DNA of 64,000 nt from positions 5,888,001 to 5,952,000 of the forward strand of contig OZ241867.1 in the NCBI GenBank assembly GCA_965203175.1, written 5' to 3'. Source of the stretch: Candidatus Latescibacterota bacterium. Lineage in GTDB: Bacteria > Latescibacterota > UBA2968 > UBA8231. Positions 1-64,000 of this stretch are shown one piece after another. The notes under the pieces were generated by a model, which was not told the origin of the DNA, did not search any database, and saw only the letters and a list, made by a program, of their open reading frames with translations. Position 1 is the stretch's first letter, and the number at the start of each line of letters is the position of its first letter. The translations under genes were made by a program, and so were the position numbers.

Positions 1-1
1 C

Positions 2-433
2 CCCAGTTACAAAGGTGTCCGCGCGCTCCTGTTCTACGGCGAACCCGAGTTGGGCCAACAGGGCGAGCAAGGGCCGACACCGCTCGGCTTCCGCGCCCAA
101 CTTCACCTGCGAGCGAAACGTTTGCCCGGCGAGTAAGGGAAGCAACAACAGCGCGGTATCGCCCAACCCCTCTAGATCGAGCGGTCCCGCTGCCTCCTGA
201 AACCCCCGCAGCCCAACGCCGCGCACCACATGGACCCCTGCGCGCTTGGTAATGTCAACGTCCAACTCGCGCAACAGAGAGACCACCCGGTCAGCGTCAA
301 CGGGCACGTGGCGGACAGTGCTCTTCCCCTCGCTCAATGCGGCCAATACGAGCGCGCGCGCGGCTGGCTCCCGCTCTCCGGGCATCGACACTTGCCCCGC
401 AATTCTCTTGACTGGGCTTACGATTGTTTCCAT
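2..433 (-). CDS. AroA/EPSP synthase-fold protein, N-terminal part (runs off window edge), with degenerate active-site motifs
   Basis: Not in ORF track. Manual translation from ATG at 433: METIVSPVKRIAGQVSMPGEREPAARALVLAALSEGKSTVRHVP...VRGVGLRGFQEAAGPLDLEGLGDTALLLLPLLAGQTF...RCRPLL. This follows the AroA N-terminal pattern, and the gene lies directly after tyrA. Confidence 0.7.
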   Translation of the reverse strand, partial: METIVSPVKRIAGQVSMPGEREPAARALVLAALSEGKSTVRHVPVDADRVVSLLRELDVDITKRAGVHVVRGVGLRGFQEAAGPLDLEGLGDTALLLLPLLAGQTFRSQVKLGAEAERCRPLLALLAQLGFAVEQERADTFVTG

Positions 434-436
434 GGC

Positions 437-1549
437 CTAGGGTCTCCGCGCCACATACCCGAGCCTAGTCAAAATTCCCAGCGCGTTTTCCGCGCTCTCT
501 GCGCTGTCAAATCCCAACCGCAACGTCCCCCCCTCGCCCTCGCGTACCTTCATCACCTCAATATCGTTGATGTTTACCCCTTGCGCCCCCAGCGCCTGCC
601 CGATCTCGGCGATGACGCCCGGCCGATCCTCGGCTAGCACCAAGATCTCGTGCAGCACATGGATAAACCCCTTTGAATCCCTCGGAATGGACCCCCGAAT
701 TTCGTTGGCAAAATCGAAATCCGCCTTTAGCTCCTCGGCCTCCAGCCGCTCCCTCACTTCCGCGAGCGCGGCGATGTAGCGGTCGATCATCGCGCGGATT
801 TCGTCGGCATTGGTCGCGCAGATGTCCTCCCAGACCGGCGCGAACGGGCTGGAAGCAATCCGCGTCAAGTCGCGGAAACCGCCAGCGGCCAGCGGCAGGA
901 AGTGATCGCGCTCGGCATTCAGCCGCCCGACCATACTCACCAGCGAGGTCGCCATCATCTGCGGCAAGTGGCTGATCGCGGCGACCGCCCGGTCGTGTGC
1001 CCCAGCGTCCAGTTCCATAACCCGTGCCCCAACCTGCCGCAAGAGAGCGGTCAATGCTTGGTAGCGATCAGCCGGCACCTTCTGATCGGGGACCAAAATA
1101 TAGATTGCATTCTGGAAGAGGAACGGATCGGCCGCGGCCACGCCCGCCTTTTCAGAGCCAGCCATCGGATGGCCGCCGACAAAGTACACCTCGTCGCTGA
1201 AATGGGCTTGGGCCGCCGCGGCGATGCGCCGCTTGGTGCTCCCCACATCGGTGACCAGCGTCCCCGGCTCGGCGAGCTGACCTACCTCCGCAATCAGCGT
1301 GAGAATCCGCTTGATCGGCGTGCAGATAAAGACTAGGTCGGCTCCTTTGAGCGCCTGCCCCAACTCGTCGTAGCCCCAACCCTCGTCGATCACGCCCAGC
1401 TCCAGCGCGCGGGCGATGGTTGGGGGACGGCTGACGCCCACAAGCCGCCCGCCAAAGCCGGTGCGCTTGAGCGCCAAGCCTATTGAGCCGCCAATCAGGC
1501 CCACGCCGACGATGACTGCCCGCCGGAAGAAGGCTAGCTCTCCTCGCAT
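437..1549 (-). CDS. tyrA: Prephenate/arogenate dehydrogenase with C-terminal ACT domain
   Basis: GVGLIGGS Rossmann motif, DVGSTK, GGHPMAGSE, HD...SHLP, GFRDLTRIA; ACT domain (EDRPGVIAEI). Confidence 0.92.
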   Translation of the reverse strand: MRGELAFFRRAVIVGVGLIGGSIGLALKRTGFGGRLVGVSRPPTIARALELGVIDEGWGYDELGQALKGADLVFICTPIKRILTLIAEVGQLAEPGTLVTDVGSTKRRIAAAAQAHFSDEVYFVGGHPMAGSEKAGVAAADPFLFQNAIYILVPDQKVPADRYQALTALLRQVGARVMELDAGAHDRAVAAISHLPQMMATSLVSMVGRLNAERDHFLPLAAGGFRDLTRIASSPFAPVWEDICATNADEIRAMIDRYIAALAEVRERLEAEELKADFDFANEIRGSIPRDSKGFIHVLHEILVLAEDRPGVIAEIGQALGAQGVNINDIEVMKVREGEGGTLRLGFDSAESAENALGILTRLGYVARRP

Positions 1550-1806
1550 TCGAAGTAGGTGGTTAGTTCGATGAGCAGCCGGTAGATCTCCTCTAGGGCC
1601 TCGTCCTTCATCAGCCCTTGGAGCTGTTGGTTGTAGGCTTTGGTCTTGGCGAACACAATGCGCTCGCGGTCGGGATCGCGTATTGGTTTTCCCGCGGCCT
1701 TTTTAATCCGCCCGACTTCTTGCGCGCACTGCATGCGCTCGTTGAGCAGATCAATCATTTGCCGGTCGATACCATCTATGCGTTCGCGCCAGTCACTCAG
1801 GTCCAT
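1534..1806 (-). CDS. Chorismate mutase, AroQ type II, monofunctional
   Basis: LSDWRERIDGIDRQMIDLLNER...GRIK...IRDPDRE. Start reassigned to ATG 1806, which has an AAGGGAG RBS. Confidence 0.88.
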   Translation of the reverse strand: MDLSDWRERIDGIDRQMIDLLNERMQCAQEVGRIKKAAGKPIRDPDRERIVFAKTKAYNQQLQGLMKDEALEEIYRLLIELTTYFECEES

Positions 1807-1816
1807 ATCTACTCCC

Positions 1817-2800
1817 TTACCGATGTCCCATGGCCCGACGGACCGCGTCCATGGTTGCGTCAACGATCGGACGCAGTTTCTCGACACTCTCGGCCAACAC
1901 CTTGTCTATGTACGCGGGATCCGCCGTCAGTTCCCGATAGCGCGCCTGAATCGGCTCAATCTCGGCGATGACCACTTCGACCAATTCCTTTTTCAAGTCG
2001 CCGTAGCCCTTGCCAGCAAAATGCGCCTCAATCTCATCGTTCCCTAGGCCAGTCAACGCCTGATAGATTGTCAGAAGGTTGTACAACCCAGGGCGCTGCG
2101 GATCGAAAACAATGCCCTGCTGTGAATCGGTCACCGCCCGCATGATCGTCTTGCGCACCTTATCTGGATCATCGAGCAGGCCGACGCTGTGGTACTGGCC
2201 CTCGGCGGACTTAGACATTTTCGCGGTCGGATCGTCGAGCCCCATGATCCGCGCACCGACTTGCGGAATGACCGGTTTGGGCACGGTGAATACCTCGCCG
2301 AACTGGCGATTGAAGCGCTCGGCAATGTCGCGCGTTAGTTCCACGTGCTGTTTTTGGTCGTCGCCGACAGGCACCTCGTGCGCCTGGTAGAGCAGGATAT
2401 CGGCGGCCATCAACGTCGGGTAAACGAACAGCCCCGTGCCAACGCGCTCGCGCCGCGCACCCACTCGATCCTTAAACTGAGTCATCCGCTCCAGCCACCC
2501 CATCGGCGTGATACAAGTAAAAAGCCAAGCCAACTCAGTGTGTTCGGGAATGTGCGACTGCACAAAGAGACGGCACTTTTGCGGATCGAGGCCACAGGCA
2601 ATGTACAAAGCCACGGCCTCGCGCGTACCGCTATGCAAAGCCTCCGGGTCGTACGGCACGGTGATCGCGTGCTGATCGACCACGCAGAAGATGTTGTCGC
2701 GGTCCTCTAAGTTGACCAGCCAATTGCGGACGGCTCCGATGTAGTTGCCGATGTGGATGTGTCCCGAGGGCTGAATGCCCGAAAATACTCGTTTTTTCAC
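1817..2800 (-). CDS. trpS: Tryptophanyl-tRNA synthetase
   Basis: SGIQPSG-HIGNY, YPTLMAADILLY, VPVGDDQKQH, KMSKS. Confidence 0.97.
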   Translation of the reverse strand: MKKRVFSGIQPSGHIHIGNYIGAVRNWLVNLEDRDNIFCVVDQHAITVPYDPEALHSGTREAVALYIACGLDPQKCRLFVQSHIPEHTELAWLFTCITPMGWLERMTQFKDRVGARRERVGTGLFVYPTLMAADILLYQAHEVPVGDDQKQHVELTRDIAERFNRQFGEVFTVPKPVIPQVGARIMGLDDPTAKMSKSAEGQYHSVGLLDDPDKVRKTIMRAVTDSQQGIVFDPQRPGLYNLLTIYQALTGLGNDEIEAHFAGKGYGDLKKELVEVVIAEIEPIQARYRELTADPAYIDKVLAESVEKLRPIVDATMDAVRRAMGHR

Positions 2801-3576
2801 TCGCCCAATAGCTCCCTTACTTTGGTCCCAATATCGGCTTCGCGCATCAGGGATTCGCCGACCAAGATCGCATCGACGCCAGCGGCAGCGAGCCGCTCAA
2901 CATCGCTGCGATCCCCAATTCCGCTCTCGCTGACGACGACAGCTCCCTCCGGCATCTGATCCACAAGCGCGAAGGTCGTCTCCAAGGTGGTCTCAAAGGT
3001 CCGCAGATCGCGGTTGTTGACGCCGATGAGCTGAGCACCAGCCGCTTTGGCGCGCGCCAATTCCTCACCATCGTGGACTTCGACTAGTGCGTCTAATTCC
3101 AACTCGGTGGCTAAGCCGAGGTAGTCGTCGAGTTGGCTAGAATCCATCAGCGCCACGATCAGCAAAACGGCATCGGCACCGATGACGCGGGCTTCGTAGA
3201 GTTGGTATTCGTCGATGGTGAAATCCTTGCGCAACACCGGCAAGCCCGCAACCGCTTTCGCCATCTGCACATAAGCGTCGCACCCCTGAAAATACGCCTC
3301 GTCCGTCAATACCGAAAGACAGCGCGCGCCATGGGCGGCATACGCATCGGCGATCCACTCTGGGTCGAAGTCGGCGCGGATGACGCCCTTGGACGGCGAG
3401 GCTTTTTTTATTTCGGCGATCAGCGCGATCCCATCCGCAGTTAGCGCACCTTGAAAATCGGCCGGCACCGGCGTATCGCGAGCCTGCGACCGCACATCAG
3501 CCAAACTGCGCTGGCGCTGGCGGTCGGCGACGAACTCGCGCTTGTACGCGGCTATTTCGCTTAGGATATCCGCCAT
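2797..3576 (-). CDS. trpC: Indole-3-glycerol phosphate synthase
   Basis: IAEIKKASPSKG, LSVLTD, LRKDF, GVNNRDL, SESGI, LVGESLM. Confidence 0.97.
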   Translation of the reverse strand: MADILSEIAAYKREFVADRQRQRSLADVRSQARDTPVPADFQGALTADGIALIAEIKKASPSKGVIRADFDPEWIADAYAAHGARCLSVLTDEAYFQGCDAYVQMAKAVAGLPVLRKDFTIDEYQLYEARVIGADAVLLIVALMDSSQLDDYLGLATELELDALVEVHDGEELARAKAAGAQLIGVNNRDLRTFETTLETTFALVDQMPEGAVVVSESGIGDRSDVERLAAAGVDAILVGESLMREADIGTKVRELLGE

Positions 3577-3578
3577 TG

Positions 3579-4589
3579 TCAGGAGTTGCTTACCTCGACC
3601 AGCCGATCCAGAGCTTGACGCGCCTTGCCCGAGTCGATGGACTCCCGGGCCACTTCGAGACCAGCAGTTATATCTTCGGCCAGCCCGCCAACGACCATTG
3701 CCGCCGCCGCGTTGAGCAACACCACGTCGCGCTGCGGCCCTTCCTCACCGTCGAGTAGCCCGCGCAGGATGCGTGCATTGTAGTCCGCATCGCCGCCTTT
3801 GAGCGCCTCGGCTGAGGCTGTCTGTAAACCAAAATCCCCCGGGTGAATCTGGCGCGTACTGACCTGCCCGTCTCTAAGCTCGCTGACCTGCGTCGGCCCC
3901 GTCAGCGTGATCTCGTCCAGTCCGTCCGAGCCGTGTACCACCAGGGCCTGATCCGATCCCAACTCGCGCAGCACGCCGGCGAGCGCCTCGGTCAGCGCGC
4001 CGTCAAACACGCCGAGCAATTGCCTCTTGGCCCCAGCCGGATTGGTCAGCGGTCCTAAGATGTTAAAAACCGTGCGGGTAGCTAACTCCCTGCGCGGGCC
4101 GATGGCGTGTTTCATCGCCCCGTGTAACGCTATCGCAAATAGAAAACCAATGCCGACTTCGTCGATGCACTCGCCGACTTTTTCCGGCGCAGCTTCGACA
4201 TTGACCCCTAACGCGGTCAGCACGTCCGACGAGCCGCACTGGCTCGATATTGAGCGGGTGCCGTGCTTGGCCACTGCCAAACCGGCACCGCAAGCGACGA
4301 AGGCTACCGTCGTGGAGATATTAAAGGTCCCCGAATCATCGCCGCCAGTGCCGCAGGTGTCGATGAGATCGGGGCGCACTGTCACTATCGGCGTAGCCTT
4401 CTCGCGCATGACTTCGGCACCGCCAGCGATCTCGTCGATAGTCTCGCCCTTGATCCGCAGAGCGACGAGAAAAGCGCCGATCTGAGCATCTGTAGCTTGG
4501 CCGCTCATAATCTGCTCCATCACCGCCCGCATCTTAGCGCGGTCCAAGTCTGCTCCGGCGATTAGATCTCTTATAGCTTCTTGTATCAT
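3579..4589 (-). CDS. trpD: Anthranilate phosphoribosyltransferase
   Basis: DTCGTGGD, FNISTT, KHG.RS, RTVFNILGPLTNP, DGLDE. Confidence 0.97.
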   Translation of the reverse strand: MIQEAIRDLIAGADLDRAKMRAVMEQIMSGQATDAQIGAFLVALRIKGETIDEIAGGAEVMREKATPIVTVRPDLIDTCGTGGDDSGTFNISTTVAFVACGAGLAVAKHGTRSISSQCGSSDVLTALGVNVEAAPEKVGECIDEVGIGFLFAIALHGAMKHAIGPRRELATRTVFNILGPLTNPAGAKRQLLGVFDGALTEALAGVLRELGSDQALVVHGSDGLDEITLTGPTQVSELRDGQVSTRQIHPGDFGLQTASAEALKGGDADYNARILRGLLDGEEGPQRDVVLLNAAAAMVVGGLAEDITAGLEVARESIDSGKARQALDRLVEVSNS

Positions 4590-4599
4590 GTTGCGCTCC

Positions 4600-5163
4600 T
4601 CATAAGCGAAGAAAATTATTCAGTAGTTGTTTGCCTTCTATGGTCAGAATCGACTCGGGATGGAACTGCACCCCTTCGAGGGGCCATCGCCGGTGCCGAA
4701 TCCCCATAACCATCCCGTCCTCGCTCGTAGCCGATACTTGCAGGCATTCGGGCAAACTCTCCCGCTCGACAGCCAGCGAGTGATAGCGAGTAGCGACGAA
4801 GGGATTTTGCAGGCCGGCGAATAGCGTGCGGCCGTCGTGTTGCACTGGTGTCGCGCGGCCGTGGACGATCTCGTCGGCCCGCACGACGCGCCCGCCGCAA
4901 ACTTGGGCGATGACTTGGTGCCCCAAGCACACGCCCAAAATGGGGATCACACCGGCCAACCGCTCGACGAGCGCACACGAAATTCCAGCTTGATCTGGGC
5001 CACCAGGACCAGGCGAGATAACGACGCGCTCGGGCGCGAGCGAAACCGCTGCGGCGACCGTCAATTCGTCGTTGCGCAAGACCTTGGTTGCCGCCCCTAA
5101 TTCCTCTAAATAATGCACCAAATTGTAGGTAAAGGAGTCGTAGTTATCAAGTATCAGCAGCAT
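4600..5163 (-). CDS. Glutamine amidotransferase component II (TrpG/PabA)
   Basis: DNYDSFTYN, SPGPG, GVCLGHQ, RYHSL, QFHPES. Confidence 0.93.
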   Translation of the reverse strand: MLLILDNYDSFTYNLVHYLEELGAATKVLRNDELTVAAAVSLAPERVVISPGPGGPDQAGISCALVERLAGVIPILGVCLGHQVIAQVCGGRVVRADEIVHGRATPVQHDGRTLFAGLQNPFVATRYHSLAVERESLPECLQVSATSEDGMVMGIRHRRWPLEGVQFHPESILTIEGKQLLNNFLRL

Positions 5164-5167
5164 GGCT

Positions 5168-7345
5168 TCAGCGCGCTAGTTTCCCTATCACTTGGGCGAT
5201 CAGCCGCAAGCCTAAATCGTCCTTGAGCGTCAAAATCGACTCCGGGTGAAACTGCACCGCTGCCACCGGCAACTCGCGGTGCTCCACTGCCATGATGACC
5301 CCATCGTCGGTCTGCGCTAACACCCGCAAACACTCGGGCAGCTTCTTCGGCACGGCGTAAAGCGAATGATAGCGCCCGGCGACAAACTCCGTGGGGAATC
5401 CGTCGAAAATCCCTTCGGGCGTGCAGCGGATCGTCGATTCCTTGCCGTGCATCGGATAGGAAAGCACCCCCAGCTCGCCACCGAGACCCTCGACGATGCC
5501 CTGCAATCCGAGACACACGCCAAAAACCGGCAGCGCACGTCTCACGCACTCGTTGACCAGTTCCGGCACGCCGAATTCCTCGGGCGTACCTGGCCCCGGC
5601 GAGATGAAGACCAGATCGGGATCAAAATCGGCGAAGACGCGCTGGGGGTCCCGCAGACCCCGCGCACCGCTGCCGTCGCGCGATCTAGCAGCGCGCACGG
5701 TCACCACCTCCGCTCCCGTCTGCCGCACGTAATCGCCGAGCGTATGCACGAAAGAGTCGCGGTTATCGACGAAGAGCACCCGCTTGCCCTGCCCCGAAGT
5801 CGCGATTTGAGTGACCTTATCCTTGGCGTCGTCAGCGCCGATCACCGCGTTGATAAAGGTCTCGGCCTTGGCTCGCGTCTCGCGCTCCTCAGCGTCGGGG
5901 TCCGAGTCGCACAGCAGAGTCGCCCCCGCCCGTACTTTGGCGATGCCGTCCTCCAAGTGTACAGTGCGGATGGTGATTCCGGTGTTGATCTCGCCGCTGA
6001 AAAGCAACATGCCAACGCAGCCGCCGTACCAGCGCCGCGCCGAGTTTTCCAATTCCTCGATCTTCTGCATGGCCGCTGGTTTGGGCGCGCCAGTAAGCGT
6101 CACCGCCCACATATGCGACAGCAGGGCGTCGAACCCATCGCAGTCGTCCTTCAGCTCTCCGACGACTTGGTCCACCGTGTGAAAAACCTTTGAGTACCTT
6201 TCGATCATCCGCCGCCCGACCACCCGCACCGAGCCTTCCTTGCAAATCCGCGCTTTGTCGTTGCGATCGACATCCGTACACATGTTCAACTCGGCCTCGT
6301 CCTTTTTTGAGTTGAGCAAGTCGCGGATCTGTTCGGCGTCCTCCATCACGGTTTTACCTCGGCCGATGGTCCCGGCAATCGGACAAGTCTCGATGAACGA
6401 CCCATTGACCCGCACGAACATCTCGGGCGAAGCGCCGATCAGATACTCGTCGCCGAGGTTGATGAAGAACTCATAGGGGCTAGGGCTAGTGCGGCGGATA
6501 TTCTCAAAGAGGGTGTGCGGGTCGCCCGCATAGCCAGCGCTGAGTACTTGGCTCGGCGTCACCTCAAAGAAGTCGCCGCGCTCGGTACCGGCGATGACCT
6601 CGCGCACCTTGTCGGCGTATTCCCCAGGGGCGTGGTCGCACGTAATCTCGGACGCTGCGCCGCGCACATAGGGCACGGCGTCCGTGCCGCGCTCCATGCC
6701 CTCGGTTGACAACCCATCGGCGGCAAACTCATAGCAATAACGCCGCGCCTGCTCCTTGCGGTGATCTACTACGACTAGTTCGTCAGGCAAAAAGAGGTGC
6801 AGATCGGGCCGGTCCTCGCGGCGCGGGTGGCGCAGTTGGAGCGGCTCAAACTGGAGTACCAAGTCGTAGCCCAGCGCCCCGTAAAATCCCAAGTGATTTT
6901 CGCCCTCGGCTCGCATCAGCGCCACCAAGGCGCGCAGGACGCTGAAGATCGTCGGCTGCTTGGACCGCTCCTCTTCGGCGAAATACTCGGGCATCTGCGC
7001 CACCGCGCCTTTGAGCTGGCCATCTGCTAGCTCCAACTCCGTCACATGCTCGTGCTCGGCGAGGCTGCCGCGAAAAATCTCCAGCAACATCTCGCCGCGC
7101 GCGTTGAGCGCCCGAAAGGCAAAGGAGCGCTGACGCGCCACCAACTCCAGCGGCGGATCGACGAAACCAATGTCCCAGCGGCTATAGCGCCCTGGATACT
7201 CGTAGCCGCTGGCGAAGACAGCGCCTCGGTGGGTATTGAGCCGTTCTAGCAATGTCTCTAGCGGCCTTTCTATGGGCAATTCCTCGGTCTGGCGCTTGAC
7301 TTCGACGCCGCCAGCCGTGCGAAAAGTTTCCGTGTGAATCGTCAT
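5168..7345 (-). CDS. trpE: Fused anthranilate synthase TrpE(G)
   Basis: Chorismate-binding domain (SPSPY, GASPEMFVR, CPIAGT, DVDRND, TGAPK) fused to a GATase domain (DSFVHTL, SPGPG, GVCLGLQ, QFHPES). Start set at ATG 7345 after a GGAG RBS; the ORF-track extension reads through the attenuator. Confidence 0.95.
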   Translation of the reverse strand: MTIHTETFRTAGGVEVKRQTEELPIERPLETLLERLNTHRGAVFASGYEYPGRYSRWDIGFVDPPLELVARQRSFAFRALNARGEMLLEIFRGSLAEHEHVTELELADGQLKGAVAQMPEYFAEEERSKQPTIFSVLRALVALMRAEGENHLGFYGALGYDLVLQFEPLQLRHPRREDRPDLHLFLPDELVVVDHRKEQARRYCYEFAADGLSTEGMERGTDAVPYVRGAASEITCDHAPGEYADKVREVIAGTERGDFFEVTPSQVLSAGYAGDPHTLFENIRRTSPSPYEFFINLGDEYLIGASPEMFVRVNGSFIETCPIAGTIGRGKTVMEDAEQIRDLLNSKKDEAELNMCTDVDRNDKARICKEGSVRVVGRRMIERYSKVFHTVDQVVGELKDDCDGFDALLSHMWAVTLTGAPKPAAMQKIEELENSARRWYGGCVGMLLFSGEINTGITIRTVHLEDGIAKVRAGATLLCDSDPDAEERETRAKAETFINAVIGADDAKDKVTQIATSGQGKRVLFVDNRDSFVHTLGDYVRQTGAEVVTVRAARSRDGSGARGLRDPQRVFADFDPDLVFISPGPGTPEEFGVPELVNECVRRALPVFGVCLGLQGIVEGLGGELGVLSYPMHGKESTIRCTPEGIFDGFPTEFVAGRYHSLYAVPKKLPECLRVLAQTDDGVIMAVEHRELPVAAVQFHPESILTLKDDLGLRLIAQVIGKLAR

Positions 7346-7361
7346 GTTGTTCTCCAAGTAC

Positions 7362-7395
7362 AAAAAAAACGCGGACACCCGAGGGCGTCCGCGTT
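7362..7395 (-). terminator. Attenuator intrinsic terminator upstream of trpE(G)
   Basis: Minus strand reads AACGCGGACGCCC-TC-GGGTGTCCGCG-T8. Confidence 0.9.
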
Positions 7396-7421
7396 GGATT
7401 GAAAATTCATCTCGTCGCAAT

Positions 7422-7502
7422 CTAGCAGATGGACGCACCTCTCTCCCTGCTCGGGGAATACCAAGCGCGCCACCAGCGACGAATGTGAGGCGAAGATTTC
7501 AT
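7422..7502 (-). CDS. trpL: Trp operon leader peptide MKSSPHIRRWWRAWYSPSRERGASIC (26 aa)
   Basis: Tandem TGG TGG plus a third TGG. The ORF lies between the promoter and the terminator. GCGTCC near its end can pair with GGACGC of the terminator 5' arm (antiterminator). Confidence 0.88.
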   Translation of the reverse strand: MKSSPHIRRWWRAWYSPSRERGASIC

Positions 7503-7511
7503 AACGCGCAG

Positions 7512-7540
7512 AAAGTAAAGGGGAGTTTTTGTACTGTCAA
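7512..7540 (-). promoter_or_regulatory. Sigma70 promoter of trpL-trpE(G)
   Basis: TTGACA-17 nt-TACTTT on the minus strand, with 9 nt between the -10 box and the trpL ATG. Confidence 0.8.
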
Positions 7541-7554
7541 GGGCCTAGCCTTGC

Positions 7555-10542
7555 TCAGCGAATCAACGCCAATTTGGCCGTTTGGACGGCACCTCCAGCT
7601 TGCAACACGGCCCAATAGACCCCGGAAGCCGCCTCTACACCCGCATCCGTGCGGCCATCCCAACGCACGCGGTGCGCACCAGCTTCCACCCAGCCATCCG
7701 CCAACATGCGAATCTGCTGTCCCATTAAATTATAGACGGAAATCCGCACGGGACCAGCGTCAGCGACGGTGAAAGGAATAGTAACTTCCGCGTTAAACGG
7801 CGTAGGGAAAGGATCGCCCAAACCATCCAGCAGCTTGGACAAAAGCCGCGTCCCCGCGGCGAGCTTGGCACTAAACGGCCTCCACAACGCCACATCCTTC
7901 AACTGCCAACGGACGAAGGCTGACGCGCGGTCTTGGTTGATGATATTGCGGAACTCGATGACGTTTTGCTCGGACTGAAGGTATGTCCCATCGAGGACGA
8001 GATACCAAGTCCGCCAATCCTCCTCCGCTATGAGCACTTCATACCTTTGTTCGTTGAGGAAAATGACGACCTCGTCGCCGCTTATTTCCTTAGTCGAAAA
8101 CTGACACAGGACATCGCGATTGATTCCCTCAAAACCGAATTTGACGCTTTTGGGATTTTTGCTAACCGCAGGCGGACTGTAACCGAAAATTCCACTGCTC
8201 GGCAGTGGCTCTATCCATTCACTGCCAATCTCCACTTGCGCAGACCCGGTGGCCCCATCGGCGGTAAAAACCCGCACCCCACCACTGCGGGCCAGAGACG
8301 GAACCCGGACGACGATGATGCCACTAGACCAGACCGCATAATCGTCAGCCGCCGCTTGCACATTAGGGTTAAACAACACGTACCCCGTGCCGCGCTCGTG
8401 GCCAAAGTTGCCGCCGATCAGCGTTAGGTTCTCTCCAACTTGTACTTGCGATGGCGAAAGTTGCGCCAGATACGGACTGGCGATTTCCATGCGGACGGCA
8501 TTGCTGGTCCCTTCAGCCGTCACAACGGTTACATCGCCCGAAGGCGCATTGCGCGGAACGCGAAACCGTATCGTCTGATCTGACCAAGTCTCAAATGAAG
8601 ACACGGCGACCGAATCAATCCACGCGGAACCGCTGTCCCGCGCTAGGCCGAAATTGTCTCCGTTAATTTGGATGAGGTCGTCGGTCTTGGCCCCCGCATC
8701 CATGCGCGTGTGATTGGTGATCGCCTCAATGTAAGGCGACGTGACGACCACCTGTGCGCTGTCGCTGCCGCCGCCAGTTATCACCCGCACCGCGCCGGTG
8801 CGAGCGCCGGTTGGTACGCGCACTTGAATCTGCGCGTCACTCCAAGCGAGATAGTCGGAATCACTCGGCTCCTTCCCCGCAAAAAAGACCACTTTACCCG
8901 TCCCTTTGTCAGTGCCAAAACCCTGGCCGACAATGGTAGTTGTTTGGCCGTATTGAACGCGACGCGGCGAGACATCCGCAATTTGCGGCGCTGAAACCGA
9001 CAGCACGAGTTTGCCGTATCCCGTGCTGTCGTCCTTGCCCGGCACCCCCACATCAACGGTGGCCTCGACGAGAGCCTTCCACAGATCGTCTCGCGAGAGC
9101 GAAGGATTGGCCGATTTGAGCAGGGCGGCTGCACCAGCCACGTGGGGAGCCGCAGCCGAGGTCCCCCCAAACAACTTATCTGCACCATAAGAAGCCGTTG
9201 TCACGCCCGAAGGCGCGACGAGGTCGGGCTTGATGCGGCCATCGGCAGTGGGGCCGCGCGAACTATAGCTTGCCACTATGCCCAAGTCCCATTGATCGCG
9301 ATGGATCGCCCCAACGCTCAACGCACCGCGAGCGTCCGACGGAATCCCCAAGCTGCTAGCCGGAATCGGATATTCGATGTCGTGGTGCCAAGACCACACT
9401 CGCAGCTTCTTGGGCTCGGCCTCGCCGACGCGGACGATGGAAATGCCATACGTGCCCGCTCTCCCAACGAAGTATTCTATAAACTCCACAGGAGCGCCGC
9501 CTTCGCCCTGAACATCAGTGCTTTTGCTAACTTCTTCGATATTGCCGAACGCGTCTTGATAGTAGAGATACAGGTCGTAGTCCGCAGCAGTGATGGGCCA
9601 ATCGTCCCAAGTCAGCGTCACGTTTATGACGTCGGCGATTCCGATTTCGTCGACAAAATTCACCATCTCGTCGCCAGCGGCAAAATCGTGCCGATTGTCG
9701 GCATCGCTATCGTGCCAAAAACCCATGTAGTGCTTTCGGGCGTAATTGCCGACGGCGTTGACCCAGAGAATGCCGTTGTCAGCCGCGTCATTTACGATGT
9801 CGCAGATGATCCCGCGCCCGTCCCCAAAGCCCTCGTTCACCCAAGTCGCCGAGTAGTTTACGATGGCAACTCCGTTTTGTATGCAGCGGTCTTTGGCATT
9901 CTCCAAATCCACTTCATCCGCAACCTTGTACAGATAGAGTTCAGCTTCTGGAGCCACGTCGTGGATGATCTCGGCACATGCCGTGCCGTGGGCGTCCACG
10001 CCGGCGTATATCCCCTCACCCGTATAATCGCGGTACCACCGACGCACCGGCATATCTTCGGGCAATTTATCGGCTCCCTTAAATCCGCCGTCGATAACCG
10101 CCACCTTGGCCCCTTGGCCTTTCGCGCCAGCGGCGTGGTTTTCGCGAGCGTGGATGAGCGCTAAACCCTCGCTATAGGTCTGTTGCGCGTGCGGACGGCG
10201 TGGCCTGCGGACAAAGGCCACACTAGGCAACTCAGACACCGCCCGCAGCGATGCAGCCGGTACGGACACGCGCATCAGGCTTTTGGACCGGGCCAAGATC
10301 TCGACGCCAAGGGTGGCTAACGCCGTAGTGTCAATGGTGACCGCCGTGCCCGCTGCGGGCACCAAAATGACGACCACATCTGAGCCAGCTCTGGCGCGAG
10401 TCGGCTTGGCCGCCGAGGGCGCAGCCAAGTCCCACAGCGCGCTTTCTATATTGGGAGGGCCGACGGGTTTAGCCGGCGCAACGTCGAGATCTTGTCCCCA
10501 CAGGGGTACCGCAAAAAGGAGGAAAAGTAAGGTATGGCGCAC
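7555..10542 (-). CDS. Secreted S8 subtilisin-like protease with IPT/TIG repeats and C-terminal FlgD-Ig (T9SS-like sorting) domain
   Basis: Signal peptide; catalytic triad motifs VIDGG, HGTACA, GTSAAAPHVAG; three G.NFG/WSD..I.V.VP repeats; tail P.PFN...VYNLMGQ...WDG......ASGVY. Confidence 0.88.
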   Translation of the reverse strand: MRHTLLFLLFAVPLWGQDLDVAPAKPVGPPNIESALWDLAAPSAAKPTRARAGSDVVVILVPAAGTAVTIDTTALATLGVEILARSKSLMRVSVPAASLRAVSELPSVAFVRRPRRPHAQQTYSEGLALIHARENHAAGAKGQGAKVAVIDGGFKGADKLPEDMPVRRWYRDYTGEGIYAGVDAHGTACAEIIHDVAPEAELYLYKVADEVDLENAKDRCIQNGVAIVNYSATWVNEGFGDGRGIICDIVNDAADNGILWVNAVGNYARKHYMGFWHDSDADNRHDFAAGDEMVNFVDEIGIADVINVTLTWDDWPITAADYDLYLYYQDAFGNIEEVSKSTDVQGEGGAPVEFIEYFVGRAGTYGISIVRVGEAEPKKLRVWSWHHDIEYPIPASSLGIPSDARGALSVGAIHRDQWDLGIVASYSSRGPTADGRIKPDLVAPSGVTTASYGADKLFGGTSAAAPHVAGAAALLKSANPSLSRDDLWKALVEATVDVGVPGKDDSTGYGKLVLSVSAPQIADVSPRRVQYGQTTTIVGQGFGTDKGTGKVVFFAGKEPSDSDYLAWSDAQIQVRVPTGARTGAVRVITGGGSDSAQVVVTSPYIEAITNHTRMDAGAKTDDLIQINGDNFGLARDSGSAWIDSVAVSSFETWSDQTIRFRVPRNAPSGDVTVVTAEGTSNAVRMEIASPYLAQLSPSQVQVGENLTLIGGNFGHERGTGYVLFNPNVQAAADDYAVWSSGIIVVRVPSLARSGGVRVFTADGATGSAQVEIGSEWIEPLPSSGIFGYSPPAVSKNPKSVKFGFEGINRDVLCQFSTKEISGDEVVIFLNEQRYEVLIAEEDWRTWYLVLDGTYLQSEQNVIEFRNIINQDRASAFVRWQLKDVALWRPFSAKLAAGTRLLSKLLDGLGDPFPTPFNAEVTIPFTVADAGPVRISVYNLMGQQIRMLADGWVEAGAHRVRWDGRTDAGVEAASGVYWAVLQAGGAVQTAKLALIR

Positions 10543-10552
10543 GGCGTCAGGG

Positions 10553-11500
10553 TCAGCGAGCTTTGTACGATTCGCGTGTGCCCTGCATTCCTAGCTCTTT
10601 GGTGCGCGACAAAAGTGCGAGTTGCTCGTCGGCGGCCAAGGGCGCGAACTGGCGGGCGATGTCCGCATTCTGCCGCAACTTTTCCAGCGAATCCATCCCG
10701 GAACACACGGTAGCTACCGGCAGGCTCATGGCGTAGCGCAGGCACTCTGTCACCGTCGCCACACCTGTTGCGAGGATCGCTTCGGGCCTACCCCCCAAGG
10801 TCTTCATGGCGATGACCCCGATATTTTTTTCCACTGCGAGCGGCAGCACCTGCTCGACAAAACTGAGGTAGTGCGGGTCGAACACATTGATCGGCATTTG
10901 CGTGGCGTCCCAAGCAAAGCCGCGCTCGATCATCTCCACGTGCAGAGAGGGCAAGGTATGGCCAGTGAAGCCAATGTAGCGGATCTTGCCCTCCTCTTTG
11001 GCTTTGAGTACAGCCTCTAGCAGGCCCTGTTCATAAATCCGCTCTGGGTCGTCGGATAATTTGATATTGTGAAACTGCCACAAATCGATCACGTCGGTTT
11101 GCAGTCGGCGCAAGCTCTCTTCGAGGTGGGCAATCGCCCGCTTGGGGTGGCGGCTCGCGTCCTTAGTCATTAGAAATACTCGATCGCGATAACCACCGCT
11201 CAACACCTTGCCCATGCGTATCTCGCTCGCGCCGTTGGAATAGCCCCAAGCATTGTCGAAAAAGTTAATTCCCTCGTCGATGGCCGCGTGCATCAAGGCG
11301 ATGGCCGTTTTCTCCTCCATGTTGCCGTGGTAGGCCATGTGCGCACCGCCCAAGCCGAGTAGAGAAACGGATTCGCCAGTGCGACCCAAGATCCGGTGGG
11401 GCAGGTCGCGGTGGTTCGGAGCGGCACTTATGGAAAGGCCGGCGGCGGCCGCGGTCGAGAGCCTGAGAAAGGTGCGGCGGGAGTAAGGTCTATCGTCCAT
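10553..11500 (-). CDS. Aldo/keto reductase with twin-arginine leader
   Basis: SRRTFLR leader; GINFFDNAWGY, SLRRLQTDVIDLWQFH, GKIRYIG. Confidence 0.88.
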   Translation of the reverse strand: MDDRPYSRRTFLRLSTAAAAGLSISAAPNHRDLPHRILGRTGESVSLLGLGGAHMAYHGNMEEKTAIALMHAAIDEGINFFDNAWGYSNGASEIRMGKVLSGGYRDRVFLMTKDASRHPKRAIAHLEESLRRLQTDVIDLWQFHNIKLSDDPERIYEQGLLEAVLKAKEEGKIRYIGFTGHTLPSLHVEMIERGFAWDATQMPINVFDPHYLSFVEQVLPLAVEKNIGVIAMKTLGGRPEAILATGVATVTECLRYAMSLPVATVCSGMDSLEKLRQNADIARQFAPLAADEQLALLSRTKELGMQGTRESYKAR

Positions 11501-12278
11501 TGAACATAGTCTCCAGTAGATTGTCTCCAGTAATCAACTGCAGCGCCGTCGCCAGCAACATCCCATACACTACCCGATTAAACCACACGTCGCTAAATCG
11601 CTGGAGCAAAAACACACCCAACTTTACCCCGGCGTACGCCAGCGGCGCCAATAGCAAAGTCGTCTTAAAAATGTCGGCGTGAAAAAGCCCCAAGCCCCAA
11701 TAGGGCGGCAGTTTGAGCAAGTTGAGCATGGCAAAGAAGATGACCGTGGTGCCGACGAACACGTGGCGCGGTAGCTGCTGTGGCAGTAGATAGATGACCA
11801 CCGGCGGTGCTCCGGCGTGGGCAATCGTCGAGGTAAAGCCCGAGGTCGCGCCCATCAGCACGCCGGCGAGCGTTCCCGGACGCTGCTTCCGCACGGCCCC
11901 GACAATCGCCGCCCGCCCGAACTGGAAAGCGACAAACAGCAAGGCCAAACAGCCCAAGCCCATCTCTAGAACGCGCTCGTGCTGACTGAAGTACCCGAAA
12001 AAAAAGGCTCCCACGCCGATCCCCAAGGCGGAACCGGGCAGGAGCCGTTTGACACTCGTTTTGTCGAAGGTGCGGCGGTAGTGCCGGACGGCGAATACGT
12101 CGCAGGCGATCAACAGCGGCAACAACAGGGCCACCGCGTCCGCCACCGAAACCGTCAATGCCAAAAGCGGGGTGGCCAAAATGCCGATCCCACCGCCAAA
12201 ACCAGCCTTGGCCACCCCCATCAATAACACTGCACCCACCGCACAGACCCAGAAGGCGGCCGGGTAGGTCGGCAGCAC
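11490..12278 (-). CDS. TauE/SafE family sulfite exporter
   Basis: MGVAKAGFGGG, LLPLLIACD, SGFTSTIAHAGAPP. GTG start overlaps the upstream stop codon. Confidence 0.85.
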   Translation of the reverse strand: MLPTYPAAFWVCAVGAVLLMGVAKAGFGGGIGILATPLLALTVSVADAVALLLPLLIACDVFAVRHYRRTFDKTSVKRLLPGSALGIGVGAFFFGYFSQHERVLEMGLGCLALLFVAFQFGRAAIVGAVRKQRPGTLAGVLMGATSGFTSTIAHAGAPPVVIYLLPQQLPRHVFVGTTVIFFAMLNLLKLPPYWGLGLFHADIFKTTLLLAPLAYAGVKLGVFLLQRFSDVWFNRVVYGMLLATALQLITGDNLLETMFNGR

Positions 12279-13054
12279 TACTCGCCTTCTACGTGGGTTA
12301 CTTCGATATCTAGGTCTTCGCGATTGCGCACGTGATCGACTTGGCCGTCCTTGACCCACACCACGCGGTCGGAGACGCTGAGCATCTTGTGGTCATGGGT
12401 CGCCGAGATGACGGTCACACCGGAATTCTCGTTCATCTCTTTGAGCAATTCGATGATTTCAGTGCCAGTGCGCAGGTCCAGATTCCCCGTCGGCTCATCG
12501 GCGAGGACGACGGCCGGGTCGTTGGCCAAGGCGCGGGCGACGGCCACGCGCTGCTGCTGGCCACCCGAAAGCTCGTTGGGCTTGTGCGAGTGCCGCTCGC
12601 CAAGGCCCACCTTGCCCAAAAGCTCCATCCCCTTGTCGCGGGCCTCGTCGCTGGTCAAGCCGGCGAAGACCATCGGCAAGGTGACGTTTTCGAGCGCGGT
12701 CATTACCGGGATCAAGTTGAACGACTGGAAGATGTAGCCGATCTTGCGGCAGCGCAGCCAAGCCAACTCATACGCGTCGAGCTGGGCGACGTCCACCTCG
12801 TCGATGTACACCTTGCCCTCCGAGGGCTTGTCGAGGCCGCCGACCATGTTGAAGAAGGTGCTCTTGCCCGAGCCCGAAGGCCCCATGATCGACAGGTACT
12901 CGCCGGTGTAGATCTCCATGTCCACTCCGCGTAGGGCGTGAACTTCAATCTCGCCCATCAAGTAAATTTTCTTTACCTGCTGGGTCCGTACTACAGTGCG
13001 TTTTTCCGCTTCTTCTTCTTGGACAGCGACCTCGCCCGGAGCGGTTTCGGTCAT
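12278..13054 (-). CDS. ABC transporter ATP-binding protein (LolD/MacB family)
   Basis: GPSGSGKST, LSGGQQQRVA, LADEPTGNLD, ATHD. Confidence 0.93.
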   Translation of the reverse strand: MTETAPGEVAVQEEEAEKRTVVRTQQVKKIYLMGEIEVHALRGVDMEIYTGEYLSIMGPSGSGKSTFFNMVGGLDKPSEGKVYIDEVDVAQLDAYELAWLRCRKIGYIFQSFNLIPVMTALENVTLPMVFAGLTSDEARDKGMELLGKVGLGERHSHKPNELSGGQQQRVAVARALANDPAVVLADEPTGNLDLRTGTEIIELLKEMNENSGVTVISATHDHKMLSVSDRVVWVKDGQVDHVRNREDLDIEVTHVEGE

Positions 13055-13074
13055 TTCAGATCTCCTCTAAGGAA

Positions 13075-13776
13075 TCAAGTGTCGGAACGCATGGCCTCGA
13101 CCGGCTCCATCTTGGCCGCGCGGTACGCCGGCAACATAGCACCGACCAGCGAAAGCAGGGTCCCCACCACCAAGGCGTAGCCAGCCGATTCGGCGATGCC
13201 GACCAGTGGGAAATAGGTGAATGTGTAGCCGCCGTAATCGAGCAGAGCCAACCCCAGCGTCAGCGCGAAGCCAATGAGGATTCCCGCCGAAGTCCCCGCC
13301 AACCCCTGAAAAGTCGATTCGAGCAGGAAGAGCTTGACGATAAAGGTGTCCAAGGCCCCGAGGCACTTCATGGTGCCGATTTCGCGGAATCGCTCGGTCA
13401 CCGACATCAACATGGCGTTGGCAATGCCGACGACGCAGACTAAGAGCGAGAGACTGATGAGCCAAGTCTGCTTGGATCGCTCTTCCTGTAGGCGACCTGC
13501 AGCCTCCGCTGAAGCATCGCCGTCCTCGGTGATGCCGGTCTCAATGCCGTTTTTTTGCAACAGCAAGTTGATCTCGCTTTTGTCCGCGTTCCGCAGGCTG
13601 CTGACAATTTCGTTGTTGCTCCACACCGACATTAAAAAGGCGATGGCCAGAATCACACCGCTGGTGGTGATCAGCGAGCGGCCAAAGCGAATTTTCAGGC
13701 TGCGAAAACTAATTTCCACTGCTTTGCTCATCGGCAGCACGATCTCCCGACCGCCTGCCAAACGCCTTTCAGACAT
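13075..13776 (-). CDS. FtsX/MacB-like ABC permease, short
   Basis: GIANAMLMSVTERFREIGTMKCLGA; LPAYRAAKMEPVEAMR. Confidence 0.88.
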   Translation of the reverse strand: MSERRLAGGREIVLPMSKAVEISFRSLKIRFGRSLITTSGVILAIAFLMSVWSNNEIVSSLRNADKSEINLLLQKNGIETGITEDGDASAEAAGRLQEERSKQTWLISLSLLVCVVGIANAMLMSVTERFREIGTMKCLGALDTFIVKLFLLESTFQGLAGTSAGILIGFALTLGLALLDYGGYTFTYFPLVGIAESAGYALVVGTLLSLVGAMLPAYRAAKMEPVEAMRSDT

Positions 13777-13845
13777 AGTTATTCTCCCAGCATATGCTCG
13801 CGTTCACAATACGTAAATAAAGGCAAAAAATCAACACCTCTCGAC

Positions 13846-15519
13846 TCAACCGCCCGCTCTAATTTCCACAAGGGGCAGGGGCGCAGAGTCGTGTGTGCCG
13901 CGATCGGCAACCATCTCGGCAAACGCGATCGGCACCATGCTAACGCGCAAATCCCGCGACTGCACCGGCCGCTCCAAGAACGACGCCATAGCGCTCGGAG
14001 TGAACACGAGGTGATCGATGGCAAAGTCGCGCACCAACTCTTCCAGCTCGCCGACGTGGCCGACCAGCGGACGACCGGCCAGCGGACGACCGCGCTGCTG
14101 GAGAGCCTCTCCCACCACGCCGATCAGATTGCAGTGGGCCATACCTGCCCGCTCTAGCTGTTCGATAAAATCCACTGCAACCGCATCGGTTCCCACTAGC
14201 AAGGTGCGCAACCGGCCCTCGCGGCCGCGCTGGTGCAAAAACCAACGCGCGACGAAGCGCCAACCGGCAATTAACACCGCGTTGCAAAACCACGCCGCGA
14301 CCGCGGCCAGCCGCGAGAAGTTGTATGCCTTAAAGAAGAAAACCAGCATCACGATGAAGGCAAATCCCAGCGTCACCCCCACTACCGACCACGCCACTGA
14401 ATAGCGGCGGCGGTCGTACAGACCCGACATGTAAAACGCCAACAGCCAGACCAAAGTCGAAGCGCCGTACACAGCAGCCCATTGCAAATCCGAGTACGGA
14501 GGCGGCACCAGCCAGCGCGTTGGCTGAGCGGCGAGGCCGAGGAGACTGCCAGCCTGCTCAATGCGGTAGATGAAGGGCACCAGTTCTTGGTGGTAGCGCA
14601 CCGCTAAACCCAGCTTTAGGCCGCAGAGTACCAAACCAGCGTCGATCAGAGGCATGGCCAAGGCGCGGCCCGCCCGGGCGAGGAAGCGGAACATCCCGTG
14701 CAGGGCAATGCCCACTTGCAAGAGCCACAGCGGGAAGAAGCGGTAGCGCCGCGCCATGTGCTTGTTGACAAAAATCGACATGGCCTGGCTCTTGCGGTAG
14801 AGAATTTTCAGGGGCGTCCCCCGGCCGCTCTCGCCGCGAAAGTGAATGATCGCGGTCGTCGGCACGTAGTAGATCTTCCAGCCGGCTTGGTGGAAGCGAT
14901 AGCACCAGTCGATGTCCTCGCCGTACATGAAGTAGTCCTCGTCGAGTAGGCCGACTTGGTCCATAGCCGCCTTTCTCACCATCATGCAGGAACCGGACAG
15001 CACCTCGACCTCGGCCGTCTGTTCGGAGTCGAGATACGTCATATGGTAGTGGGCAATGAGCGGGTGTTTGGGAAAGAGGCGGCTCAGGCCCGACATTTTG
15101 CAGAAGGCAGCCAACGGCGTGGGAAAGCCGCGGCGGCTGTCGAGTTGCAAGGTGCCGTCCGGGTCGAGGATTTTGCACCCGCAGGCTCCGGCTTCAGGGT
15201 GCGCGTCTAAGAACTCTACCATTGTGCGCAGCGCATCTCGGCGCACAATGGTATCGGTGTTGATCAGCAGCGCATATTCTCCAGTCACCTGCCGCAGGGC
15301 CACGTTATTGCCGGCCGCAAAACCCACATTGGCCGCGTTGCAGATCAGCTTCACTTGCGGAAACTCCTCGGCTATCATGTCGGCGCTGCCGTCTGCCGAG
15401 GCATTGTCAACGACGAATATCTCCACCTCTAGTCCCTCGACTGCTGCGAGCACAGAACTCAGGGCTTGGCGAGTCAGATCGCGGGTATTGTAGCTGAGGA
15501 AGACGACGCTCAGTCGCAC
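13846..15519 (-). CDS. GT2 glycosyltransferase fused to a membrane plus CoA-binding-like domain
   Basis: VVDNASADG, GFAAGNN, NTD, FMYGEDIDWC. TM helices and a TLLVG Rossmann-like tail resemble sugar-transferase N-termini. Confidence 0.85.
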   Translation of the reverse strand: MRLSVVFLSYNTRDLTRQALSSVLAAVEGLEVEIFVVDNASADGSADMIAEEFPQVKLICNAANVGFAAGNNVALRQVTGEYALLINTDTIVRRDALRTMVEFLDAHPEAGACGCKILDPDGTLQLDSRRGFPTPLAAFCKMSGLSRLFPKHPLIAHYHMTYLDSEQTAEVEVLSGSCMMVRKAAMDQVGLLDEDYFMYGEDIDWCYRFHQAGWKIYYVPTTAIIHFRGESGRGTPLKILYRKSQAMSIFVNKHMARRYRFFPLWLLQVGIALHGMFRFLARAGRALAMPLIDAGLVLCGLKLGLAVRYHQELVPFIYRIEQAGSLLGLAAQPTRWLVPPPYSDLQWAAVYGASTLVWLLAFYMSGLYDRRRYSVAWSVVGVTLGFAFIVMLVFFFKAYNFSRLAAVAAWFCNAVLIAGWRFVARWFLHQRGREGRLRTLLVGTDAVAVDFIEQLERAGMAHCNLIGVVGEALQQRGRPLAGRPLVGHVGELEELVRDFAIDHLVFTPSAMASFLERPVQSRDLRVSMVPIAFAEMVADRGTHDSAPLPLVEIRAGG

Positions 15520-16235
15520 GATCTAGCCCCTCGGTGGCGGCCCATGAGCTTGTAGCCGCTGAAGTAGAGTATCTGTTTGGCAAAGAGCAGATGCTCGCGC
15601 AGGTCCAGCTTGCTGGCGCTGAACTGGCGGTTGCGGAAGACAAAAGGCACCGAGCGATGCTGCCGATAGCGGCCCTTGACCAAAATTTCGAGCAAAATTT
15701 TGTAGCCCGAAGACGTGAGTACTAGATCCTGTATCACTTGGCGGCGCAGACAGAAGTAACCCGATAGCGGGTCCTCGGCTCCGGTCAATAGGCGGGCCGC
15801 GCCCACGCCTATTCGCGAAATCAGCTTGCGGTGCCACGCCCACCGTTCGACTCGGCTAGTTTCCCCGAAGCGGCTGCCCATGGCAATATCGCATTCGCGC
15901 AGGCTGTGGACGAGCTCGGGCAGGATCGCCGGGTCGTGGCTCAAGTCGGCGTCTATCACTCCGAGGTATGGCCGCGCCGACTGCGCGAAACCAGCCATCA
16001 CTGCCGACCCCAAACCGAGCTTGCCCGGCCGATGTATTACCTGCACGGGATAGCGGGCCTTCAGCGACTCGGCCACTTCGCCGGTGCCGTCGGGCGAGTT
16101 GTCATCTACCACGATGAGCTCCAAGTCGATATCTGGCTCTCGGCCGACGATCGCGAAGATTTCTTCCGCCAAAAGCGGCAGATTTTCCCGCTCGTTGTAC
16201 GTGGGCGTCACCAGCGAGATCTGCACGGGTTCCAT
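15510..16235 (-). CDS. Polyprenol-phosphate mannose synthase-like GT2
   Basis: PTYNERENL, VDDNSPDGTG, KLGLGSA, DADLSHDP, DPLSGYF. Confidence 0.88.
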   Translation of the reverse strand: MEPVQISLVTPTYNERENLPLLAEEIFAIVGREPDIDLELIVVDDNSPDGTGEVAESLKARYPVQVIHRPGKLGLGSAVMAGFAQSARPYLGVIDADLSHDPAILPELVHSLRECDIAMGSRFGETSRVERWAWHRKLISRIGVGAARLLTGAEDPLSGYFCLRRQVIQDLVLTSSGYKILLEILVKGRYRQHRSVPFVFRNRQFSASKLDLREHLLFAKQILYFSGYKLMGRHRGARSCD

Positions 16236-16245
16236 GAGGAGTACG

Positions 16246-17145
16246 CTAGCGGGCAAATTGGGGAAAGTCTCGGCGAAAATGCGGGTCCGCAGCGAGGCAT
16301 TGAAGCCCCTCGGCAAAGCTCAGGGGCCGGCGGCCGAGCGCGGCTTCCAGCGCATCGGTGCGCAAACCGGAGCGCAGGGGACGCGCGGCTGGCAGCCCGG
16401 CTGCGCGGGTCGGCACGGGTTCGATCAACGCGCCGTCAATGCCGAAAAAACAAGCCAGTTCCCGCGCCATCTCCCAGCGCGTCATAAAGGTCGCACCGCC
16501 TACGTGCAACAAGCCTCGCGCCTCTTGGCCGCACAGGGCCACCAAGGCTCGGGCCAAATCGCGGATATAGGTTGGGTTGCCCCGCTGATCGGCAAAGACC
16601 CGCAGGGGCTGGCCACTAGACAGCGACTGCAGCACCCAAGTGAGGAAGTTGGACCCGGCCTGTGGGACATAGCCGTACAGCCACAGGGTCCGCACGACTA
16701 GCACGCGCTCCATTTTCTTTAATATGCCCTCGCTTTCGAGCTTGAGTTGGCCGTAGCAAGACAGCGGATGGGTCGCATCCCCTTCGCCGTAAGGACCGCG
16801 CTTGCCGTCGAAGACGTAATCTGTGGAAATATGGACCAAGCCAGCGCCGGTTGCGCCGCAGACCGCAGCCAAGTTCTCGGGAATATCGACATTGGCTTGC
16901 CGAGCGGGACGCGCGGCCTTTTCGCAGCCATCGACATCGGTCATAGCCGCGGCGTTGATCACCCAATCTGGAGCCAGTTCGGCGACGAGTGCAGTCACGG
17001 CCTTGCGGTCGGCTAGATCGACCTGGCGGTAGGGAATGCCCTCGGCGGAGGACCGACGGCCGCAGCCCATCCACTCGGCTTCCCCTTCCAAGGAAAGCAG
17101 AGTACGGCCCAAAAAGCCGGTGGCACCTGTCACCAAAATTCTCAT
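16246..17145 (-). CDS. rfbD: dTDP-4-dehydrorhamnose reductase family SDR
   Basis: GATGFLG, AAMTDVDGCE, STDYVFDG, YGQLK, DQRGNPT. Confidence 0.85.
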   Translation of the reverse strand: MRILVTGATGFLGRTLLSLEGEAEWMGCGRRSSAEGIPYRQVDLADRKAVTALVAELAPDWVINAAAMTDVDGCEKAARPARQANVDIPENLAAVCGATGAGLVHISTDYVFDGKRGPYGEGDATHPLSCYGQLKLESEGILKKMERVLVVRTLWLYGYVPQAGSNFLTWVLQSLSSGQPLRVFADQRGNPTYIRDLARALVALCGQEARGLLHVGGATFMTRWEMARELACFFGIDGALIEPVPTRAAGLPAARPLRSGLRTDALEAALGRRPLSFAEGLQCLAADPHFRRDFPQFAR

Positions 17146-18575
17146 AGCGGCGGGCCGTAGAGCAGCAAGGCCCGCGCCCACGAGCTGTGCGCTCGACCGA
17201 GCGACTGTGACAGATGCGGCTCACCGGCCCAGGCGGCCACCCGCTCGGCACGGCCCTGTCGCCCGTAGAACTGAAGAGCGATGGTCTTGCCGCGGTGCGT
17301 CAGGGGGCCAAGGTCAGTGAGGCGATCGTACGATTGTTCCATAAATCGCGCAACCTGCCCGGCGGCTGCGGCAAATCGCGCCTCCCCACTCCACTCGCCC
17401 AACTCCCACAGAGCCAATGCCGCCAAGGCTTGATCGACGAGCAGGCCGACACTGCCCTCGGTTTCTGAGTCGCAGACGTGCCGCACCCGACCACGATCGT
17501 CAATACAGCGGCTGACGAGCGCGTCGCCAGCTTGCAGGGCCACCTGAGCGGCGCGGTCGTCGCCTAGGGCGGTGGCAGCAGCTAGATAGGCTCGTATCAG
17601 GGCCGCTTGGCGGTCGGCGTAGAGCGTGGGGTCAGTCCACCAAGTGTCAGCCATGACTTGGCGGCCGCGAAACGCGCCCTCGGCTGCATCAAAGAGCGAG
17701 TCCTCGACAAAGCTAAGTATCGCCCTAGCCGACTCGGCGTAGCGGGGCTGGTCGGCCTCCAGTAACAGATGCAGCATGGCCGCCTGATCGAGGGCATCCC
17801 GCTCACTCGCAGGCGCACTCCAATCCGGCGCGTACGAATACGCCCGAAAACCACCACTGTCGCCGAGCGGCGAGGCAAGTACTGCGTCCAAGCTAGCCAA
17901 AGCCATCTGTCGAGCGGATGCTGTGCCCCGCGCCTCGGCATAGACGAGCAGGAAACGCAATACCGAAGTCTCGAGAAATTTAGTCGGGCCGCCGAAGCCG
18001 CCGTGGGCCGAGTCAAAGGCGGCCGTGCACGCGCGATAAACACCATCTATTGCAAAGGGTCTCTCAACCTTGGAACGAGTGGCCGCGCGCTGCACCTTGG
18101 CGACGATCACTGCGCGCTTTTCCTCGTAGGCCGTGCGCAACCGGCGCAAATAAGACTCGACGTTGGCTGGCGGAATATCCACGGCCCGCGCGAAAACCCG
18201 CCCGTTCGGCAGGGCCACTACTAGGGCCGGCCAACCACCACTGTCGTAGTGCTGTGCAATGTCCGGCCGCTTGAATGGATCGACCTGCACGCTGACGAAT
18301 TTCTCGGCGACCAGTTGACGCAACGCCGGCGTTGGCGCGGGAAACAGGCCTTCGCATCCCGGGGCGGCCAAATACACCAATATGGGATTATTTTCGCTTT
18401 GAGCGCGCGCGAACAAAGATTCATCCCAAGTGCCCCAAGGCATCTCGCCATCAGTCCACTGCCACTCGGCCAAAGTCGGCTGCTCGCTGCGGGCCACCTC
18501 TTGCGGCGGCTCTTCGGTGGCGGCACACCCAGCCAACACTAGCAGCGCCAGCAGCTTGGCCTTAGATTGACACAT
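17142..18575 (-). CDS. Lipoprotein of DUF255/YyaL type (thioredoxin-like plus alpha/alpha barrel)
   Basis: Lipobox LAGC; W...LFARAQSENNPILV, RPDIA, GGWP, FDSAHGGFGG.TKF. Start codon uncertain (18575 or 18590). Confidence 0.72.
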   Translation of the reverse strand: MCQSKAKLLALLVLAGCAATEEPPQEVARSEQPTLAEWQWTDGEMPWGTWDESLFARAQSENNPILVYLAAPGCEGLFPAPTPALRQLVAEKFVSVQVDPFKRPDIAQHYDSGGWPALVVALPNGRVFARAVDIPPANVESYLRRLRTAYEEKRAVIVAKVQRAATRSKVERPFAIDGVYRACTAAFDSAHGGFGGPTKFLETSVLRFLLVYAEARGTASARQMALASLDAVLASPLGDSGGFRAYSYAPDWSAPASERDALDQAAMLHLLLEADQPRYAESARAILSFVEDSLFDAAEGAFRGRQVMADTWWTDPTLYADRQAALIRAYLAAATALGDDRAAQVALQAGDALVSRCIDDRGRVRHVCDSETEGSVGLLVDQALAALALWELGEWSGEARFAAAAGQVARFMEQSYDRLTDLGPLTHRGKTIALQFYGRQGRAERVAAWAGEPHLSQSLGRAHSSWARALLLYGPPL

Positions 18576-18734
18576 CTCTTTTATATTCAATGAGTTCGGG
18601 GTTATTTACAAAGGCCGCTTAATGTACGGCATGCCTCTGTGAGCGTCAAGCAGGTCCCAAGGAGCGGGCTTTTTGTCTCGGGTAGTTTGGCCTATGTTTT
18701 GCTTTTTACATCTATAAAATATGAGGAGTACGCT

Positions 18735-19718
18735 ATGAATCCACTCGAAAAAGCCACCCTCGGCAGCAGCGGCCTGCGCGTCACGCGCCTCGGCTTGGGT
18801 TGCGCCTCCATCGGCGGCCTATACGGCGACATACCAGACGACCAAGCCGTCTCCGTCGTGCACTGCGCCTTGTCTCTGGGGCTGAACCTCTTAGACACTG
18901 CACCACTGTACGGGGCGGGCAAAAGCGAAATCCGCCTCGGGCAAGCCCTCGTGGGCGTGCCACGCGACAGCTATGTGCTCGCGTCCAAAGTAGGGCGCGT
19001 CTTGGTCCCCACCCAACAAGATCAACAGATCGGCGCGTTTGAGGACTCGGCCCCGTACCAACCCGTGTTCGACTTCAGTTACGACGGCGTCATGCGCTCC
19101 TTTGCAGACAGCCTCAAACGCCTAGGCGTAGATCGCATCGACATTCTCCACATCCACGACCCGGACAACCACTGGCAGGAAGCCATCGACGGAGCTTATC
19201 CCGCGCTCGATAAGCTGCGCGGCGAAGGCGTCATCCGCGCCGTCAGTGCGGGCATGAACCAATGGGAAATGCTGGCCCGCTTTGCCCGCGAGGGCGATTT
19301 CGACTGCTTCCTCCTCGCCGGACGCTACAGCTTGCTCGACCAAGGTGCACTCGACGAACTCTTGCCGCTGTGCGTGGAAAAAAACATCGGCATCATGGCC
19401 GGCGGCACGTACAACAGCGGCATCTTGGCCAAAGGCGCGCGCCCGGGCGCGACGTACAACTACCGAGAAGCGCCGCCCGAAATCGCGGCTAGGGCCAAGT
19501 CCCTAGAGGCCGTGGCCGCTCGCCACCAAGTCGATCTGCGGGCCGCGGCCTCGCAATTCGTCTTCGCCCATCCGGCCATCACCTGCATCATCCCCGGGAC
19601 GCGGCAACCCGAGCGAGTGCAAGAGAATTTCGACTTGCTCACGCAGGAGATTCCCGCCTCGTTTTGGGCCGAACTCCGCGACGAAGGCCTAGTCCGCGAC
19701 GACGCCCCGCTGCCGTGA
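18735..19718 (+). CDS. Aldo/keto reductase (D-threo-aldose/L-fucose dehydrogenase-like)
   Basis: DTAPLYGAGKSE, SKVGR, FDFSYDGV, IHDPD, LLAGRYSLLDQ. Confidence 0.88.
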   Translation: MNPLEKATLGSSGLRVTRLGLGCASIGGLYGDIPDDQAVSVVHCALSLGLNLLDTAPLYGAGKSEIRLGQALVGVPRDSYVLASKVGRVLVPTQQDQQIGAFEDSAPYQPVFDFSYDGVMRSFADSLKRLGVDRIDILHIHDPDNHWQEAIDGAYPALDKLRGEGVIRAVSAGMNQWEMLARFAREGDFDCFLLAGRYSLLDQGALDELLPLCVEKNIGIMAGGTYNSGILAKGARPGATYNYREAPPEIAARAKSLEAVAARHQVDLRAAASQFVFAHPAITCIIPGTRQPERVQENFDLLTQEIPASFWAELRDEGLVRDDAPLP

Positions 19719-19742
19719 GCTACTTGAGCAAGGGCAAAGGAC

Positions 19743-21368
19743 CTATTGCTTGAGAAAACGCAGCACATACGTCGGCACCACCGGGTCGTGCCACACCACC
19801 TGGAAGCGGCTTTCGTATTCCTTAATGGCCGGATACAGGTATTGTCCCGTCTGCGGAAAACCAAGACTTTCCAGCACGACGTAATCTACCTTTTCGCGCT
19901 CCATATGGGCCAGCACTTTTGCCGGTTCGTCAAAGGGGAAGCCGACGCAGCGCCGGCCCGAGACGATGTACATCCAGTAGCCCTTGCGGCACAGTACGAT
20001 GGCGTCTTCCGAGGCGTTGGCTTTGAGCCATTGACCAGCCTGATAGTAGCGGAGCCAAGGCGGGGGATAGTCAGCGGCAGCGTAATCGGCTAGGCGCTTG
20101 ATGCCGCCAATTTGACCGCTGACGCATACCAGAAAGCAGCCCCACACCACGAGCCTGCCGACATGACCTCCGGCCAGTCTGTCGCGAATTTGCAAAACGG
20201 CCCAGACTCCCAACAAGACGAGCATCGGCACAATAGGCACTAGAAAGCGATCCCCGGGCCAGGGCCACAGCAACACGATCCCTATGAAGAAGGCCGCGTA
20301 GAGTAGGAGCAGTAGGTGTTCGCCGCGCTTGATACAAAACACCGTCGCAGCGACAGCAAGCGCGATTAGCAACAAGGGCGCGGGATGGAAAATCGTCTCA
20401 GTGCCGTCAAAAAAAGGCACTAGCGTATTGGGCAATTCCCCCGTCAGATAGCGATATGCATGGCCGATAAAGCGCTCGACAAAGCCACCCACGTCGAGCA
20501 GGCCTCGCTCTGGGTGGTAGGGATTGACCATGAAAAACTGCTTGATATAGACGCTGCCGCCGCCTACCGCCTGGTTGCGCAATGTCCACGGCAGCCAGCA
20601 GACAAACGCCGCGCCGCTAAAGAGCAAACACCGCCGAAAATCGCGCCGAAGCAACAGATAGACCACCACAGCCGCCACCAGCGCGATCCCAACCGTGCGG
20701 ATGTAGTACGCCCAAATGGTGCAGGCGAATCCGCCGATGAGCCACCAGTTTCCCTTGAGACCCTCGCGCCCAACGCCCCGTTCGACAAGCCACAGTGCCA
20801 AAAGCGAAAAGGTCAGATAGGGCACTTCGGACATGACTTGGTGTGCGTAGTGCAGCAGCAGCGGGCCGTAGACTGCGCCGGTCGGCCCGTGCGTCAAATA
20901 GCTCTTGCCGAGCACAACGCTCAACGCTACCACTGCTAGGCCGGGCAAGACACCCACTCGCTCCTTGGCCAATTGGTAGAGCACCCCCATCCCCAATGCA
21001 AAGAGCACCAGCATCCAAACCTTCATCGGCACCCACTCGCCGGGAAAAGCCCACGCCAAAGGAGCCAGCAAAAGGGGAAAGCCAAAAGGGTACTTGGTCG
21101 CTGGCTTGGGGTCGGGCGCGTTGATGTGCAAAAGCCCCTCGCCTTGGGCCAGACTGCGCGCCAGGGTGATGAATTCGGCGTTGTCGCCGCTGAGGGAAAG
21201 TTTGGCGTCGAAGGTCCAGATCCCTAGGAGGAATGTCGCCGCGATGATAAAAAAGGGAACCCGAGGCGTTTCCAATAACCCGACTATGCGCGTGCCGATA
21301 TCCGCTTTGAGATCCTGCTGCTCAGATTTTTTAGGCACTGCTTTCTTTTTTCGGGAGGATGCCTTCAT
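19743..21368 (-). CDS. GT-C fold (ArnT/PMT-like) membrane glycosyltransferase
   Basis: GDNAEFITLA, YPFGFPLLLA, MSEVPY, RTVG, DRFLVP; many TM segments. Confidence 0.75.
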   Translation of the reverse strand: MKASSRKKKAVPKKSEQQDLKADIGTRIVGLLETPRVPFFIIAATFLLGIWTFDAKLSLSGDNAEFITLARSLAQGEGLLHINAPDPKPATKYPFGFPLLLAPLAWAFPGEWVPMKVWMLVLFALGMGVLYQLAKERVGVLPGLAVVALSVVLGKSYLTHGPTGAVYGPLLLHYAHQVMSEVPYLTFSLLALWLVERGVGREGLKGNWWLIGGFACTIWAYYIRTVGIALVAAVVVYLLLRRDFRRCLLFSGAAFVCWLPWTLRNQAVGGGSVYIKQFFMVNPYHPERGLLDVGGFVERFIGHAYRYLTGELPNTLVPFFDGTETIFHPAPLLLIALAVAATVFCIKRGEHLLLLLYAAFFIGIVLLWPWPGDRFLVPIVPMLVLLGVWAVLQIRDRLAGGHVGRLVVWGCFLVCVSGQIGGIKRLADYAAADYPPPWLRYYQAGQWLKANASEDAIVLCRKGYWMYIVSGRRCVGFPFDEPAKVLAHMEREKVDYVVLESLGFPQTGQYLYPAIKEYESRFQVVWHDPVVPTYVLRFLKQ

Positions 21369-21378
21369 GGATAAACAC

Positions 21379-22080
21379 TCACGAACTATCTACCCTGCGT
21401 CCGATTTTAAAGGGTATGAATAGTACGTAAAATAAAACGAGTGCCACGCCGTCGAGGATTGGGATATACCACGGCCACGGGGCAAAGAAAAACGGCGACT
21501 GGGTAACGGGCGGGCGGCTGAGGAACATATAGTTGCTCCCCAGCGCCCAATTGACGCCGAACGCGACAATAGCCAAAAGATTGAGCAGCGCGAAGGCGCG
21601 AAGTACGGACCTGGCCGTCGGTCGCATGCCGAGGCCCCAAGTTGCGAATAGCGCGCCGGCGACGATGCCGCCGTGCGCGATGAAATATTGAAAGAAGCGA
21701 TACGCTGGATAGTCAGCCACGAGCGGCGGCGTGACGACGGCATTGGTCGCGCCGGCAAGTCCCCAAAAGTAAGCGATTTCATACGCCGTCTGGCAGCGGA
21801 ATATGAGCGCGGCAGCGACGGCGAACACGGTAATGCTACAAACGTGCAACGGCAGGTACCACCGTGCGAACTCGTGCGGGCCGACCATCGCCAAGCGCTG
21901 TCCCCAGGGCAGGAGCTCGTTGAGTAGGAGCACGCCCGCGAATGCGCCGCAAACGGCTTGAGTCGCCTTTGCCGAATTGAGCCGCTTGACGACGATGGTC
22001 AAGAGGATCGGCAAGGCCAGCGTCACACCCATCGCGGTGATGTGGGGAAAGCCGAGAAACTCGAACTGGCTTGCAGACAT
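21379..22080 (-). CDS. YwaF/TIGR02206 family membrane protein
   Basis: LPLHVC, YFWG..GA..A..TP, YFIAHG, NYMFL..PP, PWPWY. Confidence 0.85.
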   Translation of the reverse strand: MSASQFEFLGFPHITAMGVTLALPILLTIVVKRLNSAKATQAVCGAFAGVLLLNELLPWGQRLAMVGPHEFARWYLPLHVCSITVFAVAAALIFRCQTAYEIAYFWGLAGATNAVVTPPLVADYPAYRFFQYFIAHGGIVAGALFATWGLGMRPTARSVLRAFALLNLLAIVAFGVNWALGSNYMFLSRPPVTQSPFFFAPWPWYIPILDGVALVLFYVLFIPFKIGRRVDSS

Positions 22081-22123
22081 CGCATCTCATCGCTTGCACT
22101 CGGGCAGATTGCAAAACCACTTT

Positions 22124-22927
22124 TCAGTACTTCTCATCGACAAAGTTCAACTTGCTGTGAGGCGGGCGCTGGTACTCGCCGTGGGATGGGCGCGGCGGCA
22201 GCTTGATCTTTTTCGGCATCACGTCCTCGTAGGACAGTTGCCTGAGAATGTGCGCAATGCAGTTGAGACGCGCCCGGCGCTTGTCGTCGGCCTCGACCGT
22301 GTACCAAGGCGCTTCGGGAATGTCCGTGTAGAAAAACGCCTCGTCTTTGGCCTTGGAGTACTCGACCCACATGTTCCGCGACTTGAGGTCTATGTCGCTG
22401 AGCTTCCAGTGCTTGAGCGGATTCCGGGCGCGCTCTTGAAAGCGGCTCTCTTGCTCTTCCTCGCTCACCGAGAGCCAATACTTGAGCAAGATGATCCCCG
22501 AGCGCACCAGCATGCGCTCGAACTCCGGGCACGAATGGAGGAATTCCCAATACTCCTCCTCGGTGCAAAAGCCCATCACCCGCTCGACGCCGCTGCGGTT
22601 GTACCAACTGCGGTCGAAAACCACAATCTCGCCCGCAGCCGGCAGGTGGGCTACGTAACGCTGGAAGTACCACTGGGTGCGCTCGCGGTCTGAGGGAGTA
22701 CCCAAGGCCACCACGCGCGCGCCACGCGGATTGAGCGGCTCGGTGATGCGCTTAATAGTCCCGCCTTTGCCGGCCGTGTCGCGTCCCTCAAAGACGATCA
22801 CAACCCGCAAACCCTGGTCCTTGATCCAGTGCTGCAACTTGACCAATTCGTGGTGCAGCTTGGCCAACTCGCGCTCGTAGTCTTTCCTCTTCATCTTCGC
22901 CGACTTGGAGGCTTTTTTAGTTTTCAT
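22124..22927 (-). CDS. ppk2: Polyphosphate kinase 2
   Basis: FEGRDTAGKGG, QWYFQRY, FDRSWYNR.GVERVMGF, DDKRRARLN. Confidence 0.96.
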   Translation of the reverse strand: MKTKKASKSAKMKRKDYERELAKLHHELVKLQHWIKDQGLRVVIVFEGRDTAGKGGTIKRITEPLNPRGARVVALGTPSDRERTQWYFQRYVAHLPAAGEIVVFDRSWYNRSGVERVMGFCTEEEYWEFLHSCPEFERMLVRSGIILLKYWLSVSEEEQESRFQERARNPLKHWKLSDIDLKSRNMWVEYSKAKDEAFFYTDIPEAPWYTVEADDKRRARLNCIAHILRQLSYEDVMPKKIKLPPRPSHGEYQRPPHSKLNFVDEKY

Positions 22928-23072
22928 CCCCAATCTCCATCGCTTGCAGTTCGCCGTTCAAAAAAACGTACACAAGGCCGCAGCGCGAGAAAAACCTGCC
23001 CCGCCTCATCTTGCTCGGCCCCAACCGGCCCTGTATCTTGTCGCGCACACTGCTTAACCAACAAGGACCATT

Positions 23073-24605
23073 ATGAGCCAAGCACCCCGCCCCAATCTAC
23101 TCTATATCCACTCCGACCAACACAGTCCCTACGTCTCCGGCTGTTATGGCGATCCATTAGTCGAGACCCCCCACCTCGACGCCCTCGCCGCGCGCGGCGT
23201 AGTGTTCGACAACACCTATTGCCCCTCGCCGATTTGTGTACCCTCGCGAATGTCCATGCTCTCGGGCCGCTACCCCTGCGACAACCAAGTCTGGACCAAC
23301 TCCCATATCCTCGACTCCAGCATCCCCACCTTCGCCCACGCCATGGGCGCGGGCGGCTACCGCCCTGTTCTCATCGGCCGCATGCACTCGGTTGGGCCAG
23401 ACCAACTGCACGGGTACGCGGAGCGGCTCGTCGGCGACCACGGCCCCAATCAACCTGGAGGCAAGGGCGTCGATCACGGCCAACTCGCAGGCACGGCCGG
23501 GCCGGGCCGCGTCAGCCTGCGCCTGTCTGGCCACGGCCAGAGCGCCTACCAAGTCCACGACGAAGACGTCACCGCCGCGACCGTTGACTACCTCAACCGC
23601 CTCGGCGTCGCCAAGCGCGCTGGCCAAGCAGCTGAGCCGTTTTCGCTCTCGGTCGGTTTCATGCTGCCGCACCAGCCTTTTGTCGCCCGCTTGCAAGATT
23701 ATCGCTACTACTACGAAAATATCACTCCCCCACAAACCCCCGAACCCTTCGGCGACCACCTCCATCCCCACATCAAGCGCTGGCGCCAAGCCTGCGAGAT
23801 CGAAGAAGTCGGCGAGGAAGAGACACGCCGCGCCCGCGCCGCCTATTGGGCGCTAGTCCACCGCATGGATGCGCTAATCGGCCAAATCGTCGCCGCGCTG
23901 CGGGAAAACGACTTGGAGGAAAATACCCTCATCCTCTATACATCGGACCACGGCGAGCAGGTCGGCGAGCATGGGCTGTGGTGGAAACAGACCTTTTACG
24001 AGGACTCGGTTAAAGTGCCGACCATACTCGCTTGGCCTGGGCGCTTGCCCACAGGCACCCGTTGCGACCGGGTGATTTCTTCGCTCGACCTCAACGCGAC
24101 CATGCTCGACGCCTTGGGCTGCCCAGCCCTGCCCAACTCGCGGGGCCGCAGCCTACTGCCCTTGCTCGCGGATCCCCAAAACACCGAGTGGGACGACATC
24201 GCCTTCTCCGAGTTTTGCCAAGACGCGGCCGGGGCCGGCGGGCCCTTCCCTGAAGTGGGCATTTTTCAGCGCATGATTCGGTGCGGGCCGTGGAAGCTCA
24301 ACTACTACCACGGCCAGCCCTGCCAGCTTTTTAACCTCCAAACCGATCCGCGCGAGTGCTGCGACCTAGCGGCCGACCCGGCGCACCAAGAAACATTGGC
24401 CGCGCTTAAAGCCGAAGTCCTAGACGGGTGGGACCCAGATTGGATCGCCGCACGTATGGCTGCACTTCGCACCGACCGGTCCATACTGGCCGCGTGGGGC
24501 CGCACCGTACAGCCCCCCGACCAGTGCCGCTGGAAACTCGATCCGGCCATGGATTACCTCGACCCAGAGCAACTCGACAACAGCCAGCGCAATACCAACA
24601 AATGA
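23073..24605 (+). CDS. Formylglycine-dependent sulfatase (choline-sulfatase-like)
   Basis: SDQH, CVPSR (CxPxR), GRMH, PHQP, SDHGE, KQTFYEDS. Confidence 0.92.
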   Translation: MSQAPRPNLLYIHSDQHSPYVSGCYGDPLVETPHLDALAARGVVFDNTYCPSPICVPSRMSMLSGRYPCDNQVWTNSHILDSSIPTFAHAMGAGGYRPVLIGRMHSVGPDQLHGYAERLVGDHGPNQPGGKGVDHGQLAGTAGPGRVSLRLSGHGQSAYQVHDEDVTAATVDYLNRLGVAKRAGQAAEPFSLSVGFMLPHQPFVARLQDYRYYYENITPPQTPEPFGDHLHPHIKRWRQACEIEEVGEEETRRARAAYWALVHRMDALIGQIVAALRENDLEENTLILYTSDHGEQVGEHGLWWKQTFYEDSVKVPTILAWPGRLPTGTRCDRVISSLDLNATMLDALGCPALPNSRGRSLLPLLADPQNTEWDDIAFSEFCQDAAGAGGPFPEVGIFQRMIRCGPWKLNYYHGQPCQLFNLQTDPRECCDLAADPAHQETLAALKAEVLDGWDPDWIAARMAALRTDRSILAAWGRTVQPPDQCRWKLDPAMDYLDPEQLDNSQRNTNK

Positions 24606-25267
24606 CTCAATAGGGCGGCTGGTGCTAAGACTGTCGGCAGCCAAACGTAGGGCGCGTACGTCGCAAACGTGCTAGCCGGCTCGTTGGTGAAGACGCGGAA
24701 TTCCGTCGGCATGGAGAGAACCGCGATGACGATCGCCTCGGCCAGTAGAACCAGCCCAACCGCATTCCAAGCCCATATCGCGTAAGATCCCATCTTGCCA
24801 CGCCAGACCAGCCAAGCCATGGCCGGTGCAGTCAAGCCGACGAAGATGTCGAAGTTGAGCCCTTCGTAGGTCATCTGCACCGGCGCTTGCCCGGCCTGGT
24901 ACATACCTCGTAAGACCATGGCGACCGGCACGCGGAAAAACTGGAAGCCAATTAGCCCGACCGGGCCGACCGCAACCATCAGCGCGGCCCCCATCCGCGA
25001 AAAGGCCAACCCACCCGTTAAAATCATCAAGCCCGTGAAGAAGGGTAGCGAGAAGCTCTGCAACACGTCCGAGAGCGAGGCCAGTCCGGTCGCCACCAAC
25101 CAGAGCACCGCGCCAGTAGCCGCCCGCATCGTCCACAGGTCGTCGGCCTGTCCTGCCCGCTGGACCGCGGCGCGCACGGCCATCACCAAGAGCGCCAAAA
25201 CGCCCAAGACCGTGGTGACAAACAGCACGTCAACGCGGAGGGGAACCTTGTCGAGTGCCAGTTCCAT
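24554..25267 (-). CDS. Hypothetical multi-pass membrane protein
   Basis: About 7 hydrophobic segments; GGAGG RBS; co-oriented directly after mazG. Confidence 0.75.
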   Translation of the reverse strand: MELALDKVPLRVDVLFVTTVLGVLALLVMAVRAAVQRAGQADDLWTMRAATGAVLWLVATGLASLSDVLQSFSLPFFTGLMILTGGLAFSRMGAALMVAVGPVGLIGFQFFRVPVAMVLRGMYQAGQAPVQMTYEGLNFDIFVGLTAPAMAWLVWRGKMGSYAIWAWNAVGLVLLAEAIVIAVLSMPTEFRVFTNEPASTFATYAPYVWLPTVLAPAALLSHLLVLRWLLSSCSGSR

Positions 25268-25276
25268 GTCGCCTCC

Positions 25277-26080
25277 TTATTTTTCGGCCTTTTCGCGCGC
25301 CTTCACCTCGTCCCATATCTCGTCCAGGGCCGCCAGTGAGAGCGCGGCTACTTCCTCGCCCCGTGCATGCACGGTTTCCTCTAGGGCGCGGAAGCGGCGC
25401 TCGAACTTGGCGATTGCCCGTCTGAGGGCCTGCTCGGGGTCTACTTTGAGGAATCGACTGGCGTTGACCAACGAGAAGAGCAAGTCGCCAAACTCCTCCT
25501 CGACTGCTGCGGCCTCACCCGCCTTCCAAGCCTTGCGCACTTCGGCGAATTCCTCTTCGACCTTGTCGAGGGTGCCATCAATGTCGTCCCAATCAAACCC
25601 CTGCTGTGAGACTCGAGCTTGGATCCGATGAGCGCGCATTAGGGCGGGAAGGTGCTTGGGGATGCCCTCCAACAACGAAGGCGCGGCTTCCCCTTGCTCC
25701 CGGCGCTCCTGCTTTTTGATCTGCTCCCAGCGAAGCAAAACCTCGTCGGCCCCATCCGCACTCGCATCGTCAAAGACGTGGGGATGGCGGCGAATCAGCT
25801 TATCGACGATGGCTTGGCCAACCGCCTCAATGTCGAAGCGGCCCTCTTCGGCCGCGATCTGGGCGTGGAACACCACTTGCAGCAACACATCGCCTAGCTC
25901 TTTGCATAGCTCGGCGTCGTCTTCCGCGTCAATGGCTTCGAGGGCCTCGTACGTCTCCTCCAACAAATAGGGCTTAAGCGTGGCGTGCGTCTGCTTGCGG
26001 TCCCAAGGGCAACCGCCGGGGCCGCGCAGACGCGCCATGATGGCAATTAATTCTGAGAACGTGGAATCGTTTTGCATCAC
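25277..26080 (-). CDS. mazG: Nucleoside triphosphate pyrophosphohydrolase MazG
   Basis: LRGPGGCPWD..QT, EETYE, ELGDVLLQVVFH, RRHPHVF, EEFGDLLF. Confidence 0.96.
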   Translation of the reverse strand: MMQNDSTFSELIAIMARLRGPGGCPWDRKQTHATLKPYLLEETYEALEAIDAEDDAELCKELGDVLLQVVFHAQIAAEEGRFDIEAVGQAIVDKLIRRHPHVFDDASADGADEVLLRWEQIKKQERREQGEAAPSLLEGIPKHLPALMRAHRIQARVSQQGFDWDDIDGTLDKVEEEFAEVRKAWKAGEAAAVEEEFGDLLFSLVNASRFLKVDPEQALRRAIAKFERRFRALEETVHARGEEVAALSLAALDEIWDEVKAREKAEK

Positions 26081-26153
26081 TTTTCGTTTCTAGATTTTGT
26101 ATGGAGAGAAACAATAATAAGGAACCGTGCCCCCCGCAGGTCTAAAAACCTTG

Positions 26154-26169
26154 TGGCGCAGAGTTTGCA
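26154..26169 (+). promoter_or_regulatory. Candidate sigma54 -24/-12 promoter
   Basis: TGGCGC-AGAGT-TTGCA with correct GG/GC spacing, in an AT-rich intergenic region, pointing toward parA and the sigma54 activator. Confidence 0.55.
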
Positions 26170-26253
26170 ACCGATTGTTAAAACATGCAACATATTTATT
26201 TTATACGACCTTATGTGTTTTTTGCACGGCTGTAACCAAATTGACACAAACCC

Positions 26254-26281
26254 TTGACAAGCCATTGCGCCGATTTATATT
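26254..26281 (+). promoter_or_regulatory. Candidate sigma70 promoter upstream of parA
   Basis: TTGACA-16 nt-TATATT; a second TTGACA lies at 26241. Confidence 0.55.
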
Positions 26282-26475
26282 GAATGCAGGCGGTGATTAG
26301 GGCCTTCTGTACAGCTCCCCTGAAGTACAGTTTTGGCGGCTCCTTCTATTTTGGGAGTGGTCAGTTGGCCCGCTTGATTTGTTGCTCATTAAATAGCCCG
26401 AAGTTGCTATTGGGGCATGGTCCAATTCTAGCTGGTTGAGCCTTTTTGCAGGCTTTCACGGGGCAAAATATCGGT

Positions 26476-27252
26476 ATGGGCAAAATCATCGCTATTGCCA
26501 ATCAAAAAGGTGGAGTGGGCAAGACCACTACAGCCGTCAACCTCGCCGCCTGTCTAGCCCTTTCCGGGCACCGAACCTTACTCATCGACTTAGATTCGCA
26601 GGCCAACGCCACTAGTGGCTGCAACGCCGAACTCGGCAGCGACTACGCCTCTACCTACGAGGTTTTGCTAGGCCAGCTTAGCACCTCTTCGGCAACCTTT
26701 CCCACTTATGTAAAGGATCTCTTCGTAGTGCCCGGGCACATCCGTCTTGCGGGTGCCGAAGTGGAGATGGCCGCCATGGTCGGGCGCGAGAAGCGGCTGG
26801 CCGAGGCCCTGCGCCCGGTAAAGGAGCAGTACGAATTTATACTCATCGATTGCCCGCCGTCTTTGGGCTTGCTGACGATCAACGCGCTGAGCGCAGCCGA
26901 TTCCGTACTCATCCCGGTGCAGTGCGAATATTATGCCTTAGAAGGCGTGAGCAATCTCAGCAAATCCATTCACGTGGTGCGGCGCTATCTCAACCCCACC
27001 CTCGAAATCGAGGGCGTTTTGCTCACCCTGTACGACGATCGCTTGCAGCTTTGCCGCCGCGTGGCCCAAGAAGTACGCAACCACTTCGGCGACAAGGTGT
27101 ATCAGACGATCATCAGCCGCAATATCAGCTTGGCCGAGGCCCCGGGCTTTAGCCAGCCCATCGTACTCTACGACGCGGAATCGAGAGGCTCCAACAACTA
27201 CAACAGTTTGGTTTCCGAAATCTGCGCTGATAGGCCCTCTGTCGTGGCCTGA
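26476..27252 (+). CDS. ParA/Soj family ATPase, no adjacent parB
   Basis: NQKGGVGKTTTAVN, DLDSQANAT, IDCPPSLG, PVQCEYYALEG, LAEAP. Confidence 0.93.
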   Translation: MGKIIAIANQKGGVGKTTTAVNLAACLALSGHRTLLIDLDSQANATSGCNAELGSDYASTYEVLLGQLSTSSATFPTYVKDLFVVPGHIRLAGAEVEMAAMVGREKRLAEALRPVKEQYEFILIDCPPSLGLLTINALSAADSVLIPVQCEYYALEGVSNLSKSIHVVRRYLNPTLEIEGVLLTLYDDRLQLCRRVAQEVRNHFGDKVYQTIISRNISLAEAPGFSQPIVLYDAESRGSNNYNSLVSEICADRPSVVA

Positions 27253-27287
27253 TCCTTCCTTCTGTTCCCCTTCTGTATTGATTGTCC

Positions 27288-27315
27288 TTGACAATCATTT
27301 GTATTCGCATATTAT
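27288..27315 (+). promoter_or_regulatory. Candidate sigma70 promoter of the sigma54 activator gene
   Basis: TTGACA-16 nt-TATTAT in an AT-rich spacer; GGAGG RBS at 27350. Confidence 0.45.
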
Positions 27316-27360
27316 ATCCACTTCTGCATTTAATATCCAAACAAAGAAGGGAGGTTGTCT

Positions 27361-28389
27361 GTGTATTCTTGTACGTCTGCGAACTCGGACGCGGCTACGC
27401 GAGTGGACGCGTCCTCCCCTCGCTGTGCTGATCATCCAGAATTTATCACTCAAAACGCCCAAGTCCGCCGTCTGCTAGCCCAAGCTGACCGGGTCGCTGA
27501 GTCCCCGGCGACCGTGCTCCTCACCGGAGAAAGCGGCACGGGCAAAGAAGTGCTAGCGAGACGCTTGCACAAGCGTAGCCCAAGACGCAGGGCCTCATTT
27601 GTGCGGCTTAACTGCGCCTCGCTACCTGAAGGCGTATTGGAAAGCGAACTGTTCGGACACGAGAAAGGGGCCTTTACTGGCGCGGTTCGCCAGCGCTTAG
27701 GCCGTTTTGAGCTAGCCAATCGCGGCACTTTGTTTCTCGACGAGATTGGCGCGGCAGACCTGCGCGTGCAGCTACGCCTGCTGCGCGTCTTACAAGAACG
27801 CGAATTCGAGCGAGTTGGGAGCGCGGAGACCTTGCGGGTGGATGTGCGGGTCATTGCCGCCACCAACGTCGATTTGCAGAAAGAGGTCCGCAAGGGGGCC
27901 TTCCGCGAAGATCTCTTCTACCGGCTCAACGTCGTGCCGCTGAAGCTGCCACCGCTGCGCCAGCGCAAAGGAGACATTCCGCTGTTGATCGAACACTTTA
28001 TCTGCCGATTGGCGGCTCAAAACAGGTGCAAAGTTCGCGGCCTCGACACCGCGGCCTTAAACCACCTCTTGGACTATCCATGGCCGGGCAATGTGCGACA
28101 ATTGGAAAACGCGCTCGAGCGCATGATCCTCCTGGCGAGTGGCAGCGTATTGCGGGAAGAGGACGTGCCCGAAGAGATCGTCCACTGGAAGGACGAAGAA
28201 GAGTCCGACCTAGGCCAACGCGGATTCAGGGAAGCGCGGAATTCGTTTGAGCGGCACTTCCTCTGCGAGGCCCTGCACCGGCATCGAGGAGTGATTTCGC
28301 AAGTGGCCGAAGACGTGGGACTATCGCGCAAGAGCCTGTATGCAAAGCTAGAAAATCTCGATATCAACTACCAACACTACCGAACTTAA
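27361..28389 (+). CDS. Sigma54-dependent enhancer-binding protein without N-terminal sensor domain
   Basis: GESGTGKE, ESELFGHEKGAFTGA, LFLDEIG, FREDLFYRLNV, WPGNVRQL, C-terminal Fis-type HTH. Only about 25 aa precede the AAA+ domain. Confidence 0.92.
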   Translation: MYSCTSANSDAATRVDASSPRCADHPEFITQNAQVRRLLAQADRVAESPATVLLTGESGTGKEVLARRLHKRSPRRRASFVRLNCASLPEGVLESELFGHEKGAFTGAVRQRLGRFELANRGTLFLDEIGAADLRVQLRLLRVLQEREFERVGSAETLRVDVRVIAATNVDLQKEVRKGAFREDLFYRLNVVPLKLPPLRQRKGDIPLLIEHFICRLAAQNRCKVRGLDTAALNHLLDYPWPGNVRQLENALERMILLASGSVLREEDVPEEIVHWKDEEESDLGQRGFREARNSFERHFLCEALHRHRGVISQVAEDVGLSRKSLYAKLENLDINYQHYRT

Positions 28390-28390
28390 C

Positions 28391-29449
28391 TCACAGGCGT
28401 GCGGCGAGCGCACGGCGAAATTTCGTCATCTGGCCCTCGAGGTAGGCCCGGTGCTCGCCATCGGTCGGCTCGAGCGCGAGAGCTTGGCGCATAATGGCTA
28501 CTGCGTGGGCATGCCGCCCCAACAGATGCAGCAATTCCGCATAGGTGTCCAAATAGACCGGGCTTTCCGCATTGAGCTTGACCGCACGCATCGACAGATT
28601 CAGCGCATAGCGGAGGCGCAAGCCTTCTTCTGCATAGGTCCAAGCTAGGTTGTTGAGGATCAGAGGATCATCTGGGGTACCGGCCAAGGCGCGCTCGTAG
28701 TATTCAATGGCACGGTCGGGCCGCTTGTGCTCGTAGTAGGTGAGGGCGATGTCAACCGCACTGATGACTCCGGCTTTCAGCGCTTGATCAAAAGTGCGAG
28801 CGGCTCGTTCAGCACGGCCCTGTTGGAGCTGACAATCTCCTAGGGTGCGGATGAGCTGCGGGTCATCAGGTTGAATGCGCACGGCCTCGGTGAGCGCGAT
28901 TTCGGCTTCGGCGAGACGCCCCTCGGCGATCAAGAGGCGGCTGAGTTCAATGTGGGCGAAAAGGTGGTGCTCGTCGAGTTGGATGGCGTGGCGCAGCGCT
29001 TCTATGGCTGCCTCGAATCGCTCCTGACGGGCATAGAGCCAGCCCTCGGTCGCCCACAGCGACGCACTCTGCTCATGGTCTGCGTGCAATTGCGCGAGGA
29101 GTTCTTCAGTTTGGGCAAAGCGCTCTTCTTCTTGGCAAATGTCACGCAGGGCTCTGTACAGGTCGTCGTTGTCTGGCGTCAAGGCAATGGCTTGGCCGAT
29201 CAACTCCAGCGCGGCATCTACTTCGCCTAGTCCCAGCCGGGCGAGGGCGGCGATGCGGAGCGAGCGGTCGTCCGGCCCGTCTTGGCGGATGGCTCGACGG
29301 ATTTCAATCAAGGCGTGGCCGTAGAGGCCATCGCGCAAATAGGCATGCGCTAGCTGGGCGTGCTCGGCTCGATAGGCACCACATTGGGGGTTGCTAATGA
29401 CGAACGTGCCAAGCAGAGCGCAGCAAACGGCCTGTCTAGCGACGTGCAT
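28391..29449 (-). CDS. Tetratricopeptide repeat protein
   Basis: Repeated A...Y..AL...P..... pattern, LNNLAWTYA, YLDTYA. Confidence 0.85.
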   Translation of the reverse strand: MHVARQAVCCALLGTFVISNPQCGAYRAEHAQLAHAYLRDGLYGHALIEIRRAIRQDGPDDRSLRIAALARLGLGEVDAALELIGQAIALTPDNDDLYRALRDICQEEERFAQTEELLAQLHADHEQSASLWATEGWLYARQERFEAAIEALRHAIQLDEHHLFAHIELSRLLIAEGRLAEAEIALTEAVRIQPDDPQLIRTLGDCQLQQGRAERAARTFDQALKAGVISAVDIALTYYEHKRPDRAIEYYERALAGTPDDPLILNNLAWTYAEEGLRLRYALNLSMRAVKLNAESPVYLDTYAELLHLLGRHAHAVAIMRQALALEPTDGEHRAYLEGQMTKFRRALAARL

Positions 29450-30688
29450 TCAGAACTCGTGGCGGTAAGTGCCGATGTGAAGTAGTAAGCCGATGGCGAT
29501 GAGGTTGGATAGCAGCGAGGAGCCTCCCGAACTTAGAAAGGGAAGTGGCAGGCCGGTGATGGGCATGACGCCGATAGTCATGCCGATATTGATAAACACG
29601 TGGAAGGTCAGCATCGCGGCCAAGCCGACAGCTGTCAGGCTGTAAAAGACGTTGTTGGCCGTGGAGGCGATGTGCAGCGCCCGATAGATGAGAAAAAAGA
29701 ACAAGCCCAGTACTATCAGGGCCACAACAAATCCCCCCTCCTCCCCGATGACCGAGAAGATGAAATCAGTGTGAGCCGCCGGCAGGAATTCGTGCTTGGT
29801 CTGCGTACCTTCTAGCAGGCCCTTACCTGTCAGCCCTCCGGAACCAATGGCGATCTTGGACTGGATGATGTTCCACCCGTCTCCAAGGGGATCGCTCTCC
29901 GGATTAAAGAAGGTCATAATGCGGGCTTTCTGGTATGGATGCAGGAAGTGCTCCAAAAAATATACTGTGAGCAAACCCGCCGAGGAGTTGATGACGGCCA
30001 TGGAAATGGTCAGCCAGAGTTGGCGTAGAAAATGGTGGATCAAGAAGGTGCTGCCGACGACGAAGGTGGCGAAGACGTAAGGGGTGGCCCCTTGCCACAG
30101 AGGATCTAAAGAGCAGAAGACGCTGATGAGCGGTGAGATGACGAGAAAGATGGAAAACTTGCGCATTCCCGCCCAATAGAGCATGGGAAAGAGCGGAGCA
30201 CCAAAGGAAACCGCAGTCCCCAAGTCGGGCTGACGCACAATCAGGGCGATCGGCACCAATATGAGCAACAAGGCTCCAAAAAAGCCGCGGAAGGAATTGA
30301 TGTGTTCGATATTGCGGTCGCTTAGGTAGCGCGCTAAGGCGATGATGGTCGCGATTTTGGCCAACTCCGAAGGCTGCACCATCAACGGCCCTAAGCGCAA
30401 CCAGCGGGTGGCATCGCCCGTGCCCCAAGCCAACACCGCGACTAGGCTCACAATGCCGAACAGGTATAGCAGGTAAGCAACGCTGTAAATGACCTTTTCC
30501 GGAACATAGACGATAGCTATGGCCACGGCGAAGGCCAAGATCGCAAATTGGACCTGCTTGCTCCAAGCGTTCTGCACCGAGGTGGAGTCGTTGTGATACG
30601 TAGCGCTATAGATCGCGATGATACCGAGCATCACGATCGTCAAAGTCCCAATAAGAAGCGGTAAGTCGAGTTGGCGGAGCAGGCGCAT
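29450..30688 (-). CDS. rodA: Rod shape-determining protein RodA (SEDS)
   Basis: QPSELAK, QPDLGTA, YQKARI, QSKIAIGSGG, HTDFIF, GLPLPFLS.GGSS; follows mrdA. Confidence 0.95.
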   Translation of the reverse strand: MRLLRQLDLPLLIGTLTIVMLGIIAIYSATYHNDSTSVQNAWSKQVQFAILAFAVAIAIVYVPEKVIYSVAYLLYLFGIVSLVAVLAWGTGDATRWLRLGPLMVQPSELAKIATIIALARYLSDRNIEHINSFRGFFGALLLILVPIALIVRQPDLGTAVSFGAPLFPMLYWAGMRKFSIFLVISPLISVFCSLDPLWQGATPYVFATFVVGSTFLIHHFLRQLWLTISMAVINSSAGLLTVYFLEHFLHPYQKARIMTFFNPESDPLGDGWNIIQSKIAIGSGGLTGKGLLEGTQTKHEFLPAAHTDFIFSVIGEEGGFVVALIVLGLFFFLIYRALHIASTANNVFYSLTAVGLAAMLTFHVFINIGMTIGVMPITGLPLPFLSSGGSSLLSNLIAIGLLLHIGTYRHEF

Positions 30689-30691
30689 GAG

Positions 30692-32464
30692 CTAGAGCAT
30701 TCCGTTGTTGGCTAAGAGCGTGTCAGCCTCGGTTACCTCTGGCTCAATGATGCCCTCTTGGATACAGAAGGCTTTGACGACCTCGCGCACGACTGGGCCG
30801 ACTCGCGCCCCACCGCTGCCGCCTCCTTCGACCACGGCCGCTATGACAATGGCTGGCTTCTCGTACGGAGCAAAAGCTACCATCCAAGCGTCGTCGTCGC
30901 GACTGGGCACTTGAGCGGTACCGGTCTTGGCCGCGATTGTGACGCCGTCCACCCGCGCTCGGCGGCCGGTACCGGTGTCGCTAGTCACTACTCGGCGCAT
31001 GGCCTTTCTCACGATGGCGAAGGTCCTTGACGAAATGCCGTCAATGCGTTGGCGGGGGGGGGGATCGCCGCTGATGTATGGCGTGACCAAGTAGCCGCCA
31101 TTGGCAATAGCAGCCACGTAGCGGGCCATCTGAATGGGCGTGACTAGCATGGCACCTTGGCCAATGGAGAGGTTGAGCTGGTGGCCGAAAGACCAGCCGC
31201 CGCGTTCTTTGTAGTACTGGCGCGAGGGCAGGAGGCCGGCGGCTTCTCCGGGATGGACGATCCCCGTCGGCTGGCCGAAGCCGAATTTAGCCGCGTACTT
31301 GTGCCACGTCTCAATACTCATCAGTCGGGCCAAATGGTAGAAGTAGACGTTGCAGGAGACCTCGATCGCCCCGGGGAGGGTCAGACCGCCGTGGCCTGTC
31401 CGCTTGTGGCAGCGAAACGTGCTCCTACCCACCCGCAGTGCACCATAACAGGGCTCAAACAGGCTCAGCGTATCGGTGACACCCGTTTCGAGCGCGGCGA
31501 TGGCACTAACCATCTTGAGTGTCGAGCCAGGTGGATAACGCCCATGCAAAGCGCGGTTGAGTAGCACAGTCGCGCTCTGCAACACCCGCCGCCGCTCCTT
31601 TTGGGCCTGGAAAGACACGAATACGTTGGGGTCAAAGGTCGGCTTGTTCGCCAGAGCCAGCACGGCCCCGGTGCGTGGGTCGAGCGCGACCAGCGCACCG
31701 GCTAGGCTATCGGGCAGGGCACGCTCAGCCGCGAGTTGTACCTCCAAGTCAATAGTCAGGTGCAGGGACTCGCCGGGCACGGGAAGCTGGTCGCGCTCTG
31801 GAAACTCCCGACCCGTGCGCCCGGCCGCGTCAATCTCGACGTACAACATTCCGTCGCGGCCGCGCAGGCTGTTTTCGTACACTTTCTCGATCCCGGTCTT
31901 GCCGATAAAGTCGCCGAGTACATAGGCGTTATCGTTTTTACCCTGTAGATCTTGGTCGCGGATGATGCCAATATAGCCGAGCAGGTGGGCGGCCGCCGTG
32001 CCGTAGGGATAGTAGCGCTGGGTCTCGATTTCAATGTCGAGCAGGGGCCAGTCGGCCTTGAGCCGCTCTTCGACAATCGATACCGTGCGGAAATCAACAT
32101 CGCGTTTGAGACGGATGGTGCGGTATTTGCGGCTGTACTTGCCGTCTAGTTCTGGGTCGCCAATGGCCTCTGTAAACGCCGCAGTAGCCGCGTCGAAATC
32201 CTTTTGCGAGGTGCGCTCCAATGAGACGGTATAAAACGGTCGGGTGCGAGCCAAGATGCGGCCATCGCGATCGTAGATCAGCCCGCGCGGGGCTTTGACG
32301 CGCCGCTGAGCAATGCGGTTTTCCTCGGACTCGCGGGCGTAGTCAGCCGAGGTGATAACCTGCAAATAGAACAGACGCAGGACCAAAACCGCGAACAGCA
32401 AGACGACGGGTACGAGGAGGCGGTTGAGGGGCGGGCGCTGATCTTGTTGTAGCTGGTGTTCCAT
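30692..32464 (-). CDS. mrdA: Penicillin-binding protein 2
   Basis: APRGLIYDRDG, GKTGIEKVYE, PGSTLK (SxxK), SCN, KTGTAQ. Confidence 0.95.
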   Translation of the reverse strand: MEHQLQQDQRPPLNRLLVPVVLLFAVLVLRLFYLQVITSADYARESEENRIAQRRVKAPRGLIYDRDGRILARTRPFYTVSLERTSQKDFDAATAAFTEAIGDPELDGKYSRKYRTIRLKRDVDFRTVSIVEERLKADWPLLDIEIETQRYYPYGTAAAHLLGYIGIIRDQDLQGKNDNAYVLGDFIGKTGIEKVYENSLRGRDGMLYVEIDAAGRTGREFPERDQLPVPGESLHLTIDLEVQLAAERALPDSLAGALVALDPRTGAVLALANKPTFDPNVFVSFQAQKERRRVLQSATVLLNRALHGRYPPGSTLKMVSAIAALETGVTDTLSLFEPCYGALRVGRSTFRCHKRTGHGGLTLPGAIEVSCNVYFYHLARLMSIETWHKYAAKFGFGQPTGIVHPGEAAGLLPSRQYYKERGGWSFGHQLNLSIGQGAMLVTPIQMARYVAAIANGGYLVTPYISGDPPPRQRIDGISSRTFAIVRKAMRRVVTSDTGTGRRARVDGVTIAAKTGTAQVPSRDDDAWMVAFAPYEKPAIVIAAVVEGGGSGGARVGPVVREVVKAFCIQEGIIEPEVTEADTLLANNGML

Positions 32465-32466
32465 AA

Positions 32467-32934
32467 TCAAGCGGGAAAGATATAGCGTTTGACAGTCAAG
32501 CCGGCTAAGCAAACCATACTGATCAGGCCTGTGTACACGGCGCGGCCCAAGATGCTACCCACCTCAAAGGGCACATCGGCGCTGGCTCCCACATAGTATA
32601 TGAGATCATGGCAGATCACAGCACCAAAAATCAGCGCGGTCTGAACTTGGATGCTATCGGCGACCATGCGAGTGTGGCTGTAGCCAAAACCCGCGCCGAT
32701 AAGCGACTTGGCAAACGCATTGACTCCGAGATCGGCGGGCAGATAGATGTCCTGGAAGATGCCGACCCCCAGTCCCATATAAGCCCCAACAACCGGCCCG
32801 CTGCGCAGCGCGATGAAGCTCAACGTCATAATCAATAAATCGGGTTTGATTGACCATACTTTTATAGAATCGACCCAAGTGGTTTGCAAGATGAAGGCCA
32901 GTGCCAGCAAGAGAATATGGCGGACCACAATCAT
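32467..32934 (-). CDS. mreD: Rod shape-determining protein MreD
   Basis: PDLLI, G..QD, LGVNAF; hydrophobic; directly upstream of mrdA. Confidence 0.85.
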   Translation of the reverse strand: MIVVRHILLLALAFILQTTWVDSIKVWSIKPDLLIMTLSFIALRSGPVVGAYMGLGVGIFQDIYLPADLGVNAFAKSLIGAGFGYSHTRMVADSIQVQTALIFGAVICHDLIYYVGASADVPFEVGSILGRAVYTGLISMVCLAGLTVKRYIFPA

Positions 32935-32935
32935 G

Positions 32936-34810
32936 TCACCTCGGGATTTGCAAGGTCGTGCCCGCCAGCAGCGTCTCCGAGAGGCCGATATTGTTCTGCC
33001 GGGCAATATCGCTGGGAGCGAGACCGAATTTGCGGGCGATGCTGTGCAGCGTATCGCCCGTGACTACGGTATACAGCCGCGCTTGCTCGTTGGCCACTGT
33101 TAGCTGTTGACCGGGCTTAATCAGCGCCTTTTCGAGACCGTTCCACGCCTGCAAGTCGGCGACGCTAACCGCAAATCGCCGGGCCAACTCCCACAACGTA
33201 TCGCCCTGCTGCACCGTATAAGTTCCGCCGCTCGTCACCTCTCGGAAGACAGGCTGTTGTCGCACCACCAATTCCTGACCGGGTTTGATCAAAGTAGTTT
33301 TGAGGCCATTCCATTTCATCAGATCGCGCAGGCTCACCCCGTGCTGGGAGGCGATGCGGCCGAGTACGTCGTTCGGGCGGACGGTATAGGTCCCCCGGCG
33401 ACCACTCGCTGGTTTGGCCCTCGGGGCAACCGGGATATAGAGCAACTGTCGCGGCCGGATGAGGTTGGGGTTTCTAAGACTATTGGCCGCGGCAATGACC
33501 CGCGTGGAGACGCCAAAGGTCTGGGCGATGCCAGAGATCGTATCGCCGCGCTGCACTCGGTATTGATGGACCGCGGCTTTCTGGGGGATTGGCAGACTGG
33601 CGTACTGGTCGAGCAAGATCGGGCCCTTGCCGGGCGGGACCCGAAGGGTATAAGGCGAGCTACTCCTCGGCGGCGTGATGTCTTGGCGTAGCTCGGGGTT
33701 GAGGTCGTGCAATACCTGGCGTTCGATGCCCAAGAGTTGAGCCGCTGCTTTCAGATCGACATAAAGCCAGTCTTTGGGCAGGACGACCTCCTCGTATGCA
33801 AAGGCTGGCTCTTCGGCTTGGGGTTCAAAGCCAAAAAGTTGTGGATCTTTGGCTATGACGGCCGCGGCCATGAAGAGTGGCACGTAGTTTTTCGTTTCGC
33901 GGGGCAAGTCGAGCTGCCAATAGTCGTTGGTGCCGGCGCGGACGATGGCCCGGCGGACTCGTCCTGGCCCACCGTTGTATGCGGCCAACGCTAAGCGCCA
34001 GTCGCCGAACTCTTCAAAAAGGTCTTTTAGGTAGAGGGCAGCTTTCTCGGTCGCCTTGATCGGGTCGCGCCGTTCGTCGATCCAGTGGGTGATCTCGAGA
34101 TCCATCATGCGGCCGGTGCGCGCCATAAACTGCCACAACCCCACGGCCCGCGACCGCGAATAGGCCCTTGGGTTGAGGCCGCTTTCGATGACCGCTACGT
34201 AGAAAAGGTCACTGGGCATCTCCTCGCGCCGAAGTATATCGCCGATCAGCGTGCGGTAGCGTCCGGCGCGCTGCAACCAAGTGGCAAAGGTCTTGCGACC
34301 CCGCGTCTGGAAAAAGCGGATCTTGGCGACGACGCGGTCATTGTCGTCAATTGGCATGTCGCAGCGAGGGCTGAGCTGGCGGATGCGGACCAAAAGCTTG
34401 GCATCGGCCGGCAGGTGCTCGATTTTTTCCTCGGATAGCAGCAGCAAGCGGCTGTTGTCGGGAAAGTCCTTCAAGTGCGGCAACAAGTCGAGGTATGCCT
34501 GCTCAATAGCCGATTCGAGCGTTGCGGCCTGCACGGTATCCACGAGCGCGTCGTGCTCGTCGAGGTCGGCTAAAATGCCGAAGGCCACATCGAGGGCCTC
34601 TTGCGCTCGTTGGGTCTGCCCTAGAGCGTGGCTTTCAATAGCGAGGTGCAAGTACCAGCGAACGGCGCGCAGATCGGCCATATCTGGCGGCGGGTCCACA
34701 ACCGTAGGCATGACCGGTGTGGTCGTCTCGTCGAAGACCAAAGGTCCGGTGCTTTTGCCATGGGCACAGGCCATGAAGAGCAATGCGATAATACAACAAT
34801 ACAAGCGCAT
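32936..34810 (-). CDS. MltD-like lytic transglycosylase lipoprotein with four LysM domains
   Basis: FMAC lipobox; IESGLNPRAYS...AVGLWQFM, LAAYNGG, ETKNYVP; four Y.V..(G/N)D(T/V)(L/I) repeats. Confidence 0.92.
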   Translation of the reverse strand: MRLYCCIIALLFMACAHGKSTGPLVFDETTTPVMPTVVDPPPDMADLRAVRWYLHLAIESHALGQTQRAQEALDVAFGILADLDEHDALVDTVQAATLESAIEQAYLDLLPHLKDFPDNSRLLLLSEEKIEHLPADAKLLVRIRQLSPRCDMPIDDNDRVVAKIRFFQTRGRKTFATWLQRAGRYRTLIGDILRREEMPSDLFYVAVIESGLNPRAYSRSRAVGLWQFMARTGRMMDLEITHWIDERRDPIKATEKAALYLKDLFEEFGDWRLALAAYNGGPGRVRRAIVRAGTNDYWQLDLPRETKNYVPLFMAAAVIAKDPQLFGFEPQAEEPAFAYEEVVLPKDWLYVDLKAAAQLLGIERQVLHDLNPELRQDITPPRSSSPYTLRVPPGKGPILLDQYASLPIPQKAAVHQYRVQRGDTISGIAQTFGVSTRVIAAANSLRNPNLIRPRQLLYIPVAPRAKPASGRRGTYTVRPNDVLGRIASQHGVSLRDLMKWNGLKTTLIKPGQELVVRQQPVFREVTSGGTYTVQQGDTLWELARRFAVSVADLQAWNGLEKALIKPGQQLTVANEQARLYTVVTGDTLHSIARKFGLAPSDIARQNNIGLSETLLAGTTLQIPR

Positions 34811-34816
34811 GACGCG

Positions 34817-35590
34817 TCAGTCCTCCTCCGAGACGAGGATCTGGGAGCGGACCTTGAGGGCAAGGGGATAGTACTTCCCGATTCGTTCAGCCGCGGCCTG
34901 GGCCTGTGCCTCGGTGCGGTAGTTACCGACTTCGATCTTGTAGTAAGGTTCCTTAAAGACCACGTTGATGTCTTCGCGCTTCAGGCGCTTTTTTGCGTCG
35001 CCCACTAGGCGGCTGGCCTTGTCGTGTTCTAGGAATTGGGCGATCTGCACCTTCCAGCCAATGGTAGTCACTAGCTCAAGCTCGGGTTCCACAGGACCAG
35101 AATCGGACACCGCGCTCGCCGGAACCTCAACGACATAAGCGTCGGCGTAGTCCGGACCGAGTGAGGAGACCTGCTCTTTGAGGGCCGTAGCCTCGGCGCG
35201 AGTGGCGTATTGGCCGGCTTGCAGTACTGAGTGCTCATTGCGGGCCACTAGATAAACCCTCACACCGAGCGCGCGTTCTAGCTCGGCGCGGCGCTGGCGG
35301 GCCATGGCTTCGTTACTCAGAGCAACTAGCTGGAGGCGATAGACCGAAGCCCTCGCTACCGGAGCGCGGTCCTGCGCGGGGACCGCTGGTTCCGCTGGGG
35401 TTTGGGTTTGGTCGCTTTCCTCTTTCTCGCGTTGAATCGGCTCAATTAGCAAGTCTTCGCCAAGGCTACGCGGGTCGAATTCTTCGCGACTAGTGGGTGC
35501 GGCGTCGCCCGAATCTGTGCGCCAACGCGGCGCGCTCGCGCAGTGAGCCGTGGCGAGTAGGGCCAATAATAGGATCGGATAGCTTTTCAT
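34817..35590 (-). CDS. SPOR domain protein (two SPOR domains, probable lipoprotein)
   Basis: Signal peptide ending in Cys; YRLQLVAL and WKVQI...YKIEVGNY motifs. Confidence 0.8.
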   Translation of the reverse strand: MKSYPILLLALLATAHCASAPRWRTDSGDAAPTSREEFDPRSLGEDLLIEPIQREKEESDQTQTPAEPAVPAQDRAPVARASVYRLQLVALSNEAMARQRRAELERALGVRVYLVARNEHSVLQAGQYATRAEATALKEQVSSLGPDYADAYVVEVPASAVSDSGPVEPELELVTTIGWKVQIAQFLEHDKASRLVGDAKKRLKREDINVVFKEPYYKIEVGNYRTEAQAQAAAERIGKYYPLALKVRSQILVSEED

Positions 35591-36627
35591 GGTTCGATCC
35601 AAGCGCGCAGGGCGGGTTCGTACGGAGCGCGGGCGACGCCCTTTTCCGAAATGATCGCCGACACCAAGCCGCAGGGTGTGACGTCAAAGGCCGGATTGTA
35701 AACGGGCACCGCGTCTGGGGCCGTGGGCTTGCCCATGCCTTCGCGGACCTCAGTTGCGTCGCGCTTCTCAATGGGAATTTCCGCACCCGAGGCCAATTCC
35801 ATGTCGAGGGTCGAGACCGGCGCGGCCACGTAGAAAGGCACGCCGTGCTCGCGGGCGAGAATGGCCAGCCCGTAGGTGCCGATCTTGTTGGCTACGTCGC
35901 CGTTGCTAGCGATGCGGTCAGCACCCACTATGCAGCAGTCAATCGCCTCATTTCGCAGCACGACCGCGGCCGCATTGTCGCAGATAACCCTGACATCGAT
36001 GCCGCTCTGCATCAGCTCCCACGCCGTCAGCCGCGAACCTTGGAGCAAGGGGCGGGTTTCGTCTGCAAACACGGCGACTTTCTTACCTGCCTCTTGGGCT
36101 GCATAGACGACCCCTAAGGCCGTGCCGTAATCAGCCGTAGCCAAGCCGCCGGCGTTGCAGTGGGTAATGACTTGGCTGCCATCGCGTAGGAGTGCCGCGC
36201 CGTGCGCGCCGATCTGGCGACAGATTTGGCGGTCTTCCTCAAAGAGGCGGTGCGCGGCCTCTAGCAGAGCGTCGCAGATGGCGTGGTTGTCGCGGCTTCG
36301 ACTCGCCGCCAACACCTCCTGCATCTGATCCAAGGCCCAGAACAGGTTGACCGCAGTGGGCCGGGTGCGGGCGAGGCGGGCAATATCATCTTCCACGCGG
36401 CGACAAAAGGCCTCGGGGGCGCAATCGACCGCGGCGCGCGCACCTACCACGACGCCGTACGCAGCCGCCAAGCCAATGGCCGGTGCACCGCGCACCACCA
36501 GCCCTTCAATAGCGCGGGCGATATCCTCGACGTGGCGGTAGGTCGCGTACACCAATTCCTCGGGCAAGCGAGTTTGATCGAGCAGGATCAGCGCATCGTC
36601 CTGCCATCTGAGCGTTTGCATCGGCAT
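35587..36627 (-). CDS. mtnA: Methylthioribose-1-phosphate isomerase
   Basis: LDQTRLP, VRGAPAIG, RPTAVNL, THCNAGGLAT, DETRPLLQGSRLT, NKIGTY, NPAFDVTP. Confidence 0.96.
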   Translation of the reverse strand: MPMQTLRWQDDALILLDQTRLPEELVYATYRHVEDIARAIEGLVVRGAPAIGLAAAYGVVVGARAAVDCAPEAFCRRVEDDIARLARTRPTAVNLFWALDQMQEVLAASRSRDNHAICDALLEAAHRLFEEDRQICRQIGAHGAALLRDGSQVITHCNAGGLATADYGTALGVVYAAQEAGKKVAVFADETRPLLQGSRLTAWELMQSGIDVRVICDNAAAVVLRNEAIDCCIVGADRIASNGDVANKIGTYGLAILAREHGVPFYVAAPVSTLDMELASGAEIPIEKRDATEVREGMGKPTAPDAVPVYNPAFDVTPCGLVSAIISEKGVARAPYEPALRAWIEP

Positions 36628-37028
36628 TAGAAAGTCGAAAATTCAAAGGGCTTTTCTGCGGCTTCCTCGGGCACATCCCCATCTGCGAAGTCCGTGCGCT
36701 CGGCGTCGCCCCACAGCCTCTCTAGGGCGTAGAAGTCGCGTGCCTCCTCGCGAAAGATGTGGACGACGAAATCGACGAAATCCATCAGCACCCAGCGCCG
36801 AGTATCCGCGCCCTCAATGTGCCAAGGTTTTTCTCCCATCTCGGCGAGCTGGTCTCGCACCGCATCGACGAGACTGCGGATGTGCTGTTCAGAGGAACCC
36901 GTACAAAGTAGGAAGTAGTCGCAGGCGTCGGAAACATCGCGCAGGTCCAACAAGGTTATTGCGAAGGCCTTCTTATCTTGTAAAATTTCTACGACGCGGG
37001 CGATGCGCGGCTCTTGACACAGGCTCAT
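36627..37028 (-). CDS. rsfS: Ribosome silencing factor
   Basis: DKKA, DYFLLCTG, WVLMDF.D.VVHIF....R.FY.LERLWGD. Confidence 0.95.
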   Translation of the reverse strand: MSLCQEPRIARVVEILQDKKAFAITLLDLRDVSDACDYFLLCTGSSEQHIRSLVDAVRDQLAEMGEKPWHIEGADTRRWVLMDFVDFVVHIFREEARDFYALERLWGDAERTDFADGDVPEEAAEKPFEFSTF

Positions 37029-37044
37029 AGATGTTTTCTCATGG

Positions 37045-37509
37045 TTACTTAGCCGGATCGAGTAGGCCGATGCGGCGGTAGTCGCGCCCGATGACAATCG
37101 AGACGCTCGCCAGACTGAACTGGCTTTCCTTCTGCTGCTGAATAAAATGAGGTATTCCCAAGACCTCCGCCACTTGTCGGGCTTGCTCGATATCGCCGTC
37201 CAAATCGACGACGAGGGTGTGGAGGTAATTAAAGCTGGGCGCGTTGCCTTCGTGAATCACGTCTAACCCGAGGGCACGGACCTTTTTGCGCAGGCGGGCG
37301 GCGACTTGCGATTCGCCTCCGCCGTTGAGAATTTCGACCCGAATGGGACTAAGCTGGGGAGCGGTTTCCGGCTTGGAGACTTCCTGTGGGGGCGTTGGCT
37401 CGGGTGCAGCAGATTGCGGCCAGAAGGCTGCCTTGAGGAGAAGGGCTATGGCCACAGTGGCCAGCCCCCACAAAATTAGCTCCTGCACGTAGAGATTTTC
37501 TCGATCCAT
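37045..37509 (-). CDS. LytR C-terminal domain membrane protein
   Basis: N-terminal TM segment; IRVEILNGGG...A, IVIGRDY. Confidence 0.82.
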   Translation of the reverse strand: MDRENLYVQELILWGLATVAIALLLKAAFWPQSAAPEPTPPQEVSKPETAPQLSPIRVEILNGGGESQVAARLRKKVRALGLDVIHEGNAPSFNYLHTLVVDLDGDIEQARQVAEVLGIPHFIQQQKESQFSLASVSIVIGRDYRRIGLLDPAK

Positions 37510-37576
37510 CGCTCCAACATCTTTAATTTAATGAATAAAAAACGTCAAGTTAAGTCAAGCAAACAAAGGATGATAC

Positions 37577-38530
37577 GTGGATTTCTGGCGTGAAGAAATC
37601 TTTGTCCATCGCTTCTCCACGGCTGACTTTCTCGCCGCCTGTCACCAAGCGTTCGAGCGGTATGGCGCGGGGGTCATCGACAATCCACCGCGCACCGAAT
37701 CCGTCCAAAAGCGCGGGTCACTCGACTACTTTCGCTTGGATATGCCCGCCGAATGGCCGGGGAAGTTTCGCGCGCGAAAGATCATCGAAGAATTTTCAGA
37801 CGTGGCGACCGGACGACTGGCCAAGCGGGAGGCGTATATCGCATTTGAAGATCTGCAACAGGGCCGATCGTATCGGCTAGAGGCCGGGCACATCACCGAC
37901 TGGCGCACCGGCGCGGCGGGCGCGCTGGGTCTCCAATATCTAGCGGGCGCGGCCATCGAGCGAGTCGCCATCTTGGGAACTGGCCGGATTGCGCGGACTT
38001 TGGCCCTATCCTGCGACGCGCTCTTTGATTTGGCGGAAATTGCCTGCACGAGTCGCCGGGAGGCAAACCGGGCTGCGTTTGCCAAAGCGGTCGAGCCGGA
38101 CCTGCATGCGAGCCTGCGGATAGCAACGTCGCTAGAGACCTGTATCGCCGGAGCCGACGCCGTGCTGACGGCAGTGCCAACGCCGCAGCCCATTTTGACC
38201 TCCGCGGCCCTAGCCGAGGTTCCCTACCTCGCGATCCTCGCCGGGGATAGTCGCACGCGCCAGCTCGCGCCGGAAGTCCTCTATGAGCGCACGGTAGTCG
38301 TCGATGTGCTCGCCCAAGCCCAGAAGTCCGGGGAGTTTCGCTTTGCCGCCGAGCAGGGCCAAGCCGAGCAGATCGCCTTGGCGCGCAATGCCGAGGGCAC
38401 AGTACTAGATATCGGCGACGCCGCCTGCGGCCGGCTTGGCGCAATCGCGCCGAGCGTGGTTTATCTGACGGGGATGGGGGCGCAGGACTTGTGCGCGGCG
38501 GCCATGGTGTACCACCGCCTACTCACTTGA
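37577..38530 (+). CDS. Ornithine cyclodeaminase/mu-crystallin family protein, divergent
   Basis: ITDWRTGAAG, ILGTGRIA, GEF, TGMGAQDL.AA. Confidence 0.75.
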   Translation: MDFWREEIFVHRFSTADFLAACHQAFERYGAGVIDNPPRTESVQKRGSLDYFRLDMPAEWPGKFRARKIIEEFSDVATGRLAKREAYIAFEDLQQGRSYRLEAGHITDWRTGAAGALGLQYLAGAAIERVAILGTGRIARTLALSCDALFDLAEIACTSRREANRAAFAKAVEPDLHASLRIATSLETCIAGADAVLTAVPTPQPILTSAALAEVPYLAILAGDSRTRQLAPEVLYERTVVVDVLAQAQKSGEFRFAAEQGQAEQIALARNAEGTVLDIGDAACGRLGAIAPSVVYLTGMGAQDLCAAAMVYHRLLT

Positions 38531-41354
38531 ACAACCCCGAGTACTTAAAGGTCATAATGTAGTCCTGCGAGCCTTTCTTCTTGGCTCGGGGCCGACTGTC
38601 GTAAATATCCCAGCCGAAGCCGAAGAGAAACTGATCTTTGTAAAAGGAAACGGCCACGCCCAGAGAAATGGCCAGCGAGTTTCCGGTCGACAGAGCTTCG
38701 AGCACATTGCCAATGGCGGTGAAATGGATGCCGGAAATCAACGGATTATCCACGTTGTGCCAGCCGGCAAAGGCCAATCCAGGCAAGCCAATCAGACGCT
38801 CGGTTTGGCCTGGGACCGCGTTGCCGTCGACGTCGGTATAATTGCGCCCGGGGCGGATCGTCAAAAAGGAAACCAGCGGCTTGGCCTCAAATTCCCACTT
38901 CCAGCCCCCGGCTTCCAAAAGCTGCGACACGCTCTGCGGCGGGGCACCCGGGTAACTATGGGTAGTGATTTTGAGCCGCACTCGGCGATTGTCTTCTTCC
39001 GACAGCTGCAAGTTGAGATCCTCAGCCAGGACGCGCCCACCACTCGACTCGTAGATTGTGACCTTCTTCTTTTGGATACTGCCTTTGGGGGCGTAGTTTT
39101 CGTCGAGCCGGGTCCACTCAACGACCATCTCGCGACCGATCAGCACCCGCCGCAGCGAGTCGGGAATTGCAAAGGCCACATCCACTTTGGTGCCGTCTTT
39201 TTGCACGACGGGGACATTATTCCAGCCGACGGCCAAGGGCTGGGTCTTCTCGCCGCGCGAGACCAAAACCTCGACAATCTGCGCCAAGTCGATGTCTGCG
39301 AGCACCCCATCCCCTTTGTATTCGAGTGGACGGGCGCGATCCTTGACGTCGTTGCTGACCAACAAAACGCGTCCTCGGCGGTCGCCTAGGGCATCGGGCG
39401 TAAAAAAGAGCGTGAGGCGCGCGGACTCGCCCGGGGCCAGCGCGAATTGCGCCGGCTCAACGTGGGCCTCCTTGCTTTGAGGATGCGCTTCGACTTGCAA
39501 CACGGTATCGCCGACGTTGGTGGCCACTAAAGTCCTCTCCGTCTGCTCCCCCAAGACCACGTAGCCAAAATCGACGACACCCGCCGGATTTAACTCGATT
39601 TCCGCGGCCACGCCGTTGCCTTTGAGTAGGATGTCAAGCGCCATTATCTCATTCGCGCCCAAACCGTCCAAGCGCAAAGTCCCCGAAATCGCTCCGCGGG
39701 CCGACGGGCTAAAGGACACGTGCAGCGGCAAGGTGCGCTGGCTGTGGGCCGGCAGCAGGAACCTGCTGTCGGCGTCGATTGGGGTGTGGGCGGTAAATTC
39801 GGCGCTCGTCGAGCGAAGCTGGTGAATCTCAAAGTCGGCGTTGCCCACATTGGCTATCTCGACGACCCGGCTACTACTTTCGCCAACGGCAACGCGACCG
39901 AAGTCCACGGTCGCCGGACTGAGGGCGAAAAACTGACCTACGCCCTGCAAGCGCACGGTCTGACGCCTGGCTTCGGCCTCGACGTGGAGGATGGCTTGGC
40001 GAGCACCAGATTCCTTGGGCGAGAAACTCAGTGCCACTTGGGCACTAGCTTTAGGCTGAACGAGGACCGAGTGCTGTTCGAGACCGAATTCAACGCCCTC
40101 GTCAGCAGCCAAGGCAACCTTCACCACGCCCGGCTGTCCTCCCCTGTTCCACAACAGCAAATGGCCGTGCACGGTCCCGCCGATGGGCACGTTGCCAAAG
40201 TCAATGTCACCACTGATAATCTCGATGCTCGGCGGGCTAATTTGGCCGCGACCCGAGAGGGGGATGGCGACGGTGGCAGCTTGCGGATCGCTAGTGTATA
40301 GACGCAGGACGCCACTTTGGTCTCCTTCGCTCTGCGGCACAAACGCCGCGCTCAGGTCGAGCCGTCCCTCGGGAGCGATGGTCGCCGACGAGTCCCCGCC
40401 CCCGAGGGCAAAGGCCGCGCCCTCAATGGCGACGTTTTCAACGTGCAACTCGGCCTGGCCCTGATTGAGGACGGTCACGCGGTGCGCTAAGCGCCGGCCC
40501 ACTTCGACGGTGCCAAAATCGAGACCCACTTGCGGGAGAGGCGAAAAAGCCGCTTGCGGCACCAAACCACTCCCCCGCAGAGGAATGGACCAATTCCCAA
40601 AGTCGGGTGAAGTGACGACGAATTCAGTCGCGACCGGCCGCGCGCGCGTCGGGGCGAACGCAATGTCGATCCGCGTTTCACCGCTGGGGTCAGGCCAAGA
40701 GCCGACATCACCCTCAACGCTAAAGGGACCCCGTAGATCGACAACTTCCATCTGCCCAGCCATCACAGGTACGGTACCGGTGTTTTTGACGATAACAGCC
40801 GCCGTCGCCACTTGCCCGACGGGCACCGCGCCAAAATCCAGCCCTTCGGTCGGCAAAATCACCAAGGTCGGAACGACGGCTACCGCTTGGAGCGGCACGA
40901 CCAAGCGCTCATCTTTGAACAAGGCGGCCACCTGCAACGTCAGTTCGCCCACATACTCCCCGGCCACAGGGGCGCTGAAGCGCACTTCGAGGCTGCTGAC
41001 GCCCTTGCCGTCCAAGCGCAGCGTATCTGATAACGCGCTAAAGCCGTCGCCACTAATACCGACGGTCACCTCAAGTGCGTCGTCTTGCAGATTTTCGACG
41101 GAAACGGACGCTCGCGCCTCCACGCCGACGCCGACTACGCCCAAGTCGAGCGCATTCGGGGCAATGGCGAGGGGCTGGGCGAGCAGAACCGCTGGCAGAA
41201 TCAGGAGAGCGAGCAGAAGAAAAAAAGAAGAGCGACCAATCCGCCAGAATACCGAATACAATGTTTGTCGAAGTTCCACGTCGCAGAGGAGTGGAAAACT
41301 TCCTCTGAGGTATTCTTTACGCCGATTCAGGTCGCTCTCTATCATTCGAAACAT
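38523..41354 (-). CDS. Exported protein with six tandem ASH/choice-of-anchor D Ig-like domains
   Basis: Six (L/I/V)D(F/L)G.V..G...N repeats after a hydrophobic signal segment. True start is probably downstream of the annotated ATG. Confidence 0.78.
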   Translation of the reverse strand: MFRMIESDLNRRKEYLRGSFPLLCDVELRQTLYSVFWRIGRSSFFLLLALLILPAVLLAQPLAIAPNALDLGVVGVGVEARASVSVENLQDDALEVTVGISGDGFSALSDTLRLDGKGVSSLEVRFSAPVAGEYVGELTLQVAALFKDERLVVPLQAVAVVPTLVILPTEGLDFGAVPVGQVATAAVIVKNTGTVPVMAGQMEVVDLRGPFSVEGDVGSWPDPSGETRIDIAFAPTRARPVATEFVVTSPDFGNWSIPLRGSGLVPQAAFSPLPQVGLDFGTVEVGRRLAHRVTVLNQGQAELHVENVAIEGAAFALGGGDSSATIAPEGRLDLSAAFVPQSEGDQSGVLRLYTSDPQAATVAIPLSGRGQISPPSIEIISGDIDFGNVPIGGTVHGHLLLWNRGGQPGVVKVALAADEGVEFGLEQHSVLVQPKASAQVALSFSPKESGARQAILHVEAEARRQTVRLQGVGQFFALSPATVDFGRVAVGESSSRVVEIANVGNADFEIHQLRSTSAEFTAHTPIDADSRFLLPAHSQRTLPLHVSFSPSARGAISGTLRLDGLGANEIMALDILLKGNGVAAEIELNPAGVVDFGYVVLGEQTERTLVATNVGDTVLQVEAHPQSKEAHVEPAQFALAPGESARLTLFFTPDALGDRRGRVLLVSNDVKDRARPLEYKGDGVLADIDLAQIVEVLVSRGEKTQPLAVGWNNVPVVQKDGTKVDVAFAIPDSLRRVLIGREMVVEWTRLDENYAPKGSIQKKKVTIYESSGGRVLAEDLNLQLSEEDNRRVRLKITTHSYPGAPPQSVSQLLEAGGWKWEFEAKPLVSFLTIRPGRNYTDVDGNAVPGQTERLIGLPGLAFAGWHNVDNPLISGIHFTAIGNVLEALSTGNSLAISLGVAVSFYKDQFLFGFGWDIYDSRPRAKKKGSQDYIMTFKYSGLFK

Positions 41355-41375
41355 ACGCTTAAATAACCTACCGTG

Positions 41376-42542
41376 TCAAGCAGAGAGAATCTGTTTCAAG
41401 CCCCCGACGAGCCGATCCATGCCTTCGGCCACATCTTCTTGGCGCAGGGCACCGTAGGCAACGCGCAAATAGCAGTCCGCGCTCAATCCAAAAGCATTAC
41501 CGGGGATGACGGCGACCTTGTGTTCCCGCACCAAGCGAGCGACCACATCCATGGCGTCGAGGTCGCTTTGCAGACGCGCCAATAAATAAAAGGCTCCTTC
41601 AGCAGCCGGCACCTGCACCCACTCGCCGAGCGCTTCGAGTCGCTCTAGGCAAAGCCGACGCACCGCATCCATATCCGCTAGATGATTCTTACAGTATTCA
41701 GCTCCGGCCGCGAGGGCACCGAGCGCGGCGCGTTGCGAGATGACCGGCGGGCAGATGAGCACGGTATCTTGAATCTTTTCCAGCGCACCCAACAGGTGCC
41801 GTGGGGCCACGAGGTAGCCGACCCGCCAACTGGCGAGACCGTATGCCTTAGAAAAAGAAAATAGCGAGATCGTGTGCTCGGCGCTTTCGGGCAGTGAGCC
41901 GGGCGAAAAGTGCTGCGCCGCACCGTAAGTGAAGTACTCGTACGCCTCGTCGGCAAAGTGGTAGAGGCCCCGCTCGCGGCAGAGCCGATTGACCGCTGCC
42001 AAGTCCGCGGGCCGATAGACCGCACCCGTTGGGTTGTTGGGAGAGATCGTGACAATGGCGCGGGTGCGCGCTGTAATCGCAGCCTCAATCGCATCGAGGT
42101 CGAGCTGATAGGCATCGTCCGTAGCCACGAGCACGGCCCGGCAATTGGCCATGCCTACGGCCATTTCGTGGTTGAAGTAAAAGGGTGACATCACGACGAT
42201 CTCATCGCCTGGGTCGGCAACGGCGAGCAAGGCGTGGTAAAAGCCCATATTGGAGCCGGCCGTGACCATCATGATCTGGTCGTCGCCCACCTCGATTTGA
42301 TTTTCGCACGCGAGTTTTTGGCGCAGTTCTTCCCTGAGTTCGGGCAGACCGCGGGCAGCTTGATAGTGGTGTTCGACAATCGCGCTGCCGAAGCGGGCAA
42401 GGGCCTGCATGACCTGCGGCGGCGGCGGGTAGTGCACCACGCCCTGGCCGAGGGAAATGGTGCCCGGGTTGTCGCGAATGAGGGCGGCCACGTGCGGGAT
42501 CACCGGGCTCTGTACTGCCTGCATGCGCTTTGAGTCGATCAT
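41376..42542 (-). CDS. PLP-dependent aminotransferase class I/II
   Basis: SPNNPTG, DEAY, SFSKAYGLASWRVG. Confidence 0.92.
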   Translation of the reverse strand: MIDSKRMQAVQSPVIPHVAALIRDNPGTISLGQGVVHYPPPPQVMQALARFGSAIVEHHYQAARGLPELREELRQKLACENQIEVGDDQIMMVTAGSNMGFYHALLAVADPGDEIVVMSPFYFNHEMAVGMANCRAVLVATDDAYQLDLDAIEAAITARTRAIVTISPNNPTGAVYRPADLAAVNRLCRERGLYHFADEAYEYFTYGAAQHFSPGSLPESAEHTISLFSFSKAYGLASWRVGYLVAPRHLLGALEKIQDTVLICPPVISQRAALGALAAGAEYCKNHLADMDAVRRLCLERLEALGEWVQVPAAEGAFYLLARLQSDLDAMDVVARLVREHKVAVIPGNAFGLSADCYLRVAYGALRQEDVAEGMDRLVGGLKQILSA

Positions 42543-43441
42543 AGCACGTCCTGCAGCAGGTCGAACAGACGATCAATTTCAGCGCGCGTTTCCGCATCGA
42601 GCGCAAAGCTCAAAGGGCCGCGGTGGACTTGGTTGGGAAAGAGGCCGCGCTTGTGCATGAGGTAGCGCTCAACCACGATGAAGCCGTCCAAGCCCCCTTG
42701 GATCTGCAAAGTACACAACGCGCAGATGGGGAAATAGATCTGGTACGCGCGCTCTTCGTCGCCGGCTGCGAGGGCGCGCCACAAGGCCACCGTCCCATCG
42801 AGCAACTCAACGCCAGGAATGGTACCGCGAATGCCTCGACGGAAAGAATCAATCAGCAGTAAGCCACCGCTGCCTTCAAATATGCCGGACCGGCCCTCGG
42901 TGTGGTCGCGCAGGGCCGAAATGCAAGGCCCCAAGGGAGTGGCCTCGGGTTTGAAGAGGACGCGGTCGCCGTAGTCGCCAAAGAGCGACGCTTGAAATTC
43001 AATGCTCATCGGGTTGCCGACATACGAGCTGGCGTCTTGGATCATGACCGGGATGGAGACCTCGGCGAGCAGGGCGGTAAAATAGGCGCGCAATTCACTC
43101 TCCCCCAAGGCGCGGGAGATCGGCGGAATGGCCATGACGGCCGCTGCACCGCCGTCTTCCGCGGCACGGGCGTAGAGCCGGGCTTGGGCCGTGCCCTCGG
43201 CCCCAACGCCGATGATGACCGGCCCGCGTCCGCGGGCGAATTCCACTAGCCGCGCCGGAAGCGCCAGCCGCTCGTCAGCCGTCAGACGCAACAGATCGGA
43301 TACCAAGGCGAGGCAAAACCCGTGCGCCCCTGTCTCGAAAAGGTAATCGACTTCGCTTTCCAATACGGCGTAATCAATGGCTTGGTCGTCGGTGTACGGC
43401 ATGTGGACGACCGGCAGGACGTCTTTGATTTCGTAGCTCAT
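42539..43441 (-). CDS. Dihydrodipicolinate synthase/N-acetylneuraminate lyase family protein
   Basis: LTADER, AEDGGAAAVMAIPP, IQD, FKPE Schiff-base Lys. Confidence 0.82.
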   Translation of the reverse strand: MSYEIKDVLPVVHMPYTDDQAIDYAVLESEVDYLFETGAHGFCLALVSDLLRLTADERLALPARLVEFARGRGPVIIGVGAEGTAQARLYARAAEDGGAAAVMAIPPISRALGESELRAYFTALLAEVSIPVMIQDASSYVGNPMSIEFQASLFGDYGDRVLFKPEATPLGPCISALRDHTEGRSGIFEGSGGLLLIDSFRRGIRGTIPGVELLDGTVALWRALAAGDEERAYQIYFPICALCTLQIQGGLDGFIVVERYLMHKRGLFPNQVHRGPLSFALDAETRAEIDRLFDLLQDVL

Positions 43442-44292
43442 AGTCGTTGGCCTCGGCGTGCACGGCGTAGAATAGCAAAGAGTTGTTCGGCGATCTCGTC
43501 GTTGGCCGCCGCCAAAAAGTGCCCGAATTTGCGGCGCTGAGTATAAGTCGGTCGGCGGCGTTGTCCAATGTAGCAGCGCGCCCCGGCTTCTTCGGCAATC
43601 AGCGACGGCGGGCCCACGTCATAGACTTCGACTTGGCGCGTCAGGTACGCACACAGCGTGCCCTCGGCGATCTCTGTGAGGACCAATGCCGCCCCAATGG
43701 GACTTTCGCGCGGATTCAGCGCGGGGCGGACGAGGGCCTGATAGGGACGAGCCTTGGAAGAAATAAAGGCTTTATTCGTGCGCGGTTCGCCGGGTAGCTG
43801 CAAGCGACGCGGGCGACCATCGCCGACGCGCACAAAAGCACCCGCACCTTTAATGGCCGTAAAAATTTTGTCCTCTGAGGGCCGCGCGACAATCGCGGCC
43901 AGCATCTGGCCGTCGCAAGCCAAGCCGATGACAATGTGATAGGGAGCGTCGCCCCGCTTGAAGTGCAAGGTGCCGTCAATGGGATCGAGAATGACCGCAT
44001 AGGGCGAGGTGTTGCCGGCAAAGCGCTTTTTGAGCGGCGTGCGCTCTTCGGCGATGCAGCGCACAAACGGGAAGTGCTGGAGCACGGCTGCGAGGAGGAT
44101 ATCCTGCACGGCCGCGTCGAGGACCGTGAAGGCCGTGGAGGCGTCCTGCGCCTTGCTGCCGGTGAGGCTCTTGTCCGCAGCCTTGCCAATGTCGGCGACT
44201 TGGCCGTAGAAAATTAGCGAGGCGCGGGCGCACTGGCCGACGACCGGCAGCAGCGCGTCGATAAAGTCGTCGGGGTTGATGTTTTCGGCCAT
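43438..44292 (-). CDS. Inositol monophosphatase family protein
   Basis: T..D, IAEE, LDPIDGT, YD......IAEEAG. Confidence 0.85.
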   Translation of the reverse strand: MAENINPDDFIDALLPVVGQCARASLIFYGQVADIGKAADKSLTGSKAQDASTAFTVLDAAVQDILLAAVLQHFPFVRCIAEERTPLKKRFAGNTSPYAVILDPIDGTLHFKRGDAPYHIVIGLACDGQMLAAIVARPSEDKIFTAIKGAGAFVRVGDGRPRRLQLPGEPRTNKAFISSKARPYQALVRPALNPRESPIGAALVLTEIAEGTLCAYLTRQVEVYDVGPPSLIAEEAGARCYIGQRRRPTYTQRRKFGHFLAAANDEIAEQLFAILRRARRGQRL

Positions 44293-44302
44293 AATCTTGA
44301 GT

Positions 44303-44342
44303 AATAAAAGCGCCCGGCTTCCTCGTGAGAGGAACCGGGCGC
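44303..44342 (-). terminator. Intrinsic terminator after the Mo-subunit gene
   Basis: Minus strand GCGCCCGGTTCCTC...GAGGAAGCCGGGCGC followed by TTTTATT. Confidence 0.75.
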
Positions 44343-44367
44343 GAACGGGCGGCCCTGTAACGGCTCC

Positions 44368-46677
44368 TCAGCCGGCCGCTTCCTCTAGCTGATGCTCCTG
44401 TAAGGCGGCGACGACCCGATCCGGACTCATGGGCAACTCACCCAAGCGGCAACCTATGGCATCGTACATGGCGTTGGCAATGGCGGCCATCGGCGGCACC
44501 AAGGGCACTTCGCCGACGCCGCGAATCCCGTGCGGGCTGGCCGGATTGGGCACTTCGACCAAAATCGTCTCGATCAAGGGGATGTCAAAGGTAGTCGGCA
44601 TCCGATAGTCGAGGAAGGTCGGGTTGGCCATCTGGCCATCGTCTGTGTAGAAGTAACCCTCTGTGAGCGCCCAGCCAATGCCCTGCACGGCCCCGCCTTG
44701 GATCTGGCCCTCGACGTACGAGGGATGGATAGCCTTACCCACGTCTTGGACCGCCGTATAGCGCAAAATCTCGACCTTGCCGGTGTCTGGATCGACCTCC
44801 ACATCGACGATGTGCACGGCAAAGGCATTGCCCGGACCGCCAGCGTTGATCGTGCCTTTGCCGGTGATTGGGCCGCCAGTGCTGCCCTGGTTGGCGGCGA
44901 CCTCCGCAAAGGTGAGCCGCTGAGCGGGATCGGATTTGCAGACAAAGCTGCCGTCCTCAAACTCGACGTCGTCCTCGGCGACCTCTAGCTGCCGCGCAGC
45001 GCGCCGACACATCTCGGCCTTGACGTCCTCGGCCGCGTTGTAGCAGGCGTGCCCCGTGGCATAGCACACGCGACTGCCGCCGGTGCCACCGGTGAAGCCA
45101 ATCGAGCTGGTGTCCGGGATCGAGGGGTTGATGTCCTCGGCCCGCAGCCCCAAAGTCTCGGCGACGATCATGGCCATAGAGGCTCGGCTGCCGCCGATAT
45201 CAACCGAGCCTTCAGTCAAGTTGATCGTGCCGTTGTCGTTGACCGCAATGGCGGCCGAAGACATGCCGCCGCCGTTGAACCAAAAGCCACCAGCCACGCC
45301 GCGTCCCCGATAGGGGCCTTCGAGCTTGGTGTGGTAGTGCTCTGAGTCCTTGGCGGCTTGCACGGTTTCTTCGCAGCCGATCTGCCCGTACACCGTGCCG
45401 TCGGCACGGCGCGTTCCTTCTTTAGCGGAGTTCTGCAACCGCATCTCCAGCGGGTCCATGCCGATCTTTTCGGCCAACTCGTCGATGACGCTCTCCGAGG
45501 CAAAGGCCGCGTTGGGGGCCCCAGGGGCGCGATAGGCCGAGGACTTGGGCTTGTTGACGACCACGTCGTACGCGTCAATGGTGACGTTGGCGATGTAATA
45601 AGGCGCGAGGATGCACTGAGCTCCCGCCCCCACGGCCGAGCCGGGATAGGCCCCGGCCTCGTACGCCATGTAGCAGTGGGCCGCGGTGATGGTGCCGTCG
45701 TTTTTGGCCCCCATCTTAATCTTCATATAGGACCCAGGAGCCGGGCCAGTCCCCTGAAAAACCTCGGTGCGGCTCATGATCATTTTGACGGGCTGGCCGG
45801 TTTTGTGCGACATAATGGCCGCGGCTGGCTCCATATAGGTGGGGAACTTGCCGCCGAAGCCACCGCCGATCTCGCAGGGGATAACCTTGACCTTGGAGAC
45901 CGGCACGTTGAGCACTTCCGACACCTGCGAGCGGATCTCAAACGGCCCTTGCGTGCTCACCCACACGGTGACGCTGCCGTCGTTTTTCCACCACACGGTC
46001 GTGTTGTGCGGCTCAATGTACCCTTGGTGAATGGTGGCCGTGTGGAATTCGCGCTCGACGATCTCGTCGGCCTCGGCAAAGCCCGCTTCGAGGTCGCCCA
46101 TGGCGTGTTGATTGTGGGTGGCGATATTGCTCTTCTTGCCCGTATCTTCGCCGAGCGCGCGCGTGGTGCGCTCTTCGTCGAGGAGCGGAGCGTCGTCGCG
46201 CATGGCCTCGCGGATATCCACGACCGGCTCCAAGACCTTGTATTCGACCTCGATTAGGTCGAGGGCCTCTTCGGCGATGTGGGGGCTGACCGCGCACACG
46301 GCCGCGACCGCGTGGCCCGTATAGAGCACCTTGTCTGAGGCCAGCGAGTTTTTGGCGATTTCGCGGACGTTAACGGTGGTTTCGCCGATATTAGAGAGCT
46401 TATCGACGGTCTCGACCAAGTCGTTGGCCGTGGCCACGGCGCGCACTCCGTCGAGCGCGAGGGCCTTGGAGGTATCGATCGAGATAATCTCGGCGTGGGG
46501 ATGCGGGCTGCGCAGGACCTTGCCGTAGAGCAGGCCCGGCAGGCGCACATCGGCCCCGTACACCGCGGCACCAGTGACCTTATCGACGCCGTCGTGGCGG
46601 ATGGGGCGGGTGCCGATGACTTTGTACTTGCCGTCGGACGTGTAATCGGGATAATCTTTGCTGGAAAAGGCAGCCAT
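44368..46677 (-). CDS. Xanthine dehydrogenase family molybdopterin-binding large subunit
   Basis: KVTGAAVY, LRSPHPHA, GGGFGGK, AYRAPG, EGQIQGG..QG.G, GVGE. Confidence 0.92.
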   Translation of the reverse strand: MAAFSSKDYPDYTSDGKYKVIGTRPIRHDGVDKVTGAAVYGADVRLPGLLYGKVLRSPHPHAEIISIDTSKALALDGVRAVATANDLVETVDKLSNIGETTVNVREIAKNSLASDKVLYTGHAVAAVCAVSPHIAEEALDLIEVEYKVLEPVVDIREAMRDDAPLLDEERTTRALGEDTGKKSNIATHNQHAMGDLEAGFAEADEIVEREFHTATIHQGYIEPHNTTVWWKNDGSVTVWVSTQGPFEIRSQVSEVLNVPVSKVKVIPCEIGGGFGGKFPTYMEPAAAIMSHKTGQPVKMIMSRTEVFQGTGPAPGSYMKIKMGAKNDGTITAAHCYMAYEAGAYPGSAVGAGAQCILAPYYIANVTIDAYDVVVNKPKSSAYRAPGAPNAAFASESVIDELAEKIGMDPLEMRLQNSAKEGTRRADGTVYGQIGCEETVQAAKDSEHYHTKLEGPYRGRGVAGGFWFNGGGMSSAAIAVNDNGTINLTEGSVDIGGSRASMAMIVAETLGLRAEDINPSIPDTSSIGFTGGTGGSRVCYATGHACYNAAEDVKAEMCRRAARQLEVAEDDVEFEDGSFVCKSDPAQRLTFAEVAANQGSTGGPITGKGTINAGGPGNAFAVHIVDVEVDPDTGKVEILRYTAVQDVGKAIHPSYVEGQIQGGAVQGIGWALTEGYFYTDDGQMANPTFLDYRMPTTFDIPLIETILVEVPNPASPHGIRGVGEVPLVPPMAAIANAMYDAIGCRLGELPMSPDRVVAALQEHQLEEAAG

Positions 46678-46776
46678 GAGGCACTCCTTCATTTATATAT
46701 GGATTAGGTACTTTCAGAAAATTCGCAATCCGTCTTAATCTGAATGCGATAAACTGCGCCGTCAAGTGAGCTTTTA

Positions 46777-47496
46777 ATGGCAATCGCTTGGGAAATCCCG
46801 TCGGGCTGGCCTCGGCTCAGCGACGATGAAATCCACGTCTGGTGCGTCGAGTTGGACGCGGCTGGTGAAGTGGCCGCACTCGCGGCTTGTCTGAGCGAGG
46901 AAGAGCGCGAGCGAGCGAGCGGCTTGCTCTCCGGCACCCATCAGCGGCGCTTTGTGGTGGCGCGGGGGATGCTGCGCCAGCTTCTGGGGCTATACCTCGA
47001 CCAAGATCCCGGCGCGGTGACTTTTTCGCGCGGCGCGCACGGCAAGCCCTTTCTGCAAGAAGGCGGGCCGCATTTCAACGTGTCCCACACCCACGAGCTA
47101 GCCCTGTATGCGATAGCGCGCGACCGCGAGGTCGGCGTTGATGCGGAGTGGATGCGCCCCCAAGTCGCGCACGAGCAAATTGCCGCGCGCTTCTTTTCGC
47201 TAGAGGAGCAGGAGGCACTGGCGCAGGTGGCGGACGAGGAGCGGCGGACGGCTTTTTACAACATCTGGACGCGCAAGGAAGCCTATGTCAAAGCGCGGGG
47301 CGACGGCATTGCCGCTGGCCTTGGCACCTTTGCGGTGTCGCTGGGAGCAGAGGCGGCGCTTTTGCACTCGGACGAGGGGCGGGACGAATTGGAGCGGTGG
47401 AAGTTAATCGCTTTGGAACCGGCGGACGGATACGTCGCGGCTTTGTGCGGGGCTGGCGTGGACTGGCAGGTGCAGGGTTGGCGCTGGCGGCCTTAG
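46777..47496 (+). CDS. Sfp-type 4'-phosphopantetheinyl transferase
   Basis: HGKP, FNVSHT, VGVDAE, WTRKEAYVKARG.G. Confidence 0.92.
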   Translation: MAIAWEIPSGWPRLSDDEIHVWCVELDAAGEVAALAACLSEEERERASGLLSGTHQRRFVVARGMLRQLLGLYLDQDPGAVTFSRGAHGKPFLQEGGPHFNVSHTHELALYAIARDREVGVDAEWMRPQVAHEQIAARFFSLEEQEALAQVADEERRTAFYNIWTRKEAYVKARGDGIAAGLGTFAVSLGAEAALLHSDEGRDELERWKLIALEPADGYVAALCGAGVDWQVQGWRWRP

Positions 47497-47542
47497 CAAG
47501 CGGCTCGCCTTCGTGCGCGCCGCTCCCCACATGGAACCGTCC

Positions 47543-47749
47543 TCATTGAAGCGTATCTCCAATGAGGCTGCTGCCGTCCGCGGCTATCACATAAAGCTCA
47601 GCATTCCCATCGCGCTCGGACACAAAGGCGATGCGTTGGCCGTCCGGAGACCACGCCAGATAACAGTCGTTGCCGGCGTCGTGCGTGAGGTTGGTTGCGA
47701 CATCGCAGCCGAAAACTAATCCTATGAGACAGCCGATCATTGCCTTCAT
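47543..47749 (-). pseudogene. Small lipoprotein-like ORF with one PD40/TolB repeat, probably a relic
   Basis: MKAMIGCLIGLVFGC lipobox; AWSPDGQRIAFVSERDGNAELYVIAADGS. One blade cannot form a propeller. The ATG abuts the IS-like element. Confidence 0.6.
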
Positions 47750-48314
47750 AGAAAATCTCCGTGAGACTGGCGGCTTGAGCCGTCAGAGGGATAGGGGCGG
47801 TTTTCACGACGGGCTGGCAACGCACGAGGCGTTGGTAGTCCCTGAGTGAGAGCCGATATATTTTGCCTATAACTCATCCCTTTAGTTATAGACAAAATTA
47901 ATTGGACTGCGTTCTGCATAGTAGCCATGCTTTTTAGTGCGCCCGAATACCCGCCGGATGCGTTACGAATAGCGGGTCGAGCGTCGCGCTTAGGCAAAAG
48001 GCACCCTCTTGTGAGGGGTAAAACAGTTTCAGTCCCACGATAGCGCGCCGCCCCACACGTCGATAGCACTGTATGCGTGGACCGTAGTGGCAAAGCAGGT
48101 CAGCCAGTAGGATTTGCCACTGCGAACGCCTCGGGAGCTTCTCCCCCAAGTGGCTGCTTGGTGTCAGCAGGCGTATAGTTTCGCCGAGTAGCATGATGTC
48201 GCATCCCGCGATGTGGTGCTGCATCCGAATACCTCCGGTTTAGCACGGTGCTCGCGCTAGAGGGGTTGGGAAAAGGCAGGGACAAGCCGACTACTTCAGT
48301 GGTCGGTGGCTGAC
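47750..48314 (+). mobile_element. Non-autonomous IS200/IS605-family element (no tnpA or tnpB)
   Basis: Left end: target TCAT (47746-49), guide GAGA (47763-66), hairpin CTGGCGGC-TTGA-GCCGTCAG. Right end: guide CAAG (48283-86), hairpin CCGACTAC-TTCA-GTGGTCGG, end TGAC (48311-14). No target duplication or terminal inverted repeats. Confidence 0.75.
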
Positions 48315-48338
48315 AGCGTCAACTCAATTGAATTTTTT
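47936..48338 (+). ncRNA. Candidate large structured RNA ending in an omegaRNA-like scaffold plus flank-derived guide
   Basis: Many stems with G-U wobbles on the + strand; GTCAGCCA (48099-106) is complementary to terminal TGGCTGAC; T6 tract 18 nt past the element end. The 5' boundary is a guess. Confidence 0.45.
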
Positions 48339-48373
48339 AGGCGTGCGCGCCAAAGACATCCACTGAGAGAGAA

Positions 48374-49123
48374 TCAGACGATCCGCTGCGTCACCACGCC
48401 GTGCAGATCCATCTCAAAGTCGATGTCCACAACCGGCGGCCGAGCGTAGTGCCAACAAACGCCGCCGCGCCGCGCCGCACCCATCGTCGGCAGGAGAATC
48501 TCTTCGAGGATTTCCGCTAAAGGATAGATGGTGTACACGTCAACCGCGTCAATCAAATCCCACGTTCCGCCCAAGCCCATAAGCCGCTCGCCCATAACCT
48601 GCGCCACATAAGCGGCCTTCTCGCGCATAGCAGCGGGCGACGTGTCGCCGGAGCGGATAATCCCCTCGGTCACGAGGAGCCCCTCCCGCAATTCGCCGGC
48701 ACCGGCCACGATCAGCGTTTTGCGGGCGATCTGATCGTTGGGAATCGCGTAGGAAAAGGCATACAGCGAAGGCACAGCCGGCGGATCGCACGCCGGCGCA
48801 ACATTCGTGCGCGCCACCGGATTGAGTTCGTCCACGTACAAACCCCACGCCTTCAGGACGGCGCAATACTCGCGGTTGAAGTCAATAAACCCCTGCATGG
48901 TAAAAGGCTCAGGCGAGCGCAGTTCCATCGCGCAGAGCGAGACTCGGTCGCAGCCTTCCGCCGCCAGATGCGCATCCACGCGCTCAAAGCCCTCGCGCCA
49001 AGGCAGCGGCTCGGCCAGCACAACGCGGACGATCTCCCAACCCGGCTCGGCGACGACGCCACAAGAATAGGGATCAATGCCCTGGAGAAAGCGATAGTGT
49101 CCTTTGGGATGTGCAATCAGCAT
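48374..49123 (-). CDS. CnbZ-like (2-amino-5-chloromuconate deaminase family) protein
   Basis: YRFL.GI.PYS.GV.A.PG.EI, CAMELRSPEPF, NPVARTNV.P, RPPV..I.FEMD. Confidence 0.7.
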   Translation of the reverse strand: MLIAHPKGHYRFLQGIDPYSCGVVAEPGWEIVRVVLAEPLPWREGFERVDAHLAAEGCDRVSLCAMELRSPEPFTMQGFIDFNREYCAVLKAWGLYVDELNPVARTNVAPACDPPAVPSLYAFSYAIPNDQIARKTLIVAGAGELREGLLVTEGIIRSGDTSPAAMREKAAYVAQVMGERLMGLGGTWDLIDAVDVYTIYPLAEILEEILLPTMGAARRGGVCWHYARPPVVDIDFEMDLHGVVTQRIV

Positions 49124-49235
49124 GACGCCTCAAGGTCGCCCACGCCATCCTAGGCGTCAAGGTCTCTTGCTGAAACGGACGCCTTCTTTATATTCCCCTC
49201 CGCTTGCAACTCAATCCCAACCCCCTAATGTTCAA

Positions 49236-50192
49236 ATGCCCTACAAAGTCCTAATCCGCTCGGAAATCGAACCGTATTACACCATCATCCCCATGATCGA
49301 GGAACGCGCCGAGATCGTGCGCTGGAATCCGCTGGATCCGCAGCCCCCGGCCGAACTCCTCCGCACCATCGAAGGCGTGTACAACTACGGCCACTACGCC
49401 TTCACCGCCGAATACATGGATCTGATGCCCGAGCTCCGCGTCATCAGCAACTACGGAGTCGGCGTCGATCACATCGACCTCCAAGCCGCTCAAGAGCGCG
49501 GCATCCCCGTAGGCAACACGCCCAAGATCCTCGACGGCGCAACGGCCGATATAACCTTCGCCCTCCTCTTGGCCGCGGCGCGCAACCTCATCCAAGGCGA
49601 CCACTTTGCCCGCGGCCCGGATTTTGTCGCCTACGATCCGAGCTTCATGCTGGGACAAGAAGTCCACCACCAAGTTCTCGGCATCATCGGGCTGGGCAGC
49701 ATCGGCTACCAAGTAGCGCGCCGCGCACTGGCCTTCGACATGACCGTCTTGTACCACAACCGCAACCCCAATCCCAAGGCCGAAGCCGACCTCGGAGCGC
49801 GCTACGTCGAGCTAGACGAACTGCTCCAGCAGGCGGATTTCGTGACCTTGAACATGCCACTGACCGATCAGACGCGGGGCATGATCGGCCGGCGCGAGTT
49901 GGGCCTGATGAAAAAGTCAGCGGTGCTCGTCAACGCCGCGCGCGGAGGAGTCGTCGATCACAACGCACTGGTAGAAACCCTACAAAACGGCGGAATCTAC
50001 GCAGCCGCCCTCGACGTAACCGAACCCGAACCCCTGCCCCGCGACCATCCCCTCCTAGCGCTGGACAACCTCGTCATCATACCCCACCTAGGCAGCGCAA
50101 CGCACCAGACGCGCCAAATCATGGCCGAGCGGTCGGTGGGCAACCTGTTGGCCGGGCTGGAGGGCAGAGAACTTTTGAGCCGTATCGTGTAA
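49236..50192 (+). CDS. D-isomer-specific 2-hydroxyacid dehydrogenase (glyoxylate/hydroxypyruvate reductase-like)
   Basis: GVGVDHID, GNTP, GLGSIG, NAARG, LDVTEPEP, PHLGSAT. Confidence 0.93.
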   Translation: MPYKVLIRSEIEPYYTIIPMIEERAEIVRWNPLDPQPPAELLRTIEGVYNYGHYAFTAEYMDLMPELRVISNYGVGVDHIDLQAAQERGIPVGNTPKILDGATADITFALLLAAARNLIQGDHFARGPDFVAYDPSFMLGQEVHHQVLGIIGLGSIGYQVARRALAFDMTVLYHNRNPNPKAEADLGARYVELDELLQQADFVTLNMPLTDQTRGMIGRRELGLMKKSAVLVNAARGGVVDHNALVETLQNGGIYAAALDVTEPEPLPRDHPLLALDNLVIIPHLGSATHQTRQIMAERSVGNLLAGLEGRELLSRIV

Positions 50193-50197
50193 ATAAC

Positions 50198-50293
50198 TGA
50201 CGTTGCGCATAGCAGGCTTCTTGGGTAGAAGATGCTGAGCGGAGCGGAGCGGAGTCGAAGCATCCCATACCTAGGTGCCCATGCGTAACATCA
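50198..50293. repeat. Short MITE/REP-like intergenic element
   Basis: Imperfect terminal inverted repeats TGACGTTGCGCAT / ATGCGTAACATCA (11 of 13) enclose GATGCTGAGCGGAGCGGAGCGGAGTCGAAGCATC. Confidence 0.5.
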
Positions 50294-50312
50294 ATAGATA
50301 GTAAGGAGAACA

Positions 50313-51248
50313 ATGAGCGCCAATCACCACCACAAGGTCGTCATCGTCGGCTCGGGTCCGGCCGGACTGACCGCCGCCCTATACGCGGCCAGAGCCGACC
50401 TGGCCCCACTCGTCCTAGAAGGCCTACAGCCAGGCGGCCAGCTAACCATTACTACGGACGTAGAAAACTACCCCGGCTTCCCCGACGGCATCATGGGGCC
50501 AGAACTCGTCGATCTGATGCGCCAGCAGTCGCAGCGCTTTGGCGCCGAATGCAAGTTTGAGACAGTCAATGCGGTCGATTTGTCCGAGCGGCCCTTTGCC
50601 ATCGCAAGCGATGGCGACCAGTACATCTGCGACTCGCTGATCATTGCCACCGGCGCATCGGCTCGCCTCCTCGACATAGAGTCCGAAACGCGACTCATGG
50701 GGCACGGGGTCTCGGCCTGCGCCACCTGCGATGGCTTTTTCTTCCGCGACAAGGAGCTAGTCGTTGTCGGCGGCGGCGACTCGGCCATGGAGGAAGGAAC
50801 CTACCTGACCAAATTCGCCTCTAAAGTCACCATCGTCCACCGCCGCGACGAGTTCCGCGCGTCCAAAATCATGCTCAAACGCGCGCAGGACAACGACAAG
50901 ATCGACTTCGTGGTCAACGCCACGGTCGAGGAAATCTTACAGGCGGGCGACGAGTTGGCCGTGCGCGGGGTCCTGCTCAAGGACACCCAAACAGATCAGA
51001 CGCGGGAGTTTGCCTGCGAGGGAGTCTTTATGGCCATCGGCCACATACCCAACTCCCAGCTTTTCGAAGGCGCATTGGCCATGAACGAACAGGGCTACAT
51101 CCTCACTGACCCGGATTCGACCGCCACGGCTATCCCCGGGGTTTTTGCCTGCGGCGACGTGCAAGACTCCGTGTACCGACAAGCCGTCACCGCAGCCGGC
51201 ACCGGATGTATGGCGGCAATTGAGGCCGAGCGGTTCTTAGCGCATTAG
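50313..51248 (+). CDS. trxB: Thioredoxin-disulfide reductase
   Basis: [56 protein letters not shown]. Confidence 0.97.
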
Positions 51249-51251
51249 GAA

Positions 51252-52055
51252 ATGCAACCCCTCTCAACCCCCTACCCCATCCACCCCAAGAAAAAGCTCG
51301 GCCAAAACTTCCTCACCGACGACGCCGTCCTGCGCCGCGAAGTAGCTTGCGCCGACATTGCGGCCGGGGATACGGTGCTGGAGATCGGAGCTGGAATCGG
51401 CAATCTGACGCAGTTGCTGCTGGAGAAAGCCGGGCAGGTCGTGGCCGTGGAGCAAGACCGCCAGTTCGCTCCGTGTCTCAAGGAATTGCAGCAACAGCAC
51501 GAGCATCTCAAGGTGGTGTGGGGCGATGCGCTGGTCGTGGATTTTCCGCGCTTTGACAAGGCGGTGGCCAACCTGCCCTATCAAGTGGCCCTGCCGCTTG
51601 TCTTCAAGCTGCTAAACCAGCGCTTCGAGCGGGCCGTGCTCATGCTGCCCAAGCGGCTGGCCCAGCGGCTGTGCGCCACCGTCGGCCAACAGGGCTATAG
51701 TCGGATTGGCGTCACCGTCGGGCGGCTGGCCCAAGTGGAGTGGATTGAGCAGGTGGGCAAGGACGCCTTTTTCCCCCGCCCCGAGGTCGAGAGCGCGCTC
51801 GTACTCATCAAGCGCACCAAGCCCAAGTTTGCCGTGCCGTCCGATGATTTCTTCCGCCAGGTCTTGGAAAGCCTCTTTGCCCGCCGCCAAGCACGCGTCC
51901 AACAGATCGTCCCCGCAGCCGCCCTTGCCAGCCTGAGCAAGAAAATCAAGAACAAACCCGTGTACACCGTCACGCCGCGCGAGTTCGGCGCAATCACCCG
52001 CGCTTGGTGGCCGCTCAGCCAGCCAACTCCGCGAACGCCTCGCGCCCCCGCCTGA
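51252..52055 (+). CDS. rsmA: RsmA/KsgA/Dim1 family rRNA adenine dimethyltransferase
   Basis: KKLGQNFL, LEIGAGIG.LT, GDAL, ANLPY, F.P.P.VES. Confidence 0.8.
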   Translation: MQPLSTPYPIHPKKKLGQNFLTDDAVLRREVACADIAAGDTVLEIGAGIGNLTQLLLEKAGQVVAVEQDRQFAPCLKELQQQHEHLKVVWGDALVVDFPRFDKAVANLPYQVALPLVFKLLNQRFERAVLMLPKRLAQRLCATVGQQGYSRIGVTVGRLAQVEWIEQVGKDAFFPRPEVESALVLIKRTKPKFAVPSDDFFRQVLESLFARRQARVQQIVPAAALASLSKKIKNKPVYTVTPREFGAITRAWWPLSQPTPRTPRAPA

Positions 52056-53460
52056 ACAGTTCCCTCACATCCTCGCGCTGCTGGTCGTTGTTGTAGCGGC
52101 CATACGAATCGATCCACTTGAGCGATTCGTCAATCGAGCGGAGGAAGAAATTCGCGTCCGCCTCGCGCTCGGCTGGCGGCGCACCGCAGTGGAAATAGCT
52201 CGGGCTCGAATGCGCGTAAATGGACTGGTCGAAACTGTCGCGCGAATCGCCCCACAGCCGGGCGGCAACCCAGCCATCGCGCTCGGCCCTGAAGCCGTGG
52301 CGCAATGCGCCTTCGCGTCGCCCTTCGGGCCATTCCCAGCGCTCGACTACCGCGCCGTTGGCCACCAACTCGGCGCGCTCAATCGGGTAAAACGAGCTAA
52401 AGGTCACTTCGGCCTCTAACTCCGTGCTACTGCCGCATTCCACAGTGTCGCCCATCGGACGCCCATTGAGCGCGAGTTGGAGCGCCGGGCCGTTGGTTAT
52501 GAAGGTCCGCCCCTGTTTCATGCCCTCGATCCAGTTCGCATACGAAAATTCCCCATCCACTTGGACGTACACGCGGTTGTTGGAGCACACAAACCAATCC
52601 GTACCAGTCGAGGCCGGCAGCCGCAGGCCGCAGTTGAGGAGTTTGTACCAAAGATCGTATTCCGGATCCATCCAAAAGGGGTCGAACAGATTGAAGGCGT
52701 CCAGCTTGCCCAACGCCGCAGCTACCGGGGCCTCCATGCCGCGGCCGTTGTGGCACCAGATGACCAAGCCGCCCTGTTCGCGGGCGTCGTCGCAGCAAAA
52801 GCACAAGGGCGGGTAGTCCGGATCGAATTGCCCGGCAAGGGTGTGGCCGCGGCTGACGGGCTGCACGAGGTTGCGGATGTTGAGCAACATCACGTGGCCG
52901 TAGCCCATGCCCCACGGCGAATTGTCTCCGTAGTGACGGTTTTCCTCGCCAATGTCGAGGACGTGATGGGCAGTCGTAAACTCGTTCATCACACCAATGG
53001 GATACTTGTTGGAGGCGTAGGGCAATTGGCGGCGGTCGAGCACGCTGACGCAGGTGACGTTGTACCCCTCGACGCTGCAATCAATCCCGAGCCGCTCGTC
53101 GGGCCGGGTCTCCTTCTCGTCGTAGTGAATGTGCGTGTTGCCCGGATACCAAGCATCCTCTTGGGGGCTATACCAGCGGCGCAGCGGAATCTCCACCTCG
53201 ACGCGGCCCTTGGCGGGCAATTCGACGGTTGTGCGATAGGGTTCGTACTCCGTGCCGCGCTCGACCAGCACATCCGTGCGCCCCCGGCTGCCTTCGACGG
53301 CAAACGCGCCATCGCAAAAGAAAAACGGCGTGCCCGGGCCGCGCTTCAACATGGAGTTCAGCGGATGGGAAAAGGTGCCCGAGGCGTTGAGTACGTGGAC
53401 TTTGGCGTCGAGCGATTCGCCGGAGACTGCATCGATAATCGTGCCGTGCAAGGTGCCCAT
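52015..53460 (-). CDS. CehA/McbA family (PHP-like) metallohydrolase
   Basis: RGTEY, W.PGNTHIH, GH, WYKLLNCG.R..AS.GTD, GRTFITNGP, AHSSP. Confidence 0.8.
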   Translation of the reverse strand: MGTLHGTIIDAVSGESLDAKVHVLNASGTFSHPLNSMLKRGPGTPFFFCDGAFAVEGSRGRTDVLVERGTEYEPYRTTVELPAKGRVEVEIPLRRWYSPQEDAWYPGNTHIHYDEKETRPDERLGIDCSVEGYNVTCVSVLDRRQLPYASNKYPIGVMNEFTTAHHVLDIGEENRHYGDNSPWGMGYGHVMLLNIRNLVQPVSRGHTLAGQFDPDYPPLCFCCDDAREQGGLVIWCHNGRGMEAPVAAALGKLDAFNLFDPFWMDPEYDLWYKLLNCGLRLPASTGTDWFVCSNNRVYVQVDGEFSYANWIEGMKQGRTFITNGPALQLALNGRPMGDTVECGSSTELEAEVTFSSFYPIERAELVANGAVVERWEWPEGRREGALRHGFRAERDGWVAARLWGDSRDSFDQSIYAHSSPSYFHCGAPPAEREADANFFLRSIDESLKWIDSYGRYNNDQQREDVRELFRRGREAFAELAG

Positions 53461-53471
53461 AACGCCTCCTG

Positions 53472-54521
53472 TCAGTTGAGCGAATACGTTTCGTACGGAG
53501 CCGTGCAGGGATTGCCGCGGCTGATGTGCATGCGGCCTTGATCGGCCTCAATCACCACCGAAAACACGCTCGCCCAAAAGCCGGTCTGCGGATGGTCGTT
53601 AACGTGGCGGCAAATGGAATACGGATGCCGGTCGTGGTCGCACAGGGCCGCTTGCACCTGCGCCATGCTCACGAGCCGCTCGGGGCCGAGCAACTGTTCG
53701 ATGCGTTGGTGGCGCGGGACGGACTCAATCAGTTCGGGAAATTCGCGATTGATCGGCACCAGTTCCGGGTGCAAGCAGTGATTGGTGTGGACGACGAGCT
53801 CGTCGTCGCGCAAGACGTGGACATGGCCCAAGGTGAGTTCGAGATCGGCCGGTCCCTGCGGAGTGGCGAGGAGGACATTGCCGGGAATGGCGCGGTCGGC
53901 CCGGCGCACCGCGGCGACCGCATCGCTGAGCGAAGTCTGTTCGTAAATGGCGCGCACGGCAAAGTAGTGCGGGACGCCGACCGGACGGCTGGGGGCCGGC
54001 AGGGTGTTCATGCAGACGCCCATACCCGCGTCGTTGCAGCCGATGTAGGCTATGAGACCCGCTTGGGTGACGTTCATCAGCGCGGGCTTGCCAGCCGGAC
54101 GGCGCGTCAGCACAATCGTGAAGGGGTCCAGCGCGGGGTCGTTGTCCCAGTTTTGCGCGGCAATCGCCCGGCCCTCAACGCTGCGCTGGGGAGCGATGGC
54201 AAAGCCCGTGCAGGCCGCGTCCTCCTCCGGGCAAAGCTGATTGCGCACCTGCAAGAGCATCATCTCCTCGAGCGAGACGCCCGCACCCTCGCTCGTGCCG
54301 CGCAACTCGTCGAGCATGTCGGGCGCGTACGCAGCCGCACAATCCATGCTCTGGCGGCTTATGTCCATGGCGCGCTCGCGCGAGACAGGCACGGTCTTGT
54401 TGACGCGCTCTAAGGCAATGGCGGCAAAGCCGCGTATTTCGTCGCGGGCGGCCTCCCCGATCTGGCGGCCCAACTCGCGCGGCGGGCCGCTGACTTCAAT
54501 GTGGTGGTAACGGGTACTCAT
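53472..54521 (-). CDS. C45 family Ntn-hydrolase (acyl-CoA:6-APA acyltransferase-like)
   Basis: G.P.E.G.Q.G, ACT nucleophile, AQNWD, G.N..G, HTNH, GNPC. Confidence 0.85.
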   Translation of the reverse strand: MSTRYHHIEVSGPPRELGRQIGEAARDEIRGFAAIALERVNKTVPVSRERAMDISRQSMDCAAAYAPDMLDELRGTSEGAGVSLEEMMLLQVRNQLCPEEDAACTGFAIAPQRSVEGRAIAAQNWDNDPALDPFTIVLTRRPAGKPALMNVTQAGLIAYIGCNDAGMGVCMNTLPAPSRPVGVPHYFAVRAIYEQTSLSDAVAAVRRADRAIPGNVLLATPQGPADLELTLGHVHVLRDDELVVHTNHCLHPELVPINREFPELIESVPRHQRIEQLLGPERLVSMAQVQAALCDHDRHPYSICRHVNDHPQTGFWASVFSVVIEADQGRMHISRGNPCTAPYETYSLN

Positions 54522-54536
54522 GTTCGCTCCTTTGGC

Positions 54537-55511
54537 TCAGGGCCGCACTTGTAGGACGACCTTGCCGATGTTGCGGTTTTGCCGCAGGATGTCCTGGGCT
54601 TCGGCCGCGCGCTCAATGGGCAGCACATCCTCGATCACAGCGCGCATGCGCCCGTCTATTAGCAGCGGCCAGAAGCGCTCTTTGAAGGCCGCGATGATCG
54701 CGGTTTTCTCCTCGTCCGAGCGGCTGCGCAAAACCGAGCCGATCAGGCGCAGCCGCTTTTTCTGCAATTCCAAGAGGTCAATATGGGCCTCGGCACCGGT
54801 CAAAACGGCGATGATCACGAGGCGGCCCCTGGACTTGAGCAACTGCACATTACGCGCCAAGTAGTCGGCCCCCGCGATGTCGAGGATAACATCGACCCCA
54901 TCGGTGTGGGCGAGAATGGCCTCGGCAAAATCCCGCTCCTTGTAGTTGACCCCAAACTCCGCGCCCAGCGCTAGGCAGCACGCCACCTTGGCGTCCGTGC
55001 CAGCCGTGACAATCACCTTAGCATCGGCTTGGTGACACAACTGCACCGCGGCCGTGCCCACGCCGCTGCCCCCGCCGTGGATGAGGGCAGTTTCGCCCGC
55101 GTGCAAGCCGGCTTCGCGGAACAAGTTGACAAATGCGGTGAGAAAAACCTCGCAGATGGCCGCGCCCCAAGTGAAGTCGCGCTCGGCGGGCAGGGGCAGC
55201 AAATGGGTAGCGGGAACGGCCACGCGCTCGGCATACCCACCGCCGGAGAGCAGGCCGAGGACGCGGTCGCCGGGCTGCCACTGCGTTACAGTCTCGCCCG
55301 TGGCGGCGACCACACCCGCCATTTCCAAGCCCATATAAGGAGATGCGCCCGGAGGCGGAGGGTAGTTGCCAGCGCGCTGGAGGAGATCGGCGCGATTGAC
55401 GGCTGTGGCATGTATATCGACGAGAACCTCGCCCGGGCCACAGGTGGGATCTGGGACCTCTTGCCAGCAGAGCGAGTGGTCCGCATCATTGGCTACGGTT
55501 ATGGCTTTCAT
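54537..55511 (-). CDS. NAD(P)H-quinone oxidoreductase, PIG3 family
   Basis: VNRADLLQRAG.YPPPPGAS...GLE, GGGYAE, HGGGSGVG, GS.LRSR, GKVVL. Confidence 0.92.
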   Translation of the reverse strand: MKAITVANDADHSLCWQEVPDPTCGPGEVLVDIHATAVNRADLLQRAGNYPPPPGASPYMGLEMAGVVAATGETVTQWQPGDRVLGLLSGGGYAERVAVPATHLLPLPAERDFTWGAAICEVFLTAFVNLFREAGLHAGETALIHGGGSGVGTAAVQLCHQADAKVIVTAGTDAKVACCLALGAEFGVNYKERDFAEAILAHTDGVDVILDIAGADYLARNVQLLKSRGRLVIIAVLTGAEAHIDLLELQKKRLRLIGSVLRSRSDEEKTAIIAAFKERFWPLLIDGRMRAVIEDVLPIERAAEAQDILRQNRNIGKVVLQVRP

Positions 55512-55608
55512 GGCCTATACTCTGATGTATTGGGAAGTGAAGCGCAAGCTTGACGGACCGAGGGACCAGCGTAGATTTCCAAGCTGCCTTTAACGAAACG
55601 CATTCGAC

Positions 55609-56115
55609 ATGACCAATATCGAGATCAAAGCCCACTACCCAGACGTCGAGCGCGCCGAAGAAAACCTCAACGCCCTCGGCGCAGGACTGGCGGGGACCTT
55701 CCACCAGAAGGATACCTATTTCAACATCGACCAAGGGCGGCTCAAGCTGCGCGAGATGGGCGTCGATGAGGGCCATCTGATTTTCTACCAGCGCGAGGAC
55801 CTAGCCGGCCCCAAGCGCAGCGACTACGAGATTGCCAAGACCGAAGATCCAGAGGGCTTGCGCAACATCCTCAGCGGCATCCACGGCGTCTGGGTCGAGG
55901 TGGAAAAGACGCGCCAAGTCTGGCTGTGGGAAAACGTGCGCATCCACCTCGACGACGTAAAGGGCCTCGGCCAGTTCGTCGAGTTAGAGGCCGTGACCGA
56001 AGAAAAGGGCATCGAAGAGTCGCACCGGCGCGTAGAAACTCTGATGCGGGCATTGGAAATCACCAGCGACCAGCTAGTCAAAGGCTCTTACGGGGATATT
56101 GTCGCCGCGAGCTGA
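55609..56115 (+). CDS. cyaB: CYTH-domain protein (class IV adenylate cyclase family)
   Basis: NIEIKA, Q.DTYF, RLKLRE, V.K.R, RIHLD.V.GLG.FVELE, SY. Confidence 0.85.
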   Translation: MTNIEIKAHYPDVERAEENLNALGAGLAGTFHQKDTYFNIDQGRLKLREMGVDEGHLIFYQREDLAGPKRSDYEIAKTEDPEGLRNILSGIHGVWVEVEKTRQVWLWENVRIHLDDVKGLGQFVELEAVTEEKGIEESHRRVETLMRALEITSDQLVKGSYGDIVAAS

Positions 56116-56228
56116 CCTTCCTCCACCGGCTGCCCGGCGTCGAAATCGGCCGTCACCGCGCCATCCTAGCCGAACCATAAGCGTCTACTTGGCTTCTTAC
56201 TAGCGCTCGGAGCCGGCCTGTCCCTCCC

Positions 56229-57587
56229 CTACTCAAACAACCCTTCCACCTCGTCGCAGAGCAGAGCGGCTTCCGCGGTGCTGGCGCTCTCGGCGATGAC
56301 GCGGACAATGGGTTCGGTGTTGGAGGCGCGGAGGTGAACCCAAGGGCATTCGAGTTGTCCACTCAGGTAGAGCTTGGAACCATCGCACACCGGGTGGACA
56401 TGCGCCTGGGGATAGCGTTCGCGCAAAGCAGCAATAGCAGCGTCTAACTGCTCTGAAGTACAAGTAATTTTGCGCTTGTTGATCGCGTAGCTGGGCAGCG
56501 CAGCGATTAGCTCTTCAAGTGATTGTCCGGTACATGCCATAGCCTCCAGCACTAGGGCCAAACCGACGGCCGCGTCGCGGCTGGGGCCGATTTGGGTGAC
56601 GATGACGCCGCCGTTGCCCTCGCCGCCGATGACAGCTTCCTCAGCCATCATCTTCTCCACCACATGAACCTCGCCGACCGCCGTGAGAAAGACCGGGCAG
56701 TCGTGGGCAATGGCCGCGTCTGTAACGGCCTGCGAGGTGGAAAGCGTGGTGACGACCGGGCCAGGCTGCCGCGCCGCCACCGCTTGCACCGCTAGTGCGA
56801 GCGTGTAGTCTTCGCCCACGGGCGCGCCGCTCGAATCGACTAACGCGACGCGGTCGGCGTCTGGGTCGATGGCAAAGCCGATGGCGCAGCCGCCGTCGCG
56901 TACGGCCTGACCGAGCTGGACGAGATTGGTGGGCACCGGCTCTGGGTCGTGAGCAAAATCTCCGTCGGGCCGCGCGTTAATGAGCGTGGCTTCAACGCCC
57001 AAGACGTCCAGCAGGCTTGGAACCACCAAGGCCCCCGTGCCATTGCAGGGATCGATGGCCACCTTGAATCCAGCCCGGCGAATGGCGTCAGCATCGACAT
57101 AGTCCACAATCTGCTGGACATGGCGCGCCACTACTGCGTCTGAGTCGATCGTTTCCAGCGCGCCGGACGCGGCGCAGCGAAACTCGCCCGAGTGGAAGAG
57201 GGCTTCGACGCGCGCGCCCTCTTCCGCATTGAGAAAGACGCCGTCGGCGCGCACCAGCTTGAGGCCGTTCCAAGGAGTTGGGTTATGGCTAGCAGTGATG
57301 ATGATCGCGCCCTTGGCATCGAGCGCAGAGATCATCAGCTTGGCTCCCGGCGTGGAACACATGCCCAAATCGACGACGCGGCAGCCCGTCTGACGCAGAG
57401 CGACGGCCGCCGCTTGGGCAAAATCCCCTCCAGACGGGCGCGTATCGCGGGCGAGGACGACGGTGTCACCCGGCGTCAAGGTAGTGCCAAAGGCCGCAGC
57501 AAAACGGGCGACGACCTCATCGGTGAGCGACTGGCCGACGAGGCCGCGAATCCCAGAAATGCTGACGATGAGCGGAGCATTAGACAT
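56229..57587 (-). CDS. Phosphohexomutase (GlmM/PMM family)
   Basis: SISGIRG, ITASHNP..WNGLK, DPDADR, GGEGNGG, RASNTEPIVR. Confidence 0.92.
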   Translation of the reverse strand: MSNAPLIVSISGIRGLVGQSLTDEVVARFAAAFGTTLTPGDTVVLARDTRPSGGDFAQAAAVALRQTGCRVVDLGMCSTPGAKLMISALDAKGAIIITASHNPTPWNGLKLVRADGVFLNAEEGARVEALFHSGEFRCAASGALETIDSDAVVARHVQQIVDYVDADAIRRAGFKVAIDPCNGTGALVVPSLLDVLGVEATLINARPDGDFAHDPEPVPTNLVQLGQAVRDGGCAIGFAIDPDADRVALVDSSGAPVGEDYTLALAVQAVAARQPGPVVTTLSTSQAVTDAAIAHDCPVFLTAVGEVHVVEKMMAEEAVIGGEGNGGVIVTQIGPSRDAAVGLALVLEAMACTGQSLEELIAALPSYAINKRKITCTSEQLDAAIAALRERYPQAHVHPVCDGSKLYLSGQLECPWVHLRASNTEPIVRVIAESASTAEAALLCDEVEGLFE

Positions 57588-57601
57588 AAACTTTTTCTTT
57601 C

Positions 57602-58390
57602 TCAGAGCTTTTCGACGACAAGAGTAGCGCGGCGTTGCACACCTAATTGACGAGCGGCATTGCCACCGTTGACCGCAACCTCCAACAGACCAGCGCTGCC
57701 GATCAAAGCAAGCGGCACACTCAGCTCGACATCCTCATACGTGCGGCAAAGTTCCGTAAGCACATGCCCGCCGAGGCGGATGCGCAGCGCGGCACCCCAC
57801 GGCGCAATATCAGCGGCCGCAATGTTGCTCACCAAGTTGCCAAAGCCGTCGATGTGGATGACGTGGCCGGCGATGCGGTCAGCCGATTTACAAGGTGCGG
57901 ATTCGGCCAAACACACCGGATCGGCCACCGGCGGACCGACGTCAGCAAGGTCCAAGCCGCGGCAGAGGTGGGCGGCCAGCGGAGCAAAGAGGTCGCGGCC
58001 GTGAAAGGTGCTGCTCGGGTTAGGCCGACCGAGGTCGGGTCGGGCGATCTCGTGTACCCAGCTGTCGGCGCAATCGAGGACAAAGCTAAAGAGGCCGTTA
58101 TCCGGCCCCACCCACAAGTGGCCGCTACTCTGGAGGACGAGAGGACGTCGCCGCGTACCTACGCCGGAATCGACAACGGCTAGATGAACGGTGCCGGGTG
58201 GGAACTCGCGCGCGGCGTGGCGCAAAACAAAAGCGGCGGCAAGCACATCTTGAGGTGGAATCTGGTGAGAAATATCCACGAGCTGGGCCTCCGGTGCGAT
58301 GCCCAAGATGACCCCCTTCATCGCGCCGACGTAGTAATCGCCCTCGCCAAAATCCGTCGTCAGCGTGACGATTGGGGGCGCACGCCGCAT
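57602..58390 (-). CDS. SAM hydroxide adenosyltransferase (DUF62; chlorinase/fluorinase superfamily)
   Basis: TLTTDFG, VVDSGVGT.R, GPDNG, STFHGRDLF, IDGFGN, LEVAVN.G.A. Confidence 0.88.
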   Translation of the reverse strand: MRRAPPIVTLTTDFGEGDYYVGAMKGVILGIAPEAQLVDISHQIPPQDVLAAAFVLRHAAREFPPGTVHLAVVDSGVGTRRRPLVLQSSGHLWVGPDNGLFSFVLDCADSWVHEIARPDLGRPNPSSTFHGRDLFAPLAAHLCRGLDLADVGPPVADPVCLAESAPCKSADRIAGHVIHIDGFGNLVSNIAAADIAPWGAALRIRLGGHVLTELCRTYEDVELSVPLALIGSAGLLEVAVNGGNAARQLGVQRRATLVVEKL

Positions 58391-58572
58391 GAGTTTATTC
58401 TGCATTTTGCACGCATACCTCCCGCTTTCCAAGTATAGCGACATATCCAATTCGCCGCTTGCGTCCCTCTGTTGATACCAAGCGGCTCGGGCCTTAGATT
58501 TGCCGTCAAATCCCACCCCTGCCCTTTGCAGCGTTCAGTCTGGCCCCAGTGGGGGCCACAAGGAGAATCGCC

Positions 58573-59583
58573 ATGGCCGTCAAAAGCCACATTGAAATAG
58601 CGCCCGGCCTCAAGGTCGCGGCCCAAATGTCCCCTGAGCCGAGCGACGAGGAAATGGCCTTTGTGCGGCAGATGGGCGTCGAATACGCCGTGACTTGGAT
58701 CGATTCGGCCAAGGCCAGCCCCGAGTACTATCGCAGCCGCCGGGAGCACTTTGCCCGCGGCGGCATCCAACTCTACGGCTTGGGCAATGGCAGCGTCCAC
58801 AACGTGGATGCGATCACCCTCAACCTGCCCAACCGCGACGGGAAAGTCGCCGAGTACAAGGCGCACATCCGCAACCTAGGCCAAGCCGACATTCCCTACA
58901 CGACCTATGCCCACATGGCCAACAGCGTGTGGAGCACGCCGCCGGAGCAGACCCGGGGCGGATCTAGGGCGCGGGCCTTTGACATGGCGCGGCTCGCCGA
59001 GGCTTCCGGCGGCGGCTTTACCGGCGAGGGCCTGACGCACGACCGCGAATACACCGAGGAAGAGCTGTGGGACAACTTCGCCTCCTTTGCCGTGGAAATC
59101 GCGCCGGTCGCTGAGGAAGCCGGCGTCCGCATAGGCATTCATCCCGACGACCCGCCCGGGGTGCCGTTGGGCGGCGTGCCCCGACCCATTTTTAGCAGCT
59201 TCGACGGGTACAAACGCGCCCTCGAAATCGCCGACAGCCCCAACGTGGGAATGTGCTTGTGCATCGGCTGCTGGCTGGAGGGCGGCGAGGCCATGGGCCG
59301 CGACGTGGTGGAGACAATCCGCTACTTCGGCGGGCAGGGCAAGATATTCAAGGTCCACTACCGCAACGTAGATAAGCCGCTGCCGCACTTTGTCGAGACC
59401 TTTGTCGACGATGGATACTTCGACATGTACCAGGCCATGCGCGCGCTGGCCGAAGTCGGCTACGACGGCACCTTGATCCCGGATCACATCCCGCAGATGG
59501 GCGACGACGGGCGGCTGGGCACGGCTTACACACTGGCTTACATGCGCGCCCTGCAAAAGAGGGCCGAAGAAGAAAGGAGTTAG
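58573..59583 (+). CDS. Mannonate dehydratase (UxuA)-like protein
   Basis: IAPVAEEAGVRIGIHPDDPP, C.G, VHYRNV, FVE.F.DDG, IPDH.P. Confidence 0.82.
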   Translation: MAVKSHIEIAPGLKVAAQMSPEPSDEEMAFVRQMGVEYAVTWIDSAKASPEYYRSRREHFARGGIQLYGLGNGSVHNVDAITLNLPNRDGKVAEYKAHIRNLGQADIPYTTYAHMANSVWSTPPEQTRGGSRARAFDMARLAEASGGGFTGEGLTHDREYTEEELWDNFASFAVEIAPVAEEAGVRIGIHPDDPPGVPLGGVPRPIFSSFDGYKRALEIADSPNVGMCLCIGCWLEGGEAMGRDVVETIRYFGGQGKIFKVHYRNVDKPLPHFVETFVDDGYFDMYQAMRALAEVGYDGTLIPDHIPQMGDDGRLGTAYTLAYMRALQKRAEEERS

Positions 59584-59585
59584 AT

Positions 59586-60398
59586 ATGCTGAGCAAGGAA
59601 CAGGTAGCGCAATACCGCGAACAGGGCTATCTCAAAGTCCCCCAACTCTTCGCGCCCGAAGAAACCGAAGAGCTAGCCTCGGAGATGGTGCGAGTAATCG
59701 AACAATGGGGGCAGGAATCCATCGGCTGGGTCGGCCCCTGGCGCGATCGCTACCTCGAAGAAGAAGAGCGGCTCAACACACGGGCGGTCTTCATGCACAA
59801 CCCGCACTTTTACTCGGCCGCTTGGGGCCGAGTCCTCTTTCACGAGGCAATGATCGCCTGCGTGCGGCAACTCATCGACGGCCCCGTGCAGTGGCACCAC
59901 ACAGTCCTGCACGCCAAGCCGCCGGAAAAAGGCACGCCCTTCCCCATGCACCAAGACTATCCATTCTACCCGCACGACGGGCCGGATTTCGTCGACTGCT
60001 TGTTGCACTTAGACGACACGCCGCTGGAGAGCGGTGCGCTGATGGTCGTGCCGGGCAGCCACAAACAGGGGCCGCTGGAGCACGTGTTGGGCCCGGAAAC
60101 CGCCCCGCACCTGCCGCCCGCGCAGTACCATCCCGACCGCCTCGACAGCGTTGCCGTGCCAGCGAAGCGCGGCGACATGATCTTCTTCAGCTACCAGACG
60201 ATCCACTGGTCGGATTGCAACCGCACAGACTCTTGGCGCAAGTCCGTGCGCTTTGGCTATCACAGCACGGCGCTGCGGCCGGTGGGACGCGCTGAGGACA
60301 ATCCGCATCGCATCGACCAAGACAACGTGCTGGATCGCAACAACAACATCGTCGTGGCTGGATTTCGCGACAACGAGATGGAGCCAGCGGCCAGCTAA
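59586..60398 (+). CDS. Phytanoyl-CoA dioxygenase (PhyH) family protein
   Basis: KPP, HQD, GAL.VVPGSH, GD..FF....IH.S..N....R. Confidence 0.9.
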   Translation: MLSKEQVAQYREQGYLKVPQLFAPEETEELASEMVRVIEQWGQESIGWVGPWRDRYLEEEERLNTRAVFMHNPHFYSAAWGRVLFHEAMIACVRQLIDGPVQWHHTVLHAKPPEKGTPFPMHQDYPFYPHDGPDFVDCLLHLDDTPLESGALMVVPGSHKQGPLEHVLGPETAPHLPPAQYHPDRLDSVAVPAKRGDMIFFSYQTIHWSDCNRTDSWRKSVRFGYHSTALRPVGRAEDNPHRIDQDNVLDRNNNIVVAGFRDNEMEPAAS

Positions 60399-60409
60399 GG
60401 ACGAGCCTA

Positions 60410-61456
60410 ATGACAGCAAAAGACACAAGTGAAGTCGGCCTGATGCGAGAGGCCAACGATGCCCTCGGCGACAGCGCCGAACTGCGGCGACGACTAGACG
60501 ACCAAGGGTACATCTTCTTGCGGCAGATCATGGCCAAAGACAAGCTGCTATCCCTGCGGCAGGAGATGGCGGAAGTGTTGATGGAAGCCGGGTTTTTAGT
60601 CGCCGGTACAGATCCCATGGACGGTATTGCGCGAATCGACGCGCAGTGCACTGAAGGCGATCCCGAATACGCCGAGATATATCACCGCGTGTACAGCTTA
60701 GAAGCCTTCCACCAAGCCGGACATTGGCCGGAAGTTCTAGCCGTCATGGAACAAGTCGTAGGTGGCCCGGTGCTGCCGCATCCCCAAAAGATCGCCCGGC
60801 TGTGGTTCCCCCAATACACCGAGCACACCACGCCCATGCACCAAGACTTCGTCCACTTCCAAGGCAGTTTCAATACCTATACCTTCTGGGCGCCCGTGGG
60901 CGATTGCCCGCTGGACCTGGGGGGATTGGCGGTGCTGCCCGGATCGCACAAGATCGGCAAAGTGCGCGAGCACCACTTCTCGCTGGGTGCCGGCGGCCTG
61001 GCCGTAGACGAATCCGAACTGACCGGACGCTGGCTCAGCGCGAATTACGAAGCCGGAGACGCGCTAATCTTTCCGAGCCTGACCGTCCACCAAGCCCTGC
61101 CCAACTACACAGAAGATCGCCTGCGCATTTCACTCGACAACCGCTATCAGGCACAGGGAGAGCCGATTGCGCAGCACATGCTGGATCCACACCTGATCGG
61201 CGTCACCGGCTTTAACTGGGACGCCTGTTACGCGGGCTGGCAAAGCGAATCATTACAGTACTATTGGCAGGACTTAGATCTAGAGGTTGTGCCGCAGTCG
61301 TCCCAATGGGGCGATCAAGGGTTTGCCGAGGCCCTGTCCTTAGCAAGCGACGGCGACGAGCGGGCCTTGTACCAATTGCGGCGCATTGCGCGGCGCGATC
61401 CTGAGTCCGAGCGCGGGCAGCAGGCCCTCCAACTCCTACACGAGGTAAATGTATGA
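60410..61456 (+). CDS. Phytanoyl-CoA dioxygenase (PhyH) family protein
   Basis: TPMHQD, GGLAVLPGSH, GDALIF...TVH.A.PN....R.S.D.RY. Confidence 0.9.
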   Translation: MTAKDTSEVGLMREANDALGDSAELRRRLDDQGYIFLRQIMAKDKLLSLRQEMAEVLMEAGFLVAGTDPMDGIARIDAQCTEGDPEYAEIYHRVYSLEAFHQAGHWPEVLAVMEQVVGGPVLPHPQKIARLWFPQYTEHTTPMHQDFVHFQGSFNTYTFWAPVGDCPLDLGGLAVLPGSHKIGKVREHHFSLGAGGLAVDESELTGRWLSANYEAGDALIFPSLTVHQALPNYTEDRLRISLDNRYQAQGEPIAQHMLDPHLIGVTGFNWDACYAGWQSESLQYYWQDLDLEVVPQSSQWGDQGFAEALSLASDGDERALYQLRRIARRDPESERGQQALQLLHEVNV

Positions 61457-62928
61457 AGGCAATTATGGTCATGTTCGACTCGCTCAACCGGCACATGTTG
61501 CCGCCCTACGGCTGCAATTGGACGCACGCGCCCAATTTCCAGCGGCTCGCCGAGCGGTCTCTTACCTTTGACACCAGCTACGTCTGCTCCATGCCGTGCA
61601 TGCCCGCCCGCCGCGATTTGCACACCGGGCGGCCCAATTTTCTCCACCGCTCTTGGGGGCCGCTGGAGCCGTTCGACGACTCCGTCCCTCGAATGCTGCG
61701 CGAGGCCGAGATCTCGTCGCACCTCATCAGCGACCACTACCATTACTGGGAGGCCGGCGGTGCTACCTACCACACCCAGTACAACACTTGGCAGTTCTTC
61801 CGCGGCCAAGAAGGCGATCCGTGGATCGGGCAGGTGGCCGACCCACCACCCGTAGAGGCGCACGCGAGCAATGCGGGCCGCAGCATGTGGCATCGACAAG
61901 ACCGCGTCAACCGGCAATACATGCGCCGCGAAGAAGACCAGCCCCAATCGCAGACCTTCACGTCCGGCGTCGAGTTCATCCGCCGCAACCACGCGCAAGA
62001 CAATTGGTTTTTGCAGATCGAGACCTTTGACCCGCACGAGCCATTTTTCACCCAACGCCAATACCAAGACCTCTACCCAGAGCTTTTTAAGAACCGCTCG
62101 TCTGTGCTGTTCGACTGGCCGACTTACGGTCCTGTAACCGAAGAACAGGCCCTCATCGATCAATGCCGGGGCCACTACGCATCGCTACTGAGCATGTGCG
62201 ACGCCCGCCTCGGCGACATCCTCGACGAGATGGACCGGCTCGAACTGTGGGACGACACCATGCTCATCGTGTGGACCGACCACGGCTTCCTGCTCAGCGA
62301 GCACGACCTGTGGGCCAAGATACAGATGCCTTGGTACCGCGAGCTGTCCAACACGCCGTTCTTCGTCTGGGATCCGCGCTGCGGCCACGCGGGCCAGCGG
62401 CGGCAGAGCTTGGTGCAACCGTCGATTGACTTGGGACCGACCTTGCTGGACCTCTTTGGGATGGAACCGACCCCGGACATGCTGGGCCAGAGCCTGCGCG
62501 AAGCCTGCGCGAGCGACTCTCCCGTGCGCGAGGCCGCGATTTTCGGCAACCACGGCGGGCAGGTGAATGTCACCGATGGCCGCTATGTGTACATGCGCGC
62601 GCCCACCCAGCCCGACAACCAGCCCCTGTACAACTACACGCTCATGCCCACGCACATGCGCGACCCCTTCTCAGTCGATGAATTCGCCAACGTGGAGCTA
62701 GCCGAACCGTTTGGTTTTAGCAAGGGCTGTCGGCTGCTGCGGACGCAAGGACACACGCGCAGCAAGCAGCACGAATACGGGACGCTACTCTTTGACCTAG
62801 AGCAAGACCCGCGCCAAGAGGCCCCGCTCGCCGACGCGGCACTGGAGCAGCGCATGCAGGAGCTGTTGCGCGCGCAGATGGAAGCGTGCGAAGCTCCGCC
62901 AGAGCAATACGAACGCTTGGGAATCTAA
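61453..62928 (+). CDS. Formylglycine-dependent sulfatase family protein
   Basis: DSLNR, CMPAR (CxPxR), DPHEPF, TDHGF...EH...AK. Confidence 0.9.
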   Translation: MKAIMVMFDSLNRHMLPPYGCNWTHAPNFQRLAERSLTFDTSYVCSMPCMPARRDLHTGRPNFLHRSWGPLEPFDDSVPRMLREAEISSHLISDHYHYWEAGGATYHTQYNTWQFFRGQEGDPWIGQVADPPPVEAHASNAGRSMWHRQDRVNRQYMRREEDQPQSQTFTSGVEFIRRNHAQDNWFLQIETFDPHEPFFTQRQYQDLYPELFKNRSSVLFDWPTYGPVTEEQALIDQCRGHYASLLSMCDARLGDILDEMDRLELWDDTMLIVWTDHGFLLSEHDLWAKIQMPWYRELSNTPFFVWDPRCGHAGQRRQSLVQPSIDLGPTLLDLFGMEPTPDMLGQSLREACASDSPVREAAIFGNHGGQVNVTDGRYVYMRAPTQPDNQPLYNYTLMPTHMRDPFSVDEFANVELAEPFGFSKGCRLLRTQGHTRSKQHEYGTLLFDLEQDPRQEAPLADAALEQRMQELLRAQMEACEAPPEQYERLGI

Positions 62929-62942
62929 GACAGGAGAATTAC

Positions 62943-64000
62943 ATGCAGAGTCCGGCGCAAAAAGCCATCGTCATCGGCATGGACGGAGCCGCCATGGAAT
63001 TGGTGCAACACATGGTGGATCAAGGTCACATGCCCCACTTGGGTCAGCTCATGGCGCAGGGCGTCAAGCGGCCCATGATCGGCGTCTTCCCAACTCTGAC
63101 GCCACCCGGCTGGACGGCCACTTCGACCGGAGCTTGGGCGGGAACCCATCGAGTCATGGACTTCAATATCCGCAAGCTCGGCGGGCGTCTCGACGAGACG
63201 GTGTGGGGCATCAACACTGAGCTTTCGCAGGCCGAGTACTTGTGGAACACAGTCGAGCGGGCCGGCAAAAAGCCGATCTTGGTCAAGTGGGAGATGTCCT
63301 GGCCACCGACCGTGCAAACCGGCATCCAAGTCGAGGGCACTGGCCCGGGCGTGTCCAACGTGCATCAGATCACCGGCTACCACCTCTTTGTCGGCGGCGG
63401 CTGGACGCCCCGGCCGATCGGCGGTCCACGCGATCCCGAGACGTTGGACCCGAGCGCCTTGCAAAAGGTGCGCAACGTCGATCCGGTGGAGATTGTCCCA
63501 GCCGAGGGATGGCAAGATGCGCCCACATCTGCGCTGCCACCCAAAGAAGTGGAGCTAGTCATCGAGCCGCTCAAACGCGGGCGGGCGGATATGCACCCAG
63601 GCCAAGGGGGACCACCTAAGCATTTCTACGGCCTGATATACGCCTCGGCCGACAAGGGCTACGACCGGCTGCTCATTTGCCGCAGCCGCGATGCGGGTGA
63701 TCGGGTCGCCGAACTGGCGGTGGGCCAATGGACCGATTGGTGGAAGGACAGCTTTGAAATTGACGGCCAAGCGCTTGATGGCTATGTGCGCATGAAGCTC
63801 GTCAGCCTGAGCGCAGCAGGCGATGTGTTCGAGCTTTTTGTGCCGCAAGTCTGGCCGGCTACCGGGTACACACAGCCGGAAGAAGTGGCGCAGCAGATCG
63901 ACGAAAACGTCGGCAATTTCCTGCAGAATCCAGCACGCGACGCTTTGGGCGTAGTCGATGACGACACCTATTTCGAGCTGTTGGACTTTCACCACCAGCG
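62943..64000 (+). CDS. Alkaline phosphatase superfamily, type I phosphodiesterase/nucleotide pyrophosphatase (runs off window edge)
   Basis: Not in ORF track. CAGGAG RBS, then MQSPAQKAIVIGMDGA...MPHL..L...G...FPTLTPPGWTATSTGA..GTH...AEYLWN. Confidence 0.85.
   Translation, partial: MQSPAQKAIVIGMDGAAMELVQHMVDQGHMPHLGQLMAQGVKRPMIGVFPTLTPPGWTATSTGAWAGTHRVMDFNIRKLGGRLDETVWGINTELSQAEYLWNTVERAGKKPILVKWEMSWPPTVQTGIQVEGTGPGVSNVHQITGYHLFVGGGWTPRPIGGPRDPETLDPSALQKVRNVDPVEIVPAEGWQDAPTSALPPKEVELVIEPLKRGRADMHPGQGGPPKHFYGLIYASADKGYDRLLICRSRDAGDRVAELAVGQWTDWWKDSFEIDGQALDGYVRMKLVSLSAAGDVFELFVPQVWPATGYTQPEEVAQQIDENVGNFLQNPARDALGVVDDDTYFELLDFHHQ

Follow-up and report, generated by a model that had tools for sequence, protein, structure and literature searches.

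The interval 47750-48314 on the plus strand of the 64,000-nucleotide stretch analysed here (the window), which belongs to the genome of a sponge symbiont of Candidatus Latescibacterota, is a discrete, protein-free unit of 565 bp and a genuine gene-less transposon of the IS200/IS605 kind. Protein-free IS605-type elements are an established class, the palindrome-associated transposable elements (PATEs) known from Haloquadratum walsbyi (Dyall-Smith et al., 2011; PMC3119063), so the element adds a member, and a clean example, to a class already known. Overall, the explanation that very probably serves best is that of a PATE which would be mobilised in trans by a TnpA and the cargo of which may be used in trans as an omega-RNA. 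What the case contributes is a thoroughly documented PATE from an uncultured lineage of sponge-associated Latescibacterota, its site being known both filled and empty.

The boundaries of the element are given by natural empty sites. In another genome of the same genus (G023) the orthologous site reads TTCAT|AGCGTCAACTC, which is an exact empty site for the arrangement TTCAT|element|AGCGTCAACTC in the window, and a contig joint in the metagenome run X3 leads from 47749 directly to 48315, skipping exactly 565 bases. The first-pass annotation of this DNA had proposed a 565-bp element with both ends intact, and the two empty sites bear this out. In the same metagenome, where the window locus is empty, the identical element is present in other surroundings: one contig is identical to 47746-48190 (0 differences) but has another sequence to its left, and the sequence that follows 48314 also differs. 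The genome G020 has a homologue of 563 bp with the same ends (TCAT|...TGAC|) in a different genomic context, and two other PATEs in the genome of the window (426/437 identical) occupy different loci. Both boundaries are sharp across homologues. Related copies in other surroundings end in TGAC and follow TCAT, both as had been anticipated, or else CCAT if their guide has the form GG--; neither blurring at 47750 or 48314 nor a loss of the preference for TCAT was seen.

It could be argued that the interval is not mobile and is an ordinary intergenic spacer with two chance or REP-like hairpins, short G+C-rich hairpins being common in a genome of 59% G+C. This is refuted by the exact empty site and by the occurrence of the same element with other flanks. 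In addition, the ends are homologous to those of tnpA and tnpB elements, and no fewer than 9 of the 30 other genomes of the genus lack the whole stretch 47497-48375, which leaves the non-mobile reading with a negligible probability. The ends and boundaries of the element are far beyond chance.

There are no terminal inverted repeats at the termini, AGAAAATC... at 47750 and ...GGCTGAC on the right. Imperfect palindromes are located subterminally at both ends (47767-47786 and 48287-48306), and the insertion lies 3' of TCAT, target duplication being absent when the filled and empty sites are compared. The H. walsbyi PATEs are described in the same terms: they have no terminal inverted repeats, near-terminal palindromes and no target duplication, they are too small for a transposase, their ends are related to IS605-type transposons of their own genome, and partial and truncated copies occur (Dyall-Smith et al., 2011; PMC3119063). 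In contrast to these elements of a haloarchaeon, the element of the window is from a bacterium and its 565 bp include a large conserved structured interior, whereas a 52-bp form with fused ends is described for H. walsbyi (Dyall-Smith et al., 2011; PMC3119063); the window element has no sequence relationship to the elements described there. PATE-like elements of Geobacillus stearothermophilus are also protein-free, with ends matching those of co-resident tnpB elements, and there one tnpA serves many elements in trans (Meers et al., 2023; PMC10055086). Similarly, the ends of the window element belong to the same families as the ends of tnpA+tnpB and tnpB-only elements on the same chromosome.

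IS608 of Helicobacter pylori and ISDra2 of Deinococcus radiodurans are the mechanistic models of the IS200/IS605 family. They insert 3' of a specific tetra- or pentanucleotide and have subterminal hairpins, each with a guide tetranucleotide on its 5' side by which the cleavage site is specified; in IS608 the guide/cleavage pairs are AAAG/TTAC and GAAT/TCAA. Applied to Latescibacterota elements, this positional rule predicts TCAT/CCAT, TGAC/TTAC and TCAC. IS608 and ISDra2 carry tnpA and tnpB, whereas the window element has neither, and its target is YCAT.

At the left end, the target tetranucleotide TCAT (47746-47749, plus strand) lies outside the element and its complement is the ATG of a flanking minus-strand ORF. 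The guide tetranucleotide GAGA (47763-47766, plus strand) covaries with the target; it is separated from TCAT by 13 nt, not the 14 nt given in the first-pass annotation, which was otherwise right in pairing GAGA with TCAT. The guide is directly followed by the left hairpin (47767-47786, plus strand; CTGGCGGC/TTGA/GCCGTCAG), an 8-bp stem with one G-T pair and the loop TTGA, which is also covered by an nhmmer left-end model. The two subterminal hairpins and their loops (TTGA and TTCA) were thus called correctly, but each of the stems contains one G-T wobble and not eight Watson-Crick pairs. The target rule was tallied over 45 distinct left ends by a motif rule, the output of which was inspected line by line. 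Guides of the form GA-- pair with TCAT in 29/29 cases and those of the form GG-- with CCAT in 11/11, guide base 2 pairing with target base 1, and YCAT ends 41 of the 45 flanks. The exceptions are four GAGC guides at TCAT, in which the position-4 pairing is broken, one TGGA guide with CCAT, one CTAT flank and one CCCT flank. All seven left ends compared within the genome itself share ...CAT| with unrelated flanks, and a related 437-bp family combines the guide GAAG with the target TCAC. Further inside the element there is a second conserved left-end block (47807-47846, plus strand) with the hairpin AACGC-ACGAG-GCGTT (47819-47833) and the motif CCCTGAG. This block is conserved in 4/4 aligned PATE left ends as well as in full-length elements, and X3 contigs of other elements share it alone (loose ends at 47807 and 47846).

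The right end is built in the same manner. The guide tetranucleotide CAAG (48283-48286, plus strand) precedes the right hairpin (48287-48306, plus strand; CCGACTAC/TTCA/GTGGTCGG), which has an 8-bp stem with one T-G pair and the loop TTCA, and compensatory changes are found in this stem across copies. The hairpin is followed by TGGC and then by the cleavage tetranucleotide TGAC (48311-48314, plus strand), the last bases of the element, directly after which the flanks diverge; TGnC had been predicted from CAAG, and TGAC had been noted 4 nt past the hairpin. Guide CAAG occurs with ...TGAC ends and AAAG with the ...TTAC ends of the other family. Among the genus copies, TTGAC ends 25 of 27 related tnpB-only right ends, and it also ends the six tnpB-only elements of the genome itself. 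Four of five right-end anchors share ...TGAY| (three TGAC, one TGAT), the fifth copy being truncated. The guide/cleavage rule predicts the natural variation at both ends. Guides and targets covary across 45 left ends and in two types of right end, which confirms the IS608 rule in silico, and with unusual clarity, in a distant phylum.

The enzymes that such an element could borrow are encoded elsewhere in the same genome, so that the cognate genes which the first-pass annotation proposed to look for do exist. There are two Y1 tnpA genes (PF01797, 126-128 bits); one is intact, with the motifs HVH (HUH) and SYYA (Tyr), and in the other ACG replaces ATG. The left end of the window element matches the left ends of the two tnpA+tnpB elements, those beside the two tnpA genes being 78-79% identical to it over 67-91 nt. 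For tnpB there are 13 PF07282 matches, 12 of them strong, in open frames of 360-445 aa. In one TnpB aligned to Cas12f/TnpB structures the RuvC motif residues are present in GVDLG, LEDL and HADYNAARN, which we take to be the catalytic positions. The right end of the window element matches those of the tnpB-only (IS1341-type) elements, for example the one at genome positions 1225868-1227163, which have the right end AGGGACAAGCYG-hairpin-GTGGYTGAC. They also share with it the YCAT target, the stem adjoining the right hairpin and related left ends. Unlike the window element they encode a TnpB of ~390 aa, and their RNA-like structure overlaps the 3' end of the coding region, where the window element has unrelated non-coding sequence.

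The steps of excision and targeting can be proposed from the established mechanism of IS608 and ISDra2. A Y1 HUH transposase made elsewhere would act in trans, the candidate being the intact tnpA at genome positions 330735-331130, and this TnpA would bind both hairpins on the single-stranded top strand. The cleavage sites would be located via GAGA (for TCAT) and CAAG (for TGAC), the excised element would form a single-stranded circle joined at TGAC|AGAA, and the donor would be resealed as TCAT|AGCG, a form that we infer solely from the natural empty sites. The circle would then be inserted 3' of another TCAT. Two further steps are weaker and have about even chances of being correct. The cargo transcript may run into the flank, which would become its guide, and a TnpB supplied in trans may cut the resealed empty site (TCAT followed by AGCGTCAACTC...), so that the element would be copied back. 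The candidate guide of such a read-through omega-RNA would be the right flank AGCGTCAACTCAATTG (48315-48330, plus strand), the first 11 nt of which are the bases found after TCAT in the G023 empty site.

The element encodes no protein, and its cargo is conserved non-coding sequence. When 47700-48400 was compared by blastx with the 13 TnpB and two TnpA ORFs of the genome, no similarity was found (best E 0.99), so that a reading as a degenerate tnpB was rejected, and no Pfam families were detected in the three internal ORFs (115, 96 and 61 aa). This is in agreement with the earlier failure to recognise TnpA or TnpB in the element. The presence of these ORFs leaves room for a small unrecognised minus-strand protein, but none of them has a Pfam match, and they are not maintained in the G020 copy, in which length and frame change and ~22 residues are kept where the DNA itself is conserved. 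Long ORFs also arise frequently by chance in this genome, where at least 68 codons are open behind 35% of the ATGR sites. Such a protein is very improbable. The proposal of a non-autonomous element with non-coding cargo is thus upheld, the ends matching those of co-resident tnpA and tnpB elements.

The sole A+T-rich stretch of the element (47860-47915, plus strand) is a possible promoter of a cargo RNA; a sigma-70 consensus scan of 47500-48600 gave 0 sites, which says little, since the promoter type of the phylum may differ. It is followed by a conserved non-coding interior block (47938-48071, plus strand) with the hairpin CCCTC-TTGT-GAGGG (48004-48017) and then TAAAACAGTTTC. The block is 74% identical to a 3'-truncated copy at 353 kb in the genome and is also present in G020, and the 437-bp Latescibacterota family keeps the interior hairpin with CCCTC/GAGGG changed to CTCTC/GAGAG. 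A 3' module (48055-48314, plus strand) is common to two fragmentary copies in the same genome, being 78% identical to 362745-363006 (minus strand) and 77% to 356243-356442 (plus strand). In an RNAalifold consensus of four copies, 15 of 67 pairs have a compensatory change. The plus strand folds better than its shuffles (z -1.98), whereas the minus strand does not (z -0.57).

Within the 3' module, the segment 48161-48314 (plus strand) has an omega-RNA-like layout: an outer helix GTGTCAG...GGCTGAC, an inner stem of ATAGTTTCGCC (48175-48185) with GGCAGGGAC (48275-48283), the loop of which holds an 88-nt insert, and the right hairpin. A covariance model (R1) built from the omega-RNA region of 26 tnpB-only 3' ends matches the element with 26.5 bits (rough E 4e-7), the match ending at 48314. 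Three copies score 26.5, 25.4 and 25.3 bits, and the same layout is found in three other PATE lineages. The match is without 84 of the 173 model positions, which correspond to three stems of the tnpB-only RNA, it includes the 88-nt insert, and much of the score stems from the right end itself. RNAalifold pairs the region 48175-48285 differently from R1. The last ~150 nt of the element resemble the omega-RNA region of the tnpB-only elements in the genome, and this fits the class, as PATEs are reported to "often encode omega-RNAs", for which TnpB is needed in trans (Meers et al., 2023; PMC10055086). For G. stearothermophilus, RNA sequencing revealed the omega-RNAs, and both TnpA and TnpB were shown to be active (Meers et al., 2023; PMC10055086), whereas the RNA of the window element is deduced from sequence and matches only part of the tnpB-linked model. 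Transcription of the cargo rightwards as a structured RNA with a role as a guide for TnpB in trans is, on this evidence, about an even bet. Should the cargo work as an omega-RNA, the element would be a minimal guide-only transposon, with a defined set of TnpB, TAM (TCAT/CCAT) and scaffold.

Alternatively, the element may be a mobile PATE moved by TnpA alone, with functionless debris as cargo, descended from a tnpB-only element in which internal deletion and rearrangement removed the gene. The 84 positions gone from the R1 alignment and the low copy number of the family point in this direction, and an origin of PATEs from IS605-type elements through deletion of the core has been described (Dyall-Smith et al., 2011; PMC3119063). 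Transcript evidence is also wanting in the RNA runs X15 and X16, in which no contig lies on the element save a 36-nt right-end-like piece of a relative, although contigs cannot show absence. Against debris speak the interior blocks, which have stayed 73-78% identical across five lineages or fragments and are thus as well kept as the ends, a conserved hairpin with a compensatory change in a distant family, compensatory changes in 15/67 predicted pairs, and the stem adjoining the right hairpin, which is retained in four PATE lineages. We regard debris as possible, though on the unlikely side. A known RNA family is excluded by the Rfam searches, which gave 0 matches in the whole window at gathering thresholds; when E values up to 10 were admitted for 47400-48700, two chance hits (17-18 bits) were all that appeared; tRNA or tmRNA genes were not found in the window.

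The insertion point coincides exactly with a host start codon. This position had gone unnoticed in the first-pass annotation, as had the established PATE class and the likeness of the 3' cargo to the guide-RNA region of TnpB. A 68-aa remnant of a PD40-repeat lipoprotein gene (47543-47749, minus strand; PD40 E 3.6e-10, lipobox read from the translation) has its ATG abutting the left end, and G023 has a long multi-repeat version of this gene with the same start. Inside the left end, a Shine-Dalgarno-like GGAG (47757-47760, minus strand) stands 7 nt ahead of the ATG (47749-47747); the native GGAG of G023 is 8 nt away from this ATG, on the same side. Most left ends have, by eye, a purine-rich motif at the same place. 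YCAT is the complement of ATGR, and no fewer than 19 of the 45 left ends directly adjoin a real gene at its ATG, which the Shine-Dalgarno-like motif of the left end faces. The null expectation of 7.5-11% is rough, as it comes from a crude coding mask (25% of the genome unmasked), and an alternative of ~18% is a hand estimate that assumes 12% intergenic DNA.

We tentatively suggest, with a confidence somewhat short of even, that the lineage has evolved docking at start codons, the left end acting as a portable Shine-Dalgarno sequence, and that the PATE is a guide-RNA-only hitch-hiker that borrows TnpA and TnpB. Read outwards, the left end would supply the Shine-Dalgarno sequence within its first dozen bases and at the right spacing. 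Insertion between the native ribosome-binding site and the ATG would leave translation intact, and safe landing sites would be opened at the 5' edge of genes. In the window copy, the GGAG of the left end (7 nt) would replace the native one (8 nt in G023). If docking is adaptive, it would show that translation of a displaced host gene can be served by a signal within the transposon end, which would bear on the persistence of such elements at high density near genes. Among the papers listed by a full-text literature search, no title or abstract dealt with a link of IS605 elements to start codons or Shine-Dalgarno sequences, and one may still be published.

The same observations could mean that the main retained effect is on the neighbouring gene, the left end serving it as a ribosome-binding site and possibly also as a promoter directed outwards, and the cargo RNA being secondary. 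The GGAG 7 nt before the ATG and the share of left ends at real gene starts (at least 19/45, against the rough null values) speak for it. On the other hand, the gene served in the window is a 68-aa remnant, an outward promoter was not found in the sigma-70 consensus scan, and the related 437-bp family, which targets TCAC, shows no link to start codons. Moreover, the enrichment could reflect the purging of intragenic insertions or the availability of single-stranded DNA near promoters. We consider a main role in the expression of the neighbour unlikely.

The top strand of IS200/IS605 elements as a rule lies on the lagging-strand template, which produces an orientation bias. On the replichore with negative GC skew, 8 elements are plus and 6 are minus, so that the bias of the family was not seen here; the window copy (plus) is on the side opposite to the prediction, in a small sample (14) with the direction of replication taken from skew only. 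A 31-nt piece (48033-48063) recurs at single loci in six genomes with 90-94% identity; its match in the same genome lies inside a membrane-protein ORF, and it was therefore treated as a chance match repeated by orthology. A scan of a metagenome collection with an interior pattern returned six stretches, 0/6 similar to the element by blastn and thus chance matches, which gave no further homologues there. The corresponding pattern scan of genome contigs returned 26 stretches, and of the 17 that are not from Latescibacterota seven were compared by blastn, none being similar to the element. The nine from Candidatus Latescibacterota are the G020 copy, seven members of the different 437-bp protein-free family and one further variant. 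Full copies amount to one in the genome of the window and one more among the 30 other genus genomes searched, and activity here is therefore rare.

The region between two minus-strand ORFs at 47750-48373 holds a protein-free 565-bp element (47750-48314, plus strand), and every feature listed for it in the first-pass annotation was found at the position named there. The target TCAT (47746-47749) and the right cleavage tetranucleotide TGAC (48311-48314) were read from the sequence; the left guide GAGA (47763-47766) lies directly 5' of the left hairpin (47767-47786, loop TTGA) and the right guide CAAG (48283-48286) directly 5' of the right hairpin (48287-48306, loop TTCA). All are on the plus strand, and each hairpin has an 8-bp stem with one G-T wobble. 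The IS200/IS605-type model put forward for the element is right and the finding is real. The class itself is already known: palindrome-associated transposable elements (PATEs) were described by Dyall-Smith et al. (PMC3119063), and PATEs whose omega-RNAs are used in trans by Meers et al. (PMC10055086). An Rfam search gave no match for the 565-bp element, and no tRNA genes were found.

The genes flanking the spot are present in 31/31 genomes of the genus. Since the phosphopantetheinyl-transferase gene (46777-47496) directly abuts the 249-aa gene (48376 onward) in at least nine of the 30 other genomes, 47497-48375 is an insertion-prone variable spot. The gap between these genes ranges from 0 to approximately 6 kb across the genus, with PD40-repeat genes of widely varied length. 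The 249-aa protein (48374-49123, minus strand) has no Pfam family at E 0.01; 29 of the 30 other genomes have its gene, with DNA identity of 71-95%, and the 30th has just a 35-nt match. In another genome, G023, the spot is occupied by a long PD40-repeat lipoprotein gene, the start of which reads ...GATCATTGCCTTCAT joined at the element boundary to AGCGTCAACTCC... There TCAT is followed immediately by the 11 bases found after TGAC in the window, which makes it an exact empty site with no target duplication. Compared with G023, the window has the PD40 gene reduced to 68 aa and lacks approximately 270 bp of spacer. When contigs of four coded public sequencing runs were aligned to the window, run X3 gave a contig joining 47749 to 48315, with or without extra letters at the joint, and skipping the 565 bases, another that matches 47746-48190 exactly and is preceded by 26 bases unlike those of the window, and one departing from the window sequence right past 48314. 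The joint and the contigs with other flanks thus indicate that in X3 a different TCAT site carries this element and the window locus is empty. Runs containing the stretch are mostly labelled sponge metagenomes. A 563-bp homologue with 73% identity, preceded by TCAT and ending in TGAC, was found in G020, a Candidatus Latescibacterota genome.

A single 6.58-Mb contig contains the window and just one full copy of the 565 bases; six further loci match the first ~50-100 bases, and four match the last ~45-260 bases. Aligned at the presumed boundary, 7/7 left ends have ...CAT outside and then A-rich sequence, and 4/5 right ends read AGGGACAAGCYG-hairpin-GTGGYTGAY (three ending TGAC and one TGAT; another insertion interrupts the fifth copy), with unrelated DNA beyond in both cases. 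Related copies with different flanks have, as foreseen, TCAT before their left ends (or CCAT when the guide starts with GG) and TGAC at their right ends. The cognate tnpA and tnpB that were to be sought both exist in the genome, and their element ends match those of the window element: each of the only two Y1 transposase genes has a left-end match directly upstream and a tnpB after it, and one right-end match lies 41 nt past the stop codon of a tnpB. The tnpA at 330735-331130 is intact and has the HVH and SYYA motifs; its counterpart (4688189-4688593) has ACG in place of the ATG start of the first and may be inactive or use an unusual start. A tnpB of the family sharing the right end of the window element aligns to solved Cas12f/TnpB structures and has GVDLG, LEDL and HADYNAARN.

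Profile searches paired left and right ends round six tnpB-only and two tnpA+tnpB elements and gave three more protein-free end pairs of 437-478 bp in the same genome. Two of these, at different loci (4939967-4940403, plus strand; 5446543-5446979, minus strand), are identical at 426/437 positions, which points to recent transposition. They differ from the window element: preceded by TCAT and ending in TTAC, they resemble the tnpA+tnpB elements, and the start codon on which they sit belongs to a SIMPL-domain lipoprotein gene in one case and to a PLP-dependent decarboxylase gene in the other. At ~316-403 kb lies a dense graveyard of mobile DNA (fetched loci L002, L003, L004, L010-L013, L015, L017, L018 and L020), with eight of the 13 tnpB matches, one tnpA, a DNA-methylase gene that a tnpB-only element interrupts, and fragments of the window PATE family cut by IS30-like and IS4-like transposase remnants (named by eye from translations).

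In IS608 the guide/cleavage pairs are AAAG/TTAC and GAAT/TCAA. The tetranucleotide before the hairpin was tallied against the four bases outside the element for all left ends in the fetched loci (45 distinct end/flank pairs, exact-duplicate flanks removed). YCAT terminates 41/45 left flanks; a guide starting with GA accompanies all 29 TCAT flanks, and a GG guide each of the 11 CCAT flanks whose guide is recognisable (Fisher P 4e-10, which overstates the case because the sequences are related). Departures from the pattern comprise four TCAT flanks with a GAGC guide, a CCAT flank with TGGA, one flank each of CTAT and CCCT, and two ends that are misaligned. In the right ends, TGAC occurs with CAAG and TTAC with AAAG. 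The covariation of guides with flanking targets across relatives is the positional rule that the first-pass annotation had taken from IS608 and applied to the window. In a separate 437-bp family of other Latescibacterota genomes, GAAG goes with TCAC in 4/4 visible left ends. Members of that family (L115, L120, L126, L130, L133, L136 and L138; 437-439 bp, protein-free, 98-99% identical) have the guide GAAG, TTCAC before the left boundary and TTGAC at the right one, and have an interior hairpin motif and right-end module in common with the window element. Meers et al. (PMC10055086) describe recognition of the target motif through base-pairing to a left-end DNA guide. Two observations do not fit the model: element orientation is unbiased with respect to GC skew (8 plus, 6 minus in one replichore), and the family is low-copy in its own genome. 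The sign of the skew switches at approximately 1.9 Mb and 4.5 Mb, which divides the chromosome into unequal replichores of ~2.6 and 4.0 Mb.

The complement of the target CAT is ATG, which in the window starts an ORF of 68 aa that has a lipoprotein signal and a single PD40 repeat, and in G023 starts the full gene, with GGAG 8 nt upstream. The insertion has displaced this native GGAG in the window, and in its place the left end offers a GGAG 7 nt upstream of the ATG. The 45 left ends include 21 ATG-led outward ORFs of at least 68 aa or reaching the locus end, excluding a 177-aa ORF that is the C-terminal part of a disrupted methylase. In a Pfam search of 20 of these plus that of the window, 19/21 had a domain in that frame, most starting within the first 3-60 residues at profile position 1-11, or after a signal peptide; at least 19 of the 45 insertions thus lie exactly on a real start codon. 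Start codons make up ~3% of all ATGR sites, 7.5-11% of those outside a (crude) coding mask, or ~18% by a hand estimate assuming 12% intergenic DNA, and on these numbers the excess is real. It may result from purifying selection or site accessibility rather than from an evolved strategy. A full-text literature search found no title or abstract on start-codon insertion. Two genomes have an element of the window family next to the hisD start codon, oriented oppositely: in the window's own genome (352.9-353.2 kb) the adjoining part is a copy's truncated 3' side, and in G012 a left end lies on the ATG.

The cargo has no TnpA/TnpB likeness, and the internal ORFs have no Pfam family and are not retained in the G020 copy, which agrees with the non-coding cargo claimed initially. 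The interior is nonetheless conserved. The G020 copy is alignable over the whole element; identity is 74% between 47938-48071 and a 3'-truncated copy at 353 kb, and 77-78% between 48055-48314 and two fragments (356 and 362 kb). No promoter was recognised, and no element transcript was found among the contigs of the public runs compared. Compared with shuffled sequences, folding of 48040-48334 is better on the plus strand (z -1.98) and no better on the minus strand (z -0.57), and RNAalifold on four copies gave compensatory changes in 15/67 pairs. In the last 260 nt of 26 tnpB-only elements, 13/53 pairs have compensatory changes, even within the coding region, as expected for a guide RNA overlapping the end of tnpB. 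A covariance model from the last 175 nt of these elements matches 48161-48314 (26.5 bits, rough E 4e-7) and the 362-kb and G020 copies (25 bits). The alignment retains the outer helix, the stem ATAGTTTCGCC / GGCAGGGAC adjoining the right hairpin, and the right hairpin; it omits three stems (84/173 positions) and puts 88 extra bases in a loop. We read the element as probably deriving from, or sharing, the right-end RNA module of tnpB elements, and its RNA as a candidate guide RNA. The 437-bp family (27.9 bits) and a further PATE in this genome (23.9 bits) share this layout.

What the first reader, a model, noticed from the sequence alone, without database searches (positions are those of the whole stretch)
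47936..48338. Candidate large orphan omegaRNA-like structured RNA: a mobile guide RNA without its nuclease
Seen, on the + strand: stems ACCCGC/GCGGGT, CCCTC/GAGGG, CGTAGTGGCAAA/TTTGCCACTGCG, ACGCCT/AGGCGT enclosing GGGAG/CTCCC, and AGCATGATGTCGC/GCGATGTGGTGCT. There is long-range complementarity CGGATGC (47955)/GCATCCG (48221) and a direct repeat CCGAATACC (47943, 48225). Loop sequence GTCAGCCA (48099-106) is an 8-nt complement of the terminal TGGCTGAC, and a second GTCAGC lies at 48163. After the end come 18 nt (AGCGTCAACTCAATTGAA) and T6. Known: TnpB omegaRNAs derive from the right end, form a pseudoknot with the terminal bases and take their guide from flanking DNA. Inference: a stand-alone, apparently enlarged scaffold loaded by a TnpB-like protein in trans and targeting TCAT plus flank (the empty site), or a new ncRNA class travelling on IS ends.
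Basis: partly seen in the sequence, partly recalled or inferred. Interest (0 to 1): 0.85.

Follow-up and report, generated by a model that had tools for sequence, protein, structure and literature searches.

The report
Protein-less transposon carrying a guide-RNA gene
This is a small, gene-less copy of an IS200/IS605-type jumping element whose interior encodes a folded RNA related to the guide RNAs of the TnpB nucleases found elsewhere in the same genome, a kind of stand-alone guide RNA that has already been described.

Summary
The region lies in a 565-bp protein-less IS200/IS605 derivative (PATE-like), window 47750-48314. It sits directly after TTCAT, has left- and right-end hairpins, and makes no target duplication. 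A related strain's contig shows the empty site.

The 3' half (48123-48314) aligns by covariance model to the 3' end plus right end of all six intact "group A" tnpB genes of this genome. It also aligns to 16 tnpB-linked loci in relatives. This is where TnpB guide (omega) RNAs are encoded. The window copy has two extra hairpins. A helix between UGUCAGC (48162-48168) and the terminal GCUGAC(A) covaries and forms a pseudoknot.

The 5' half (47936-48122) also covaries but occurs only in protein-less copies.

Best reading (0.6): a stand-alone omega-RNA gene used in trans by group A TnpB against TTCAT plus flank. Transcription and TnpB binding are not shown.

Stand-alone omega RNAs and omega-RNA-bearing PATEs are already published, so this is a new member of a known kind. 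The orphan-specific 5' module is the only unexplained part.

The parts
47746..47749 (+). TCAT target / transposon-adjacent motif (TTCAT with 47745). On the other strand it is the ATG(A) start of the minus-strand PD40-repeat ORF 47543-47749.
   Evidence: Left flanks of 11 LE copies end in YCAT in 10 cases and CCCT in 1. Empty-site contig. PD40 Pfam match.
47750..48314 (+). Whole non-autonomous IS200/IS605-type element (PATE-like), 565 bp, with no tnpA or tnpB.
   Evidence: nhmmer homology spans it. A contig of a related strain joins 47751 to 48317 onward, so the boundary is ambiguous by the shared AG. No TnpB or TnpA match inside it.
47750..47918 (+). Left end (LE). Contains the DNA guide GTGAG (47761-65) and the hairpin CTGGCGGC-TTGA-GCCGTCAG (47767-86).
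   Evidence: Recurs at 10 other sites in the genome besides the window copy, including directly before tnpA+tnpB (4688038, 330597) and before group A tnpB (400319, 355021). The hairpin covaries between copies.
47855..47935 (+). AT-rich spacer with -10-like boxes and the motif AATTAATTGGAC. Possible promoter of the RNA (inferred).
   Evidence: TATATT/TATAAT-like boxes stand just upstream of the RNA in C363, G027, G049, G005 and G020. AATTAATTGGA is shared with the copy at 5140056 and with G005. The strict sigma-70 scan found none.
47936..48122 (+). 5' module of the RNA. P1 47950-54/47972-76; P2 47981-90/48042-51; P3 48004-08/48013-17; P5 48056-60/48075-79 with loop CGATAGCACTG; P4 48083-94/48113-24 with loop GTCAGCCA.
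   Evidence: Covariation covers P2-P5 (model R2 starts at 47976). P1 rests on direct comparison of copies. Found only in protein-less copies.
48123..48314 (+). 3' module, the omega-RNA-like scaffold. Helix 48126-31/48169-74; hairpins 48133-45 and 48146-61; hairpin A 48190-48220; branch B about 48232-48266; conserved single strand TGGGAAAAGGCAGGGACAAG.
   Evidence: Model R1 aligns it end to end with the 3' ends of group A tnpB genes. Covariation.
48162..48168 (+). UGUCAGC, the 5' strand of the pseudoknot helix that pairs with the terminal GCUGAC(A) at 48309-48315.
   Evidence: W has UGUCAGC/GCUGACA, group A has UGUCAAC/GUUGACA, and G005 has UGUAAGC/GCUUACA. The varying pair reads AU 21, GC 6, GU 2.
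48287..48306 (+). Right-end (RE) hairpin CCGACTAC-TTCA-GTGGTCGG, preceded by AGGGACAAGC and followed by TGGCTGAC (the cleavage motif ends at 48314).
   Evidence: Shared with the RE of group A tnpB elements, and the hairpin covaries.
48315..48332 (+). Flanking DNA that would supply the guide if the RNA reads through the boundary (AGCGTCAACTCAATTGAA). Inferred only.
   Evidence: The position follows the omega-RNA rule as described in PMC10691335. No RNA data cover it.

Best explanation
Window 47750-48314 is a 565-bp non-autonomous IS200/IS605-family element (PATE-like) that has kept only its two ends and an RNA gene on the + strand. It would be moved in trans by the genome's Y1 transposase TnpA, acting on the LE and RE hairpins and inserting after YCAT.

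Its interior would be transcribed from an internal promoter into an RNA of about 380 nt. The 3' 190 nt of that RNA are an omega-RNA scaffold of the same lineage as the one encoded at the 3' end of the genome's six group A tnpB genes. An internal UGUCAGC pairs with the last bases of the element to form a pseudoknot.

Read-through into the flank would give the guide AGCGUCAACUC... A group A TnpB made elsewhere in the genome would load this RNA. It would then cut the empty site (TTCAT + AGCGTCAACTC...) after excision, so that recombination restores the element.

Shown here: element anatomy, boundaries, homology, conserved structure and strand. Inferred: transcription, guide formation, TnpB loading, cleavage and the role of the 5' module.
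For: Element anatomy
- The LE is homologous to LEs that precede tnpA+tnpB and tnpB elsewhere in the genome.
- The RE motif AGGGACAAGC-hairpin-GTGGYTGAC is shared with group A tnpB elements.
- The empty site in a related strain joins TTCAT(AG) directly to CGTCAACTC, with no duplication.
- The target and the LE guide covary: TCAT with GTGAG, CCAT with GTGGG.

Homology of the 3' module
- Model R1, built from the 3' halves of three protein-less copies, matches 21 of 61 related genomes.
- In G000 it matches all six group A tnpB 3' ends (E 1e-10 to 2e-7).
- Of 22 hit loci examined, 16 overlap the 3' end of a group-A-like tnpB and 6 have no tnpB.

Structure and strand
- The pseudoknot helix covaries.
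- The enclosing helix also changes on both sides: ACGCCU/AGGCGU in W, AUGCCU/AGGCAU in C363, ACGCAU/AUGCGU in G027.
- Strand: G-U cells 80 against A-C cells 8 in the 3' module, and 18 against 8 in the 5' module.

Candidate partners and mobility
- The six group A TnpBs are full length (371-378 aa from the Met before the conserved N-terminal motif; that Met was not located for the sixth, tnpB_1226859). All six keep the GVDLG, E(D/E)L and HADxNAARNI motifs and the zinc-finger cysteines.
- Two of them (A4267, A318) sit behind TCAT, the same motif as here.
- Three near-identical protein-less copies with different flanks in G054 show recent mobility of this type.

Literature
- Stand-alone omega RNAs act in trans (PMC10691335 passage).
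- PATEs often encode omega RNAs (PMC10055086 passage).
Against: - No transcript evidence. I found no RNA data for this RNA.
- The strict promoter scan found no sigma-70 site.
- The scaffold differs from that of group A by two inserted hairpins (35 and 43 nt) and a swapped enclosing helix. Recognition by group A TnpB is therefore not assured.
- The 5' module has no counterpart at any tnpB locus searched.
- Protein-less copies also sit in genomes where no close group A TnpB was found with this query. G028 has no match. G005 has only a 115-aa fragment with a stop. G049 reaches only 27-29% identity. These assemblies are 94-95% complete.
- The G005 copy has lost its RE hairpin. Some copies may therefore be relics.
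- The single-sequence fold is no better than shuffles.
- Both covariation alignments were fitted to the tested structure, and the 5' one has only 6 sequences.
Confidence: 0.6

Rival explanations
1. Relic. This is an internally deleted IS whose tnpB was lost. The omega-RNA region and extra sequence persist by inertia, are not used by any TnpB, and the element is merely a passive PATE.
For: - The G005 copy lacks the RE hairpin.
- C356 has lost its RE and C353 its 3' half.
- G028 keeps a tnpB fragment beside the RNA.
- Several host genomes lack a close group A TnpB.
- There is no expression evidence.
Against: - Copies only 72-78% identical, and copies in a second family of the class (G049/G054), keep helices through compensatory changes in both modules.
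- Conserved single-stranded motifs are retained.
- There are three near-identical copies at different sites in G054.
- The insertion in the window is polymorphic between strains.
Confidence: 0.17
2. An independent non-coding RNA that hitch-hikes on IS ends and whose main job is not guiding TnpB. Examples: a decoy or regulator of TnpB/TnpA, or a 5' module with its own activity such as self-processing or stabilisation.
For: - The 5' module (about 190 nt) is conserved in structure.
- It is specific to protein-less copies.
- It has invariant single-stranded motifs: AAAGGCAC, TAAAAC.GTTT, CGATAGCACTG.
- It has no Rfam match.
Against: - The 3' module is plainly of omega-RNA lineage and keeps the guide-adjacent pseudoknot.
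- Nothing points to another partner.
- No known ribozyme model matches at E up to 10.
Confidence: 0.15
3. The conserved pairings act in single-stranded DNA during TnpA transposition rather than in RNA.
For: TnpA works on folded single-stranded ends. The LE and RE hairpins and their guides clearly serve that role.
Against: - About 300 nt of internal helices are not needed by this transposition mechanism (established knowledge of IS608).
- Other PATEs in the genome carry a different interior.
- G-U cells are many.
- The 3' module is homologous to the omega-RNA region of tnpB elements.
Confidence: 0.05
4. A small protein is encoded on the minus strand (ORFs 47934-48224, 96 aa; 47746-48093, 115 aa).
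For: Open frames exist on the minus strand in several copies.
Against: - No Pfam match.
- Similarity between copies appears in several frames on both strands and switches frame between copies, as DNA-level conservation gives.
- Copies differ by hairpin-sized indels.
Confidence: 0.02

Closest known systems
Stand-alone omega RNAs of OMEGA systems (reported for Ktedonobacter racemifer; cited in Altae-Tran et al. 2023 PNAS, PMC10691335, passages read)
   Same: A mobilised guide-RNA locus without effector or transposase, in a genome that also holds effector-bearing loci. The scaffold ends at the transposon end.
   Different: - The scaffold here has diverged strongly from the tnpB-linked version: two extra hairpins and a different enclosing helix.
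- It carries a 5' module of about 190 nt with no tnpB-linked counterpart.
- Activity in trans is not tested here.
- I did not read the 2021 primary paper.
PATE-like minimal IS200/IS605 elements encoding omega RNAs (Meers et al. 2023, PMC10055086, passages read)
   Same: LE + RE, no protein gene, and an omega RNA that would need a TnpB from another element.
   Different: A different phylum (a relative's copy, L061, is titled Candidatus Latescibacterota) and a different TnpB lineage. The RNA is larger. That paper's supplementary figures could not be seen, so the size range of their PATE RNAs is unknown to me.
Omega RNA of the genome's own group A TnpB elements (IS1341-like, tnpB only)
   Same: - AACGCC...UGUCARC...UAUAGUUUCG...AGGGACAAGC-RE hairpin-GUGGYUGAC.
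- A pseudoknot with the terminal bases.
- The TCAT motif in two of the six copies.
   Different: - The group A version lies inside the tnpB reading frame (it encodes ...HADYNAARNIRARALVNEPIVS...).
- It is 121-125 nt in the aligned part.
- The window RNA is non-coding, 193 nt in that part, and extended 5'.
IStrons (group I intron fused to IS605/IS607; Zedaveinyte et al. preprint 10.1101/2023.11.20.567912, passages read)
   Same: A structured RNA between the LE and an omega RNA at the RE. ORF-less minimal forms exist experimentally.
   Different: No group I intron model matches. The element lies antisense to, and upstream of, the adjacent gene rather than inside a gene in sense orientation. The last base is C, not G.

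Membership tests
IS200/IS605 non-autonomous element (PATE-like) | Sub-terminal imperfect hairpins at both ends, related to those of elements that encode TnpA/TnpB | tested here: met
   LE hairpin 47767-86 and RE hairpin 48287-306. LE homology to 10 other sites, including tnpA+tnpB elements. RE shared with group A tnpB elements.
IS200/IS605 non-autonomous element (PATE-like) | Insertion 3' of a short conserved motif, without target duplication or inverted repeats | tested here: met
   YCAT before 10 of 11 LE copies. The empty-site contig joins TTCAT(AG) to CGTCAACTC (one contig from an RNA library of a related strain, depth about 5).
IS200/IS605 non-autonomous element (PATE-like) | No protein-coding gene inside | tested here: met
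   No tnpA or tnpB profile match in the window. blastx against 13 TnpBs gives nothing better than E 0.63. Minus-strand ORFs have no Pfam match and no conserved frame.
IS200/IS605 non-autonomous element (PATE-like) | A Y1 transposase available in trans | tested here: met
   Two tnpA genes in the genome. Their elements end in GCTTAC rather than GCTGAC, so cross-mobilisation is inferred.
TnpB omega RNA | Encoded at the right end on the top strand, with the scaffold ending at the transposon boundary | tested here: met
   R1 alignment ends at 48314/15. Strand from G-U against A-C counts.
TnpB omega RNA | Homology to the 3' end/RE region of tnpB-bearing elements | tested here: met
   R1 hits 6 of 6 group A tnpB 3' ends in G000 and 16 tnpB-linked loci of 22 examined. 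This holds for the 3' module only. For the 5' module it is not met.
TnpB omega RNA | Pseudoknot involving the bases next to the guide | tested here: met
   The helix 48162-68 / 48309-15 covaries and lies inside the helix 48126-31/48169-74. Such a pseudoknot is described as widespread in the preprint passage read.
TnpB omega RNA | Transcribed, with a 3' extension into the flank that serves as guide | not testable with these tools
   Only assembled contigs of public runs could be laid, and they cannot show RNA ends.
TnpB omega RNA | Bound by TnpB and directs TAM-dependent DNA cleavage | not testable with these tools
   Needs experiment. The complex predictor takes proteins only.
Rfam families (HEARO, group I/II introns, known ribozymes and others) | Match to the family covariance model | tested here: not met
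   0 matches at gathering score in the window. Only chance-level hits (E 0.36 or worse), all at or left of 47878 and so outside the RNA. None at five other protein-less copies or at L002 and L022 within the element.
IStron (group I intron + IS605) | Group I catalytic core, and insertion in sense orientation inside a gene so that splicing restores it | tested here: not met
   No intron model match. The element is upstream of, and antisense to, the neighbouring ORF.

The most novel reading that the evidence does not exclude
The protein-less copies are not just leftover guide RNAs. They would be a separate RNA lineage that has evolved away from its tnpB-encoded ancestor. It gained two scaffold hairpins and a 190-nt structured 5' module with invariant single-stranded motifs. 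That module would do something the tnpB-linked RNA gets from its mRNA context or its protein, for example own-promoter expression with 5'-end definition or stabilisation, or recruitment of a different partner. On this reading the RNA can persist and spread even in genomes without a close cognate TnpB.
Probability: 0.2. Interest if true: 0.6.

Novelty: new member of a known kind. Interest (0 to 1): 0.33.

Why it matters
The finding adds a well-delimited example, supported by comparison of copies, of a stand-alone omega RNA on a PATE in an uncultured sponge-associated lineage (a relative's copy is titled Candidatus Latescibacterota).

- It gives exact boundaries, the TAM, candidate trans partners and a covarying guide-adjacent pseudoknot.
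- It shows what happens to an omega RNA once it is freed from the tnpB reading frame. The core and pseudoknot stay, while hairpins are added and the enclosing helix is re-wired.
- The orphan-specific 5' module is a concrete, testable oddity.
- For genome annotation, it explains a 620-bp "intergenic" region and several similar ones in this genome.

Tried and rejected
Checks that gave nothing
- Rfam at gathering score gave nothing, and at E up to 10 or 1 only chance-level hits outside the RNA.
- The single-sequence fold is not better than shuffles.
- blastx of 47750-48400 against the genome's 13 TnpB frames: the best hit is E 0.63 on the minus strand, so it was rejected.
- The strict promoter scan found 0 sites. 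The two terminator-like hits lie inside the RNA and are helices of the structure.

Collection scans
- Genome-contig scan for a 19-nt core gave 32 stretches. One was a true relative (L061, the same copy as G020). 29 came from one Marinifilum MAG. Two were chance.
- R1 matches the Marinifilum repeats only at E 0.035-1, and they had been picked by the pattern itself. Homology is therefore not claimed.
- Metagenome-contig scan with a two-block pattern gave 7 stretches. All lie in unrelated, mostly coding contexts and none is a relative.

5' module
- R2 over 61 genomes with strict filters matched only G000, G005 and G020 (3 of 61).
- With filters off on 21 chosen loci it added G027 (E 3e-4) and marginal partial hits in G049/G054 (E 0.28). 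It hit no tnpB locus.
- Rows dropped before the count: the two noise rows (L012, L004:154-236), the two partial G049/G054 rows, and the duplicate L015.

Public sequencing runs
- 20 of 24 listed runs hold part of the stretch. Six are RNA libraries with 0.07-0.10 of the sampled words.
- I laid four of them (X15, X16, X18, X19; all assembled contigs).
- No contig covers 47752-48260. One X15 contig (280 nt) overlaps 48261-48296 at 90-95% identity and runs on into sequence resembling branch B of another copy.
- This is no evidence for or against transcription.

Structural ideas considered and not supported
- Loop GTCAGCCA pairing with the terminus, the long-range CGGATGC/GCATCCG pairing, and the 9-nt repeat are not supported by other copies.
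- A pseudoknot partner about 440 nt upstream in group A (CAACCAC in the coding motif TNHC) was seen in 3 of 5 copies before the script stopped. It was dropped in favour of the UGUCAAC site.
- IStron and minus-strand protein readings were rejected (see rivals).

Tools
- The look-up of encoding contigs, structure prediction, fold search, complex prediction and the large protein searches were not used.
- Supplementary files of the papers were not opened. They may hold PATE and omega-RNA sizes that bear on the 'enlarged' claim.
Full report
OBSERVATION. On its own the 403-nt stretch does not fold better than shuffled sequence: -152.1 kcal/mol, z = -0.70, and 21 of 100 shuffles fold as well. No Rfam family matches, at gathering score over the whole window or at E up to 10 over 47750-48400. 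The case for structure therefore rests on comparison with related copies.

THE ELEMENT. nhmmer of 47750-48400 against the window's genome (G000, 6.58 Mb, one contig) shows that homology runs from 47752 to about 48316.
- One full-length copy lies at 362744-363281 (C363).
- Two partial copies lie at 355967-356447 (C356) and 352893-353168 (C353).
- The first 100-170 nt recur at seven further sites.
- Those sites include the positions directly upstream of tnpA+tnpB (4688038, 330597) and of tnpB alone (400319, 355021). This part is therefore an IS200/IS605 left end.
- The last 50 nt, AGGGACAAGC - hairpin - GTGGCTGAC, match the sequence after the stop codon of six closely related tnpB genes, which I call group A.
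- All 11 left-end copies follow YCAT, except one that follows CCCT.
- The motif covaries with a pentamer just before the left-end hairpin: TCAT with GTGAG, CCAT with GTGGG. This is what target recognition by a DNA guide, as in IS608, predicts.
- A 169-nt contig from an RNA library of a related strain joins window 47751 directly to CGTCAACTC (48317 onward). This is the empty site, TTCAT|AGCGTCAACTC.
- The element is thus 47750-48314 (565 bp), inserted without duplication.
- It contains no tnpA or tnpB. blastx against the genome's 13 TnpB frames gives nothing better than E 0.63.

THE 3' MODULE IS OF OMEGA-RNA LINEAGE. I built a covariance model (R1: 193 positions, 49 pairs) from the 3' halves of W (48123-48315), C363 and a copy in genome G020.
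- Over 61 related genomes it matched 21.
- G000 gave 12 matches: the three protein-less copies, all six group A tnpB 3' ends (E 1e-10 to 2e-7, aligned end to end over 121-125 nt), one tnpB-less remnant at 372128, and two matches to the RE hairpin only.
- Of 22 hit loci examined by tblastn, 16 overlap the last 35-77 nt of a group-A-like tnpB and 6 have no tnpB.
- The alignment shows a shared core: AACGCC, UGUCARC, UAUAGUUUCG, AGGGACAAGC, the RE hairpin and GUGGYUGAC. In group A this core lies partly in the codons for ...HADYNAARNIRARALVNEPIVS...
- The window RNA carries two additional hairpins: A at 48190-48220, and B at about 48232-48266.
- The segment UGUCAGC (48162-68) pairs with the terminal GCUGAC(A). 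Group A has UGUCAAC/GUUGACA, and the G005 copy has UGUAAGC/GCUUACA. The varying pair reads AU 21, GC 6, GU 2.
- In the protein-less copies this segment lies inside another helix, which also changes on both sides: ACGCCU/AGGCGU in W, AUGCCU/AGGCAU in C363, ACGCAU/AUGCGU in G027. The fold is therefore a pseudoknot next to the would-be guide.
- In group A the enclosing helix is a different one, GGCN/NGCC, which covaries too.
- Over the 29 aligned sequences, 94.1% of cells pair and 33 of 49 pairs change on both sides. The covariation score is 0.198, against 0.076 +/- 0.006 in shuffles (0 of 500) and 0.016-0.069 when partners are slid.

THE 5' MODULE. 47936-48122 forms P1, a 10-bp P2 that encloses the hairpin P3, P5 with the invariant loop CGATAGCACTG, and the long hairpin P4.
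- P2 has almost entirely different sequences in W, C363 and G020, yet pairs in each.
- A model of 47976-48124 (R2: 151 positions, 31 pairs) realigned six copies. 83.3% of cells pair and 18 of 31 pairs change on both sides. The score is 0.514 against 0.188 +/- 0.033 (0 of 500) and 0.05-0.13 slid.
- A profile HMM found this module only in protein-less copies. So did R2, both over 61 genomes with strict filters (3 of 61) and with filters off over 21 loci that included 13 tnpB loci.
- More distant protein-less copies in another family of the class (G049, and three near-identical copies in G054) keep the same order of elements and the motifs AAAGGCAC-hairpin-GTAAACGGTTT. They score only marginally with R2.

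STRAND AND CODING. G-U cells far outnumber A-C cells: 80 against 8 in the 3' module and 18 against 8 in the 5' module. The structure therefore belongs to the + strand, the strand of tnpB in full elements. Minus-strand ORFs of 96 and 115 aa have no Pfam match. Similarity between copies appears in several frames on both strands and switches frame, so coding is unlikely.

WHICH READER DETAILS FAIL.
- The loop GTCAGCCA (48099-106) is complementary to the terminus in W and C363, shifted in G020, and not complementary in G005, G027 or G049.
- CGGATGC has no counterpart in G020, G005 or G027, although GCATCCG is kept.
- The T6 lies in flank that differs at every copy.

PARTNERS.
- The six group A TnpBs are full length (371-378 aa from the Met before the conserved N-terminal motif; that Met was not located for the sixth, tnpB_1226859). 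All six keep the RuvC and zinc-finger motifs.
- Two of them sit behind TCAT.
- Two tnpA genes exist, in elements that end in GCTTAC.
- G020 also has three group A TnpBs at 69-79% identity.
- With this query G028 gave no match. G005 gave only a broken fragment. G027 gave 41-49% identity (one copy with a stop). G049 gave 27-29% identity.

EXPRESSION. No usable data. See Tried and rejected for what was laid.

WHAT IS KNOWN.
- Passages of Altae-Tran et al. 2023 (PMC10691335) state that stand-alone omega RNAs have been found which are mobilised yet lack an effector or transposase. [quoted passage not shown]
- Passages of Meers et al. 2023 (PMC10055086) report PATE-like elements without protein genes, and say that PATEs often encode omega RNAs that would need TnpB in trans.
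- Passages of the IStron preprint describe the omega-RNA pseudoknot as widespread.
- I saw only search listings and these passages, not whole texts or supplements.
- A search for PATEs + TnpB + guide RNA + IS605 found 4 papers (2 listed). Of these I read passages only of Meers et al.
- My searches turned up no description of an orphan-specific 5' extension. Such narrow searches cannot show that it is not in print.

MECHANISM AND VERDICT. The most likely reading (0.6) is a stand-alone omega-RNA gene on a PATE.
- TnpA moves the 565-bp element.
- The + strand RNA folds into the 5' module plus the omega scaffold.
- The RNA reads through 48314 to acquire the guide AGCGUCAACUC...
- A group A TnpB made elsewhere uses it to cut the TTCAT-flanked empty site, so that the element is copied back.

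Anatomy, boundaries, homology, structure conservation and strand are shown here. Transcription, loading and cleavage are inferred. This is a new member of a known kind. The one unexplained feature is the conserved 5' module, which is specific to the protein-less copies.

Noticed in passing
window 47740-47765, and the LE copies at G000 5140056, 4939970, 5446976, 355021: Read on the opposite strand, the target motif YCAT is ATGR, and the LE end carries GGAG or a GAG-containing stretch 8-9 nt before it. At 4 of 11 LE copies an ORF of 177-466 aa starts exactly at that ATG, two of them with signal-peptide-like starts. In the window a 68-aa PD40-repeat ORF does so. The element end may supply a ribosome-binding site, and perhaps a promoter, to the gene it lands in front of.
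   Followed up: partly
G000 4939966-4940404 (+), 5446980-5446543 (-), 5140059-5139580 (-): A second family of protein-less elements (about 440-480 bp) follows TCAT. Its RE is GGGTAAAGC-hairpin-GTGRCATTAC, with an internal GUAAUG that can pair with the terminal CAUUAC. The 3' part resembles the 3' ends of another tnpB lineage seen in G010, G011, G013 and G025 (GUAAUC/GAUUAC there). Stand-alone omega-like RNAs therefore seem to be a general feature of this genome.
   Followed up: partly
G000 352-364 kb (L002, L003, L004, L015): A cluster of mobile DNA: three copies of the protein-less element, a group A tnpB, a DNA methyltransferase-like ORF that starts at an LE, and a group II intron domain V/VI match (RF00029, 61.8 bits, L002 2488-2572).
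   Followed up: no
L035-L066 (Marinifilum sp. MAG contigs): 29 of the 32 stretches holding the 19-nt core GGAAAAGGCAGGGACAAGC come from one Marinifilum MAG. They belong to a repeat of about 130 nt that begins with GTCAAS and ends with CTTGAC, flanking a hairpin and the core. It may be a distant miniature relative in Bacteroidota. R1 scores it only E 0.035-1.
   Followed up: partly
window 47404-47749 (-): The PD40-repeat ORF next to the element is only 68 aa (PF07676, E 3.6e-10). Other minus-strand frames continue the region, so it may be a truncated or frameshifted gene.
   Followed up: no
L077 (G028:C1:3450648-3453858), locus positions 1394-1711: A copy of the 3' module with branch B lies directly after a 38-aa fragment of a group-C-like tnpB (aa 255-292, 71% identity) and an LE. 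It looks like an intermediate or recombinant between a tnpB element and the protein-less form.
   Followed up: no
window 47700-48450 in public runs: Runs labelled sponge metagenome are among those that hold the stretch. Several studies hold 0.85-0.99 of its sampled words. The organism appears to be sponge-associated. The insertion is absent from one related strain.
   Followed up: partly
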